Assembly: GCA_964035545.1 (NCBI GenBank)
Contig: OZ037771.1
Coordinates: forward strand, 2,615,628-2,679,627
DNA from: Bugula neritina
Taxonomy: Eukaryota > Animalia > Bryozoa
DNA: 64,000 nucleotides
Reading direction: 5' to 3'
Shown piece by piece: positions 1 through 64,000 of this stretch. The translations under genes were made by a program, and so were the position numbers. How positions within the stretch are numbered: the stretch's first letter is position 1; each line of letters opens with the position of its first letter. Below the pieces are notes generated by a model, which saw nothing but the letters and a program-made list of their open reading frames with translations, was not told the DNA's origin and did not search any database.

Positions 1-1351
1 TTAGCATCCTTCTTTCCAACTTCAGAGTCAGATTGCTTTTCCATATTAGAGTGATCAATATAACCAAAGTAGTGAAAAGGATTATCTGAAAAGAAAAATT
101 TGTGAACTTACAAATATGAAATAATAAGATAATAATATATATTGATATTAACATAGACTATAAAGTTTAATTAAAACAAACTTTTTCTGATTAAAAAACA
201 AATTTTGCAAATAAGTTGCTTTTAAAAATTAATGTAGGAATATATACATTAGATTAGCAATAACTTGACATTACATTTATTTAAGACATAAGTTTACAAA
301 CATTTTCAATTTATCATCTATAATACAATTATTATTTTTAATATTATTATTAACTCTAAAGTTTAAAAGTTTAAAATTAAATTCAACATGGGAGATGCAA
401 GACCTCTAGCTTTAAATTAAAAACTACTGAGACAATGAAATTAAATATATCTATAGTTCTACTGGTCTAACTTTAAGTTACACCTCTTATAGTAGTACTA
501 GTAGTACTAGGATGATAAATTAACGTTTAACTTATAACTATAGTCTCACTGATCATAGTGTTAGTTAAAAGATAAACTTGAGTATATATAATAATAATTC
601 TTCATTATTATTATAATTTTCTATTAAGTTGCATCTGATAACTTATTACATTTGTAAGTGATACCAAATATATGTTTAGTGGTCTAACCTGTATTTTGGC
701 GAATCTCCATGTTTTTCAGATCTTTAAATAAACCCCTGTGAAAGGGCAGTTCGAAAGTCTTTCTACAACCAGCTATTAAAGAAAGTGTATTATTAACTTG
801 CATTAAAAGCCAACAATGCTCTGTATAGCCTGAAATAATGGCTTGTTGTATGTAATCCTTTCAGTAAAAGCTATTCCTTTTATGCAAAATTTGCTTTATT
901 TGTGCACCTAAGTAACTTCTTACGAGTACACCGTGCATTGAAATAATTTCTTTGTTCAAATACCCATTGTACACCTAGCTTATAATTTATAGCCAGTATA
1001 CAGATTATACACTGTATACACTAACGTTTAAGCTATGAGCAAGTTTCAGAATATGGTATCATATTTTCAGGATCGAATAAGTGCATGGCGCAAATTCATG
1101 GTTATGTGCTGGTTATTTGGAGAAGTTTAGAAGAAATATGTTTAACTTTAATATTGCAAATTACCAGATGCCTAAAGTTTTGAAATTTTAGTATTTTGCA
1201 TCAAACTTAGGCAAAAATTTTATGCTCTAACAAAATAACCACATATACCCCATTCTAACATTGCAAAGACAGATGTTACCAAGTTGATACATGAATTGTG
1301 CCAGCAGCTTGAACCAAAATATAATATTAATATTATTTGATGGGTGTACAT
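1..1351 (-). CDS. Partial spliced gene of unknown product running off the left edge (candidate exons 1351-1249, 829-689, 85-1)
   Basis: Phase-compatible GT/AG junctions join into one open frame: MYTHQIILILYFGSSCWHNSC...EWG|YTEHCWLLMQ...IRQNT|DNPFHYFGY... Good acceptors (tttcag) sit before 829 and 85. No recognisable domain. Confidence 0.45.
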
Positions 1352-3514
1352 AAATTATGTTGATAACTAAACGATTTTTTAAAAATTGGCTCAAAACTGT
1401 TGGTTTTACACAATTTTTTATGTACACACAGTATGTGAATCACACCAATAGTGAGTCAAACTGATTTAATAGACTAATTATTCCAATTTGTTGGCAATTT
1501 TTGAGATAAAGTTGAAATTTAATTTTTAATGATTGGCTTGTTTATAAAGTGACAGTTTATTTTAATGATGTCAAAATATACAACTTTATTTCATTATCTC
1601 ACCGTATAAAATTCCAAAATTTCTATTGAAAACTGCATGCATCTAAAAATAGCTGAGTAACTGATTCTACTAGGGCATTATTTAAATTTACTTATTTGAA
1701 TTTATGTCTTAACCCTTCCCAGATCACAGATACATGTATTATGTCTTTTTAAACTTTTTTATTCACAGGTTAATTGAGCAAGTACGCCCAGTAAATGTAC
1801 AAACGATACCGCCTATGTTAAAGTTTTAGCTTTAGACCAAATTACTCCAAGATTTATATAAGCAATGTTAAAAATGCACCTCAGTAGTTTATAGATCATT
1901 ATAGACAATAAATCTGAATAAATGAAAAGCTACAAAGCCAGCTAATAACTTTTAATTCAATACCAGAATACTAAAATTAGCAGTACATTTTGCATTGTTT
2001 TTATAACTTAAAAGAGTTAGCTATTTGGCAGCCTTGTGACGATGCAGCCTTGTAGAATAAAGCGCAATGACTCTGAAAAGTTAAAAGGTTAAATTAGTCA
2101 TACGTAAATTTGCTAATAATTGAAAGAAATAATGTCTGGACTGTTATTATGAACTATATAGCATTGAATGGGTTCAATAACAGGGTTGATTTGGAGACTT
2201 TATAACACCAACATTTATAAAAGTACTCTTTGATCATTAGACCAGTCTTAATACATCAATGGATCTCTTGAAAGATTTTTCATCAAATAATATATTTGTA
2301 ATTTACCGGTATATGTTGTACAACTAAAATAATGGAAATTCATTTAAAATTGTGTTTGGCAAAATATACAGTACTTCGATTAGGTTAGCATATGATTATC
2401 ACATACAATAGATACCTTTTCATGTACGGCTCACAAATATAATGCTATATAACAATGCTAGCTAAAAAAACTATGATTTATCAACTTTTATTCAGTTGTA
2501 AAGTTAGTTAGTTTTTAAATTTTTATCCTAATAACTGTTCATAACTCATTGCTCAACTTGTTGCGCCTAAAGTCATTCCTGAATGAACTACTTGCATTCA
2601 AGGCTGGAGTAACTATTAAAGCTGCTTGACTAATGGGTTTTTAAGGTGCTTTAGTCAGGTTTGGGATTTGGAGTTATATAACTATATATTATAACTATTT
2701 ATACGTCAACCTAAAAGATTGTCTTTATTTAGAATAGGGTGCTGTCCAGAATTAATAAATAGAGAGTGCAGATTGTCTTCAAAGTCCAGGTCTAAAGTTA
2801 AACATAAATATAAATAGCTAATTGCTATATTTATATTTTTGTCACTATAAATTGGTTATCTACAAGCTGCTTAGCTGTCTCACTAGAAATTGTTATATAT
2901 AGTAGCTTAACTGTTTTAGCCAAAGCCAGTAGTCTTGGAAAGTAAAGCATATATACCAGAATGTCAAATTATGCATATATAACCATCTTAGTATAGTATT
3001 ATTAAACAGGGCAACTTAGTCTAAACATTGCTCTTTTGTTTTACTGGAACTAACAACAGCTATAAGTTACTGCCGCTGAACTGAAACTATAGTTCGATAG
3101 TTACTGCTATATATTTATCTCAATCCTAAGTAAATAAGTCTTATGAATATTATGCTTTGATGCATTATTTCCATGTAATCTTAAAATTTAAGTAGGCTCT
3201 TACAATATTATTATGTAATAGTCCTTCATTTGAATAAGCATTAAAATCTTTGTTTACTACTCAACGATAAACATATACCGTGCTCCTGCAAACATTTGGT
3301 TGTATAAAATACATAAGCAAAGCATTAATATGGCCTACGTAGCTGAGTGATATTTTTGTAGTTTATTAGTTTACCTCAGTTGGAAGCAATGGGACTAATT
3401 CGAAATAATGACCACTAAACACCAATCTGTCACATAATGAGACAAGACATTTTTTTCTACTACTGAATTTTAGTGCATATATATATCTTCTTTTAGCCAA
3501 TCACTTGCAATGAT

Positions 3515-5690
3515 TTCAGGTAAAAATGGCACAGGTAAAAATGGCACAGGTGATAATAGCACAGGTGATAATGGCACAAATGGAAAGTTAGGTAAAAATA
3601 ACAAACTGATGTAAAATTTTCTCAAACCCCAAGTCCAAACCACCCACCTGAAACCCAAGCCGCCAACCTTGGAATCCAACCCCAAACTCAAACCTCTATT
3701 CCAAACTCCGACCCCAAACCCCAAACCCTAATTTTGAAAGTGTACCATTATTTGGTGATTAATCAATATTTGGAAGGCCCATTGCTTCGAAGGTGCATTA
3801 GTCTTAAAATTAGTAGAGATAGTATTATATCGCTGAGAATATCATAAATTTCACTCACAATCTTGCTATATTATTGCTAGCTGTAGGTGGCATGCGTGTG
3901 GCCTACTTGTAATTTTTTTAGCCTGAGATTACTTTACGATGCTGCTTCAATCAGGGCTACATAATATATCAACATTCTATTGTGGCTGTCTCATAAACTA
4001 AGTACACAGCAAGCTATTCACTAGCCTGTCAGCTAGCAAGCCTGTAATTAGTAATCTATGAATTAGTATCTCCTCATCTCTTCATCTGAGTGTTGTGCAA
4101 GGGTGATTTAATTAGTATTTTTATTTCACAGTTCATATAAAAATGACAGCTATGGGCAATGAACTCAAAATAGCCAGTTCAATGGCTATAGGGACAGCAA
4201 TTCTATTCTAGCTAATGTCAGTCAGCTTATATAGGCCTTTCATATGCTTACTATTAACTGAAAAACTAAAGTAAAAATATTAAAGCCAAGCAAACATTTT
4301 GGGTCTGCTGGACTGTATTTATGATAAGCTTGATAAAAGTTTACCTCATAGTTTATAAAAAATAGTTTGCATTTTATTTTGGCGCCAAAAAATTATTGGT
4401 ATTCAATGAAATAGTAAATTTCTGGCTTGGCAATTAATTATTTGATATCACATTTAATCTCTAAAAGTATTCTTAATATCAGTAAATGCAAGCATTTAAG
4501 ACAAAAAAAGATAAACATCTTGGACGCTACTTAAAATTAAATAACCAAAGCTGCACGCACACCATACCCCAAACAAAACAACTCTACAAGATATGTAGAT
4601 AACTGATAAGGGCAAAATTATTAGCATATAAGAGTTCAGGCTTGCTAAATGAAGCCTCACCTAACCTAAAATTTAAAAACTATGTTGCATATCTTCCTGT
4701 TGCTCAGAGCAACTTTTTGAAATGTTTAATAAATAATTTTAATTCTAATAATAATTCTACTAATTTTCGGACTAATGCATTTTAGGAGCAATGCACCTTC
4801 AGAATATTGCACCGTCCCCCCATTATTGCTTGTGCCATTATTACCAAGTCTTGCCATCTTTAACCTGGGTACCAACTTGAAATACATGCTGCTTTGTTAT
4901 TACAGCATGAATGAAATATTTATTTGGAATTTTGATAATGATGATGTTAAATTCATAAACTTATGTGTTGAATTTATAATCTTAAAGTAAGCTATTCTAG
5001 CAAGCTAACCCACCAACCCCATTCTTGCATGCTTTTAAGGGTTATAGTTGATAGTATATGTGCTTGTTTAAATAAAGATGCTACCTAGGCTGTTATTAAG
5101 AATTATTTGCAGCTTTACACTATTTACCAAACTTACACTTTAATGTAGCTATAGAAACTATTCTGAAAAATGTTTTGTACATTAGGAAGCATAGATAAAA
5201 AATTACCATGTGAAGATTATTTTGCTAAAACTCAGTGCTATCCCAGCCAATAAAATTTTAACTTAAAGTAGTATATTTGTGAACTGCCTTAGCCTCTAAT
5301 ACTTAATTGTAGTATAGTGTTTACTGGCTAATTGTATTTTCTAATTCTAATAATAAAGGGTACAACAAACGATTATACCAATAATTTTTACTAAAGACTG
5401 CATGTAAAACTTTCAGCTCACCTTGCCATCTATTCTTAATTACAGTTTGAAATAAATTTTGCTGGTCTAAGACCTAGGTTTTTGCATTGAAACATAGACT
5501 TTATTCAAACTGGTAAGACTAAATTAATTAGTACCAACACTGCAGGTAACGGTGGGTAGTTGGGGGTTTGGAAATATTTAGCATCACTGTTACATCTTAC
5601 CTACTCTTTCATTTGTCATTATTACCTTACCATTATTAATTGTGCCAATATTGCTCATGCATGCACCTGTGCCATTTCTGTCAGACACCT
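3515..5690. mobile_element. Degenerate non-autonomous DNA-element relic with 15-bp GGCAC subrepeats and an aaaccc-rich tract; probably contains a nested ~1.07 kb TIR element (~3753-4819)
   Basis: ggtaaaaatggcaca-like unit x4 at ~3520-3580, with mirrored gtgcca motifs at ~4830 and ~5640-5675. Diverged ~60-bp inverted repeat 3765-3825 vs 4750-4810, flanked by a ccattatt direct repeat (3745-3752, 4820-4827). Confidence 0.35.
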
Positions 5691-5799
5691 ATCTGTTACA
5701 TGGAGTTGTCACAGGGGGCTTTCCTAAACATTGCAGATACAATTGCTTATAGCAAAGAACAAAACTTAGAATATTTCACTCAGAATTTGTGTTACTAAT

Positions 5800-8700
5800 A
5801 GACCATGTAAAACTCAGCCAATCAGCGAAGTGTACCAGGTCAATGTCTTACCATTGTAACTGATATAAAATTCTGCAAGTTCAATTGCAAAATGCATGCT
5901 TCTAAAAGCTAGTTGTGCAACTTTTTTTTCATGCATTATTTAATTTCATATCTTGAATTGATGACTCTTGAAATGATTTTTTAAAATGTCTAAATTAAGT
6001 GTTTATAAAACGCAATTAAAAATTGCATGTCTAGAAAAATGACCTGGTACACTTTTGCAACTTAAGGCCAATTATTACATAACTGCCAGCTTAGTAGTTA
6101 TTTGTTGTTGCAGCTTGAATGGGTTATTGTTTAGCATTGGAAGCTTGCAGTAAACATCTGTGAATTTGGTACATGACTTTGATTGGCTGGTTTTTGAATG
6201 GCCCTTTAGTATATGCATCTGGATGGCTGGGTAGTGTAGACTCCGCCTACATCTAGCTAATGTACAGTAGCCAATCCACAGTAGTATTACAAAATTTCTG
6301 TTTAACAAATGAAATATTCTGGTCATTTGTTTTGTACTTTACAATAGTAAATATTCTATTCAACTATAATTTTATTGTATGTAAGCCATGGGAACTACTA
6401 AGAGGTTAAATCAACCACCCATGCTGGTAATATTGTTGCTCGCAGTAATAGCAAGTCCACACCATATAGATATACACATAAGCTATTATGTGCAGCTTAT
6501 GAATGCTGAAATGACCCCATTTCTTACTTTCAATTTGAAAAAAATTGTATTACATATTCTGCCACTTCTGCACCAAGAATTTGTTTTCCTTTTAAATTTT
6601 GAAAATAGTAGTCAGTTTCTGCAGCAGTCAACTGCATCCACAATAAACAACGTAAGTTTTCAAATAAACTATAAATATATGAAATATTAGTGTGGAAACA
6701 ATGTAATTTAGTTCTTGCTATGATGAAGAATTACAAGAATATTATATTATAGAAGCTAGATATAGATTTATATAAAATGGCGCAGGTAAAAATAACACAT
6801 TTTTACTTCAAATTCTAAATTTCATCAGTCACCAATGGTGGCTGTAGATTACAGAGAGCATAGCAGACTATCATAATCATAAGGATGGTCAGCCCACTGA
6901 GCAAAATCCAACTCCAACCTTTCATTTGGGTTACCAACGCACTAAAGCATATAATGTAAGACGAACAAAAAACAGTGGTTTTAATGAAACATGTGGAGGA
7001 AGCGAACAGAAAACGTTATCAACAGAGTCAGCTGATATAGAGCAACAGAACTCATCTGACAGCCATCCTCATAGTCAGACTTCATCAGAAGTAACTGAGT
7101 TACCAGAATCATCAACTACTCAGAAAAAAAGATCTGCACATTCTATTGATAGACGAAAATCAAAAGTTGGAAGAAAAGGCTCAAAAAGATCCACGTTTAA
7201 ACAAAAAGCAACTATTGAAAAAGTAAAAGTTTTTAAAACTTTCACCACTACAGATGAGCAAACTAAATTCTATACTGGAATACCTACACGTTCTTTATAC
7301 TATTTTTTAGCAAGGTGAAAATTATGATTTTCTAATTGCAAAGATAGACTATATGGTTTATTACAAATAAACAATGCAAGTCTCACTATGCTAAAATTTC
7401 TACATTGAATAAATTTGATGTGTAGTAAAACTGTCATTTTAATTAAATTTGTTGCAGTGTGAGTACATCATTCATACATTTTTTATTAAAGATGTTGTTT
7501 TATGTAAGATATTCATAAATACCACAGTGGTCATCTGTATGCTTTGACTTATTTAGTTTAGGGTTTTATTTAAACAAGCAGCAGTATTTTATTTGTGGAC
7601 AAATTGACTCACTTTCTCTAGGAAAAGTAAATTGTTTTGACTTAAATTTTCCTTGGTTATTTTAAAGCTTATCAAAAGTGGCCTCCTAATCAAATTTTTA
7701 GCTGAAACTAACTCAGTGTTTAAAACTAAAATGGTTTACACTTGTTACTAGTTTCACTTATTCACAAATATTATTAAATGCTATTCTAGAAATAATATGG
7801 GTTTGAATTAGTTATAGTATAATTATAAAATGAAGTAATAATTGTTTGTCCACAGTATTTGTTTAAACTCATAACTTCATTCAAAGCATGTATTCATACA
7901 ACTAGCTTACCATGTACTGTTACAGTATTATGTAACACATGTTGACACACATTACATTCTGTTTGGATGGTGATATATTGGGTCAAGCCTTCAGCTAGCA
8001 GTTCTTGAACTTCATAGTTGTTGCAAAATATAACTGAAGCTACTTACCAGAGGGTAAAAACTGCTGAATGAATACAAACTAAGCACAAAATTTATTTAGC
8101 ACATACATTATAATTTGAATTATAATTTAATTTTCATTCTTTATTTTCTATATTTAGATTTATATGTCCGAAGATGAAAGTTCTTATTCTCCAAAAAAAA
8201 TTAACAGGACAAGATAGACTTTTATTGGCTTTGATGAAGCTGCGTCAAGGTTTACAGTTTCAAATACTTGCTGGCCTTTTTTATATCTCTAGATTGCTAG
8301 CAAGCAAAACCTTCCAAAACACATTAGATATTTTAGCAAGAGAACTGAACAATCTAATAGTTTTTCCAACAAGAGAGAAGCTGAACATCCCTCTGAGCTT
8401 TCAAAGCCAATATGCTACCATATATTTGTAGTTTATTTGAAAGCTTACGTTGTGGATGTTGACTGCTATAGAAACTGACTACTATTTTCAAAATTTAAAA
8501 GGAAAACAAGTTCCTGGTGCAGAAGTGGCAGAATATGTAATACAATTTTTTTCAAGTTGAAAGTAAGAAATGGGGTCATTTCAGCATTCATAAGCTGCAC
8601 ATACTAGCTTATGTGTATATCTATACGGTGTGGACTTGCTATTACTGCGAGCAACAATATTACCAGCATGGGTGGTTGATTTAACCTCTTAGTAGTTCCC

Positions 8701-9290
8701 ATGGCTTACATACAATAAAATTATAGTTAAATAGAATATTTACTATTGTAAAGTACAAAACAAATGACCAGAATATTTCATTTGTTAAACAGAAATTTTG
8801 TAATACTACTGTGGATTGGCTACTGTACATTAGCTAGATGTAGGCGGAGTCCACACTACCTAGCCATCCAGATGCATATACTAAAGGGCCATTCAAAAAC
8901 CAGCCAATCAAAGTCATGTACCAAATTCACAGATGTTTACTGCAAGCTTCCAATGCTAAACAATAACTCATTCAAGCTGCAACAACAAATAACTACTAAG
9001 CTGGCAGTTATGTAATAATTGGCCTTAAGTTGCAAAAGTGTACCAGGTCATTTTTCTAGACATGCAATTTTTAATTGCGTTTTATAAACACTTAATTTAG
9101 ACATTTTAAAAAATCATTTCAAGAGTCATCAATTTAAGATATGAAATTAAATAATGCATGAAAAAAAAGTTGCACAACTAGCTTTTAGAAGCATGCATTT
9201 TGCAATTGAACTTGCAGAATTTTATATCAGTTACAATGGTAAGACATTGACCTGGTACACTTCGCTGATTGGCTGAGTTTTACATGGTCT
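5800..9290 (+). mobile_element. ISL2EU/PHIS (Harbinger-related) DNA transposon derivative with ~880-bp inverted arms; DDE domain missing
   Basis: Arms 5800-6681 and 8419-9290 are near-identical reverse complements (the same 83-aa ORF appears on both strands). Ends are AGACC...GGTCT flanked by AT/AT. The interior has THAP-like and HTH_Tnp_4-like remnants. Confidence 0.8.
6488..8431 (+). pseudogene. Truncated THAP + HTH transposase gene (intron 7315-8157)
   Basis: CAAYEC*N at ~6490; DGQPTEQNPTPTFHLGY (THAP C-terminal type) at ~6885-6935; TDEQTKFYTGIP; then, after a GT-AG intron, KKLTGQDRLLLALMKLRQGLQFQILAGLFYIS...LIVFPTRE...PLSF (HTH of DDE-4 transposases), cut off by the right arm. Confidence 0.7.
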
Positions 9291-12200
9291 ATTCTAAATA
9301 ATAGCTCAACTATAAACAAACCCATTATATGCCAGCTAACTAATTCATTAGTTTCATACCAAATTCCAAAATGTTACATAATCAACCAAATGCTAAATTT
9401 AATAACTCATTGTTGCTATAATAACAAGGACAGAATATATTGTCCGTTGTACCAGCAACAGCTGCAGCTATAAGCAGCCCAGTAAGCCTTGAGGAATATT
9501 TTCAAACGCATAATTTTCAACAGCGCCGGCCACGATTAAATTTTAAAGTATTAATAAATTCTATGCTCAATATATGCAAAATTTGCTACAAATATTTTTA
9601 GAAACATGCAACGCGCTTGAACTTGAAACAATTTATTTAATTTATTATGGTGAGATATACCAGCGATGCCATTCTACTTAGACGGTTTTCACTTATACCA
9701 TATTTGTAAATTTTAGCGTAATATATGTATTTTATACTATTATTTAGCACATAATAGAAAGCAAGAAGCCACCAGCAAGCCATTTACAGTAACAATGCTT
9801 CTATAAGAAGCCATCTTGCACAAACCTTAAACCTAAAGGTAAAAGAGAGACAAGATATAATAAGAAAAAGTTGCAATATAGCAGTACGTGATATACCAAG
9901 AAACGCATTTGTGTATTTGATTCTGTTATTCTGAATAAAATAAACTGTAGCTAAACTAGTATTGAGTCAAAGCAAATAGCTGGCTTGGTAGCTTGTTTCA
10001 TGTTTAGCAGTAAATGCAACAGTTATATTTGCATATTACTATATATATTGTACCAAAATAAAAAATCGACTAACTGGGATGAAACCGTTTTCCATACTCA
10101 GTGCATCTATATGATGGGTTTGTTCTAACCGCTATTGTTCAAATTTTATCTATCAGTTGGTGAAAATATAGGCAATGTGAGATAAATTCACTAGTTTATG
10201 TAAAAACTGATTTATTGAGAAAATTTGATGTAATATATTTTTATTTGTAAAACCTAAAAGTAAAATGTACAATGGATAAATGTCATTCATGTATATTAAC
10301 TTTGTGTGTGGTATGTTACAGACCAGTATTTGCCTATCACCCCATCTGGGGAACATGATACAGGTGTTGTTATTAAAGCACTGCAAACAAAGGCATTCTT
10401 TCTTGAAATTAGTAGTTGGCTGGTGAAAGTAAACATAAGCATTTGTAGCTTTCATGAACCCAAAACCCATCTTTCTAAGAGTTTTATTTACTTCTAAAGT
10501 TGTTTGTCCCTGTATAGGCAAACACTCTCATTGAAGATTTTTAATGTTGCTCTGAGAAAAAAGGATGTCAAAGGAAATATTACTTCACAAGCTTCAACTA
10601 CTATAGTATAAAGAATAAGAATAAGCACTTCATAAAAATTTTAACTTACAAGTTGCAAAGTGTTTTTATTTAAAAAACATAACACTTCATACTTCATAAA
10701 TTGATAATATATTTCTTTGGGGTTTTTTAGAAGATATGCCAAGAGACATAAAAATATATTGCAAATGCTAGTGCTGACCAACCTTGTTTAGAAACCTAAA
10801 ACTTTTAGTCAACCAAACAAATTTAATCAAAATGTAGAAATCACTTTTCACATCATAAATGACGTATTTCTTGCTTTAAATTTGTAGTCTAAGATTATTT
10901 TCACAAAAGCTCTTTAGATGTTTTACACGTTTCACAGGAAAATGTCAATTATAAAGTGGCTATGCTCTAATAACAGTTATGACCATCTGTAAAAGCTGTG
11001 CTTGCTTCCAATACAATAGTTAGTTCATTGAAATATAACTGGAGAGGCAACAACTGAAGCTATTAAAATATTTTATTTTGTAGCTTGCTCTATTTATCCT
11101 ACAGTTTAGAAATAAAGTACTTGGTTCCCACCATTTAGCATTGTACTCTTTAAATAGTTCAGGGTACAAATGTCAAAGCATTTTAGCTGGTACACAAAAT
11201 ATTTCAATAAAATACTTTATAACAGTTTTATTCTATTGAATATTGACTAGTCACCCTTAAAGCAAATTATAGCCTATCCACGTTGCCAGCCAATAGGTTC
11301 CACGCTAATGTACTAGAAATAGAACTTATCAGCAAAATATTAATAAATAACTATTAAATTTGGGCTTTCAGTTGCTCAGATAAATTAAAATTACAATTGT
11401 CAATCAACATAAAACTAAAATATAGTAGCTAGTCTTTTAAAGTGGCCTACAGCAAGAAGTAGTTATTTTTACCGGTCTATGACAAAACATAGGAAATATC
11501 TATCCTGTCAAATAGTATCTGAGTAGTTGTAAAATTTGTTTGAAATACTGGTATTATGCACAGCATAATATAAATATAATCAAAGTATGCCAGCAAATGA
11601 GACTTATAGTTTACTCTGTTACTACTGAACACTGTAGTAGTATTCACACAATTCACACTGCACTATTGCTATAAGTAGCTCAGTTAGATATGTAAGCTAG
11701 TATAATATATCTATTAACTTCAGTATAGTTATCCATATCTATTGTCTCATGCAAAAACTTTTTTATGAAGTTTAATACTTCTAGTGTAATAGAATATAGT
11801 AATGATGTCACTTAGCTCTTCTCCATTTAGAGCTATAGATGATTATATACTAGATTCATCCCCTTTTCATTGGTAGGAAAGCTTCTAATCTTTATTCTGG
11901 TGCATGCGCTTTCAACACTGAATAAAAATTTATTGTCTTCTGGTGTTTATAAGGAAAACTCGTGTCTAGTTGCAGACTATTTCCAGCTGTTAAACCTATT
12001 TTTCAATTTGGTACCTTTATAATGTATATATATATATAGCTATATAACTGTAGATTGATTGCTAAATAGCTGATATGCTATAATAGCTATAATAGCTAAT
12101 TATCTAATTATCTAAGTATCCGGAATAATAGTTCACATTTCACAGAATTGCTCATGGCAAAAACAGTAATATGTTAATAATAAACATTATTTTAATGAAT

Positions 12201-14779
12201 ACCTATTAACACATTATTTTTCAATCAACAAGAAGTAGAGAATATGCAAAATTATTAAATACAATTAAATTAAATCAAATTAAAATCAATGCAGATCACA
12301 GAAATTTATTCATGTACTGGATATAACAAACAATTGATCCAACTTTATTTAACTATGATATATTTTAATATTATTCAAATAAATATAGAATAAATATTAT
12401 TGTACAAAAATAAACAAATAGTGTCCAAGTAAGATAGATTCAAGTAGGAAATTTAGCTTAGCATCTATAATAAATGGGAACCATCTATATCTGCGATGAC
12501 AGAATATATTAATCGATAATATTTATAATCTACAAAAGTTACAACTAAAAGTCAAAAAGGTTCTAAGGCAGTAGAATCTCAGGGTGTCTTCAATGTTTTG
12601 AGAAGTAATATTTTGGAGTATTGAAATTACATGTTCTTCAGAGTTTATAGGCCAATATTGTTAAAAATAAACATGTTTTGAAGTTAAGATAAAATATTAT
12701 TATAAAGGTTAAAATTGAGAGCATAAAAAGATTATAGACACTATAATGTGTTTTTGGTGAATTTTGATTTTATATGTTGGCAAATCTGTTTGGATCTTGT
12801 TTGAGGAATACAATTTTGATTGACTTTATACAACTGGCAAAAAGTTCAAGATGAGTTTGCATTACAGATGAAGGGCTGGCACATGTTTTGGAGGATATGA
12901 ATTTTATTCATTCAGAGTTTAAAAGAAAAGCAGTGCACTGGTGTATTCTGCAGTGCAGATGTATAGAGTTTAAAAAACCTGCATTGCAAAATCCGAATAT
13001 AAATATGCAATTTATACTACAAGTTTGTAAATTCTAAACCAGCTCACATATTTCCTGTGTAAATGCAGCAAATGAAAGGATACCTCTTAAAAGATTGTAT
13101 TATTTTAATTGGTTTAACATCCTATATTGCATTGCTTGAAACACCTAGGTTATATAATAAGTCGGATAAAAACATATAAATCTGGCTCCCCACAGCTTTA
13201 CCAAGGATATCAACGATGCAAGTGCTCTTAGCCTATCTATATAACTATAGCCAAAATAATTTATCTAACTAGAAAGGATATCAGAAATTTGCAACAATAT
13301 GGACATTGCATCTTGGTTTATAATGAAGAAGTTCCAGATTTAAGATATTATATTTATATTGCTAACAAAAGAATTGCTTTGAATAAACTGTAAAATTTAA
13401 TCTTCAAAATTATAGCAAGGTATAGTGCAAGGTAGTTAAATGATCATCGATTTTGTATAAAATAATAAACAAGTTGAAGTATGACTGTTAGTTAAATAAA
13501 ATAGATGTAGATAGTCATATTTTACAACTGATGGCCTAATTCTTGATGCCGCCTAACAGAGCTATATATATCAATTGATTCCAGTTAACGCTGTTTTATA
13601 ATTTTGAAAGAAAATCTCATGTTGAGTAGGAAAGGCATTTGCATGCTTTTAATAGGTTAATTTTTAGTTTATTTGTTGACTAAAAGTGACCATAAGAAAA
13701 AAGCTGTCTATAATTATGCCTAGTATCTATTATGTACATAGTTGCATTTAAAAAAAAACTGTTTACTTTTTAAAAATTTCTCAAGTGGCAGCATTGGACT
13801 TGAATTGATATAAGAATACAACTTAGTTTCCCACAATAAATTTCAAAATGGAGTTTTTTTTAATTTTATTTACACCAAAACAGGCAAAAATGCACACATG
13901 CACAAACCATGTGCACACATGCACACGTAAAAACCTAATTATAATTTAATAAAGAGTTATATTTCCAATATACATTATCCTAGTTGCATTGGAAGGCAAA
14001 ATTGAAGGGAAATATTTCACAGTAACGCCTTATGTTACACTTCAACTTAATTAAATTTCAGACATATAACATTCAAGTCCATTACAATATTTTATTTACA
14101 GAACTCTGGTGCAATTTCAATTTTGAATATTAAGATTCAACAAAACCTAACCTGAACGAATTTTCAAAAGACATATTTATTTTCAGTAACAGACAACTCT
14201 TAAAAACTTCATCCAATCAAGCAAATTTTTACTTAAGATAGATTGCGCAATACTACTCCGGTAACTAACGCATAATTTAACATCAGCGTTATTTTTTAAA
14301 GTGCAGCAAGCACATTTTGTAAATTATTAAACGTTTTGTTTTAATCACTATATATGGCTGTCAAGCAAGCTATTAGATAGCTTTTGACGCTAGCTTTTAT
14401 GCAACCCACTATAATTAAATTCATGATCACCCAATAAACTTGTTATTTAGTTTTTTCATAAATACACTGTTTATGTTTTTTTAGCCTAAGTTTTCCTACT
14501 CAACAGGTCAAATTTCTTCATTATATTGTCATCAATTATCAATAAAAATAACTTGCCATAACCAGTAAAAAGTTGCCCTTCAATTTCAATCTTTTATTAG
14601 GAAACACTTTAGATATTTTCTTCTTTGCTCTAATAAATTATTGTTTATAATTACAAAAGTTCTTGCTTTACATCAAACTTTATATAACACTATAAAATAA
14701 TTATAAGCATAATTGTAGAAATAGAGAGAGTCCGCAACTCCAACTACAAAACTAAATATTTGAGTTGTGTAAAAATAGA

Positions 14780-15696
14780 TTATACAACGTTTATAATATA
14801 CATTGATGAAACATTTTTTTAAAACATTTTAGTAACCTTACTGAGAAACTGTTTTAGTAACGTTGTTTTATAACATTAACTTTATATTGGAGAAAAAACT
14901 TTGCATTGAAATGTTGAAGTAACGTTTTATTGATGTTTTTTGAAAACCTTTTTGAAAAAAGGTTTATACAACATTTCAAAATACATTCATGCAACCATTT
15001 TATCAAACATTTGAACAACATTGGTATCAATCGTTTCTTTAACATTGGGTTAAAACGTTATGTTTATGTTTGCAGAACAACGTTGTTTGAAATGTTCTAT
15101 GAATGTTGTATAAATGTTTAGTAAAACAATTTAGTTAAAACATTTATAAAACATTTTGAAAAAACATTGATCCAACCTTTTTATCAAACATTCTATTAAC
15201 CTTGGTAAAAATCATTTATTGAACGTTGAATTAAAACATTGTGGTTACGTTTGAAAGAAACGTTGTATTGAAATGTTGTATAAACGTTGTATTAATGTTT
15301 TATTGAAACAGTTTGTGCAAAACGTTGATAGAATGTTTTGAAAACAACATTAATACAACCTTTTTTTCAAACACTTAATAAACCTTTGAAAAATACATTT
15401 ATTAAACGTTGGGTTATAACGTTAATTTCATGTTTAGAACAAACGTTGCTTTGAAACATTCTACCAACGTTTAATGGATGTTTTGTTACAACGTTTGGGT
15501 CAAACATTTAATGAACGTTGTGATATACATTTATACAACAACTTTTCTCAACATTTGTTAAATGTTTGACCAAAATGTTGACTTTAAACATTTATCAAAC
15601 ATTACCATAACGTTAAACGGAAATGTTTGATTCTAATGTTGTGAACAAAACCTTCTGACAACACATCCAAAGGTTGTATAAACGTTTCTTGTTAGC
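14780..15696. repeat. Degenerate higher-order repeat: ~12-bp AAC(G/A)TT units organised in ~181-bp blocks; probably the inside of a non-autonomous DNA transposon
   Basis: aacgtt/aacatt/aatgtt recurs about every 12 nt. The anchor ttgaaatgtt/ttgaaacatt falls at ~14906, 15087, 15268 and 15451. Confidence 0.7.
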
Positions 15697-15832
15697 ACAA
15701 CCTGCTACAAGTTGGAAAATATATGTTTCAGTATTTCTTTCTTTAAAATAAAATTAGCAGTTTGGCAGTACATTGGCACTTAGGAGGTGTATTGTACAAT
15801 AACATAACACAGGGGAGGAGGGGGCCTTTCAT

Positions 15833-16180
15833 GAAACTGTGCAGCAGCAATGTTAATCTTAAGAAGTCAAACGGCTATGACACGATGCTGCCATGGCTTA
15901 GCCGTGGCCTATTAATCAGGTTAGTTGGATTTCCCTGCTGGCAGGAATAGATAGCTCTTAAGTTTGTTGAGACTAAACAGTCCAGCTGTGCTTCAGTTTA
16001 TGTACAGTACAAAAATATCAATGAAAATGAAGTGGTGATCAAAAAGAAGGCTTGGCACCAAATCATTTTCTTTAGGCTACTATTTTCAAGTTATTTTAAA
16101 TTTATGTGGTTTGTTTTTTAGTTTGCATTGTAAATTTAAAAACAGTTGTTATTTTCTATTTTTATAAGACTTGTGGTTAC
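15833..16180 (+). pseudogene. CYP4 gene fragment (3' half of exon 2, intron 2, first bases of exon 3)
   Basis: Translates KLCSSNVNLKKSNGYDTMLPWLSRGLLI followed by gttag. The following sequence aligns with CYP-B intron 2 (31742-31993), but the acceptor is mutated (ttgtgg vs ttgtag). Confidence 0.85.
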
Positions 16181-16683
16181 CGATCATATAACAAAGGAAT
16201 TCATAATAAATGGTCATTTTGAAACTTACTGACTGAAACATGAAATCAGGAAGAGAGCCTGTGCTATTGAAGTGTGCAGCAAATACTGTTAGTAGGATGT
16301 GGGAGTTGTAAAGTTCTGACATTTATTATACCACAAGAATATAAATAGTTTGAGCAATGGCATACATTATCAATGAGATATTTGAAATTAAATTTTAACA
16401 ATTTAATAATTAAGGCTTTCTCTGTTAGCCTCAAAAAGTGAACCATAAAACTGATTTATGATACTAGTGAATTCATATATTAATATAGACATTATTTTCT
16501 CTTCTTTCATGGCTTAGATTTAACAAAGGTTGGATGCTTTCAGAAGATTGAAAGATAAACAGTGTTTGTAAACAGCATAAAAGCTAAAAAATACGCATAG
16601 CTTTAACGACTGCATGGACAATTTCTTCATTCATCCAAGGTGAAGCACTGGCTTCATATTTTACTAAAGACAAGAAAAAACAT

Positions 16684-19600
16684 TTAGTGCCGATTAGTAA
16701 GTTTGATGTGTATTCCATTAAGTGGTTGAAGTATAAGTGCTGCTCGTAGACCAAGTTCTTCTCTTGTCTGTGTTGACTCAATGTTGAAGTTCAGTAATAA
16801 AGTACCAACTACTATCATCAACTCCATCAACGCAAACTTCTGACCTAAAATATGAAATTATTCCTGAATAATTTATTCTATGTACTGTTGTGATTTTTTC
16901 GGTGGTGTGTCAGCTTGCTGGTTTGATTTAAACAAATAAATTTTAGCATAAGAACTTATTTCTCAACAAATGCGCCAAAAACTGACAAATGAGAACGTCA
17001 TTAAGTTTAAATTTCTCATTAAATATTTTCAAAAGAAGTGTCACAGTTTTAAAATCTGCAAAGGGAAAAATATAAGCAGACAATCAACAAAAATCAATTT
17101 AATAGAGCATGCAGTCTTCAGTGAATGATGAAGAATATAACATGCATAAAAACTACTTAAGAGTCTAAAATTTAGCGCTTGTGATACCAACAGCCTACAT
17201 AATGTACCTATACAGTTTCTTGGTCCTGCACTGAATGGTATGTATGCAAATGGATCTCGTCTAACATTTGAGTTTTCTTCAACACTTGACTGCTGTAAAT
17301 CTGCATTTATATCAGAGTTCAGCTGATCAAATCTATTAGGATTGAACTTCTCTGGGTCTGGAAACTGCTCAGGATCTTGGTGGAGGGCCATTATTAGCAT
17401 GCCAACTTGTGTTCCTTTGGGAACCACATATTCACCTGTGTAAATAGCATAAAATTAAAATCTTTAAATTTTAACACATTGCTTAAAGTTTTTAACAAAT
17501 GTTAGCACCCAATCTAACTATTTGTACAATTATGAGTCAAATACTCAGTGGTAGATTGTATTAATTCGCCAATATGAAAATGATAAGTAAAATATGAGCA
17601 TAATTTAAATATTTGCTGATTTATAAATGGAGAAAATAAGATATTTTACCGAAAGCTGTGTCTTCTTCCAATTGTCTCCCAATCAGAGGAACTGGAGGAA
17701 GAAGTCTCATTGATTCTTTGATACAACATTCCAAGTACTTCAACTTAGGGAGGTCATCCATTGTAATATCTTTCAAAGGGTTGCCTAATGCGATAACAAA
17801 CATAATCAAATTTTATTTGCAGTAAATAATCATTAAGCTAGGCTACAGAAATAAGCATCATGTAGCTATTGTTACTCAAAGTGTTTAATGAAATACTACA
17901 GTAACTAGCTGAACATGAAATTATTTAGAAACAACTGGTTCTCCCCGGACAGCTATACATTAAATAGTTAATGGGTTAACTTTTTAGTGAGTTTTATGCT
18001 ATTTTCAAAACCATTTCTTCAGTACGCTTGTAGTTGGTAATTATGATTGCTTGAGAAAGCAATTTTCAGTTCCATTATTTGATTGACACAGCTAATTGTA
18101 GTATTATATACTTCTGTACCTGAGGAAAGATAATTTGAAAAGTGTAAAAGCAATTCCTCAAGTTCCTATATAGTTGATCTTGAGCAAAATTTTCCACATT
18201 TTACATGCAGATAAGTTCCCTATTAGCTTACTGCAGAAATGTTCATGCTTTCCTGTCTGAAGGTATTTGTTAGACAAAGCTTTATTCTATAAATTTGTTT
18301 AACCAACTAAATATGTTTCTAAATATCTAATGAATACAAACCAATAGCTTCGTCCAGCTCCTGTTGACACCTTTTCTGCTCTTCTAAGTTTTTTCCAAGA
18401 AGATAGATTGCAAAGAAGATTCCAGATGACGTGGTGTCATGGCCCTGGAAAAAAAGTCAGAACAGTTAGGATTTCATGTACATGCTTAGTCGTTATCCAG
18501 CTCACTAAATTCTTCTTGTTTATATTTATACAGACGCCTGTTTATACAGTTCTTTTATACATTTCTCAGAATTTATGCTATTTGTGCACTGCAGTAAACA
18601 TAGAGGTTTCAATGCATCAATGTAAAGAAACCCTATAAGGCTGCACATAAAGAGCTTTTTAGTTTGTTACATTATCTTAGCGTTAGGAGGCTTTGTGAGA
18701 CCTCAGGAGATGACTAGGGAGTTGGTATCAAGAAACCACTTGAGCTTTGTTCTATTTTTAGCATATTGAAAATACTCATAGAAGGCAGCATTACAATTTG
18801 ATTCAAATAAAGTTGCTTTATTTTAGTCTGATACCTGTCAACAGTCCTACCTCAAACATAAAAGTGTCAACTTCCTCCCTGATATCAGAGTCAGTTAGAG
18901 GAAGTCCATCTTCATCTGTACAGTTTAGTAAGAGATCCAGGAAAGGCTGGTGCTTCTTTTGTTCATAATCTGTCCCAGAATCTCTCATTTCTCGCCTCTT
19001 TTTAATTACCTGAAGTAAAATGCTAGCAAATTAACACACATTCCCCTCCTCCGCAGTTTAAGTTCCAGCAAGTAATATCTGAAATAAGGAATTGTTTACT
19101 TGCTATAATTAACACAGCTGAATTGAACTACCAACTAAGTAAAATTATAAGACTTACAATGGTGAAATCTTAACAATCACAAAAAATAATGTTAAATCAG
19201 ATTCACAGAAAGGAGAGAGACTGTGAAAGGGACCACTAAAATGATTAATTTGTATTAATTGTCTTTGTTTTCTTTTATTCAATGCATAAAGTCATCTTGC
19301 TGATGTAATAAGTACCTCAATTGTAAAATCTTGTGCCAAAGAGATAGCTTTGTTGACTTTCTTCCCCACTGCTGTTCTGTCATAAATAAAGTCAAATCTA
19401 CCAATAGGTGACCTGGATCTATCATCTATTCCTTCCTTGATAATGCTGAGAGCTTCAACGTATTCGCTGTTCTCTCCATGGAGGGCATTTACTTCTACTC
19501 CCATTGCCGTGTCTAAATACAAATTTGCGTATTTGAGACTAGGGTTACCTTTTTTATTTTTTGAACTGAAGATAAAATGAAGTTGATATGAGAGGCAATA

Positions 19601-21515
19601 AATTGATAAGATGGCAACAAAAGTAAAGATAACTGAATGTCAGCAATGGATATTTTTGATGAGCATATAACATATCGTATAGAGCTTCTGTGTTTAAGCA
19701 GATACAATAATTTTTTTGTATAAACTCGTAATGACTTATATTATAAGCCTGTATTTAAGCATGTATATAATGTAATGATTGTATAAGCATTTATAAGCTT
19801 TTGGAAGGTTATATAAGCTGCAACTTTCTTCAGAGAAAATAAAGATGACTAGCGACATTATTATAATGTAAGTTTTAGGTTCAATTGCGAAATAAAGTTG
19901 ACCTTGAACTTACCACATATGATGTCTAGAGTGCTACGTGTTACATCATCTAAGATATCATAAGGTTGACCAGTGTCACTAGCATCTCTCATTAACTTGT
20001 CTCTCAACTCTTTAGCGTGACTGTTTATCATTCCATTAAACGTCTTCAAAATGTTGAAATGAAAACTTGGTGTGAGCATCTTCCTTCTGCTCCTCCATTT
20101 TGAACCGTAACTACAATTTTTATCAAAGTTATAGTAACTGCAACTGTCTTTAATTAAAATAAATAACCACAAGCCACATAAATTTGAAATCATTTCTCAG
20201 TGATGCTAAACTTCCTTTTGTATCAGTTTTTTTGACATTACAGAACTTGAAACACAGCTTAGCCGTTTACTCTCAACAAACTTAGAAGTTATCTATCTCT
20301 GCTGGCAGAGAAATTTTACTAACCTGGTTAATAGGCCTCGGCCAAGCCATGATAACAATGGGTCATACCGATTAGACTTCAGAATATTAACATTGCTGCT
20401 GCACAGTTCCTTCAAATGCTCTGCACCATAAATCAAAACCCAGGATTCCTCAAGAATCATCAGACGATACAGACCTTGTTTCCTCCTTTCAGCTGCCCAT
20501 TGCAGAAACTGATGGAAAGCAGCTGCAAAAAGGCTTTAAAGTAGCTTAAGTCAGCATATGTTTGGCTCAAGTATGACAGTAAGTTAGTACTCATAATTTA
20601 AGATATTTGCCTAAAAGTTTGCATGAAAATATAAGCACAGGCTCATATATGTAATGAAGATCCCAAATTACAGTAGTTTCAAAGCATCTATTACTTATCA
20701 AAGGTTTATATTATGGAAAGTTTATAAGAGAACATAAACTTCTCATATTTTATTATACTCATAAATGCAATTTGTATTTTATTATAAATGAGATCAATTT
20801 TTATGTGTGCCTGTGTGTGTGCCTGTGTGTGTGTGCCTGTGTGTGTGTGCCTGTGTGTGTGCCTGTGTGTGTGCTTGTGTGTGTGCCTGTGTGTGTGCCT
20901 GTGTGTGTGCCTGTGTGTGTGCCTGTGTGTGTGCCTGTGTGTGCGTGCGTGTGCGTGTACGAAAAGAAATAATGCAACATCATCATGATACAAGGCTATG
21001 CCCAGTATTATCACAACAAGCAAACTTTCTAATATCCCACACCAGACTATATGCACTTACTATCTAGACTGTTACTGAACTAACATGTACTTACTTTCTA
21101 GATTATGAAGCAACATAACTTACTATCTATACTGCAGATATACGATATGACTATAAACTAACAAATATTTGTCAGCCAAACAGGATCACCACAGTATAGG
21201 TGGAAAAAACCTAGGATGTACTTATTTTCCAATTTGCAAACCAATATATTAGGCTATATTATAGCTATATTAGGTAATTAGCTTTTCAGCTCTATGTGTA
21301 GCCTACTTACTTCCAGCATCAGTAGAAAGAGTTAAAAGATCTCCAACAAGAGGCCATGGCTGAATGCAGGGTAACTTCCTCAGTAGTTTACGGTCTCTGC
21401 TGTTATTCCATAGCAAGTACCAGATCAGTGAAATGATTCCAACTACAGAAAGTAGCACCAAGGTTGAAGCAGAGTTGATGTGATCAACTGTAGACAATGC
21501 AATTTCTCTCAGCAT
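16684..21515 (-). CDS. CYP4: Cytochrome P450, clan 4 / CYP4 family (CYP-A), 9 exons, 527 aa
   Basis: Exons 21515-21311, 20522-20324, 20110-19914, 19512-19316, 19009-18851, 18444-18342, 17784-17650, 17435-17208, 16844-16684; all GT-AG, 1584 nt open. Motifs: N-terminal TM anchor, [27 protein letters not shown] (CYP4 signature), [21 protein letters not shown]. Confidence 0.95.
20804..20958. repeat. Compound (TG)n microsatellite, unit gcctgtgtgtgt, in CYP-A intron 1
   Basis: Direct reading; explains the HT/CV repeat ORFs. Confidence 0.95.
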
Positions 21516-22000
21516 TTCCTATCCCTGGTGCTACTGGATACTAGTTACTAATAGCATTAAGTGTCAGTACTAGCTGTTGATAGTATGATTGCTGTAGCAG
21601 CTGTCAGTGCCCTAAATGTTGCGGTAACACATCAAGTGTAACACTGCTTCTAATTACATAACGATTGTCCATACATCCGAAAATATGCACATGCAGTCAC
21701 TGTTATCAAGCGTTAACAACCTACGTTAGACAATAAGTATCCAATAAGCTGGTGGTTGATAAGTAACCTAATATTGAATGCATATAGTTATTTGCTTTCT
21801 TTATATTTTATTGCAGTTTTATTAAAAAATCCCTGACTTACTTTTTATGCAGCATTAAAATATTCATATTATTATTGTATAAGGATAGTTTGACAGTTTT
21901 TATTTTTATTAGCCTCACGTGTATTCAAACAAAGGCACTTGAAGATGACTTCATATTTTAACCGCATTTTCTATTTTATGAGTATAAAGTTAGCTGCTTG

Positions 22001-22013
22001 GGGTCAAAGGTCT
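22001..22013. promoter_or_regulatory. Candidate DR1 nuclear-receptor element GGGTCA-A-AGGTCT, ~490 bp upstream of the CYP-A ATG
   Basis: One mismatch to RGGTCA-N-RGGTCA (HNF4/RXR-type); motif match only. Confidence 0.35.
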
Positions 22014-22210
22014 TCCAATTCATTTTTGTGCACAGTTGTTTTTGTTACCAGCAGTTGCTCTTATGCAGTCAGCCACATTAGAGAGTAGCACTGTCAACAT
22101 TATAATTAGTCTGGTGGCCTGAATTTCTTCACTGTATATTAAAACGTAGACTGGATTCTTGATCAGCTACAGCTCTGTAGGGCACACCTTCACCTTGGTT
22201 CATTATATAT

Positions 22211-22515
22211 TGTTATGTTTTCCAGATTTAGGGTTGATGTGCCACCAAGAGAGTCTATTTATCACTAGAGAAACTTCACCGTGTTAAGTCGAGTAGATAT
22301 CGTTATATTTTAATACAAGAATACATAATAAAATCTAATGTACAACAGTAATGATACGCACATCTATTTAATTTTCAGCACTATCCTCAACTGAGCTAGT
22401 AGCGCGAAGCTGCTACTATTACTCATAAACAGCCTAGCTAATTGGCTAATACATTGTTCCGGGTCAATACGCAACCTTGCGTATTGTGTTGCTGGTAGCT
22501 CCACGAGCCACCACA
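22211..22515 (-). repeat. 3' LTR (305 bp)
   Basis: Identical by eye to 29346-29650. Preceded on the minus strand by the purine-rich tract GGAGGGAGCAG (22526-22516). Confidence 0.97.
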
Positions 22516-22782
22516 CTGCTCCCTCCAGCAGAAAGCCCTCTTTCTGATAAAAATATAATTCACATAAAAAAAACGTATACTTCGTTGTGGAGAGAGAGAA
22601 CAGTATAAAAGTATATACAAAAAAACAACTGATAAAATATACAGGTATACATATAAAACGTGCACAATGCGTAATATGTACGAGAAAATCCTATTTACAT
22701 GTAGAGTACGTGCCACCATAATGGTAGGGAATGCCACAGAGAGGTAGGGGAAGAGTAGTATGGAGTTGGAGATAGACTCATG

Positions 22783-23856
22783 TTAACTGCGGGCCGCCCG
22801 CTTCATGCGTTTAATAGACTCCTGTAAATATTTGAGTTCACTGGATGCAGCCTGTACCCGTGGGGCCAGCCTATACACTTCTTGCTCCAAGTCGTGTGCC
22901 CTAGCTTCTACTTCACGTAGGTTGCGGGCCCAGGGGGACGAGCGAGAGGAAGGCGGCTGTCTGTGTCTTTTCCGCTCTGAGGATGGAAGGGGAGGAGGGA
23001 GTGTATATGCATTTGTGTCCACCCTCTGTAGTATGACACAAGGAAAGGTATGCGGTATGCGTAGAGAACCGTGAGGTGGAGAGTTAGTAGACTGTGTAGG
23101 GTTATCCGCGGCTCCAGAGATGATGGGTCGCGGGGAAGGGAAGCCTTGCTCCAGGCGAGATAGCCGAGCTGAGTCAGTGATGAGTGGTTTGATGGCGTTG
23201 AGAAAGGCAGGATAGGATGATTCGTCTACTTCATAGACATGCCCTTGATAACACTGCATAGTACGTTGGTGCCGCAGTAGGTAATCACGATTGTAGCTAT
23301 ATTCTCCGCAAGGGCAGAAAGTGGTGATGTAGTGTTGCGGCAAGGGTACTTTCAGTCTGCGGTGGGTTGTGAATCGCTGCTGACAGAGGTTGCATTCACG
23401 ATTACTCTCACCTCCTTGATGGGTCCTAATCTCTCTCTCTGTGGCAGGGGTAATCCAGTTGGAGGTTGCTTCCAACTGGGGTGGCAGTTGCCTGGTTGTA
23501 GAAGTTGTTGGGGCCGGCTCTGGGTCCCACGCCATCTTTAGAGAAGGCATGCCCGGAGAGACGGGCGCGAGTGTGTCTACAAAAGTAGAATTATTGTTAG
23601 ATCGCGGTGGATCTTTACAACATAATTCTAGTGACTGTCGACCGTTGCTAGCCTGAGAGTCACAGCTTTTGGAATGCACTCGAGGAACCGATGAATCATG
23701 TGTGGACTGACCAAGAACAGTGTCTAGCTCCAGGTCTAACAGACCGTCGGCCATTACAGTGTCTTCATCGTCATTCATATGAAACGTGGTTCCCAGTAAT
23801 TCTGATTCAATCTGCTGAATTAGTTCAGAATTTACTGGCATCGAGCCCGTTTCCAT
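22783..23856 (-). CDS. Retrotransposon accessory ORF3: putative zinc-finger/coiled-coil nuclear protein (not Env), 357 aa
   Basis: ATG is 17 nt after the pol stop. Contains CNLC-x12-(P)-x3-H and CPC-x12-H-x5-C fingers, PCVIL, ERKRHR and a C-terminal heptad repeat. No signal peptide or TM stretch. Confidence 0.8.
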   Translation of the reverse strand: METGSMPVNSELIQQIESELLGTTFHMNDDEDTVMADGLLDLELDTVLGQSTHDSSVPRVHSKSCDSQASNGRQSLELCCKDPPRSNNNSTFVDTLAPVSPGMPSLKMAWDPEPAPTTSTTRQLPPQLEATSNWITPATEREIRTHQGGESNRECNLCQQRFTTHRRLKVPLPQHYITTFCPCGEYSYNRDYLLRHQRTMQCYQGHVYEVDESSYPAFLNAIKPLITDSARLSRLEQGFPSPRPIISGAADNPTQSTNSPPHGSLRIPHTFPCVILQRVDTNAYTLPPPLPSSERKRHRQPPSSRSSPWARNLREVEARAHDLEQEVYRLAPRVQAASSELKYLQESIKRMKRAARS

Positions 23857-23873
23857 GAATAGGAATACAAGAC

Positions 23874-25796
23874 TTATACTGGCTTACCTGGGAACTCGGT
23901 ATTAATGTCCATACTCAACGTTCTTGGTAAGATTGGAGCTGGTTGTGAGATACGTCTGCCTTTAGCGATGTCAGCATAAGAAAAGGCTGAGCATCGTTTC
24001 TGAGGCACGAGGTCGGAACTATTTGCTTTACGCGCATTAATTCCACCCACTATTCCGCCCTCGCAAAAGTTGATATTTGCGTGGGGTTCACAACTCCAAC
24101 ATTTTATCGTACGGTTTTCCCTTAGACTTTCATGTGCGCCGCTTCTAATGCAGTCACATACGAAGTCTTTTAAATATGCGGGGGGTTGCCTCGTACGCTG
24201 TCCCCTTTCTAGGGGGGGTGACACGCTTGCCGGTTCGTTAGTAGGGGCCTCTAATGGCGTCTCTACTTCACCGTCAGCGGTCACCTCTTCTTGTTCTCCG
24301 GATGGAGCCCCTCCCTCCGTGGGGGTTTGCACTTCCGGAACCGGCTCGGTTTCTGGAAGTGATGGAATTAGACTTGGCGGTGGCGGACACGCTTCTGTTG
24401 ACAAAAGCTGCCGCTCCTCTCTCACCAAGTTTTCTTCCCGCGGTATGACCACTTCGTATTCAGGTCCATGCCGCCGTCGCCCGCGCGTTGTTGTCTGCCT
24501 CCTGGGCTCTAACAACGGGGGGGCTTCTCCCACTCCGTCGGGGCTAGCCCAATACGGTTTCAAGCGAGACTCATTCTGGATAGACACCTGTCCTGAGCGC
24601 TCAATCTTGTACGTATGGTTGGGCATAGCTTCGACGACCACGTAGGGCCCTACGAACTTAGGCTTCAGCTTATCAGCCTGTCCACGGCGCCTACGGTAAT
24701 TGACCATCCACACCTTATCTCCCCTTTGATAGAGAGGTGGTTCATCGGAATCTTCGTGCCGCACCTTCCACTGCTGTTGGCGCAGTATCTCGTGTGCGGC
24801 CTTCATCCGTTCCACTAGTTCACTGGCATACTCGTGAACCGAGTTGTCTTGCTCTGGAACGTGATAGGTGAGATGGTCAGGGACACGAGTCTCTCTCCCG
24901 AGCATCAAGAGGTTTGGGGTCTCACCAGTACTGGTGTGTGGGGTGCTACGGTATGCACGCATGACTTGCGGCAACACCGTATCCCATTCCTCTTGACCTC
25001 GTCCAAGGAGGAGACTCCGGAGTGCATCACCCAGCATCCGGTTGTTGCGCTCCACCACCCCGTTACCTTGAGGGTGGTAGGGGGTGGTCCTGCTCTGATT
25101 TACTCCCCAGAGGTGACAAAGGTCGCTCATCAGTTGAGACTGGAATTGAGCGCCTTGATCAGAGTGTATCTGTTCAGGGAGTCCAAAATAACAGAATACA
25201 TGTTGGTCTAGTGCCCTGGCCACTGTTGGGGCTGACGCATCTGGGATAGCCAGAGCATCCGCCCACCTAGTAAAGTGGTCGGTTAGTACTAGGATCCAAT
25301 TATTGCCTCTGGGGGTCAGGGGCATGGGTCCGACCAGGTCTACAGCGACTACTTGCCAGGGCCTACCAGCATATAGCCTCCGCCGTCCTGCTTCACCAGG
25401 GGGGCGGCTATGCTTACTGGCCTGGCAGATCTCACACTGTTTGACTCTGAGCCGGACGTCACGCTCCATTTGCGGCCAATACCACCGGAGTCGTAATTTG
25501 GATATCACTCTCTTGACCCCTGCGTGGGCCTGTTTGTGAGTATCCCAAATCAACTCACGGCGGATGGCCGTGGGACAGACTACCCTCTTCCTTTCCGGGT
25601 GTCTGCCGCTGGCAGCTAGAGAGATGGTTAGTAACCCATCCTGCCCGATCCGCAGCGAGTCCCAACGCTGACAGTATAGCCGGAACTCGGCGCATCCCTG
25701 TCGTATGCGTTCCTCGCTGGGTCGTCGCCCTTCCCTTTTGGCCCGGTATATGTCTGCCACGACTCCAGGCAGCTCTTCTTGGAGCTTCTTCAGCTC
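23874..25796 (-). CDS. pol: Pol integrase part (same frame as RT, separated by one TGA)
   Basis: HHCC (HKQAH...CEIC), DDE (VAVDLVGP, HSDQGAQF, NGVVERNN), GPY/F (KPKFVGPY) and RTRQPPAYLKDFV tail. Confidence 0.95.
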   Translation of the reverse strand, partial: ELKKLQEELPGVVADIYRAKREGRRPSEERIRQGCAEFRLYCQRWDSLRIGQDGLLTISLAASGRHPERKRVVCPTAIRRELIWDTHKQAHAGVKRVISKLRLRWYWPQMERDVRLRVKQCEICQASKHSRPPGEAGRRRLYAGRPWQVVAVDLVGPMPLTPRGNNWILVLTDHFTRWADALAIPDASAPTVARALDQHVFCYFGLPEQIHSDQGAQFQSQLMSDLCHLWGVNQSRTTPYHPQGNGVVERNNRMLGDALRSLLLGRGQEEWDTVLPQVMRAYRSTPHTSTGETPNLLMLGRETRVPDHLTYHVPEQDNSVHEYASELVERMKAAHEILRQQQWKVRHEDSDEPPLYQRGDKVWMVNYRRRRGQADKLKPKFVGPYVVVEAMPNHTYKIERSGQVSIQNESRLKPYWASPDGVGEAPPLLEPRRQTTTRGRRRHGPEYEVVIPREENLVREERQLLSTEACPPPPSLIPSLPETEPVPEVQTPTEGGAPSGEQEEVTADGEVETPLEAPTNEPASVSPPLERGQRTRQPPAYLKDFVCDCIRSGAHESLRENRTIKCWSCEPHANINFCEGGIVGGINARKANSSDLVPQKRCSAFSYADIAKGRRISQPAPILPRTLSMDINTEFPGKPV

Positions 25797-28148
25797 TCAA
25801 ACATTACCGGCCAGTACAGGGTTGGCGCGGAGGTTTTGTACATCCTCCGGGGACTCATCAACTCTTTGCCTGAGTTGACCTTGGTCCCAGTCAAACGGTG
25901 CTCCGTGGTGAGCCAGCGTCTCCAACTCGCATCGCGGGGGACCTCCATCCCTCCTCTCGATGTTGAGACACTGTTTGCAACCTCCGTCAGGTCGGCGACT
26001 CAACCCATCCGCATTGCTGTGTCTCTTGCCCGGTCGATGTTCGATCCGGTATGAGAATTCAGCTAGGATTTCGAGCCACCGGGCGACCTGACTAGAGGGC
26101 TCTGCTCTCTTGCACAACCAGATCAGCGAGGCATGATCCGTACGCAGCCGGAACTTCCTGCCGTATAGGTATGGTCTGAAGTGCTTCACTGACTTGATTA
26201 CTGCCAGCAGCTCCTTGCGGGTAGTGCAGTAGTTTCGTTCAGCGGGTGAGAGAGACTTGCTGTAGTAGGCTACTACTACCTCTCGGCCTTCCTGCACTTG
26301 TGACAGCACAGCGCCAACATTTTGGTCACTGGCATCCGTGTCGAGGATGTACTCCAGAGTGGGGTCTGGGTAGGCCAAGATGGGCGCCGTTAGTAGGCAG
26401 CCCTTGAGGCGGTCGAACGCTCCTTGTTCGACTGGGGTCCACTGCCACGTCACTCCCTTTGCGGTGAGCCGGTTTAACGGCTGTGCTATGCCCGCAAAGT
26501 CTGGTATGTATTGCCTGTAATACCCTACCAGCCCCAAGAAAGCCCGGAGTCCGGTCAAGTCTTGGGGGGTGACCCAGTCTTCTACTACCCGTACCTTTTC
26601 GGGATCCGTTGCCACGCCGTTTCGACCGACAACGTGCCCCAGGTACTTGACCTCCGGCTGCAATAGAGCGCACTTGGAAGGTTTGAGCTTAAGACCGGCA
26701 CCTCGGAGTCTCTCGAAAACCTCCTGCAGACGACTGACATGTGTCTCGAAGTCCGGAGAGATTACGATGACATCATCGAGGTAGACCAGCAGTGTCTTCC
26801 AATGGAGTCCGCTAAGGACTTGTTCCATCAGCCTCTGGAAGGTGGCTGGGGCGGAGGTTAACCCGAAGGGTAGCACCTTCCACTTCCACAAACCGTCCCG
26901 TGTGATAAACGCCGCTTTCTCTTGGGCGTCGGGACTCAGAGGAACCTGCCAATAGCCGCTTAGCAAGTTTAACGTACTGAAGTACTTGCTGCCGGCTAGG
27001 GCGTCCAATGACTCGTCAATACGAGGTAGAGGGTAAGCGTCCTGTATGGTTACGCTATTGAGTTTGCGGTAATCCACACAGAACCGCCAACTGCCGTCTT
27101 TCTTCCGGACCAGTACGACTGGCGAGCTCCACGCACTATGGGCGGGCTCTATCAGTCCCCGGTCCAGAAGATCCCGTACTTGTCGGCTAACTTCCTTCTC
27201 TTTTTCCGGCCCCAGCCTGCGTGTGGGCTGCCGGACAGGGACTGTCCCTGCAGTCAGCGGTATTTCGTGTCTGACAACTCCAGTCAGCCCCACGTCATGA
27301 TCTCCGCTACTGAACACATCACCGTAGTCGCGTAGCAACTTCGCCATGGTTTGGCGTTCCTTGTTGCTCGCGCAGCGGCCACTGGCTGTTTCGTATAACT
27401 CCCGGAGATGTGTTGGGACTGCCCCTCGTCCCTGAATAGGGTGTCGAGGGGGTGCCTCTGTCGCGTCACCCAGCGACGGGCCCACGTCCTCTTCCTGGAC
27501 GGAGTGGAACCGGCCCAGCATTGACCCCGCTGGGAGCTCAATGGGCTCGGTAAAGGGGTTGACACACTGCACTAAGACCTCCCCTCGCTCAGTTAGTCTG
27601 TTTAAACTACTGGCGAGTTGGATCCTTTCGTGCGCGCCTTCAACGACCCCGAGCCTGGCTATCCGGTTGCTGTTCACTCGGCAGTGGATGGTAGCTCTGG
27701 AGCGTCCGGGCACGGTGCAGTTTCGAACTACCTGAACACCGCCCACCAGAGGACGCCCAAACTTATCCACACAGGCGAGTTCTCGCCCGCCCATCAACAC
27801 CACCGACTTACTAAAGTCTATTCGGCACTGGTGTTGCTTCAAGAAGGGCATTCCGAGGATAGCATCTTCCTCCAGTTGGCCTATGACAAAGGTCTCCCGT
27901 ACAGCCTGGTCTCGGACACGCCCAGGGAGCTCGATAATACCATAAAAGGGAATACATGACCCGTCTGCCAGGGTGCCATGTTCCCCAGTATATGGTCGTA
28001 CTCTATCCCTGTCCCGGCGGGGCAGTGCCTCAAAGACTCTACGACTGAGAAGATTGGTAGTACAACCGGAGTCGAGCAGGAAAGTGACGGCGTTGCCGGC
28101 CACCTTTCCGGGTAGGAAATAGCTCTCTCCATGTGGTTGTACTTTCAC
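25797..28148 (-). CDS. pol: Pol: aspartic protease, reverse transcriptase, RNase H
   Basis: FLLDSGC protease; SSPVVLVRKKDG, RFCVDYRKLN, PFGL, YLDD; RNase H LDTDAS...KELLA...TDH...NADGLSR. The first RT catalytic Asp appears as Asn (FSTLNL). Confidence 0.95.
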   Translation of the reverse strand: MKVQPHGESYFLPGKVAGNAVTFLLDSGCTTNLLSRRVFEALPRRDRDRVRPYTGEHGTLADGSCIPFYGIIELPGRVRDQAVRETFVIGQLEEDAILGMPFLKQHQCRIDFSKSVVLMGGRELACVDKFGRPLVGGVQVVRNCTVPGRSRATIHCRVNSNRIARLGVVEGAHERIQLASSLNRLTERGEVLVQCVNPFTEPIELPAGSMLGRFHSVQEEDVGPSLGDATEAPPRHPIQGRGAVPTHLRELYETASGRCASNKERQTMAKLLRDYGDVFSSGDHDVGLTGVVRHEIPLTAGTVPVRQPTRRLGPEKEKEVSRQVRDLLDRGLIEPAHSAWSSPVVLVRKKDGSWRFCVDYRKLNSVTIQDAYPLPRIDESLDALAGSKYFSTLNLLSGYWQVPLSPDAQEKAAFITRDGLWKWKVLPFGLTSAPATFQRLMEQVLSGLHWKTLLVYLDDVIVISPDFETHVSRLQEVFERLRGAGLKLKPSKCALLQPEVKYLGHVVGRNGVATDPEKVRVVEDWVTPQDLTGLRAFLGLVGYYRQYIPDFAGIAQPLNRLTAKGVTWQWTPVEQGAFDRLKGCLLTAPILAYPDPTLEYILDTDASDQNVGAVLSQVQEGREVVVAYYSKSLSPAERNYCTTRKELLAVIKSVKHFRPYLYGRKFRLRTDHASLIWLCKRAEPSSQVARWLEILAEFSYRIEHRPGKRHSNADGLSRRPDGGCKQCLNIERRDGGPPRCELETLAHHGAPFDWDQGQLRQRVDESPEDVQNLRANPVLAGNV

Positions 28149-28452
28149 CCCCCCGCATGTGCTGTCCTGGATTGCCAGGACGGCGGGGGTTTCACCCGTG
28201 GTTTACGGGGTTTCCGGCGGCGAGGTTGCTGCCGGCGGGGTTTGGGGCTCTCCACTGGGCCTTCTGGCTCCATTTCAGTGGCGGGCTCCTCTTCCCGAGG
28301 TAACCGGTGGAACCGGTTGCGAGTGGCAGGGAGAAGGTACTCGGCCGTTGTGCGGGCCTACTAGTCCTGCGTGGTACCTGCCACTCGGGGGGAGTGCGCC
28401 GTCGTGTCCGTACGGGCAGACGGCGGTGTTTCCCACCATACTCCTTTAGTTG

Positions 28453-28497
28453 CGGCCCGCGGGGAGGGAGAGCGTCCGCGGGCCGTGACAGTTTAAC
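28453..28497 (-). promoter_or_regulatory. Candidate -1 programmed ribosomal frameshift signal (G_UUA_AAC + 5-nt spacer + 10-bp GC stem)
   Basis: Minus strand reads GTTAAAC TGTCA CGGCCCGCGG (13-nt loop) CCGCGGGCCG. It is in the gag frame, and the -1 frame is open downstream. Confidence 0.7.
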
Positions 28498-28514
28498 GCC
28501 CCTTGGTATTGGGG

Positions 28515-29312
28515 TCATCCTTGCTGTCCATGGTCTCGACCAGCACTACTCCAGTTTGGCCCCGCAGGTGTTGAGGGCAACCGCAGGGCCTGACCGGGGC
28601 CAGCGCCAGCCAGAATTGTTACCAGCTGTCCCAGCATCTCTACCATGCGGTCCACTTCGGCTTCTAGCGGGGGAGCTTCGGGGCTTGTTGTAGCCCTGGC
28701 AGCGCTGACTCCAACTACTGGTGGGTTCCGTTGTGCTTGATGCATTTGGGTAGCCAACAGGTAAGCTTCTCCAGCCTTCAGGGCATCCTCTATTCTGGTT
28801 ATCCCTTTAGCTCGTAGTTGATGGTGTAAGCCCAGGTCGTTTAGTGACTGGACAAAGGCGTCATAGGTGTAACGCTCTTGGTGTTGTGCTGGCAGATCGC
28901 TGTATGCAATCTGCGCCAACTTCTTCACCGTCGCGGCATGTTCTTGCAGCGAGGTCCGCGGGGTGCGGCACAATCTCTCCAGCTTGGTCCTAGCGTCTAT
29001 TGCGGAGATGCCAAAACGGGCCCGCAGCGCAGCCAGTATCCCGTTTACGTCCGTTCCCACTCCGTACGGCTTGGCTTGTTCCGTCACCGCTCTCCGCAAT
29101 TGGATAAGGGCCACTCTATGCGGCCATTGAGCAACCTCCATTACCTCTCTAAATTCTTGTATAAATTGTTCGACATCTTCCGACCCAGTAAAGGTGGGAG
29201 CTTTCAAGCAATGTCTATAAGCTTCTTCTCCCTCACGATTTACAGGATTAACAGCATTTCTACGCTCACCTTCTACTGGGGGTGGTTGCATTCTAGCATT
29301 TTCAGTCTCCAT
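28515..29312 (-). CDS. gag: Gag (capsid-like), 265 aa, with degenerate zinc-knuckle region
   Basis: First ORF after the PBS; KAPTFTGSEDVEQFI...W...AL.ARFG retrotransposon-gag pattern. Confidence 0.9.
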   Translation of the reverse strand: METENARMQPPPVEGERRNAVNPVNREGEEAYRHCLKAPTFTGSEDVEQFIQEFREVMEVAQWPHRVALIQLRRAVTEQAKPYGVGTDVNGILAALRARFGISAIDARTKLERLCRTPRTSLQEHAATVKKLAQIAYSDLPAQHQERYTYDAFVQSLNDLGLHHQLRAKGITRIEDALKAGEAYLLATQMHQAQRNPPVVGVSAARATTSPEAPPLEAEVDRMVEMLGQLVTILAGAGPGQALRLPSTPAGPNWSSAGRDHGQQG

Positions 29313-29326
29313 CTTTGATGTACACT

Positions 29327-29344
29327 ATCCCACCGCTGCCACCA
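29327..29344 (-). promoter_or_regulatory. Primer-binding site complementary to the 3' end of tRNA-Leu
   Basis: Plus strand ATCCCACCGCTGCCACCA matches the 3' 18 nt of metazoan tRNA-Leu(AAG/TAG type) including CCA; 1 nt from the 5' LTR. Confidence 0.9.
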
Positions 29345-29345
29345 C

Positions 29346-29650
29346 TGTTATGTTTTCCAGATTTAGGGTTGATGTGCCACCAAGAGAGTCTATTTATCAC
29401 TAGAGAAACTTCACCGTGTTAAGTCGAGTAGATATCGTTATATTTTAATACAAGAATACATAATAAAATCTAATGTACAACAGTAATGATACGCACATCT
29501 ATTTAATTTTCAGCACTATCCTCAACTGAGCTAGTAGCGCGAAGCTGCTACTATTACTCATAAACAGCCTAGCTAATTGGCTAATACATTGTTCCGGGTC
29601 AATACGCAACCTTGCGTATTGTGTTGCTGGTAGCTCCACGAGCCACCACA
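29346..29650 (-). repeat. 5' LTR (305 bp)
   Basis: TG...CA termini; identical by eye to 22211-22515. Confidence 0.97.
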
Positions 29651-30792
29651 ATATTTAATATCTACTCTATCAACACAATCAAACATGTAAGTGTTACCTA
29701 CCATTTGTTAATTTTAGTTACATACCTATAAATGTATTTGTTTGAATTTGAGCTTTGGTCTGTAACTGTCAACAAACTTATTTCTTTGTATGTCAACATC
29801 TTTGTTACTATTTTGTGCGTTTCAGCTTACCAATTATTCTTGCCACACATTTATGATTTTAATTAATTTTGTCTTAGGTCACTATCAATATGATAATTTT
29901 GCTGAGTCTCTGGACAACTCATTTCTGTGTAAAAGGTTAAAATTGTGAGTAATAACATTTTATAATAATTGTGTAATTTCAATAGTGCATTCCCATTATC
30001 GTCAGTGTATTTTTTACATTTTTCACATTTAACTTTACGTACAATTTTCAATGTATTTTTGTTTCAACTCTCATTTGCATACAGATCTAATAATTTCTGT
30101 AAAGTTTCACAGGTTACGACTTCAAAGTACAAATAAACATCTGTGTCAATACCTCCATACCAGCACAATTATCTTAGCGATCATCTACCCACTGTTTCAG
30201 GGTTGTATGCTCAAATAATTTTGTTTGATATTTAAATGTGTTTAAACATGTATATTGAATTAGGATTCCCGATGACCTTCAAATATGCTCTGAAGTTCGT
30301 GGAATAGAAAACTAATAATAATTATTGCTTATCTTCATTGAAAACTATTTATAACAGCTGTAAGCCACAGCTTAACCACTGAGCTGGCTTGAAATTTAAA
30401 ACTTGAACTTTGCATAAAATATATTTCAAAACAAAATTATTTGAGCATATAACCCTCAAACAGTGTGTAGATAATCACTAAGATAATATACACGAATATT
30501 TTAATACTGCATAAAAAAAGGTGTGTCAAGCCTAGTGTTACGTTGTTATACAGTACACCCCTATAAACTGCTATTGTACTACTAAACTGTTCATGTCAGC
30601 TCTAAAGTAAGACAAAACTTGATCTATTCTAAAATTTACAGCAGATCATGCTGTAGTTGCACATTGTTACAAAGTGTATTGTAAAGCAACATGACCCTTT
30701 TCTTATTAGAAAAATATGTGATTACATTGTGCTAGCAAATAAATCAATTGTTAGTGGTTGGCAGGAGTGACTGAGTGTGGTTCCTTCTTCAA

Positions 30793-30806
30793 TCATGACG
30801 TCATGA
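30793..30806. promoter_or_regulatory. Perfect 14-bp palindrome TCATGACGTCATGA containing a consensus CRE, ~250 bp upstream of CYP-B
   Basis: TGACGTCA core at 30796-30803; motif match only. Confidence 0.45.
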
Positions 30807-31047
30807 AGACCGCTGTTAATGAAGTCTGTGAAGTATCATAAACAAACACTCAGTACCACTTATCAGGTGATGTATTATTCCCTTTGCTGCTACTACCTAC
30901 TAGAGTCTATAGAGTCTAGAGTCTAGAGTCTAGACTAACATCTTATAGGCCACTGATAACTGCTATCACCAACCACACTATCAGCAGCTGGTATACTGAC
31001 ACTTCATGCTATCAGTAGCTAGTATCGAGTAGCACCAGGGATAGGAA

Positions 31048-39100
<8,053 letters not shown>

Positions 39101-40689
39101 CTAGTGTACATTCTTGTCTTTAGTAGAATACGAAGTCACTGCTTAAACTTGATTGAGTGAAACAAATTACTGCCACTTAAAATTATAGAACATGACTTAA
39201 AGTTACCGGTAGCTTTAATTTAATAGTATTTGTAATTTATACTTTAAAACAAATTTTGGGCAGTAAGTAGTGGTGTGGTAGAGCTTTTTAATTTGTTTAT
39301 ACTTTTTATATTTTTATTTTTATTGAACTCTGCCTTTTAGTTAAATAAACGTTGCTAAACTAAAGATTATATATATTGAAATAGCAAAGCAAATTCCAAC
39401 TTTAAAAAGTAAATTCAGCATTTGCTTAATACTTATACTGTTAATCTAAAAATCATATAAAACCAATCCTTTGGAAATTCATTTTGCACAGCAGCTTCGG
39501 CATGCAGTAATCCAATAAATATATTACAATAAATATAGTAATTAAACCCACAGTTATCACCAAATTTGGATAATTTGTTATTTTAGAGTTATCTTTCTAA
39601 GTTGAGTGAGTTTTATTTCTAAAGTATTCGAAATGATACGGAATGTCAATTGGACAATCACGCCCTTCGTCATGAAGCGGGTGTAATTAGATTGCAGTTT
39701 CTTTATTTCCTTTATTAATCTGAGTTGCAACGGAAGCACTGTTTCACTTTCAGTTTGAGCCTGTGTGATACCTTAATCATAATGATAACTCAATACTAAA
39801 ATTGGAAAAAAAGTTAATTAGAGATGCTATCCGTAGCATGGCTATGCTCTTCACAAAATTTACTCGAGCTGTTTATAGAGGGTTAATATATTTTGTTAAC
39901 GTCTATGTTAGACTCCCGCAATTACTCTCAATCACAGCACCTCTGTTCAGTTCGAGTACAAATCTAAATTTCAAGGTGACTAACCCTGGTTCTCTACTCC
40001 AAGTAAGTAAGTCCGTTAAACAGACCTCTCATATTTAAAACTATTGAAACGTTTAGCTTATTTGTTGGTGATTATCACTATGAATATATTTATTAATTAA
40101 TATTATCATAATCATTGTAAATTGCAAACTCAATTTTAATTCAAGTGTTTTAATTTTGTTTAGGCTTTAGGCTTATCTGCTACTATAATTTAATTTGATT
40201 CTTAATATTAGCGCCTTACATATTTAAACTGGTGTTTAGAGTAATCTAATGTTTATATTTTTAGTTTGCTCATTGTTTTAAATACATTAAAATTTGTTAA
40301 AGCTCGTGCTCATACTCGTAGTCATAGTGAAAATTAATACTCAATAGTAATACTAATATTTATATTGATTATTGTTGCTAGAAGTTGTTATTGTTGTTAT
40401 TGTATTTGAATGTATCACGGCTTAAACTGATTCAGTTTTATTGGGCTGAAAAGGATAGCAGTTTTCATAAACTGTTCAGTGATTCTTTTTTAGCAATTTA
40501 GATTTAAACTCATTTTAAGAGTGTGTTTTCATTTCTGCTGTTCAGTTCTTCAATAGTTTTATAATTTTACTTTCTTTTCTCAAAGTCACTCAATAGTGTA
40601 TAGCTGTATATACCTGCTCTTTTTATGTAATCTGAAAAATTATATTCTCCAATCACCATACATTTCTTCGCTCACACTATTCTTCTTCA

Positions 40690-41070
40690 ATAATTGTGGA
40701 AACAACATTTGTTGAAGTGTTCATTTCTAGTGCCCAATTGTAGAGCTTCTCTGTTTTTATCTTTTACTTCTTTACCAACCAAGAAATGAGGATATTAGTA
40801 ATTATTGTCGGTTTCACCATCACAATCTCAGGCCTCCTAGCTACTTTAGTTTTGTCAGTATGTATGTTGAAATTTACATGATTTTAATTTAGCTTTGTAT
40901 ATTTCATCTAATGTAATGGTCAAAACAGGTTTTGTTTCTTTACAATCCAAAAATAGCGCACAACTCCCTATGAGTTATTGAAGCCACCAAACAGTTATTT
41001 CTTCTCCTTTATTCTCCTCTGTGCTAACCTCTCATGTCAACTGACATTATGCACTAAGATTTTACACTCT
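40690..41070 (-). mobile_element. Highly decayed relic of an RLE-type (R4/Dong/NeSL-like) non-LTR retrotransposon
   Basis: Minus-strand fragments VASITHRELCAIFGL and NFNIHTDKTKVARRPEIVMV resemble the VA.IIHWELC...WDF.I.TD....ARRPDIV restriction-like endonuclease region; many stops and frameshifts. Confidence 0.5.
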
Positions 41071-41469
41071 TAGTTTTTTTATTGTTGATAATTTATTAAT
41101 AAATTTAATTTGGTATAGTCATTAGACTGTTATAACTTCCATAATAAATATTGTGTAGTTTAATTTGTCAGACCTTTCATGCAATATAAATTACTGGTGA
41201 AATTAATGAACTCTAAAGTCTAAAATATGCAACAACTTGTGGCAGGAAGATTAGACTGTGAGGTTTTGATATAGCCTAAGTTCTAATATATCAATACTTA
41301 GCCAGATGTCTTCACTGGCTATGCTCTGTTTCTACTGGTGATCAGGAAAGTTTATTTTTCACTTAAAGAATCACTGACACATTGGATAGATTCAGTATTA
41401 GGTTATTCACATATAGCTTGGCCTTCAGATAACTTCAACTGCAACTTACACAAGCTACAATAACGGTGC

Positions 41470-44400
41470 ATGTGTGGCCCACTTGAAGATGACGAAATTT
41501 CACTTCAGTGTCCAGCTGATATAGCCAAAATATATGTGAGTAATTTAATACTGAATGAATGTAATGTGTCAGGGAATTTTTAATTCAATACATGTTTATA
41601 GGGTAACATTTTTTTATTGATAATAATATTTACACTAAAAGTTTCTTTTTCAAGTTCGCTGGACCATGGACCTTCTTCAAAAACTGGTACTTAATGGCCC
41701 AATTTATATTTTTTTCACAACCCACTAAGAGAAATTCCACTCCTAATTATTTACAAAGCAGCAATAAATGTAACTGACTTACTTTACTAATAGTTTTTGA
41801 CTTTTAGCTTCAGATATTAAATACGATTTATTTATACAGTATGGTTATCTCAAAGCAAATCTTTTTAATTACTTTAACGTAACAATAGGCTACAACTATT
41901 AGACAGTGCAGAAGTAGTGCTCATGTTGTGGTAGTCTTAACTTATGTTCATTCAGTTTGAATTGCATTAGATATCGAGCTTTAGGAAATTTATGCAAAAT
42001 AAACCACAAATTTCTACTTTGGGAAATTTGAAGAGCCACTACTAGAATTCTTTTAGTCTAGGTTTAACTTATAGATTTTTATGGTATGTTAAAAACAAAA
42101 CGTAGGCTCAGTTCTTTGTAAAAAGCCCTAGGTCCTGTTAGAGGCCAGTTTTTGTTTGATTTAGTAAGAATTGGGAACAACCTTTTCTGCTGTTATTTGC
42201 CTTTTATAATAAGCGTAGCTCCCATAAGACCGGCTTCACTCCTTACATTTATTCTCCTTGTCTAACAGCTTTAATAACTATGTTGTTAGTTCAATATTTT
42301 TTCCTTGAGTGTCATTTTCCTTTAGTGTCATATTTTATTGATATTTGATGAGTAAATAAATATTTTCTTGGAATCGTTGTTTATCATCTAGATGTTTATA
42401 ACTGGCCTTTTAGCCTAAGGACCATTAATTTAAAAAATGATATTCTAGTCAATGGGCCTCAGATTTGACGATCTAATAGATTATGAGAGATGGGATACTG
42501 GAGTTAGCAAGCCAGTGTTTTTTCATTTTCGACTTTGATTCAGCATGAGTAAGTAGCCTATCAGGGTGCCTGTTAGAGTTATGAGTACCAGTATCCCATT
42601 AGACTTAGCATACTGTACCAGCTCATTATTTACACTTACTAAAGCATCTGCTAGCCGCAATCTTTACAAATAAAAGAATATATCCTTCCATTTGAACTTT
42701 TCATCTGTGAGTATATATGAATTTACATTTGGCATTTAGTGTATTTATATTGTATGCACAGTACTAATTACTTTTTTTCTCAAACAATTAATAACCTCAA
42801 TGCAATTTTATCTAAAGGGGAATGTGGTTTCTTAAGGCATTATCTTAATTCTTAATTTACTAACGGCCAACTTAAAATATTTAAGTTAGTTATAATCTAA
42901 TTTTACTATAATGCAAGTCAGTTGTGTACAATACACCCTTGCATCTTATACATTGATATCTAACAATATCCCGCATGTATAACACCACTAGATGTTGCTA
43001 TCAATGTATGCTTTACCAGGTATATCTCAGTTTACTTAGTAGATCATTATCCTTGTAAGCAAAGGTTTGGTTTGAATTGTGTCAATATTTAATCAGTTGA
43101 TTAAACCTACGACTACTAGATTAAGTTCTTACTCCTAGCTCCAAGTCGAGGTCATGTGATTTTGTTCTTCAAAAATTGTGTTTAAAAACTAATGGCAAAA
43201 TATAGAGTCTTGCTCAGTCTTACAGTGAATCTAGTAAACAGTACTAACAGTCTTAGTTGTCTAAGTGATTTGATTGTGTTTCCTAATAAGTGAGAGTAAC
43301 AATTCAATAGGTTATTTATTTCTAAATTAGATATACTTATAAAATCTAAAGCATACAGTAAACAAGATGACTAGCTTTGACTCGATAAACTGCAATGTGC
43401 ACGTGTATGGAGTTATTCTTTCATAGCACTTTGCGTCAAAAGAAAGCAATTTCAAAACATAGTTAGAAATACTGTGCCTAAGTGCATTTACGATGTGCTG
43501 ATTTATTTTTAAAAATTTTTTCCACATTGTGTGTTTAGAACCTATTGAAATAGAACCTATTTTTTTAAATACAGGATATGACCTTAAAATTTTAACAAAT
43601 CTAAACCAATAGATGGCATATGTGCTAACTATTTTATATATCCATTAATTAGGAAAAGTGTCATGATGAACATTAAACTGTAAAAATACTTACCTAAATA
43701 TCTAAAAGCTTTTCTCTTGATGCAAACTTTTAATTTTTTTTCAAATTTTAATGTTTGTTGCAAATCATGTTCAGGATGCATTTTCATGATCTCAATGTTA
43801 TGTTATAAACTATAGATGCCTAGAGCATGCATATGTGGTAGTATATCTGTAAAGAAATGCACCACAGAAATGTTTCTATTGAGTTTCTATGCTTTGATTT
43901 AACTCTTATTATAAATTGGCACACATGGGAGCATTGAAATTGTAAGAAAAGTGTGTCATCTGAAGTAAGAAATCAGCTGTTTTGCTTGCAAAAGTTACAT
44001 TGTTGTGCCTTAGTTACATATATTATTATATAAACCACTGTGTTATCCTGAAACAGGTTTAGCTAAAACTTGTTTTGATGCATACAATATTTATATAAAA
44101 ATACTACTATTACAGTAATTACATTTTTACCATGGTTGTTTGTTAGTAGATGAATAAAAGCTGTGCTTTTTTCTTTCTTTTTTTTATAAATGTAATAAAA
44201 TGTTGAAAAAGATCTCTAGCGGTTGTGATGAATTCAGAAAAACATTTTGTCAACAATGTCTAATTAATTATAAAAGAAAACAAAGTCAAACAACTGGTTA
44301 GTTTTAGTTCTGCTGTGAACAAAAAAGACTGAAAACCTACAAGCAAACCCACAAACCACATTCTATTGAGCAAAATTTATTTGCACTAAAATTTCGTTCT

Positions 44401-47400
44401 TAAATACTAAACTTGATGGAAGTTTGATGTTAATGTGAGGGAACATTATGGGAGTTATGGTCAAATGGTTGAAGAAGATTCTTTGAAATTGTTACGTAAC
44501 TGGAATAAATTATAATTACTAGTATTTTATTAATTAACTTGTGTGAATAATTTTTCGAATATATTATTGGCATCAGTATCTAAATTTTACCGCCTTTCAT
44601 AGAAGAAGAAATACATAAACCTGTGATGCTGCATATTTGTTATGTAACTTGTCAATTATTGTAAGTTATGTAATATACATGTATTCAAAAAATCATCTTT
44701 CGCCTTGGAGATGGGGAAATTTTACTGTAACTTATTGTTTTGCAAATTTCAAGTCATGCACAAACTAAATTATATGCTATAATTATTACTGTAGACAATT
44801 TCTAGTATGCAGTATATTATTTTGTATTTCCAATCTATATTATATTATATCTAGTATGCAGTATATGATTGTATATACTCAGAAGATATTACATAGATAT
44901 TGCAAAGCATAGTAACTAAGCAATTCATGGGATCATCCAGTGTAGGCCCTTCGGATATTTCATTTACTTCTCCATTTTTTGTAAATATGAATTTATTAAT
45001 AAATTTGAATGTTTTGCAATTATTTATGTACATCCAAAAGTGTCACCATGGATAACATATAAGTGTAAGAGGCTATTTGCATGCATTGGTCTTTTGCAAT
45101 TTGTACTCAGTTGAGACCGGAAAAGGGGGGCATTTTTGAACCAGATGTAATTTGTACTCTTTGTACTCAGTTGATGTAATATGTAATAGCAAAAATGTCA
45201 ACTGCCACTTATTATTAAGTAAAAATCTTCTTTTTCTAATAACTACAAGCGATCACTAATAAATTACCAGTAAGATCAAAAGTTTATAATTTTTTACAAA
45301 ATAATTATACATTAAGAAAGTCCTTTCTTATTCTTATATTAACCTATCAACTATGAAGTTTTTTTCATGCTACTGTTGCTAATTTTTAATTCGAAATTCT
45401 GAGACAGCGAAATTATCATAGAATTAATATTAATTTGCTGATAAAGAAAGTTTTTGCTAATAATTTAATTATTGTATTAGTTTTAAGCCAATCATCAATC
45501 AAGCTCTGTTCCTACAGCAATCCTGCCAGGGTATGAATTTCATACTTGACCTTGAAGAAAATCAAGTTTTTTGTAGATTCTTTTTTGTGTTTTGACACGA
45601 TGTGGTTTCCCTTTCACCAACTCCTTAGTATTTCTCTATGCATATAAAGTTTAATCTAATAGCAGCTTTGTTGGGTTATGTAACAATGTTGCCTCCTTAT
45701 GATTGATGTAGATTGTTTAGGATTATATCTGCATATCTACATATAAGTATGCACCTCCCGTTAATCCTGCAAGATGTTACATAATCATGACAAGTCATTC
45801 TTCATCAGAATGATGGAATACTTTCGGAATACAAATGAATTATATTACATTATAATACGTGTTGCCACAATATATATGCATCTTTTTTCCTTCATGGTAA
45901 TAATAATTTGTTGTCATGAAGACAGCTCTACGACTGCATGCTGGCCAATTTTAACATAGCTCGTATAATTATACAGTGCAAATCTGTAGTTGAAGCATAT
46001 AATTTGTTTATACTCTAAAATGGATGCAAATGGCAGCTAGTAACACTACGTACTATAATATGTAGAAAGTCCATTGAACACGGGGAAATATTTAGTATAC
46101 TAAAGCTGCAGGTGTTTTTTGTTATAGAAATCACTTATATTGATATACTATTTGCTTTCGAAAAGACATTAAGCCCTCCGTTAATTAAGAATTGTTTAAA
46201 TGGGAAGATAACTCTTTCAACTGTGATATAGTCCGTTCAGCTTGTCGCAATAGTACTGACATAGATAATACTATTAGAATAAATCAATACTTTGTTAGAG
46301 ACCAGATGAGTTGGTGAAGAGAGGCAAGTATGTTGACGATCTGTTTGCCGTGATACCACAGTGTATACAAGCTATATTTCCCCAAATGGTGAGCTAATAC
46401 ATATATACATAGTCAACTCTACTTTCAATGAGGCTTCTGTTTAATTTATTGTGATACATGTAGCTAGATATACTTGCATAAGGTAATAGTATAATCGCTT
46501 TCCTTTATGACATTCCTTTAATTCTATTCAGTATCAAATATACTCTTAACAGCATAATGTTATTAAATTATTTCCATATATACAATGCGTGTATACTATC
46601 ATGCGAAGGTCAGTGCATATATTACTTGAGTGCTGTAACTAGGTTTCAGTTTTAGGCGCTTGCAAATTCGCATGACTTAGGTATAGCATTGTATAGTAGC
46701 ACTGTGGTGGTTGGTGGTGTTGTAGCAATACTGTCATGTGTATCTTGATTTGGGAGGACTCAAAGATGCCAACAGACGACCTTTTCCTAGCGGGCCAGTA
46801 GCCAGGTGAGTCATGCGCGCTGCTGCTGCCTACAAGCAGGTATAAATTCAGCTATTGCTTTCTCCTGACCATTCATCTGCTTAGAATCCTCAGAATTCCT
46901 TTGTAAGTAAGCATTGAGCCATTTGATGCACAACTACGCAGTGTGTTGTCTTGTTTGATGTTCACTACAGCTAGCACAGATACAGAAGGCTGTATTCTAT
47001 CCCTTCCCTTACCTGTTAGTAATTAGAAACTCGTGCTATGCAAAAAGTAGTAGCATAAAAAGGTCTGAATACCTGAGTAATTAGGTTATAATATTATGTA
47101 TGCATTCAGTCAGTCAGAATCTAGCTCTAAACATGCTACCTTGATAGTAAACAGCTCAGATATCTTTGGTATGATAATTAGAAACTGTAGTTCTTCTGCT
47201 AGTATTTATTGGATTAGTAGAGCTCAGCATACAGTGTCTCTGTGTGACAGCTTGGCTCTTGGCTAGGCTGTATTACTGCTACTACTATCAACTCTCTTCT
47301 AGTCTCTCTCTCTCTCTCTATTCATTATCTTTCAGTGAGTATGTGTTTACAGGTTGCTATTCTGCCTTATAGGTGATAGGAAGGAATAAAAGGTTGAATA

Positions 47401-50400
47401 TGAATCGCTATTATTTGACAAGATAGCAGAGTAGTCCTGTACTTTTTTTCTGTTTTTCACACTTATTGCATTTTATGTAAAATAACTGACTTAATCAAGC
47501 TAATATCTTATTTTATCTGTGCAATGTAAACATCATGTTAGGTTTGTGTTACTCGACTGGTTCATATTTGACGTCTGGTGAGTAGTAAGTGGTAAGAGAG
47601 TTCTACATTGTGTTTATCATTAGTTATATACTGTAGTACATACTGTAGTGTATACTGTAGTGTATACTGTAGTACATACTGTAGTGTATACTGTAGTGTA
47701 TACTGTAGTACATACTGTAGTGTATACTGTAGTACATACTGTAGTGTATACTGTAGTGTATACTGTAGTGTATACTGTAGTACATACTGTAGTGTATACT
47801 GTAGTGTATACTGTAGTGTATACTGTAATACATACTGTAGTGTACACTGTAGTGTATACTGTAGTGTACACTGTATAGTGTATACTCTAATACATACTAT
47901 ATATACATACTGGTGCTTATAGCTTGGTGTTACAGAGAGCTGATTGGATATAGAGAACTAAAACAGAATCTCAAGTTAGCTGCTGACGTTGAAGACCCTG
48001 TATTCAACATACTGAGTGTTTCCGTTAGCCCACATACTCTATTCCAGCTAGGTGGTAAGTTCACTGTCCCTTCTGCTCCTCCTTTTAGTTCATTCAATTA
48101 TTCTTAGGATTTTAGTCTAAACTCTGCCTTCATTTGAATAGAATCTGATTTCAAGGTATTGTCCGTCAGAATTCCTTCCACTTCTAAGGAAATGGTCACA
48201 TATTGTAAGATTACACTAGGCTGCCTGTTAGGCTAAGTTAGAAAACTGCATCACTCCTCAGACAGCATCAGTTGTTTTCTCCTGCTTATACGATTACGAT
48301 CTTTGAAAGCTTTTATGCTACAATACAAAAAATTAATATGTACTGTAGCTAAAAACTATTCACTTTTAAATGTCTTTTGACATCTAGCTCTTTTCTATGT
48401 CATTACAAGCTTGAGTTCCACTGAATTACTTTGAAATGAAATTAGACCATTTGGTAGAGGAAGATGTTTTATCAGTTTATTATGTAACATCAAGTGATTT
48501 CTTTTATGGGGCCATCTCACTGCACTATACACTATGTTCCTATATTATACATTATATTACTATATTCATATATTATGTTCCTATATTATACAGTGTATTA
48601 CTATATTATACACTATTTTCCTATATTATACAGTATATTACTATATTATACAGTATATTACTATATTATACAGTATATTACTATATTATGCAGTATATTA
48701 CTATATTATGCAGTATATTACTATATTATACAGTATATTCCTACATTATACAGTATATTCCTACGTTATACAACATATTCCTAAGTTATATAACAGTATA
48801 GGCTAATGTGTTCCAAGCTTTTTAACTCAACAAATATTATATGACAGAAGATTTCTAAGCTCTACTTTTAGTTTTTAATAATTCTTTGCATATCAAGTTG
48901 AACAACCAATTCCACATTAAACTAGGTGTTTTTCAATACCTACAGTATATATTTTCTACTCAAATAGGGGAGGGGGGGTAGGTCACTGTAGAACTACATC
49001 TATTAATGGTTGGAATTTTTTTGCCGGGTAACATTTATTCTTTTAAAAAGTGACGTACAATTTTAATCCTCTTATAGCATTCTACATTTAGCTGCCTCTG
49101 CTAGATCTTATCTGAAATGCGCAAAAAATGCAGAACTTTCTAGAAATTATAATTAAGTATAACCAGGGTTGTAGTCTAGGCAATACTGAGTTTGCCTGTT
49201 TATAAAAGTGGCGTGGGGGGCTCTAGAAGGAGGCATAAGAGGTGTTACTGTATCTCACTTTCTCCCCCTGTTCATCTGTTACGTAAAAGTACTTTTTGCA
49301 CCTTAATCTGTTATGGTTTTCTGTATTGTGCAATGATTGGCGGAGCCAGCGTAACCTGTCACTTTAACTTGCCCCAATAGACCATTGTGTTGAGTGTATA
49401 AGGCTTCAGGCTTACTACAGTCTAACTGTTTTATGATAACCGTAATAAAATGCTGTGACTAGGTACTATTCCATTTACACATTTTTATATCTTATCTCTA
49501 TTATTGTTTAATATACTGTTTATCTTCGTTGGTGTCTAGTAATTAAACGGATAATACGATAATTGGCTTATGCAATGGGTAATCGTCTGCACTCTTCAGC
49601 TTAGTTCTCCAGCCACTCATTAGCAGTGTTACATAACAGGATATCTGCACCAATAGCCATGTGCTATTTCTGCTGAACTTAAAAAACCTGTTTAAGAGCT
49701 TCCTGTGTTGAAAGATAGCAATAATGCCAACAACTTTGTGCTACATATCGGAAATCGTTGCTACAATGCTTAGGTAGATTGGTAGCTAAATAGGGGGGTC
49801 GGAATTTTTTTAAATATCCTATTTCAAATAAATTTTCTATATTTAGTTCGAAAGAAATACAGCTTCTCACATTAATAGCTGCTAGTATTAACACAAAATT
49901 TTAAATGTGGAGACTGCTTTGTTTAGGTGGAAGTAACTTCTTATGTTACTAATATTCAAAAGTCAATTATTTTTGTCCTGCCTTTGATATTGATTATCCA
50001 TCTCTGATTATTGGATCCCATAGTTGTTTGGGTAAAACCCTTCTTTTTTCTGTTGGAGTCCTTCACTGACTCACAAGGATCCTAAGTCTAAGACCAGCCA
50101 CCATATTTCTTAATCTTGGATCCATTGTTTTACAATGACTTTTCCTTGTATGGTTGGTCTGTAGGACTAAGCTGGCATACAACTATGCTATAGTCAACTA
50201 GTGTCACAGCTGTACTCCATTATTTTAAAAAGTAAATCGGGTTATAATTTGATTCGGAACCTACAGACTATGCATTTTGAGCTATTGCCTATTTCATTTA
50301 ACTAAATTAGTATTACAACTTGCTGTTGTACTGTCTACTAATATATTGGTCCACATATTTTCATATTATCAATAGAATGTTGAAGAATATTATTTTATCA

Positions 50401-53400
50401 ATAAGAATGAAATCAACCAGTCCCAACAGAACTTCTAGCTCATTTTTCCTTAGAAATTTACAATTTTATTTCATAGCCACTGTGACCCTGAGTTTGCCCC
50501 CTTTTCATGAGGGTTTTTCCATTACGTTGATGTAGGTTGAGTTGCACCTCTTTAATAGCTCATTAATTAGACAAAGGCTATTTCAATCATTTGTTTATAA
50601 TTAATTAAAAATGGTGAGGCTAGATTTGTTTGCATAACTGAGACTAATGGACTGTCACCCTGGCACTAACTGGCTGCTATATATTCTTCTATGTGCAGGT
50701 CAAATGCTGCTGTCATCCCTTCCACTATAAACACAGAGGCAGCTCTTCTCCGATTCTAAAGACTCGGTCTCTTTGCTTTATTCTGTTACTAAGGATCTCA
50801 AAGTTGCTGTTAAACGAATTGCTGTTCAAAGTTTTTAGAATTACTCGTTTTATTTTATAGTTTTATAGTTATATATTTGAAGTTTTCTGTCTTTCACCAC
50901 CACTGCATTACATATTTACAAATAATTTATTCATCAGTTAATTTACTCTCTTGGACATTTTTGCTGTAATTCAGAAATTTAGCTGCACATGTCTTATCTT
51001 ATATTAATAATTGTGTATATATTGTTATACTTCAGGCTATTACACAGTGCTATACTTGATGCTATGTCATACTATTGTTACTATACTATTGTTGCTAATT
51101 CCATGCTATCTTTGCTTTTCAGTTAGCTATCTACCAGTATTCAATTCCCTTCGTGGTCATCCCGTAGCTGTTATCCTGGTGAGTATCCAGTCTGAATCAT
51201 TTAATTTGTTTTAGTAATTTCACTTTATGTAATATAAATTATCTGTACAGTCATATCAAAGATGGGTCACAATATGTTGTTGCCAAAAGTCATTTTTGCC
51301 AATCACGCAATGTTATAGATTTTGTCATGGTGTGTTTGAAGTCCCAGCTGCATGTCGTAGTGCTGTTTACTGACTCTATCATATTCTCATCTGCGGGTAT
51401 TGGGAGTAGATGCAGTGGATAACTACAGGCTGTCCTCTGCTGGTAATTTCCCTGCTGTTGGCTGCATTTAATTAACATTTGTTTATAGTTTGTTAATGAA
51501 CATATCGAAGTAGATGAGGCAAAGGGTTGCTCCATCCAGACATTTAATGAAGCCGTAAGTATAATAAACTTACTGCTACTTGTACTACTACTTTTCTAGA
51601 ATCGGTAAAAGCTTTTCTATTTTATTAAATATCTACTTTCTTAACTTAATGGGTTTGTAAGGCGTTTTGATTGCTTTTTAACTTGCCACATTTAAGATTA
51701 TTAATGTTCTACATAAATCATACAGCTGTTAGTTACGTAACTGCACTGCAATCTTTATCCTGGTGCCAGAATGAAATAGGAGTTTCATCGGAAATCAATG
51801 GTCCATGTATTTGCAATTTGCACTTAGGAATGATGGTAGTTTATTATTAATACAAGTTGGTATAATTCCTTACCTTGAAGTAAGATATGGTAAGTAACTG
51901 ACCGCCATGACTTGAAGACTTGGTGTGTGAAAAAATTGGTGTCACTGTGTTTAGACCAAAACTCTTGATCCCTGAAGATAAAGGGCAGAGGGTGGTATAC
52001 CAGAGTATCTTTGGACAGTGCTACAAAGCATTATCATTTTGTATATTTAGTATTACATCAAGGTTTGCTGAGTAACTTTTTAATCATTGTTGTCTATCAA
52101 GTGAGGGTGGGTTGGTACGCCATCTTCAATTGTGTGAGAAATAATTCAATAGCAGCTACGTCTGTCAAAAGACACAATCATGCAGTTCATTGCAATTAAC
52201 TTACCTTTCACTAAATTAATTCAATTTCAATATAATTCAATTTAGATAAATTCATCAATAGGGTTTCATGATGATGAAGCCTGTTGGTGGATTGTGAGTG
52301 TGGAATGCTTTAGCACATACACGCAGCTGCTAAACTAGTTATCATAATATGATTTACTTCATAGCAAATGGAAATTGTCTTTTCTCCGGCCACATGCACA
52401 TTCTGATTCAACATGATAATAGTATAGAGGCTAACAATATGGTATTTGAATTTTTTCGGTTTATTTGAATTACAGAAAACATGAAATTTTACTTCAAAAC
52501 TAATTCATAAGTTTAGTTGGACTGCAGAAAACCTGAAATTTTACTTCAAAACTAATTCACAAGTTTTTAGAATCTATAAAAATTCAAATTTATGAATTGC
52601 AGCTATAATTATGTTTTAGGAAATTTGTCAAAAAATTCTGTTCCAAATGCCAGTTTGACACGAGTAGAAATTGCCTGCTCACTAAATTTCATCCTTCCGT
52701 TTAGTTTAACTCATCCGGAGATTACGCCAGGCCCCTGTTTAAGTGTGTCTTAACACCAGTTTGTTTAATTATATTTATAAGAGAGCTGTCACCACTTAGC
52801 CTGTAAGAGCTAAATCAATAACTCCAACACCGTACGAATGTAGCAGTATGTCTAGAGTATATAGCAGTATGTCTAGAGTGTATAGCAGTATGTCTAGAGT
52901 ATATAGCAGTATGTCTAGAGTATATAGCAGTATGTCTAGAGTATATAGCAGTATGTCTAGAGTATATAGCAGTATGTCTAGAGTGTATAGCAGTATGTCT
53001 AGAGTATATAGCAGTATGTCTAGAGTATATAGCAGTATGTCTAGAGTATATAGCAGTATGTCTAGAGTATATAGCAGTATGTCTAGAGTGTATAGCAGTA
53101 TGTCTAGAGTATATAGCAGTATGTCTAGAGTATATAGCAGTATGTCTAGAGTATATAGCAGTATGTCTAGAGTATATAGCAGTATGTCTAGAGTGTATAG
53201 CAGTATGTCTAGAGTATATAGCAGTATGTCTAGAGTATATAGCAGTATGTCTAGAGTGTATAGCAGTATGTCTAGAGTATATAGCAGTATGTCTAGAGTA
53301 TATAGCAGTATGTCTAGACTCTAGAGTATATAGCAGTATGTCTAGAGTATGTAGGTGTAGTGTATGTAGCAGTAGGTGTATTGTATGTAACAGTAAGTGT

Positions 53401-56400
53401 AGTGTATGTAGCAGTAAGTGTAGTGTATGTAGCAGTAGGTGTAGTGTATGTAGCAGTAAGTGTAGTGTATGTAGCAGTAGGTGTAGTGTATGTAGCAGTA
53501 GGTGTAGTGTATGTAACAGTAAGTATAGTGTATGTAGCAGTAGGTAGGTGTATTGTATGGAACAGTAAGTGTATCTATTCAGGTCTGTTGTTTATTCTGT
53601 AGTTATCTGAGAAGATTGGGAACATGGAGTCACAGTACTATTCCTCCACACTCTCCTTGCTAGGTGAGCTTTATGTCTTCACCCTAAACCTTCACTCAGC
53701 TAAATGCAGGGGCTATAGCACTGCTATGTGCTGCAAGGCTGGAATAATAGTGCATTACAGTTATGTTTTATACACTCTTTTATTTATCCATCAGCTCTAT
53801 TTAGTCAATATGCTTTTAAAAAATTTGGTATAGCCTATAGCTCAGTTTAGCTTGTGGCCCAGTCTAGCCTATGGCATCAGACTGACCTTGAACTGCAGGT
53901 AGCTGTTTATGTTTTCTTGTTATTTCTGGCAGCTGTCGTGCTGCTGTAACTACTTGACCATCTGACCCCTGGTCAGCACAAAGCTTGTTAGGCTGTGGGA
54001 ATCAATGATTATGCCATTTGCAATCCCATTATAGAATATTATGTAATGATGACACTTGATAGAGTATTTAGCAATAGGCTATGATAAAATTCTTACTTCT
54101 AGATCAATAAACATGCAGTTGCTTTAATTTACCTACTGTATACTACTTCAGAGTCTTATTTCCAACATCACTACTTGTTTAAGGGTGTTGCCTAAATTCT
54201 TATGTATATACTTTATAACTGTTACTTAGATTGCATTGTTTTAGGGGTTAGGGGTCTTTCTGCTTGTTTAAAACTGAGCACTGATAGACTTTGGTTATTG
54301 AATCACTCAAGCTTTTAAATATTATTTGTGCAAAAACTAGCTACTGTTTTCTGGCTATCGCCGAAACAGATTGAAGTTCTAATTATTAAACCTCTAATTT
54401 AACATACGTTTGATATATGGACAGAAAAATGAATAATTATTGCATATTATAAATGCCTAATGAATTATGAGTTGATTTTATTCCTTGCCGGTTTTTTCAT
54501 CACATTTATGCTGATAAAAAAACTTTACTATGATAACACGAAATACAAAACAAATTATGTTGTTATTAGCTATGAAAACTACCAGTATTATGTAATCACA
54601 CAGTAACCAATACATATGTAGATGATGAATCTGTCAACATTTCTGATTTCTTGTAAAAAACAACTCGTGCTAAAATAGGTTGCGATGTTTCGGATGTTTG
54701 CCAATTGTTATGTAACACTCATGTAAATCAGAATTGGTAATTTATGGTATGATTATATATTCATGAATGTCAAGTTGGCATGTGACATGACGAAGCTGCA
54801 TTTAATGCAAATTAATAAATATTTATATTTCTACTAGAAACACAAAAATAGAATTATTCTTTGAAATCGGTCCCAAATTTCCATTCACTGTGTAGTATTT
54901 TAAATTGCGTCTATAAGAGTGTCATGAATTCCTGAGACCCATTGGTGTCTCCATTACTGACATGAGCTTCTAATTTCTTCCGGGCTTTGTCTTTTATCTT
55001 CTAGCTCAAAAATATATGCACGCGTTTGACACTATTCCATTTGCAAAACCAAAGTTTATATATCAGCTATTTAAAGGACAGTTCATATTCTTCTACTCTT
55101 TTCTGTGTTTTACTCACACGGTGTGCTGGGAGGACCCTTTGACCCAAAAAAAAAAATATTATTCTAATACTTTTAAAGATTTACTTTAGTAGCAGTTTTG
55201 CCTCTCACTAGTTGATGTTTATTGCAGTTAGTGTTTCAGCTGGGAAATCACTCTGAAACATGTAGCTTTGCACTGCAATAAAATTCTACTGAGTAAATGC
55301 ATTCAAATATTACTAAAAGTAGATAGGTTAGACTTTAGAAAATAGTATTGTACATCGTAATTATAGCAAAAACCTACCATTGCTGCTCTTTACCTTTTGA
55401 GTTCAACGTGATGTGGTGTATTATATAATTTACTGTTAACTATTACAGTCGTATTGTTTAGGAAATAATCCTTTATAATCTCAAGCTAATCTAAATTACT
55501 GCCGGACTTTTTTGCAGAGTGTAGGATATGTTCTGAGAGTAGAATAAATTGTTTTCACTACAGTACTTTAAATTGGATATTTTATCTGGATTTTTATATT
55601 TACGGAATTTTTCACGATATCTAATAATAGTTCATGTTTAAACAATCTTCCTTTAACACTGCATATTTAGATTCTACAAAGTCTTTAGAAATTAAAAAAA
55701 AATTATCATAGCTTTATTTTATGAATATAAATATAGAATATTTATGGAAACTATTTATGAAAATTTTGATCCCAGTTTAATTTGACCTACTAATCTTTGG
55801 GGGGGGGGGGGGGGGGTTCATGGTCAGAATTTAGGTGTTAAATTACTTTATATGACAAATTCAGCACTAGAGATATTACCTCATGTTCCAGCGTTTTAGC
55901 CCATGCTGCTGCTGCTGCTGCATGATCCATGCGTCTACTTGCTACTATCACCTCTTCATACAAACAATATTTCTTATAAAAATATGTTTATAGAAAAATA
56001 TTTAATACAAGTAACCATAGCTTTTTTGGGTCTTGTTATTAATAAATTAGAAAGGGGTTGATATTGTAAAAGGACAGATATATTTTCTAAATTTTTGATA
56101 ATAAAGTTCTGCGTAATCACATTCCCAAATAGAATATCAAATAAGGCTAAACATCTGAACGATGAAAAACTGCAATATAGTCAAACCAATTATTTCTCTC
56201 ACGGTTACTTGAAACTAATTGGTGCAATTGCTCATGTTTTAATATCAAATTTAGGAAATTGCGTCAATAATCAAATTTAAAAAATTCGCTGACCAGGGTG
56301 ATATTGATGCACACTTGCAAAGTGCTGTCTGAAATAACCCTCACTCTAACTTTCACAAATAACATAAATTTTATACTTCTCAGGCTATAATATATTATAC

Positions 56401-59400
56401 TACCCTTTTACGTTTGCTGACTTCGTGTGTACTATTAAAAAAATTAAATAGTTGCGTACGCAATCTAAAAATATTTTATATAAGCAGTTATTTTTCTTTT
56501 AACCTTGCACCTTAATTACATCAACTTGAATCAATTACGTAATTAATTTATGTAAATATACCAGATGTTATCTTAAGATCTGTCTACTGTTGCTGAACTT
56601 GTAGGTTTCTAGCAAAAAATGTACATCACTTCTTTTGAAATTGTTACAAATGCGTGGTAAACTTTGCATCAAAGGTTTAGAAATAGATTGGTCGACTTTA
56701 CTTTAGTTTATCTGGTAGCACCGGTGTGCCTACGATATGTTTTGGTAATTCGATAGGTTTGCCGAGGGTTGCCATTTTACCTGTCAAGTAATCGGAAATC
56801 TTGTCAAGAATGTTGTATCAAATGTTTTGCTGATCAAAACAAGTGGTTATGTAACATCTGTTACCACTATTTAATGGATATTTTTTTTATCTAATTAAGG
56901 CTGTATAAATATTGTTAAATTGCCATTACTTGACTTTGAAAAGTCTTGAGTAATTCCAATTAGTGTCAACTGTTCGTTATTTGATATGCCAAGCTGATTC
57001 AAACAAATTTAATTATAATGTTGAGCTGGTTTTTGTGCTACTGTTTTCACCAGTAAACTTCATGATAGTTACACTTCCTAATACTAAATATCTGAGTCAT
57101 TTTTGCCAGGCAATGTTATTGTTTCAATGCTAGAATAATTTAATCATTTTTTCTTTTCCAGCTGAGCTTTCTTCCATTGATGACAACATATCCCTGGGTC
57201 AACTAACAGTTGTACAGCATGTAAGTGTGGCCATATCTTCTATTTACCAATTAGGTTCTGAAAAATGTAACAATCAATTTGTGAAAATCAAATTTGCCAA
57301 TCATTTTAATATCCTTATGATGGACAGTTGCAATTAAATGAGAATTATATGAAATATTTTAATGAAAAATTAATTTATTATATCCACCCTACGATTTTTA
57401 TTGCTTGTAATTTATTTTATTCGAGGTTACCTTTTTTATTACAGGAATAGTATTTATGTGTATCAATTTATGCAAGCATCAATCCTATTCCAACATGCTA
57501 CTAATTAGATTTGACTGATGAAAGATGTAGACAGCTGATGAACCCAGTCTAAAATCGTTCAAAATGAATAATTACTAATAGCCTTTCACCACTCTTATAC
57601 TACTCGTTCTATGAGTAAAAAGATTGGACAGTAGAATGAGAGCTGTAGGGTGATATGTGACGCAACTGCTTGCTTTTTAAAGATGATAACGATATAGAAA
57701 CAATAAACCCCCACTGTGAATCATCTCCCCACTGCACTATACATATGGTGCTTCAACATTCTTTTTACTTCCAAAGCTTTATATGTGAAAGAGGCTTAAT
57801 AAATCACTCGCAGTTAAAGCTGGGTCACAATTAGAAAGGACACCCTTGTGGAGTTGGAAATGTCATCCACAAAAAACAACTGGTTTATATCTAAAACCAC
57901 AAGTCTAAACTTGCAAACTCACACAAAGAATAGATCAAAGTTAAAGCTTTACTCAAGCACCTTTGATACAGCTCTCACATCCAAACTCCTCCTACCTCAA
58001 CTGGTGGTTTTGTTTTTTATTGAGTGAAACTTTTCTCGTTTGTCACCTAAAGGTGTAGAAGTGTTTACAGCATGTTGTGCTTTGTCTCAGCTTGCACCAT
58101 TCAACAAGAATACCAGTGGTGGAGAGCTCTGCTCCAGTCAATATTAAGCTGGTAGTATTATATAGGAATTGGTCTGCATTCATCACTAGTTGCGTCACGC
58201 CTGACAATTTAATAGGTCATTTCCTGTCCATTTATAATTTATTACCTGTTTGGTGTGAGTCAAATTGAGCCAGTCTGGTCTTGTAAAAGCAAAGCTTCAC
58301 TAACTGCGGATGCCAAATTCAAAAACTGTAAAATATCTTCTCACTAACAAAAATAAATTTCAATTTAATGTCAATACCAACCGTCTAACCTTTATAAGTT
58401 GTCTTCTTTTTACAAGTTTGTACCTGTGGAAAACCTACTCAGATGTGATATTATAGATAAGGATAATATAGCCTTTGGTAGGAATTCTTGAAGATACTTC
58501 TAACTGAGGCTGGAGTGTATTTGATTTGAATTTAAATCCATAATTTAGGATTTTATTAGGTTTTGGTCACACATGTGGCTTAGAGCTTTGCAACTTGAGA
58601 ATCTTCCTCATTGATTTACTCTCTCTCCTAATTTTCATTAAATTTATAGTTGCCCGTCTAATTTAATTTCATTAATCATGGGACACCTGGATGGGCAGAT
58701 TAAAGGGCTATCTCTTATAAAATAGTCATTAATTAGCTCTGAGATATTTGTCATCTTGCACAAACAGATTTAAAAAAACCATGAAACTGGTAAGTAATCC
58801 CTTTGAAGGTACTTGCACTGTGATAGAGGTAAAGGACTTCCGGTGCAGTTTGATTCCTTAATTGTGCAAAAAGCATTGACTTGTTTTTTCATTTAAATGT
58901 CAACAGAGCTTTAAGATAATTGAGGTTTACCCACTACCTTAAAACAGCCCCTCAAACTAGCCCCTCACAATGGCTCCCCAAAATAGCTCCTTAAAATGCC
59001 TAGGTGTTTGTTTGAAATTATATTCTTAGGACTGAGCATATTAAAACGCTACAGTGTATAATTATGTAGAAGGCTACATCTATCCTTAAAGTATTCAAGG
59101 TCGTCTTTTAAAGAAAATCAATTTGCAGAAATAATATTTGAATGCTCTGTAGATTAACACATTTTGCTTATAATTTTGTGCCAATCTTTGCACTTCTTTC
59201 AGTGGCAAATCTTTAGGCATTTATGAGAAAAGTGGAGCCATGCAAAACTGTAAATAATACTTTGGGCTTCGAGTGTTTTATTCCCAAAGTTTCAGCGGTG
59301 TATAACAGTCTAAACCAGTGTAATGGCTGGCTTATCCAGGGTCAATAAGATTTAGAATTTGGGTTTAGAAAAAATATAAGAATAAAGATATTCATAAATA

Positions 59401-62400
59401 TGCAAATTATACTTGACACAGTTATTACATAATAAAGGCCTTTCCCTTGTACCCCAGGTTAGCACTGCACAAGTGTATAGAAATATAGTGATTAAATATT
59501 CATGGTTATCATAGATTTTTGCTTGAAATTAATTACCCTCACAGTTAATGGTTATTTAAGCCCACAGAGATTAGGTTATGTAATAGTAATTAAAGAGAGC
59601 AGTTTTTGCACTCAGGGCAACTGCATTGGTTCACCTGCTACCATTCTCACCCATTCTATACAGAGAAGATCGGTAGCCTATGCTCATTAAATATGCAGTG
59701 GGTGCCTACCCTACCCTACCCACCTTGGTATACTCTAGCTGCTAGAATGTCATACAATCTCAGAACCAGAGAATTACACTGAATTCCGTAATGCTTTATT
59801 CCATAACTTGTAAGCAAGTCTTGAACTTTTGATTGTTGTTTGACCCTAACATTGTTGTCTTGGTATGGTTCATAACAATGTTGGAATTTGTTTTTGAAGA
59901 TAAGAGCATGCAGAGTATTTTTCATAGTAAAGCTGTCCTGGTTTTGGCAGATATTTAAATTTCTTTTCCAAGAAGCTGAAGCAACAAAATAAACAAATTT
60001 TCATATTACCCTTCGCCTGAACCCCTTTTGCTCCCCCCCCCTTCCCCCCTAGCTACGGTCCTGATAATACTGCATGCACGTAATAGTTAAATTACTGAGC
60101 TAATTATGGATACTGCCTTACGTGACTTTAGGCTGGAATACCAGATTTTGACCAATTTCTTAGGTTGTCAAGCTGACAGTCTGAAACTGTTTACTGCTTC
60201 CACTTCCCCTTCTCGTTCTTCCCACTTAACTTCATCATAAGAAAAAGCTGCAGATTAGGTTAGAATCCAAAAGACTTTTGAGTGGACATTGCTTATAGAA
60301 TCAGCAGATATTAATGTGGAAGATGACACTATTTGCAATTAGAATAATTAATGGTTTATAACCCAAGGGCTCTTCATATTTACACAAAGCCACGTAAGGA
60401 ATGCCAAATGCAATAACTGTCTTTGTTAAGTTTCTGCGAGAGTTTTTGTTCACCACTATTTTTCAAATCACCTTTGTTGCATAACTTGATACGCTGGATG
60501 TCTGATACCTTGTTATTGTATTTCATCATTTCTATTACTTATTATTATTCAAAAAATATTAGAGCGGACATAAATAAGTACGGTGTGCCAAAGTTTTGAT
60601 AGGATTTTGACAATATCATAATTCCGTCACTCACTGGTCAAGTGAAAGTAAATTTGTTGTTTAGTTTTAAGTTTTTCGCAACATCCTAGCAGCACATGTT
60701 TTTCATCGTATTGATTCTCTCCGAGTATCCAACAAATACCATAAATAAACCATAGCCTTAATTCGATCAGGTCTGCACTCTTGGCGTGAGTTGTTTTACT
60801 TTTGCTAAATAACTTGAATATTATCCGGAATTGTCTATTAAACTATTGAAAAATAACTTGTAGAACTCTCATACCTGGCGGTTTAGCATTATTCAGATAG
60901 TTCAATGTAGAACTGGATCGGCTAGGCCCATTTTATACATAAAATAGTCCATCTTTCTGTTTAGTTTTGTGGTGGTATTGTTACCCCCAGCACTATTTTA
61001 GTATCTCCAGATTTTAGTATAGTTGTAACATTAAAGCTTTACAAGTTTGAAATATCATTTATTTCTTGGATTCAATACTCTACTCTATCTACAAAACTAT
61101 GCCCGCTGTTGCACTGGCTAATTGTTTTTGCGTATGGAAGAGGAAGGAAAAGCATTTAAAGATTAGATTTTTTATATATAAGTGAATTCCTTTCTTAAAA
61201 TCTGCCCAATTCTTTAATAGCATTTTTCTTGGTGTCTGGCTGTGGATTTGCTAAATCTCGTGCATGTCTTCTACTCTAATCCTTTTACAGAACGTGTCTG
61301 TCTGTTTGTCTGTCTTATAATTGCGAATTTGTAACTGCACACACTGAGAGGCTTGTCATGCAAGCAACAGTCATGCAAGTCCTTGTACAAGACTCCACGT
61401 TGCTATGTAGTTTAGGAAATGTTTTTCATCTGTCACTCAAAACAACCACTCTTCTGCTCCCATGCCATCTTCAACTTCGGTAAACTGATGTCTTTATAGA
61501 ACTTCCAATGGATTTAAAATTGCATAACAATTACATCAATAACATCAGTTTTTTTGCAAAAAAAATTATTTTTAGATGAATTGATGTTATGTAACATTTT
61601 GCGTATTTCCCTGAAAAAAAAAACTTGTTCACTGTGGGAAAGTTATTTTAGATACTTTCTGGCTAGTTTTTAGTAGTTTGACGTTAAAAATTGCAGCTAA
61701 TAATTTTTGTATTATATTCGTGTTTATATTTTTAGCCAAAACATCCTCTCATTAGATTCTTGATGTCTCAACAGTTTGCAGGTTTTCTGGGGGTGTGTGT
61801 CACAGCCTTGGCACTGATTAAGAGTATTTAATAGTAGAACCTAGGCTATGTTTGGCAGAACTTTGACTTGGTTGTAAATAAATTCATGCTGTTATGTAAT
61901 CGAAAAATTTAAATAAATTGAGAAGAAAGTGGTATTCCTTGGCATTATTTGTTGGCATGAAATGAATGTTGCATCTTAATTAGTTAAAGATAAATGCTGT
62001 TAAGGACAAATGGTTTACTGTGTCATGGCGTATGTTATATCATTTTCTCTGCCACTTCAAGTGTAGAACAAAACCATAGAAATGCTAGATGTCAGAATGG
62101 GATAAACTACAAAATGACCAGATTGGTTATACTCTACAAATGCCTTCCTTTTTAAACTGTAAAAGCTGGTCACTTTTTACCACCAGTTTCCATGTTTTTT
62201 GGAATTTTTATTAATAAACTTGGATTGTGGTGAATTGCATCTGAATATCTCCATCAACTTTTATATCTAACATTACCTTAATCTACAAATTGTCACTGGC
62301 ACTTTTATAAACCTTTGATTTTGTTGGTGGATTCAGCTCTGCTCATTGGACCGTGCTGTGAAATCTAAGCGAATTAGCTTGTAGCAGTGGAAACTAGTGC

Positions 62401-62514
62401 ACACCCTCCTTTACTCATTTCTGTTTATTTGCATGACAGTTGAAGAGGGAAACTGGTGCTGATGTTGGTCTCTTGCTCTCCTACACTCCTTCGGATGACG
62501 ACTTTGTAATTAAG
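41470..62514 (+). CDS. PDE2A: 5' part of a PDE2-like (cGMP-stimulated, GAF-domain) cyclic nucleotide phosphodiesterase; continues beyond the window
   Basis: Phase-compatible GT-AG exons 41470-41535, 46299-46388, 46726-46805, 47936-48054, 51123-51178, 51489-51554, 53603-53663, 57162-57220, 62440-62514 give one open frame. LLAELSSIDDNISLGQLTVVQHLKRETGADVGLLL...K resembles, from memory, the PDE2A GAF-A start ([34 protein letters not shown]...K), and GHPVAVIL resembles GAVAAVIL. The catalytic domain is not in the window. Confidence 0.7.
46841..46908 (+). promoter_or_regulatory. Candidate intronic core promoter (TATA + Inr) with a short non-coding exon
   Basis: TATAAA at 46841, CCATTC initiator-like with A46871 exactly 30 nt downstream, gtaagt donor at 46903. 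Confidence 0.4.
47627..47886. repeat. 12-bp minisatellite tactgtagt(g/a)(t/c)a, ~21 copies
   Basis: Direct reading. Confidence 0.95.
48522..48800. repeat. 20-bp minisatellite ctatattatacagtatatta, degenerate at both edges
   Basis: Direct reading. Confidence 0.9.
52841..53350. repeat. 21-bp minisatellite tagcagtatgtctagagt(a/g)ta, ~24 copies
   Basis: Direct reading; produces the MSRVYSS pseudo-ORF. Confidence 0.97.
53351..53575. repeat. Second 21-bp minisatellite agcagta(a/g)gtgtagtgtatgt, ~10 copies
   Basis: Direct reading; abuts the previous array and ends ~30 nt before a PDE2-like exon. Confidence 0.9.
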
Positions 62515-64000
62515 GTAATTCACAAACCTCTAAAATCTATCTCAACGCATTCTGTAACATATGCAAATATCTATGGGCTCTTTGGAATGTTTATTAAGTC
62601 AGTAAAGGCATGGGTAAATCTTTTTCAATATTTAATTTCATTAGCTTGCTCAACTATTTCTATTAAAGTTAATTTTGACTTGATAAGTTGTTTGATTCAA
62701 CTTTTATTCAAAATATCGCAAGAAAAAAAATCGAAACTGAATATTTTGACCTACTAAGGTTGTTACAAAACTTAATTACGTGTCTGAAACCCTATTTATT
62801 GACCATAAAAGAAAAGTAAAAATTATATCACTGCTCACTAGCTCCATGTTTCTGAGGCTGTCATACTTAGTAACAAATATCTGTAGCCTGCCAAGCAGTT
62901 TGACATGTGTCGCATGGTTCTTGTCACTCTGTCTCCATGTCATCTCTTGTCACATTTTTATTTCAGATTACATATTTTATAAACCCAATTTTATTGTAAT
63001 CCTAAACAACCTGCTTTCTAATTAGTTCATAGTCTGAATGCTTGGAGTCAGCCATTTTTATTTTATTAATAATTCCATCTTATCCAGACCAGTTACCGTA
63101 ATATCATATCAAGTATGACGTAAAGCATTGCTTAACCATCCAAATATATTATAAACCATCTTGTGTCATGTGATGTGTAGGTTACCAGGATATATTTTAC
63201 TGCATTTCAGTGAATTCTTAAAGGAATGTGATTTTATTTCAGATATAAATATTTTTACCAATTTTAATTACTTAGTGGTTATTTGAATTTCTTGTTTATC
63301 TAATTTCATTAAAGCTCAACTATGATGTATTTTTAGCAAATCCTTGTCTGTAGCATATATACAAGTGTGTCACTGTGTTACCTTGTGGCAATCTATAATG
63401 GTAGTTCTGTTGACCAGTCTGTCACTTGGATTATATTCTAGCATATTCTATAGCATTCCTCCCACCTTGTCTGGTATCCATCTCTTCACCATTTTCTCAC
63501 CTTGATTATATCGGTCATCTTCTAACTTTTCAGCTGGCATGTCTACAGATTGTGATAGTAAAATATTTGATCTCTTTAAGCCCACAGTTTCCTAATCCTC
63601 ACATTCTTTAGGTCATGATTTAAGGACTTGACAGTCTTGTTGTTGTACAAGTGCTGCCCAACGGCTTTTATACACAGATCTTTTTCTTATCTATTCTTTT
63701 TCCTAAAATTGATTGGAAATTTACTCACAGTTTAAAGTCATATTGAAAGAGCTTAAAGGATGATTTGTTTTAGTCTCCGCTTATGTGTGGCATTTTTAAG
63801 CAAATGTTTTTTAGTTATGTGTGTGTTATAATGTACTTATATCTGTTAAACAGATTGTTGTTTAACAACTTTTGAAATTGAAATATCTTTTTTTGTTGTA
63901 GATCTATTGTTAATACCATGTTTCGACTTTGGTATTTTGTCATGTTTATGTAATAACTACAATTATGAGTTGTAGTTACTTGTATTTTTTGAAAAACAAG

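Follow-up and report, generated by a model that had tools for sequence, protein, structure and literature searches.

A predicted two-finger protein encoded behind pol in a Ty3/gypsy retrotransposon of Bugula neritina, a candidate nuclear accessory factor

LTR retrotransposons are usually viewed as gag-pol or gag-pol-env elements reliant on host transcription factors, and few cases of element-encoded nuclear regulators are known (CERV and those of complex retroviruses). The retroviral proteins Tat, Tax, Rev, Rec, and foamy-virus Tas are products of 3′ accessory genes, small nuclear regulators that dock host factors by short motifs; to our knowledge, none of them is a tandem C2H2 protein. A different kind of transposon-encoded factor is VANC of the VANDAL plant DNA transposons, an anti-silencing protein that acts against DNA methylation.

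Among Gypsy-type elements, Cer1 of Caenorhabditis elegans encodes the nuclear accessory protein CERV, which acts on the element's own RNA and has a Cys-rich finger, a leucine zipper, and a basic nuclear localization signal; it is made from a spliced RNA that shares exons with gag, contains H, M, and G-protein-like domains and a C4-type loop, and has homologues restricted to nematodes (PMC10309623). Bdelloid rotifer LTR retrotransposons likewise carry an extra non-Env open reading frame (ORF) behind pol. The rotifer ORF3s are GDSL esterases, DEDDy exonucleases, and transmembrane (TM) or coiled-coil ORFs that evolve near neutrally within a genome (PMC5408684), and the word "zinc" occurs nowhere in the text of that paper. 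At the Pol C terminus, chromoviruses carry a chromodomain (PMC12440569) and MLV integrase carries a chromatin-directed, ET-binding tail (PMC11939847).

Here we analyze ORF3 of a Ty3/gypsy retrotransposon lying within a 64-kb window (the whole stretch of Bugula neritina DNA under study). As a putative nuclear accessory protein of a Gypsy-type element, it resembles CERV as described; it differs from CERV in its position behind pol, its C2H2-derived finger pair, its frequent fusion to integrase, and the absence of a G-like domain from its model. The fused members of its family occupy the position of the chromovirus and MLV tails with a different fold, and unlike those tails, the module can also stand alone as an ORF of its own, with an acidic helix and a coiled coil. 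The Retroviridae trans-regulators are not known to be related to ORF3 in sequence. VANC, to which ORF3 may be likened as a transposon-encoded, possibly DNA-binding counter-silencing factor, showed no similarity to it in Pfam and PDB searches.

The element and its third reading frame

The retrotransposon spans positions 22211-29650 on the minus strand in AT-rich host DNA. Its features, in the order of transcription, are as follows.

29346..29650, minus strand: 5′ LTR, 305 bp, TG...CA ends
29327..29344, minus strand: primer-binding site, 18 nt
28515..29312, minus strand: gag ORF, 265 aa, ending early at an in-frame stop (28515-28517)
25797..28202, minus strand: first part of pol, with protease and, from Pfam, reverse transcriptase (RT) and RNase H, ending at an in-frame stop (25797-25799)
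23874..25796, minus strand: second part of pol, with integrase (zinc-binding, core, and SH3-like domains; Pfam) and a disordered tail
22783..23856, minus strand: ORF3, 357 aa, open, in a reading frame different from that of pol
22516..22526, minus strand: polypurine tract, read from the sequence
22211..22515, minus strand: 3′ LTR, 305 bp
22207-22210 and 29651-29654: target-site duplication, 4 bp, ATAT

The order protease, RT, RNase H, integrase is that of Ty3/gypsy elements, and LTRs, primer-binding site, polypurine tract, and target-site duplication are all present. The same 18-nt primer-binding site, which we take to be of the tRNA-Leu type, is present in 3 of 18 related loci. No Pfam family was found above cutoff in the gag ORF, the position and layout of which match those in related loci. 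Pfam shows no chromodomain in this integrase or in any of 120 Pol proteins related to it. Between protease and RT, pol contains a stretch without an assigned domain that is similar in size to a dUTPase domain; the dUTPase domain (PF00692) was found in the clade Pol proteins P0296, P0316, and P0327. The two LTRs are 100% identical over the 300 nt compared, the remaining 5 nt and the ends having been read off the sequence, and the RT lacks its first catalytic Asp. With its identical LTRs, its stops in gag and pol, and its missing Asp, this copy is young but broken. Many related copies are present in run X1; runs X3 and X4 contained only small shares.

ORF3 starts 18 nt past the pol stop and ends about 270 nt short of the 3′ LTR. 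Its parts, all on the minus strand, are the following.

23713..23856, minus strand: residues 1-48, acidic, net charge −12, with a predicted amphipathic helix at residues 8-20
23122..23487, minus strand: core, residues 124-245, consisting of a Trp-helix, finger 1, finger 2, and a strand with helices
23394-23332, minus strand: finger 1 (C2H2), C155-H175
23316-23251, minus strand: finger 2 (C-x-C...H...C), C181-C202
23020..23043, minus strand: PCVILQRV, a PxVxL and V-x-L-x-R-hydrophobic motif, with PCVIL at 23043-23029
22960..22977, minus strand: ERKRHR basic patch, a predicted nuclear localization signal
22789..22932, minus strand: C-terminal coiled-coil helix, residues 309-356, within a predicted 49-residue helix (308-356)

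In the structure model, an ordered core and the helix at 308-356 are joined by disordered linkers. Residues 1-48 appear activation-domain-like in composition and predicted helicity, K296 of the basic patch is invariant in 18 sequences, and the heptad register is hydrophobic at 13 of 15 a/d positions. Neither a signal peptide nor a TM helix is present: the highest 19-residue hydropathy is 0.56 in this copy, and none of the 18 full-length members tested exceeds 0.96. The original prediction had described an intact 357-aa ORF between pol and the 3′ LTR with an acidic N terminus, PCVIL, ERKRHR, a heptad repeat, and no signal peptide or TM helix; all of this agrees with the sequence, coordinates included, and both the basic patch and the coiled coil proved to be conserved in the family. 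The word "intact" holds for ORF3 alone, as gag and pol are interrupted. The two finger-like motifs of that prediction are also in place, with ligands that are conserved in homologues, but in this copy Pro171 occupies the place of the first His ligand of finger 1. With one zinc ligand missing, the ORF3 protein of this copy may be impaired. The identity of the LTRs despite damage to gag, pol, and finger 1 suggests that a defective lineage was moved in trans. The one RNA run yielded low-depth contigs that cover part of ORF3 only, which is too little to show transcription; the 15 of its 67 rows listed contain no canonical spliced joint, an absence of no weight given that every row was a contig.

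A two-finger domain family in one gypsy clade

A first search retrieved 53 ORF3 homologues at E ≤ 0.01 (33 to 73% identity), and a profile search gave 305 representatives at E ≤ 0.001 (150 of them listed) and 125 at 1e-10; the named homologues are all bryozoan. Of the 51 homologues with a matching N terminus, 47 begin at the same or a neighboring Met; three others continue farther upstream, and the last one is truncated. These separate starts led us to reject the view that ORF3 of this copy is only pol sequence shifted out of frame; nor did the 12 of 19 rows listed show an indel at the junction.

The full finger 1 pattern C-x2-C-x12-H-x3-H is present in 45 of the 53 homologues and the finger 2 pattern C-x-C-x12-H-x5-C in 44. 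Across 39 diverse cores at 25 to 61% identity, six zinc ligands (four Cys and two His) are invariant or nearly so. Within the subfamily of this copy (18 sequences), mean pairwise identity is 0.71 in the N terminus, 0.66 in the core, 0.77 in the PxVxL stretch, and 0.62 in the coiled coil, compared with 0.37 to 0.61 in the linkers (0.45 and 0.37 in those flanking the PxVxL stretch). The 122-aa core was modeled from an alignment of 63 sequences with a pLDDT of 95.2 and a pTM of 0.86. Pfam contains no family that scores above cutoff for ORF3 of this copy (PF00096 reaches 13.4 bits against a cutoff of 25.2); PF00096 matches at E ≤ 0.01 in 4 of 33 family members, and nearly all members fall below Pfam cutoffs.

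Profile matches of the core are C2H2 DNA binders (best E, 3e-9), and the fingers overlay DNA-bound tandem C2H2 pairs weakly (Z 3.0 to 3.5, rmsd 2.5 to 2.9, 50 to 57 residues), the best overlay being Kaiso-DNA (Z 3.5, rmsd 2.7 over 57 residues). In its finger 1 pattern and two-finger geometry, ORF3 thus resembles tandem C2H2 factors such as ZBTB7A, Kaiso, CTCF, and SALL4. It differs from them in a C-x-C finger 2, a variable fourth ligand, and a five-residue interfinger linker that is hydrophobic, not of the TGEKP type, and shorter than the canonical one; additional N- and C-terminal helices are predicted to join the fingers into one compact domain. Foldseek gave no hit at E ≤ 0.001 with either the full model or the core, and a wide fold search returned generic long helices only for the full model and nothing at Z ≥ 5 for the core. 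The flanking helices and strand found no match in the structure searches, and matches in the ESM Atlas were unnamed clusters and C2H2 families only. The wide fold search establishes neither a new nor a different fold. Judged from sequence and predicted structure, the core is apparently an undescribed domain family with a compact two-finger fold and helices.

Throughout the family, finger 1 has a basic helix, and 70 of 83 cores scored contain the S-R-D of finger 2. The families that share these helix residues must have different LTRs, which would suit an unchanging host or structural ligand better than one specific to an LTR; the conservation suggests a fixed ligand rather than fast-changing LTR sequence.

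ORF3-baited scans of viral contigs and metagenome contigs gave no match. A scan baited with integrase motifs, in which ORF3 was not used as bait, yielded 18 loci, 7 of which have the core behind the integrase in one of two forms.

L005, L007, L008, L015: core in a separate ORF
L003, L010, L012: core fused to Pol

At L009 (1125-7628), a 2168-aa Pol ends in a diverged two-finger module with an acidic helix that the core profile missed. The decayed locus L016 gave no core match, and the other nine end early or are broken. Among long related Pol proteins (the best 120 of 323), the core is fused to Pol in 34; in 54 short-tailed ones, a separate ORF3, loss, and truncation look alike. In an integrase tree of 113 rows (FastTree), a single clade of 97 rows (support 99) contains every carrier, and none is found among the 16 outgroup rows; the fused state switches no fewer than 15 times along starred branches. 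This unnamed domain family marks an entire gypsy clade, within which it flips between free and integrase-fused forms.

In the fused forms, 200 to 700 disordered residues lie between integrase and core. In 10 of 12 fused cases (baseline, 0.51), the acidic helix has a Met in front of it, in a test that left out 12 of the 34 fused proteins, and the enrichment of the acidic helix itself is marginal (12 of 22; shuffle mean 6.5, maximum 12). In the L005 family, a distant relative with a separate ORF rather than the subfamily of this copy, the dN/dS values of ORF3 are 0.10, 0.23, 0.40, 0.09, 0.10, and 0.33 (six non-independent pairs among four copies); those of integrase in the same pairs are 0.36 to 0.57, with one near-identical pair above 1. 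Between L009 and L013, a broken copy, dN/dS is near 1 over 247 linker codons. ORF3 is under purifying selection in one related family, and its module is a conserved non-Env unit that is tied to one gypsy clade and separable from Pol.

For the original prediction, these results mean that its reading is partly supported. The frame has been kept open in relatives, the dN/dS of the related family is well below 1, and the proposal that the protein is not an Env stands; no clear match to an Env, a fusogen, or a described accessory family emerged from Pfam, Foldseek, or the fold search. Its suspicion that the architecture had not been described for gypsy elements agrees with the open-access main texts searched. 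There the family appears undescribed, and the accessible parts of a metazoan env survey (PMC13524379), of annelid and mollusc surveys (PMC8556966 and PMC6238403), and of the Troyka paper (PMC12440569) mention no zinc-finger ORF of this kind. The prediction missed the frequent fusion to integrase and the ARS2-type and SPT6-type motifs of relatives.

Short motifs and the proposed role

Outside the core, about 15 patterns were compared with local shuffles, using one representative per cluster, in a set of 49 clusters and then in 25 new ones. The motifs were picked after the sequences had been viewed, and a clean out-of-sample test applies only to the ARS2-type and VxLxR patterns. For [YF][RK]IP, the heptads, and [IV]xxRLG, the 25 representatives were hand-listed, and the two counts shared with the earlier analysis of these clusters agree.

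The pattern [DE][DE]GE[ILV] (EEGEL), which PMC9402713 gives for ARS2-binding effectors, occurs in 7 of 49 clusters (shuffle value 0.29; 0 of 1000 shuffles) and in 5 of 25 new ones (0.33; 0 of 500). It was never found reversed and is absent from 73 non-fused tails; the Pol bodies, 147,333 residues in all, contain it once. A second pattern, [YF][RK]IP (YRIPK), which came to notice only when both sets were already known, turns up in 4 of the 49 clusters and 3 of the 25 (shuffles 0.14 and 0.18); YKIPK/YRIPK is the motif of Set2/SETD2 that binds SPT6, a ligand of its death-like domain (PMC12851032). A minority of clusters carry either motif, and both are absent from the subfamily of this copy and its 85-member cluster; this copy has the acidic helix and the PxVxL/VxLxR motif without the ARS2-type and SPT6-type ones. 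C-terminal heptads occur in 10 of 25 clusters (shuffle value 0.87), LxxLL is weakly enriched (11 of 49, 6 of 200 shuffles; 8 of 25, 8 of 200), and DPR and TQT motifs are not enriched. The pattern [IV]xxRLG, also noticed post hoc, was found in 4 of 25 clusters (0.17 expected from shuffles) and 2 of 49 (0.27), and no literature source was found for it; it recurs in the fused Pol tails P0238, P0242, P0248, and P0252 and in P0193 and P0200.

The reading that we favor, and to which we give an even chance, is that ORF3 is a nuclear accessory protein that acts in trans to help its element be transcribed and to influence the fate of the RNA, in the manner of Tat, Tas, or CERV. By prediction, nucleic acid or chromatin would be the ligand of the two-finger core and the coiled coil would oligomerize ORF3, while host transcription factors would be docked through short motifs in the disordered arms. 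ORF3 would recruit or block host transcription or RNA-sorting factors, and more full-length element RNA would result, by activation, by elongation, or by escape from early termination and decay. Sequence features lead us to infer where ORF3 acts (the nucleus), what its fingers bind, which partners it has (ARS2, SPT6, HP1, or BET proteins), and in which direction it works. The ARS2-type and SPT6-type motifs of relatives would point to elongation and RNA fate and not to HP1 alone. A more far-reaching version, which we regard as possible but doubtful, is that an invertebrate gypsy clade replaced env by a Tat-like two-finger nuclear factor that mimics SPT6, ARS2, and HP1/BET docking motifs, so that the element would ride Pol II elongation and shield its transcript from early termination, decay, and silencing, and that hosts domesticated the module at least twice. 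If function follows these motifs, ORF3 would be a transposon countermeasure against co-transcriptional RNA surveillance with directly testable partners.

The other readings of ORF3 are not fully exclusive of one another or of the helper reading. We consider it unlikely that the module is an integration-targeting tether which, at the place of a chromodomain, steers insertion through a BET ET-domain or HP1 contact, either fused or in trans. The fusions behind integrase, in both the 34 Pol proteins and loci L003, L010, and L012, would suit such a tether. So would the motif [VI]x[LVIC]x[RK][LIVC], which is found in 10 of 49 and 11 of 25 clusters (shuffles 3.6 and 3.8), in 2 of 60 non-fused tails, and as PCVILQRV in this copy. 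Its form hydrophobic-R/K-V-x-L-x-R, present in 6 of 49 and 6 of 25 clusters (1.3 to 1.4 shuffled), closely resembles the ET-binding consensus K-phi-K-phi as well as LKIRL, a peptide of MLV integrase (PMC11939847). V-x-L-x-R-hydrophobic would fit an HP1 chromoshadow ligand and a BET ET-domain ligand equally well. The insertion of this copy between the first exons of a cytochrome P450 pair, one case only, would also be in keeping with targeting. However, ORF3 of this subfamily is separate with its own conserved Met, the fusion has been repeatedly gained and lost, long disordered linkers separate core from integrase where it exists, and the relatives' ARS2-type and SPT6-type motifs have to do with elongation and nascent RNA.

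It is quite unlikely, in our judgment, that ORF3 is an HP1-directed anti-silencing factor that, in the manner of VANC, would bind element DNA and displace or sequester HP1 via PxVxL. Within the subfamily, PxVxL is the best conserved stretch outside the fingers. Of the 62 members that extend at least 45 residues beyond the core, 45 retain it, 9 have LxVx[LVIM] instead, and 8 have neither. LxVxL and CxVxL are listed as HP1-binding variants in PMC7465937, and L, C, or P stands at the first PxVxL position in 14 of 27 VxLxR motif instances. Family-wide, however, PxVxL is not enriched (found in 1 of the 49 clusters and 3 of the 25, no more often than in shuffles) and [PLC]xVx[LVM] is at chance (12 of 25 versus 11.5), so the PxVxL of the original prediction holds as a subfamily feature but not as a family one. 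Further, an HP1 ligand could equally recruit repression.

Such recruitment would be the essence of a self-limiting repressor, which would bring HP1 or ARS2-linked decay to its own element and limit copy number or cell-type activity. ARS2-binding motifs are used by the decay and termination adaptors ZFC3H1, ZC3H4, and ZC3H18 (PMC9402713), and PxVxL proteins are mostly silencing factors (PMC7465937); host genes have kept the domain, as a use in defense would predict. We nevertheless hold this reading to be decidedly improbable, as the acidic amphipathic N terminus and the SPT6-type motif would better fit activation and the family, with 6325 contigs in a single run, is abundant there.

Host genes with the core and the surroundings of the element

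Bryozoan hosts have kept this apparently new zinc-finger domain as genes. The core is found in host-annotated genes of Watersipora subatra (P0198/P0056 and P0149) and B. neritina (P0202 and P0205), with two cores each in P0198 and P0205. An N-terminal domain of about 50 aa is common to P0149, P0202, and P0205 and occurs in no other protein compared. The host-annotated copies sit at three or four places among element-borne sequences, and their grouping as one clade is rejected with a p-AU of 0.029 (a quick tree of 38 of 91 rows with one long branch omitted). Repeated domestication, at least two events, is likely the simpler reading of a tree that is unrooted and does not fix the donor.

These genes might also suggest that a host zinc-finger gene was captured as a passenger without a role in the element. 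We consider this highly improbable, given that the core has held its place after integrase throughout a deep clade, at about 30% identity, that dN/dS in the L005 family is well below 1, and that the host-annotated copies are scattered among element-borne ones. A divergent Env or a small fusogen, the latter of a kind described in Drosophila (PMC11952523), would have only the position behind pol in its favor and can practically be dismissed, since 18 of 18 full-length members lack a signal peptide and a TM segment, a zinc-finger core with disorder and one helix offers no F-type or gB-type fusion ectodomain, and Pfam shows no Env family at E ≤ 1.

Around the element, the window contains the following features.

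16684-21569, minus strand, and 30994-39100, plus strand: two cytochrome P450 paralogues in head-to-head orientation, duplicated as an inverted pair and almost identical in their first exons
33479-35347, minus strand: non-LTR-type RT ORF, 622 aa, within an intron of the plus-strand P450 gene
5797-9293: inverted repeat arms of 836 nt that are 99% complementary and flank 1.8 kb of core sequence containing fragments that resemble transposase

The gypsy element lies in the shared upstream region of the P450 pair, roughly 0.7 kb from one start and 1.4 kb from the other, and the inverted-repeat unit at 5797-9293 is possibly a young DNA transposon.
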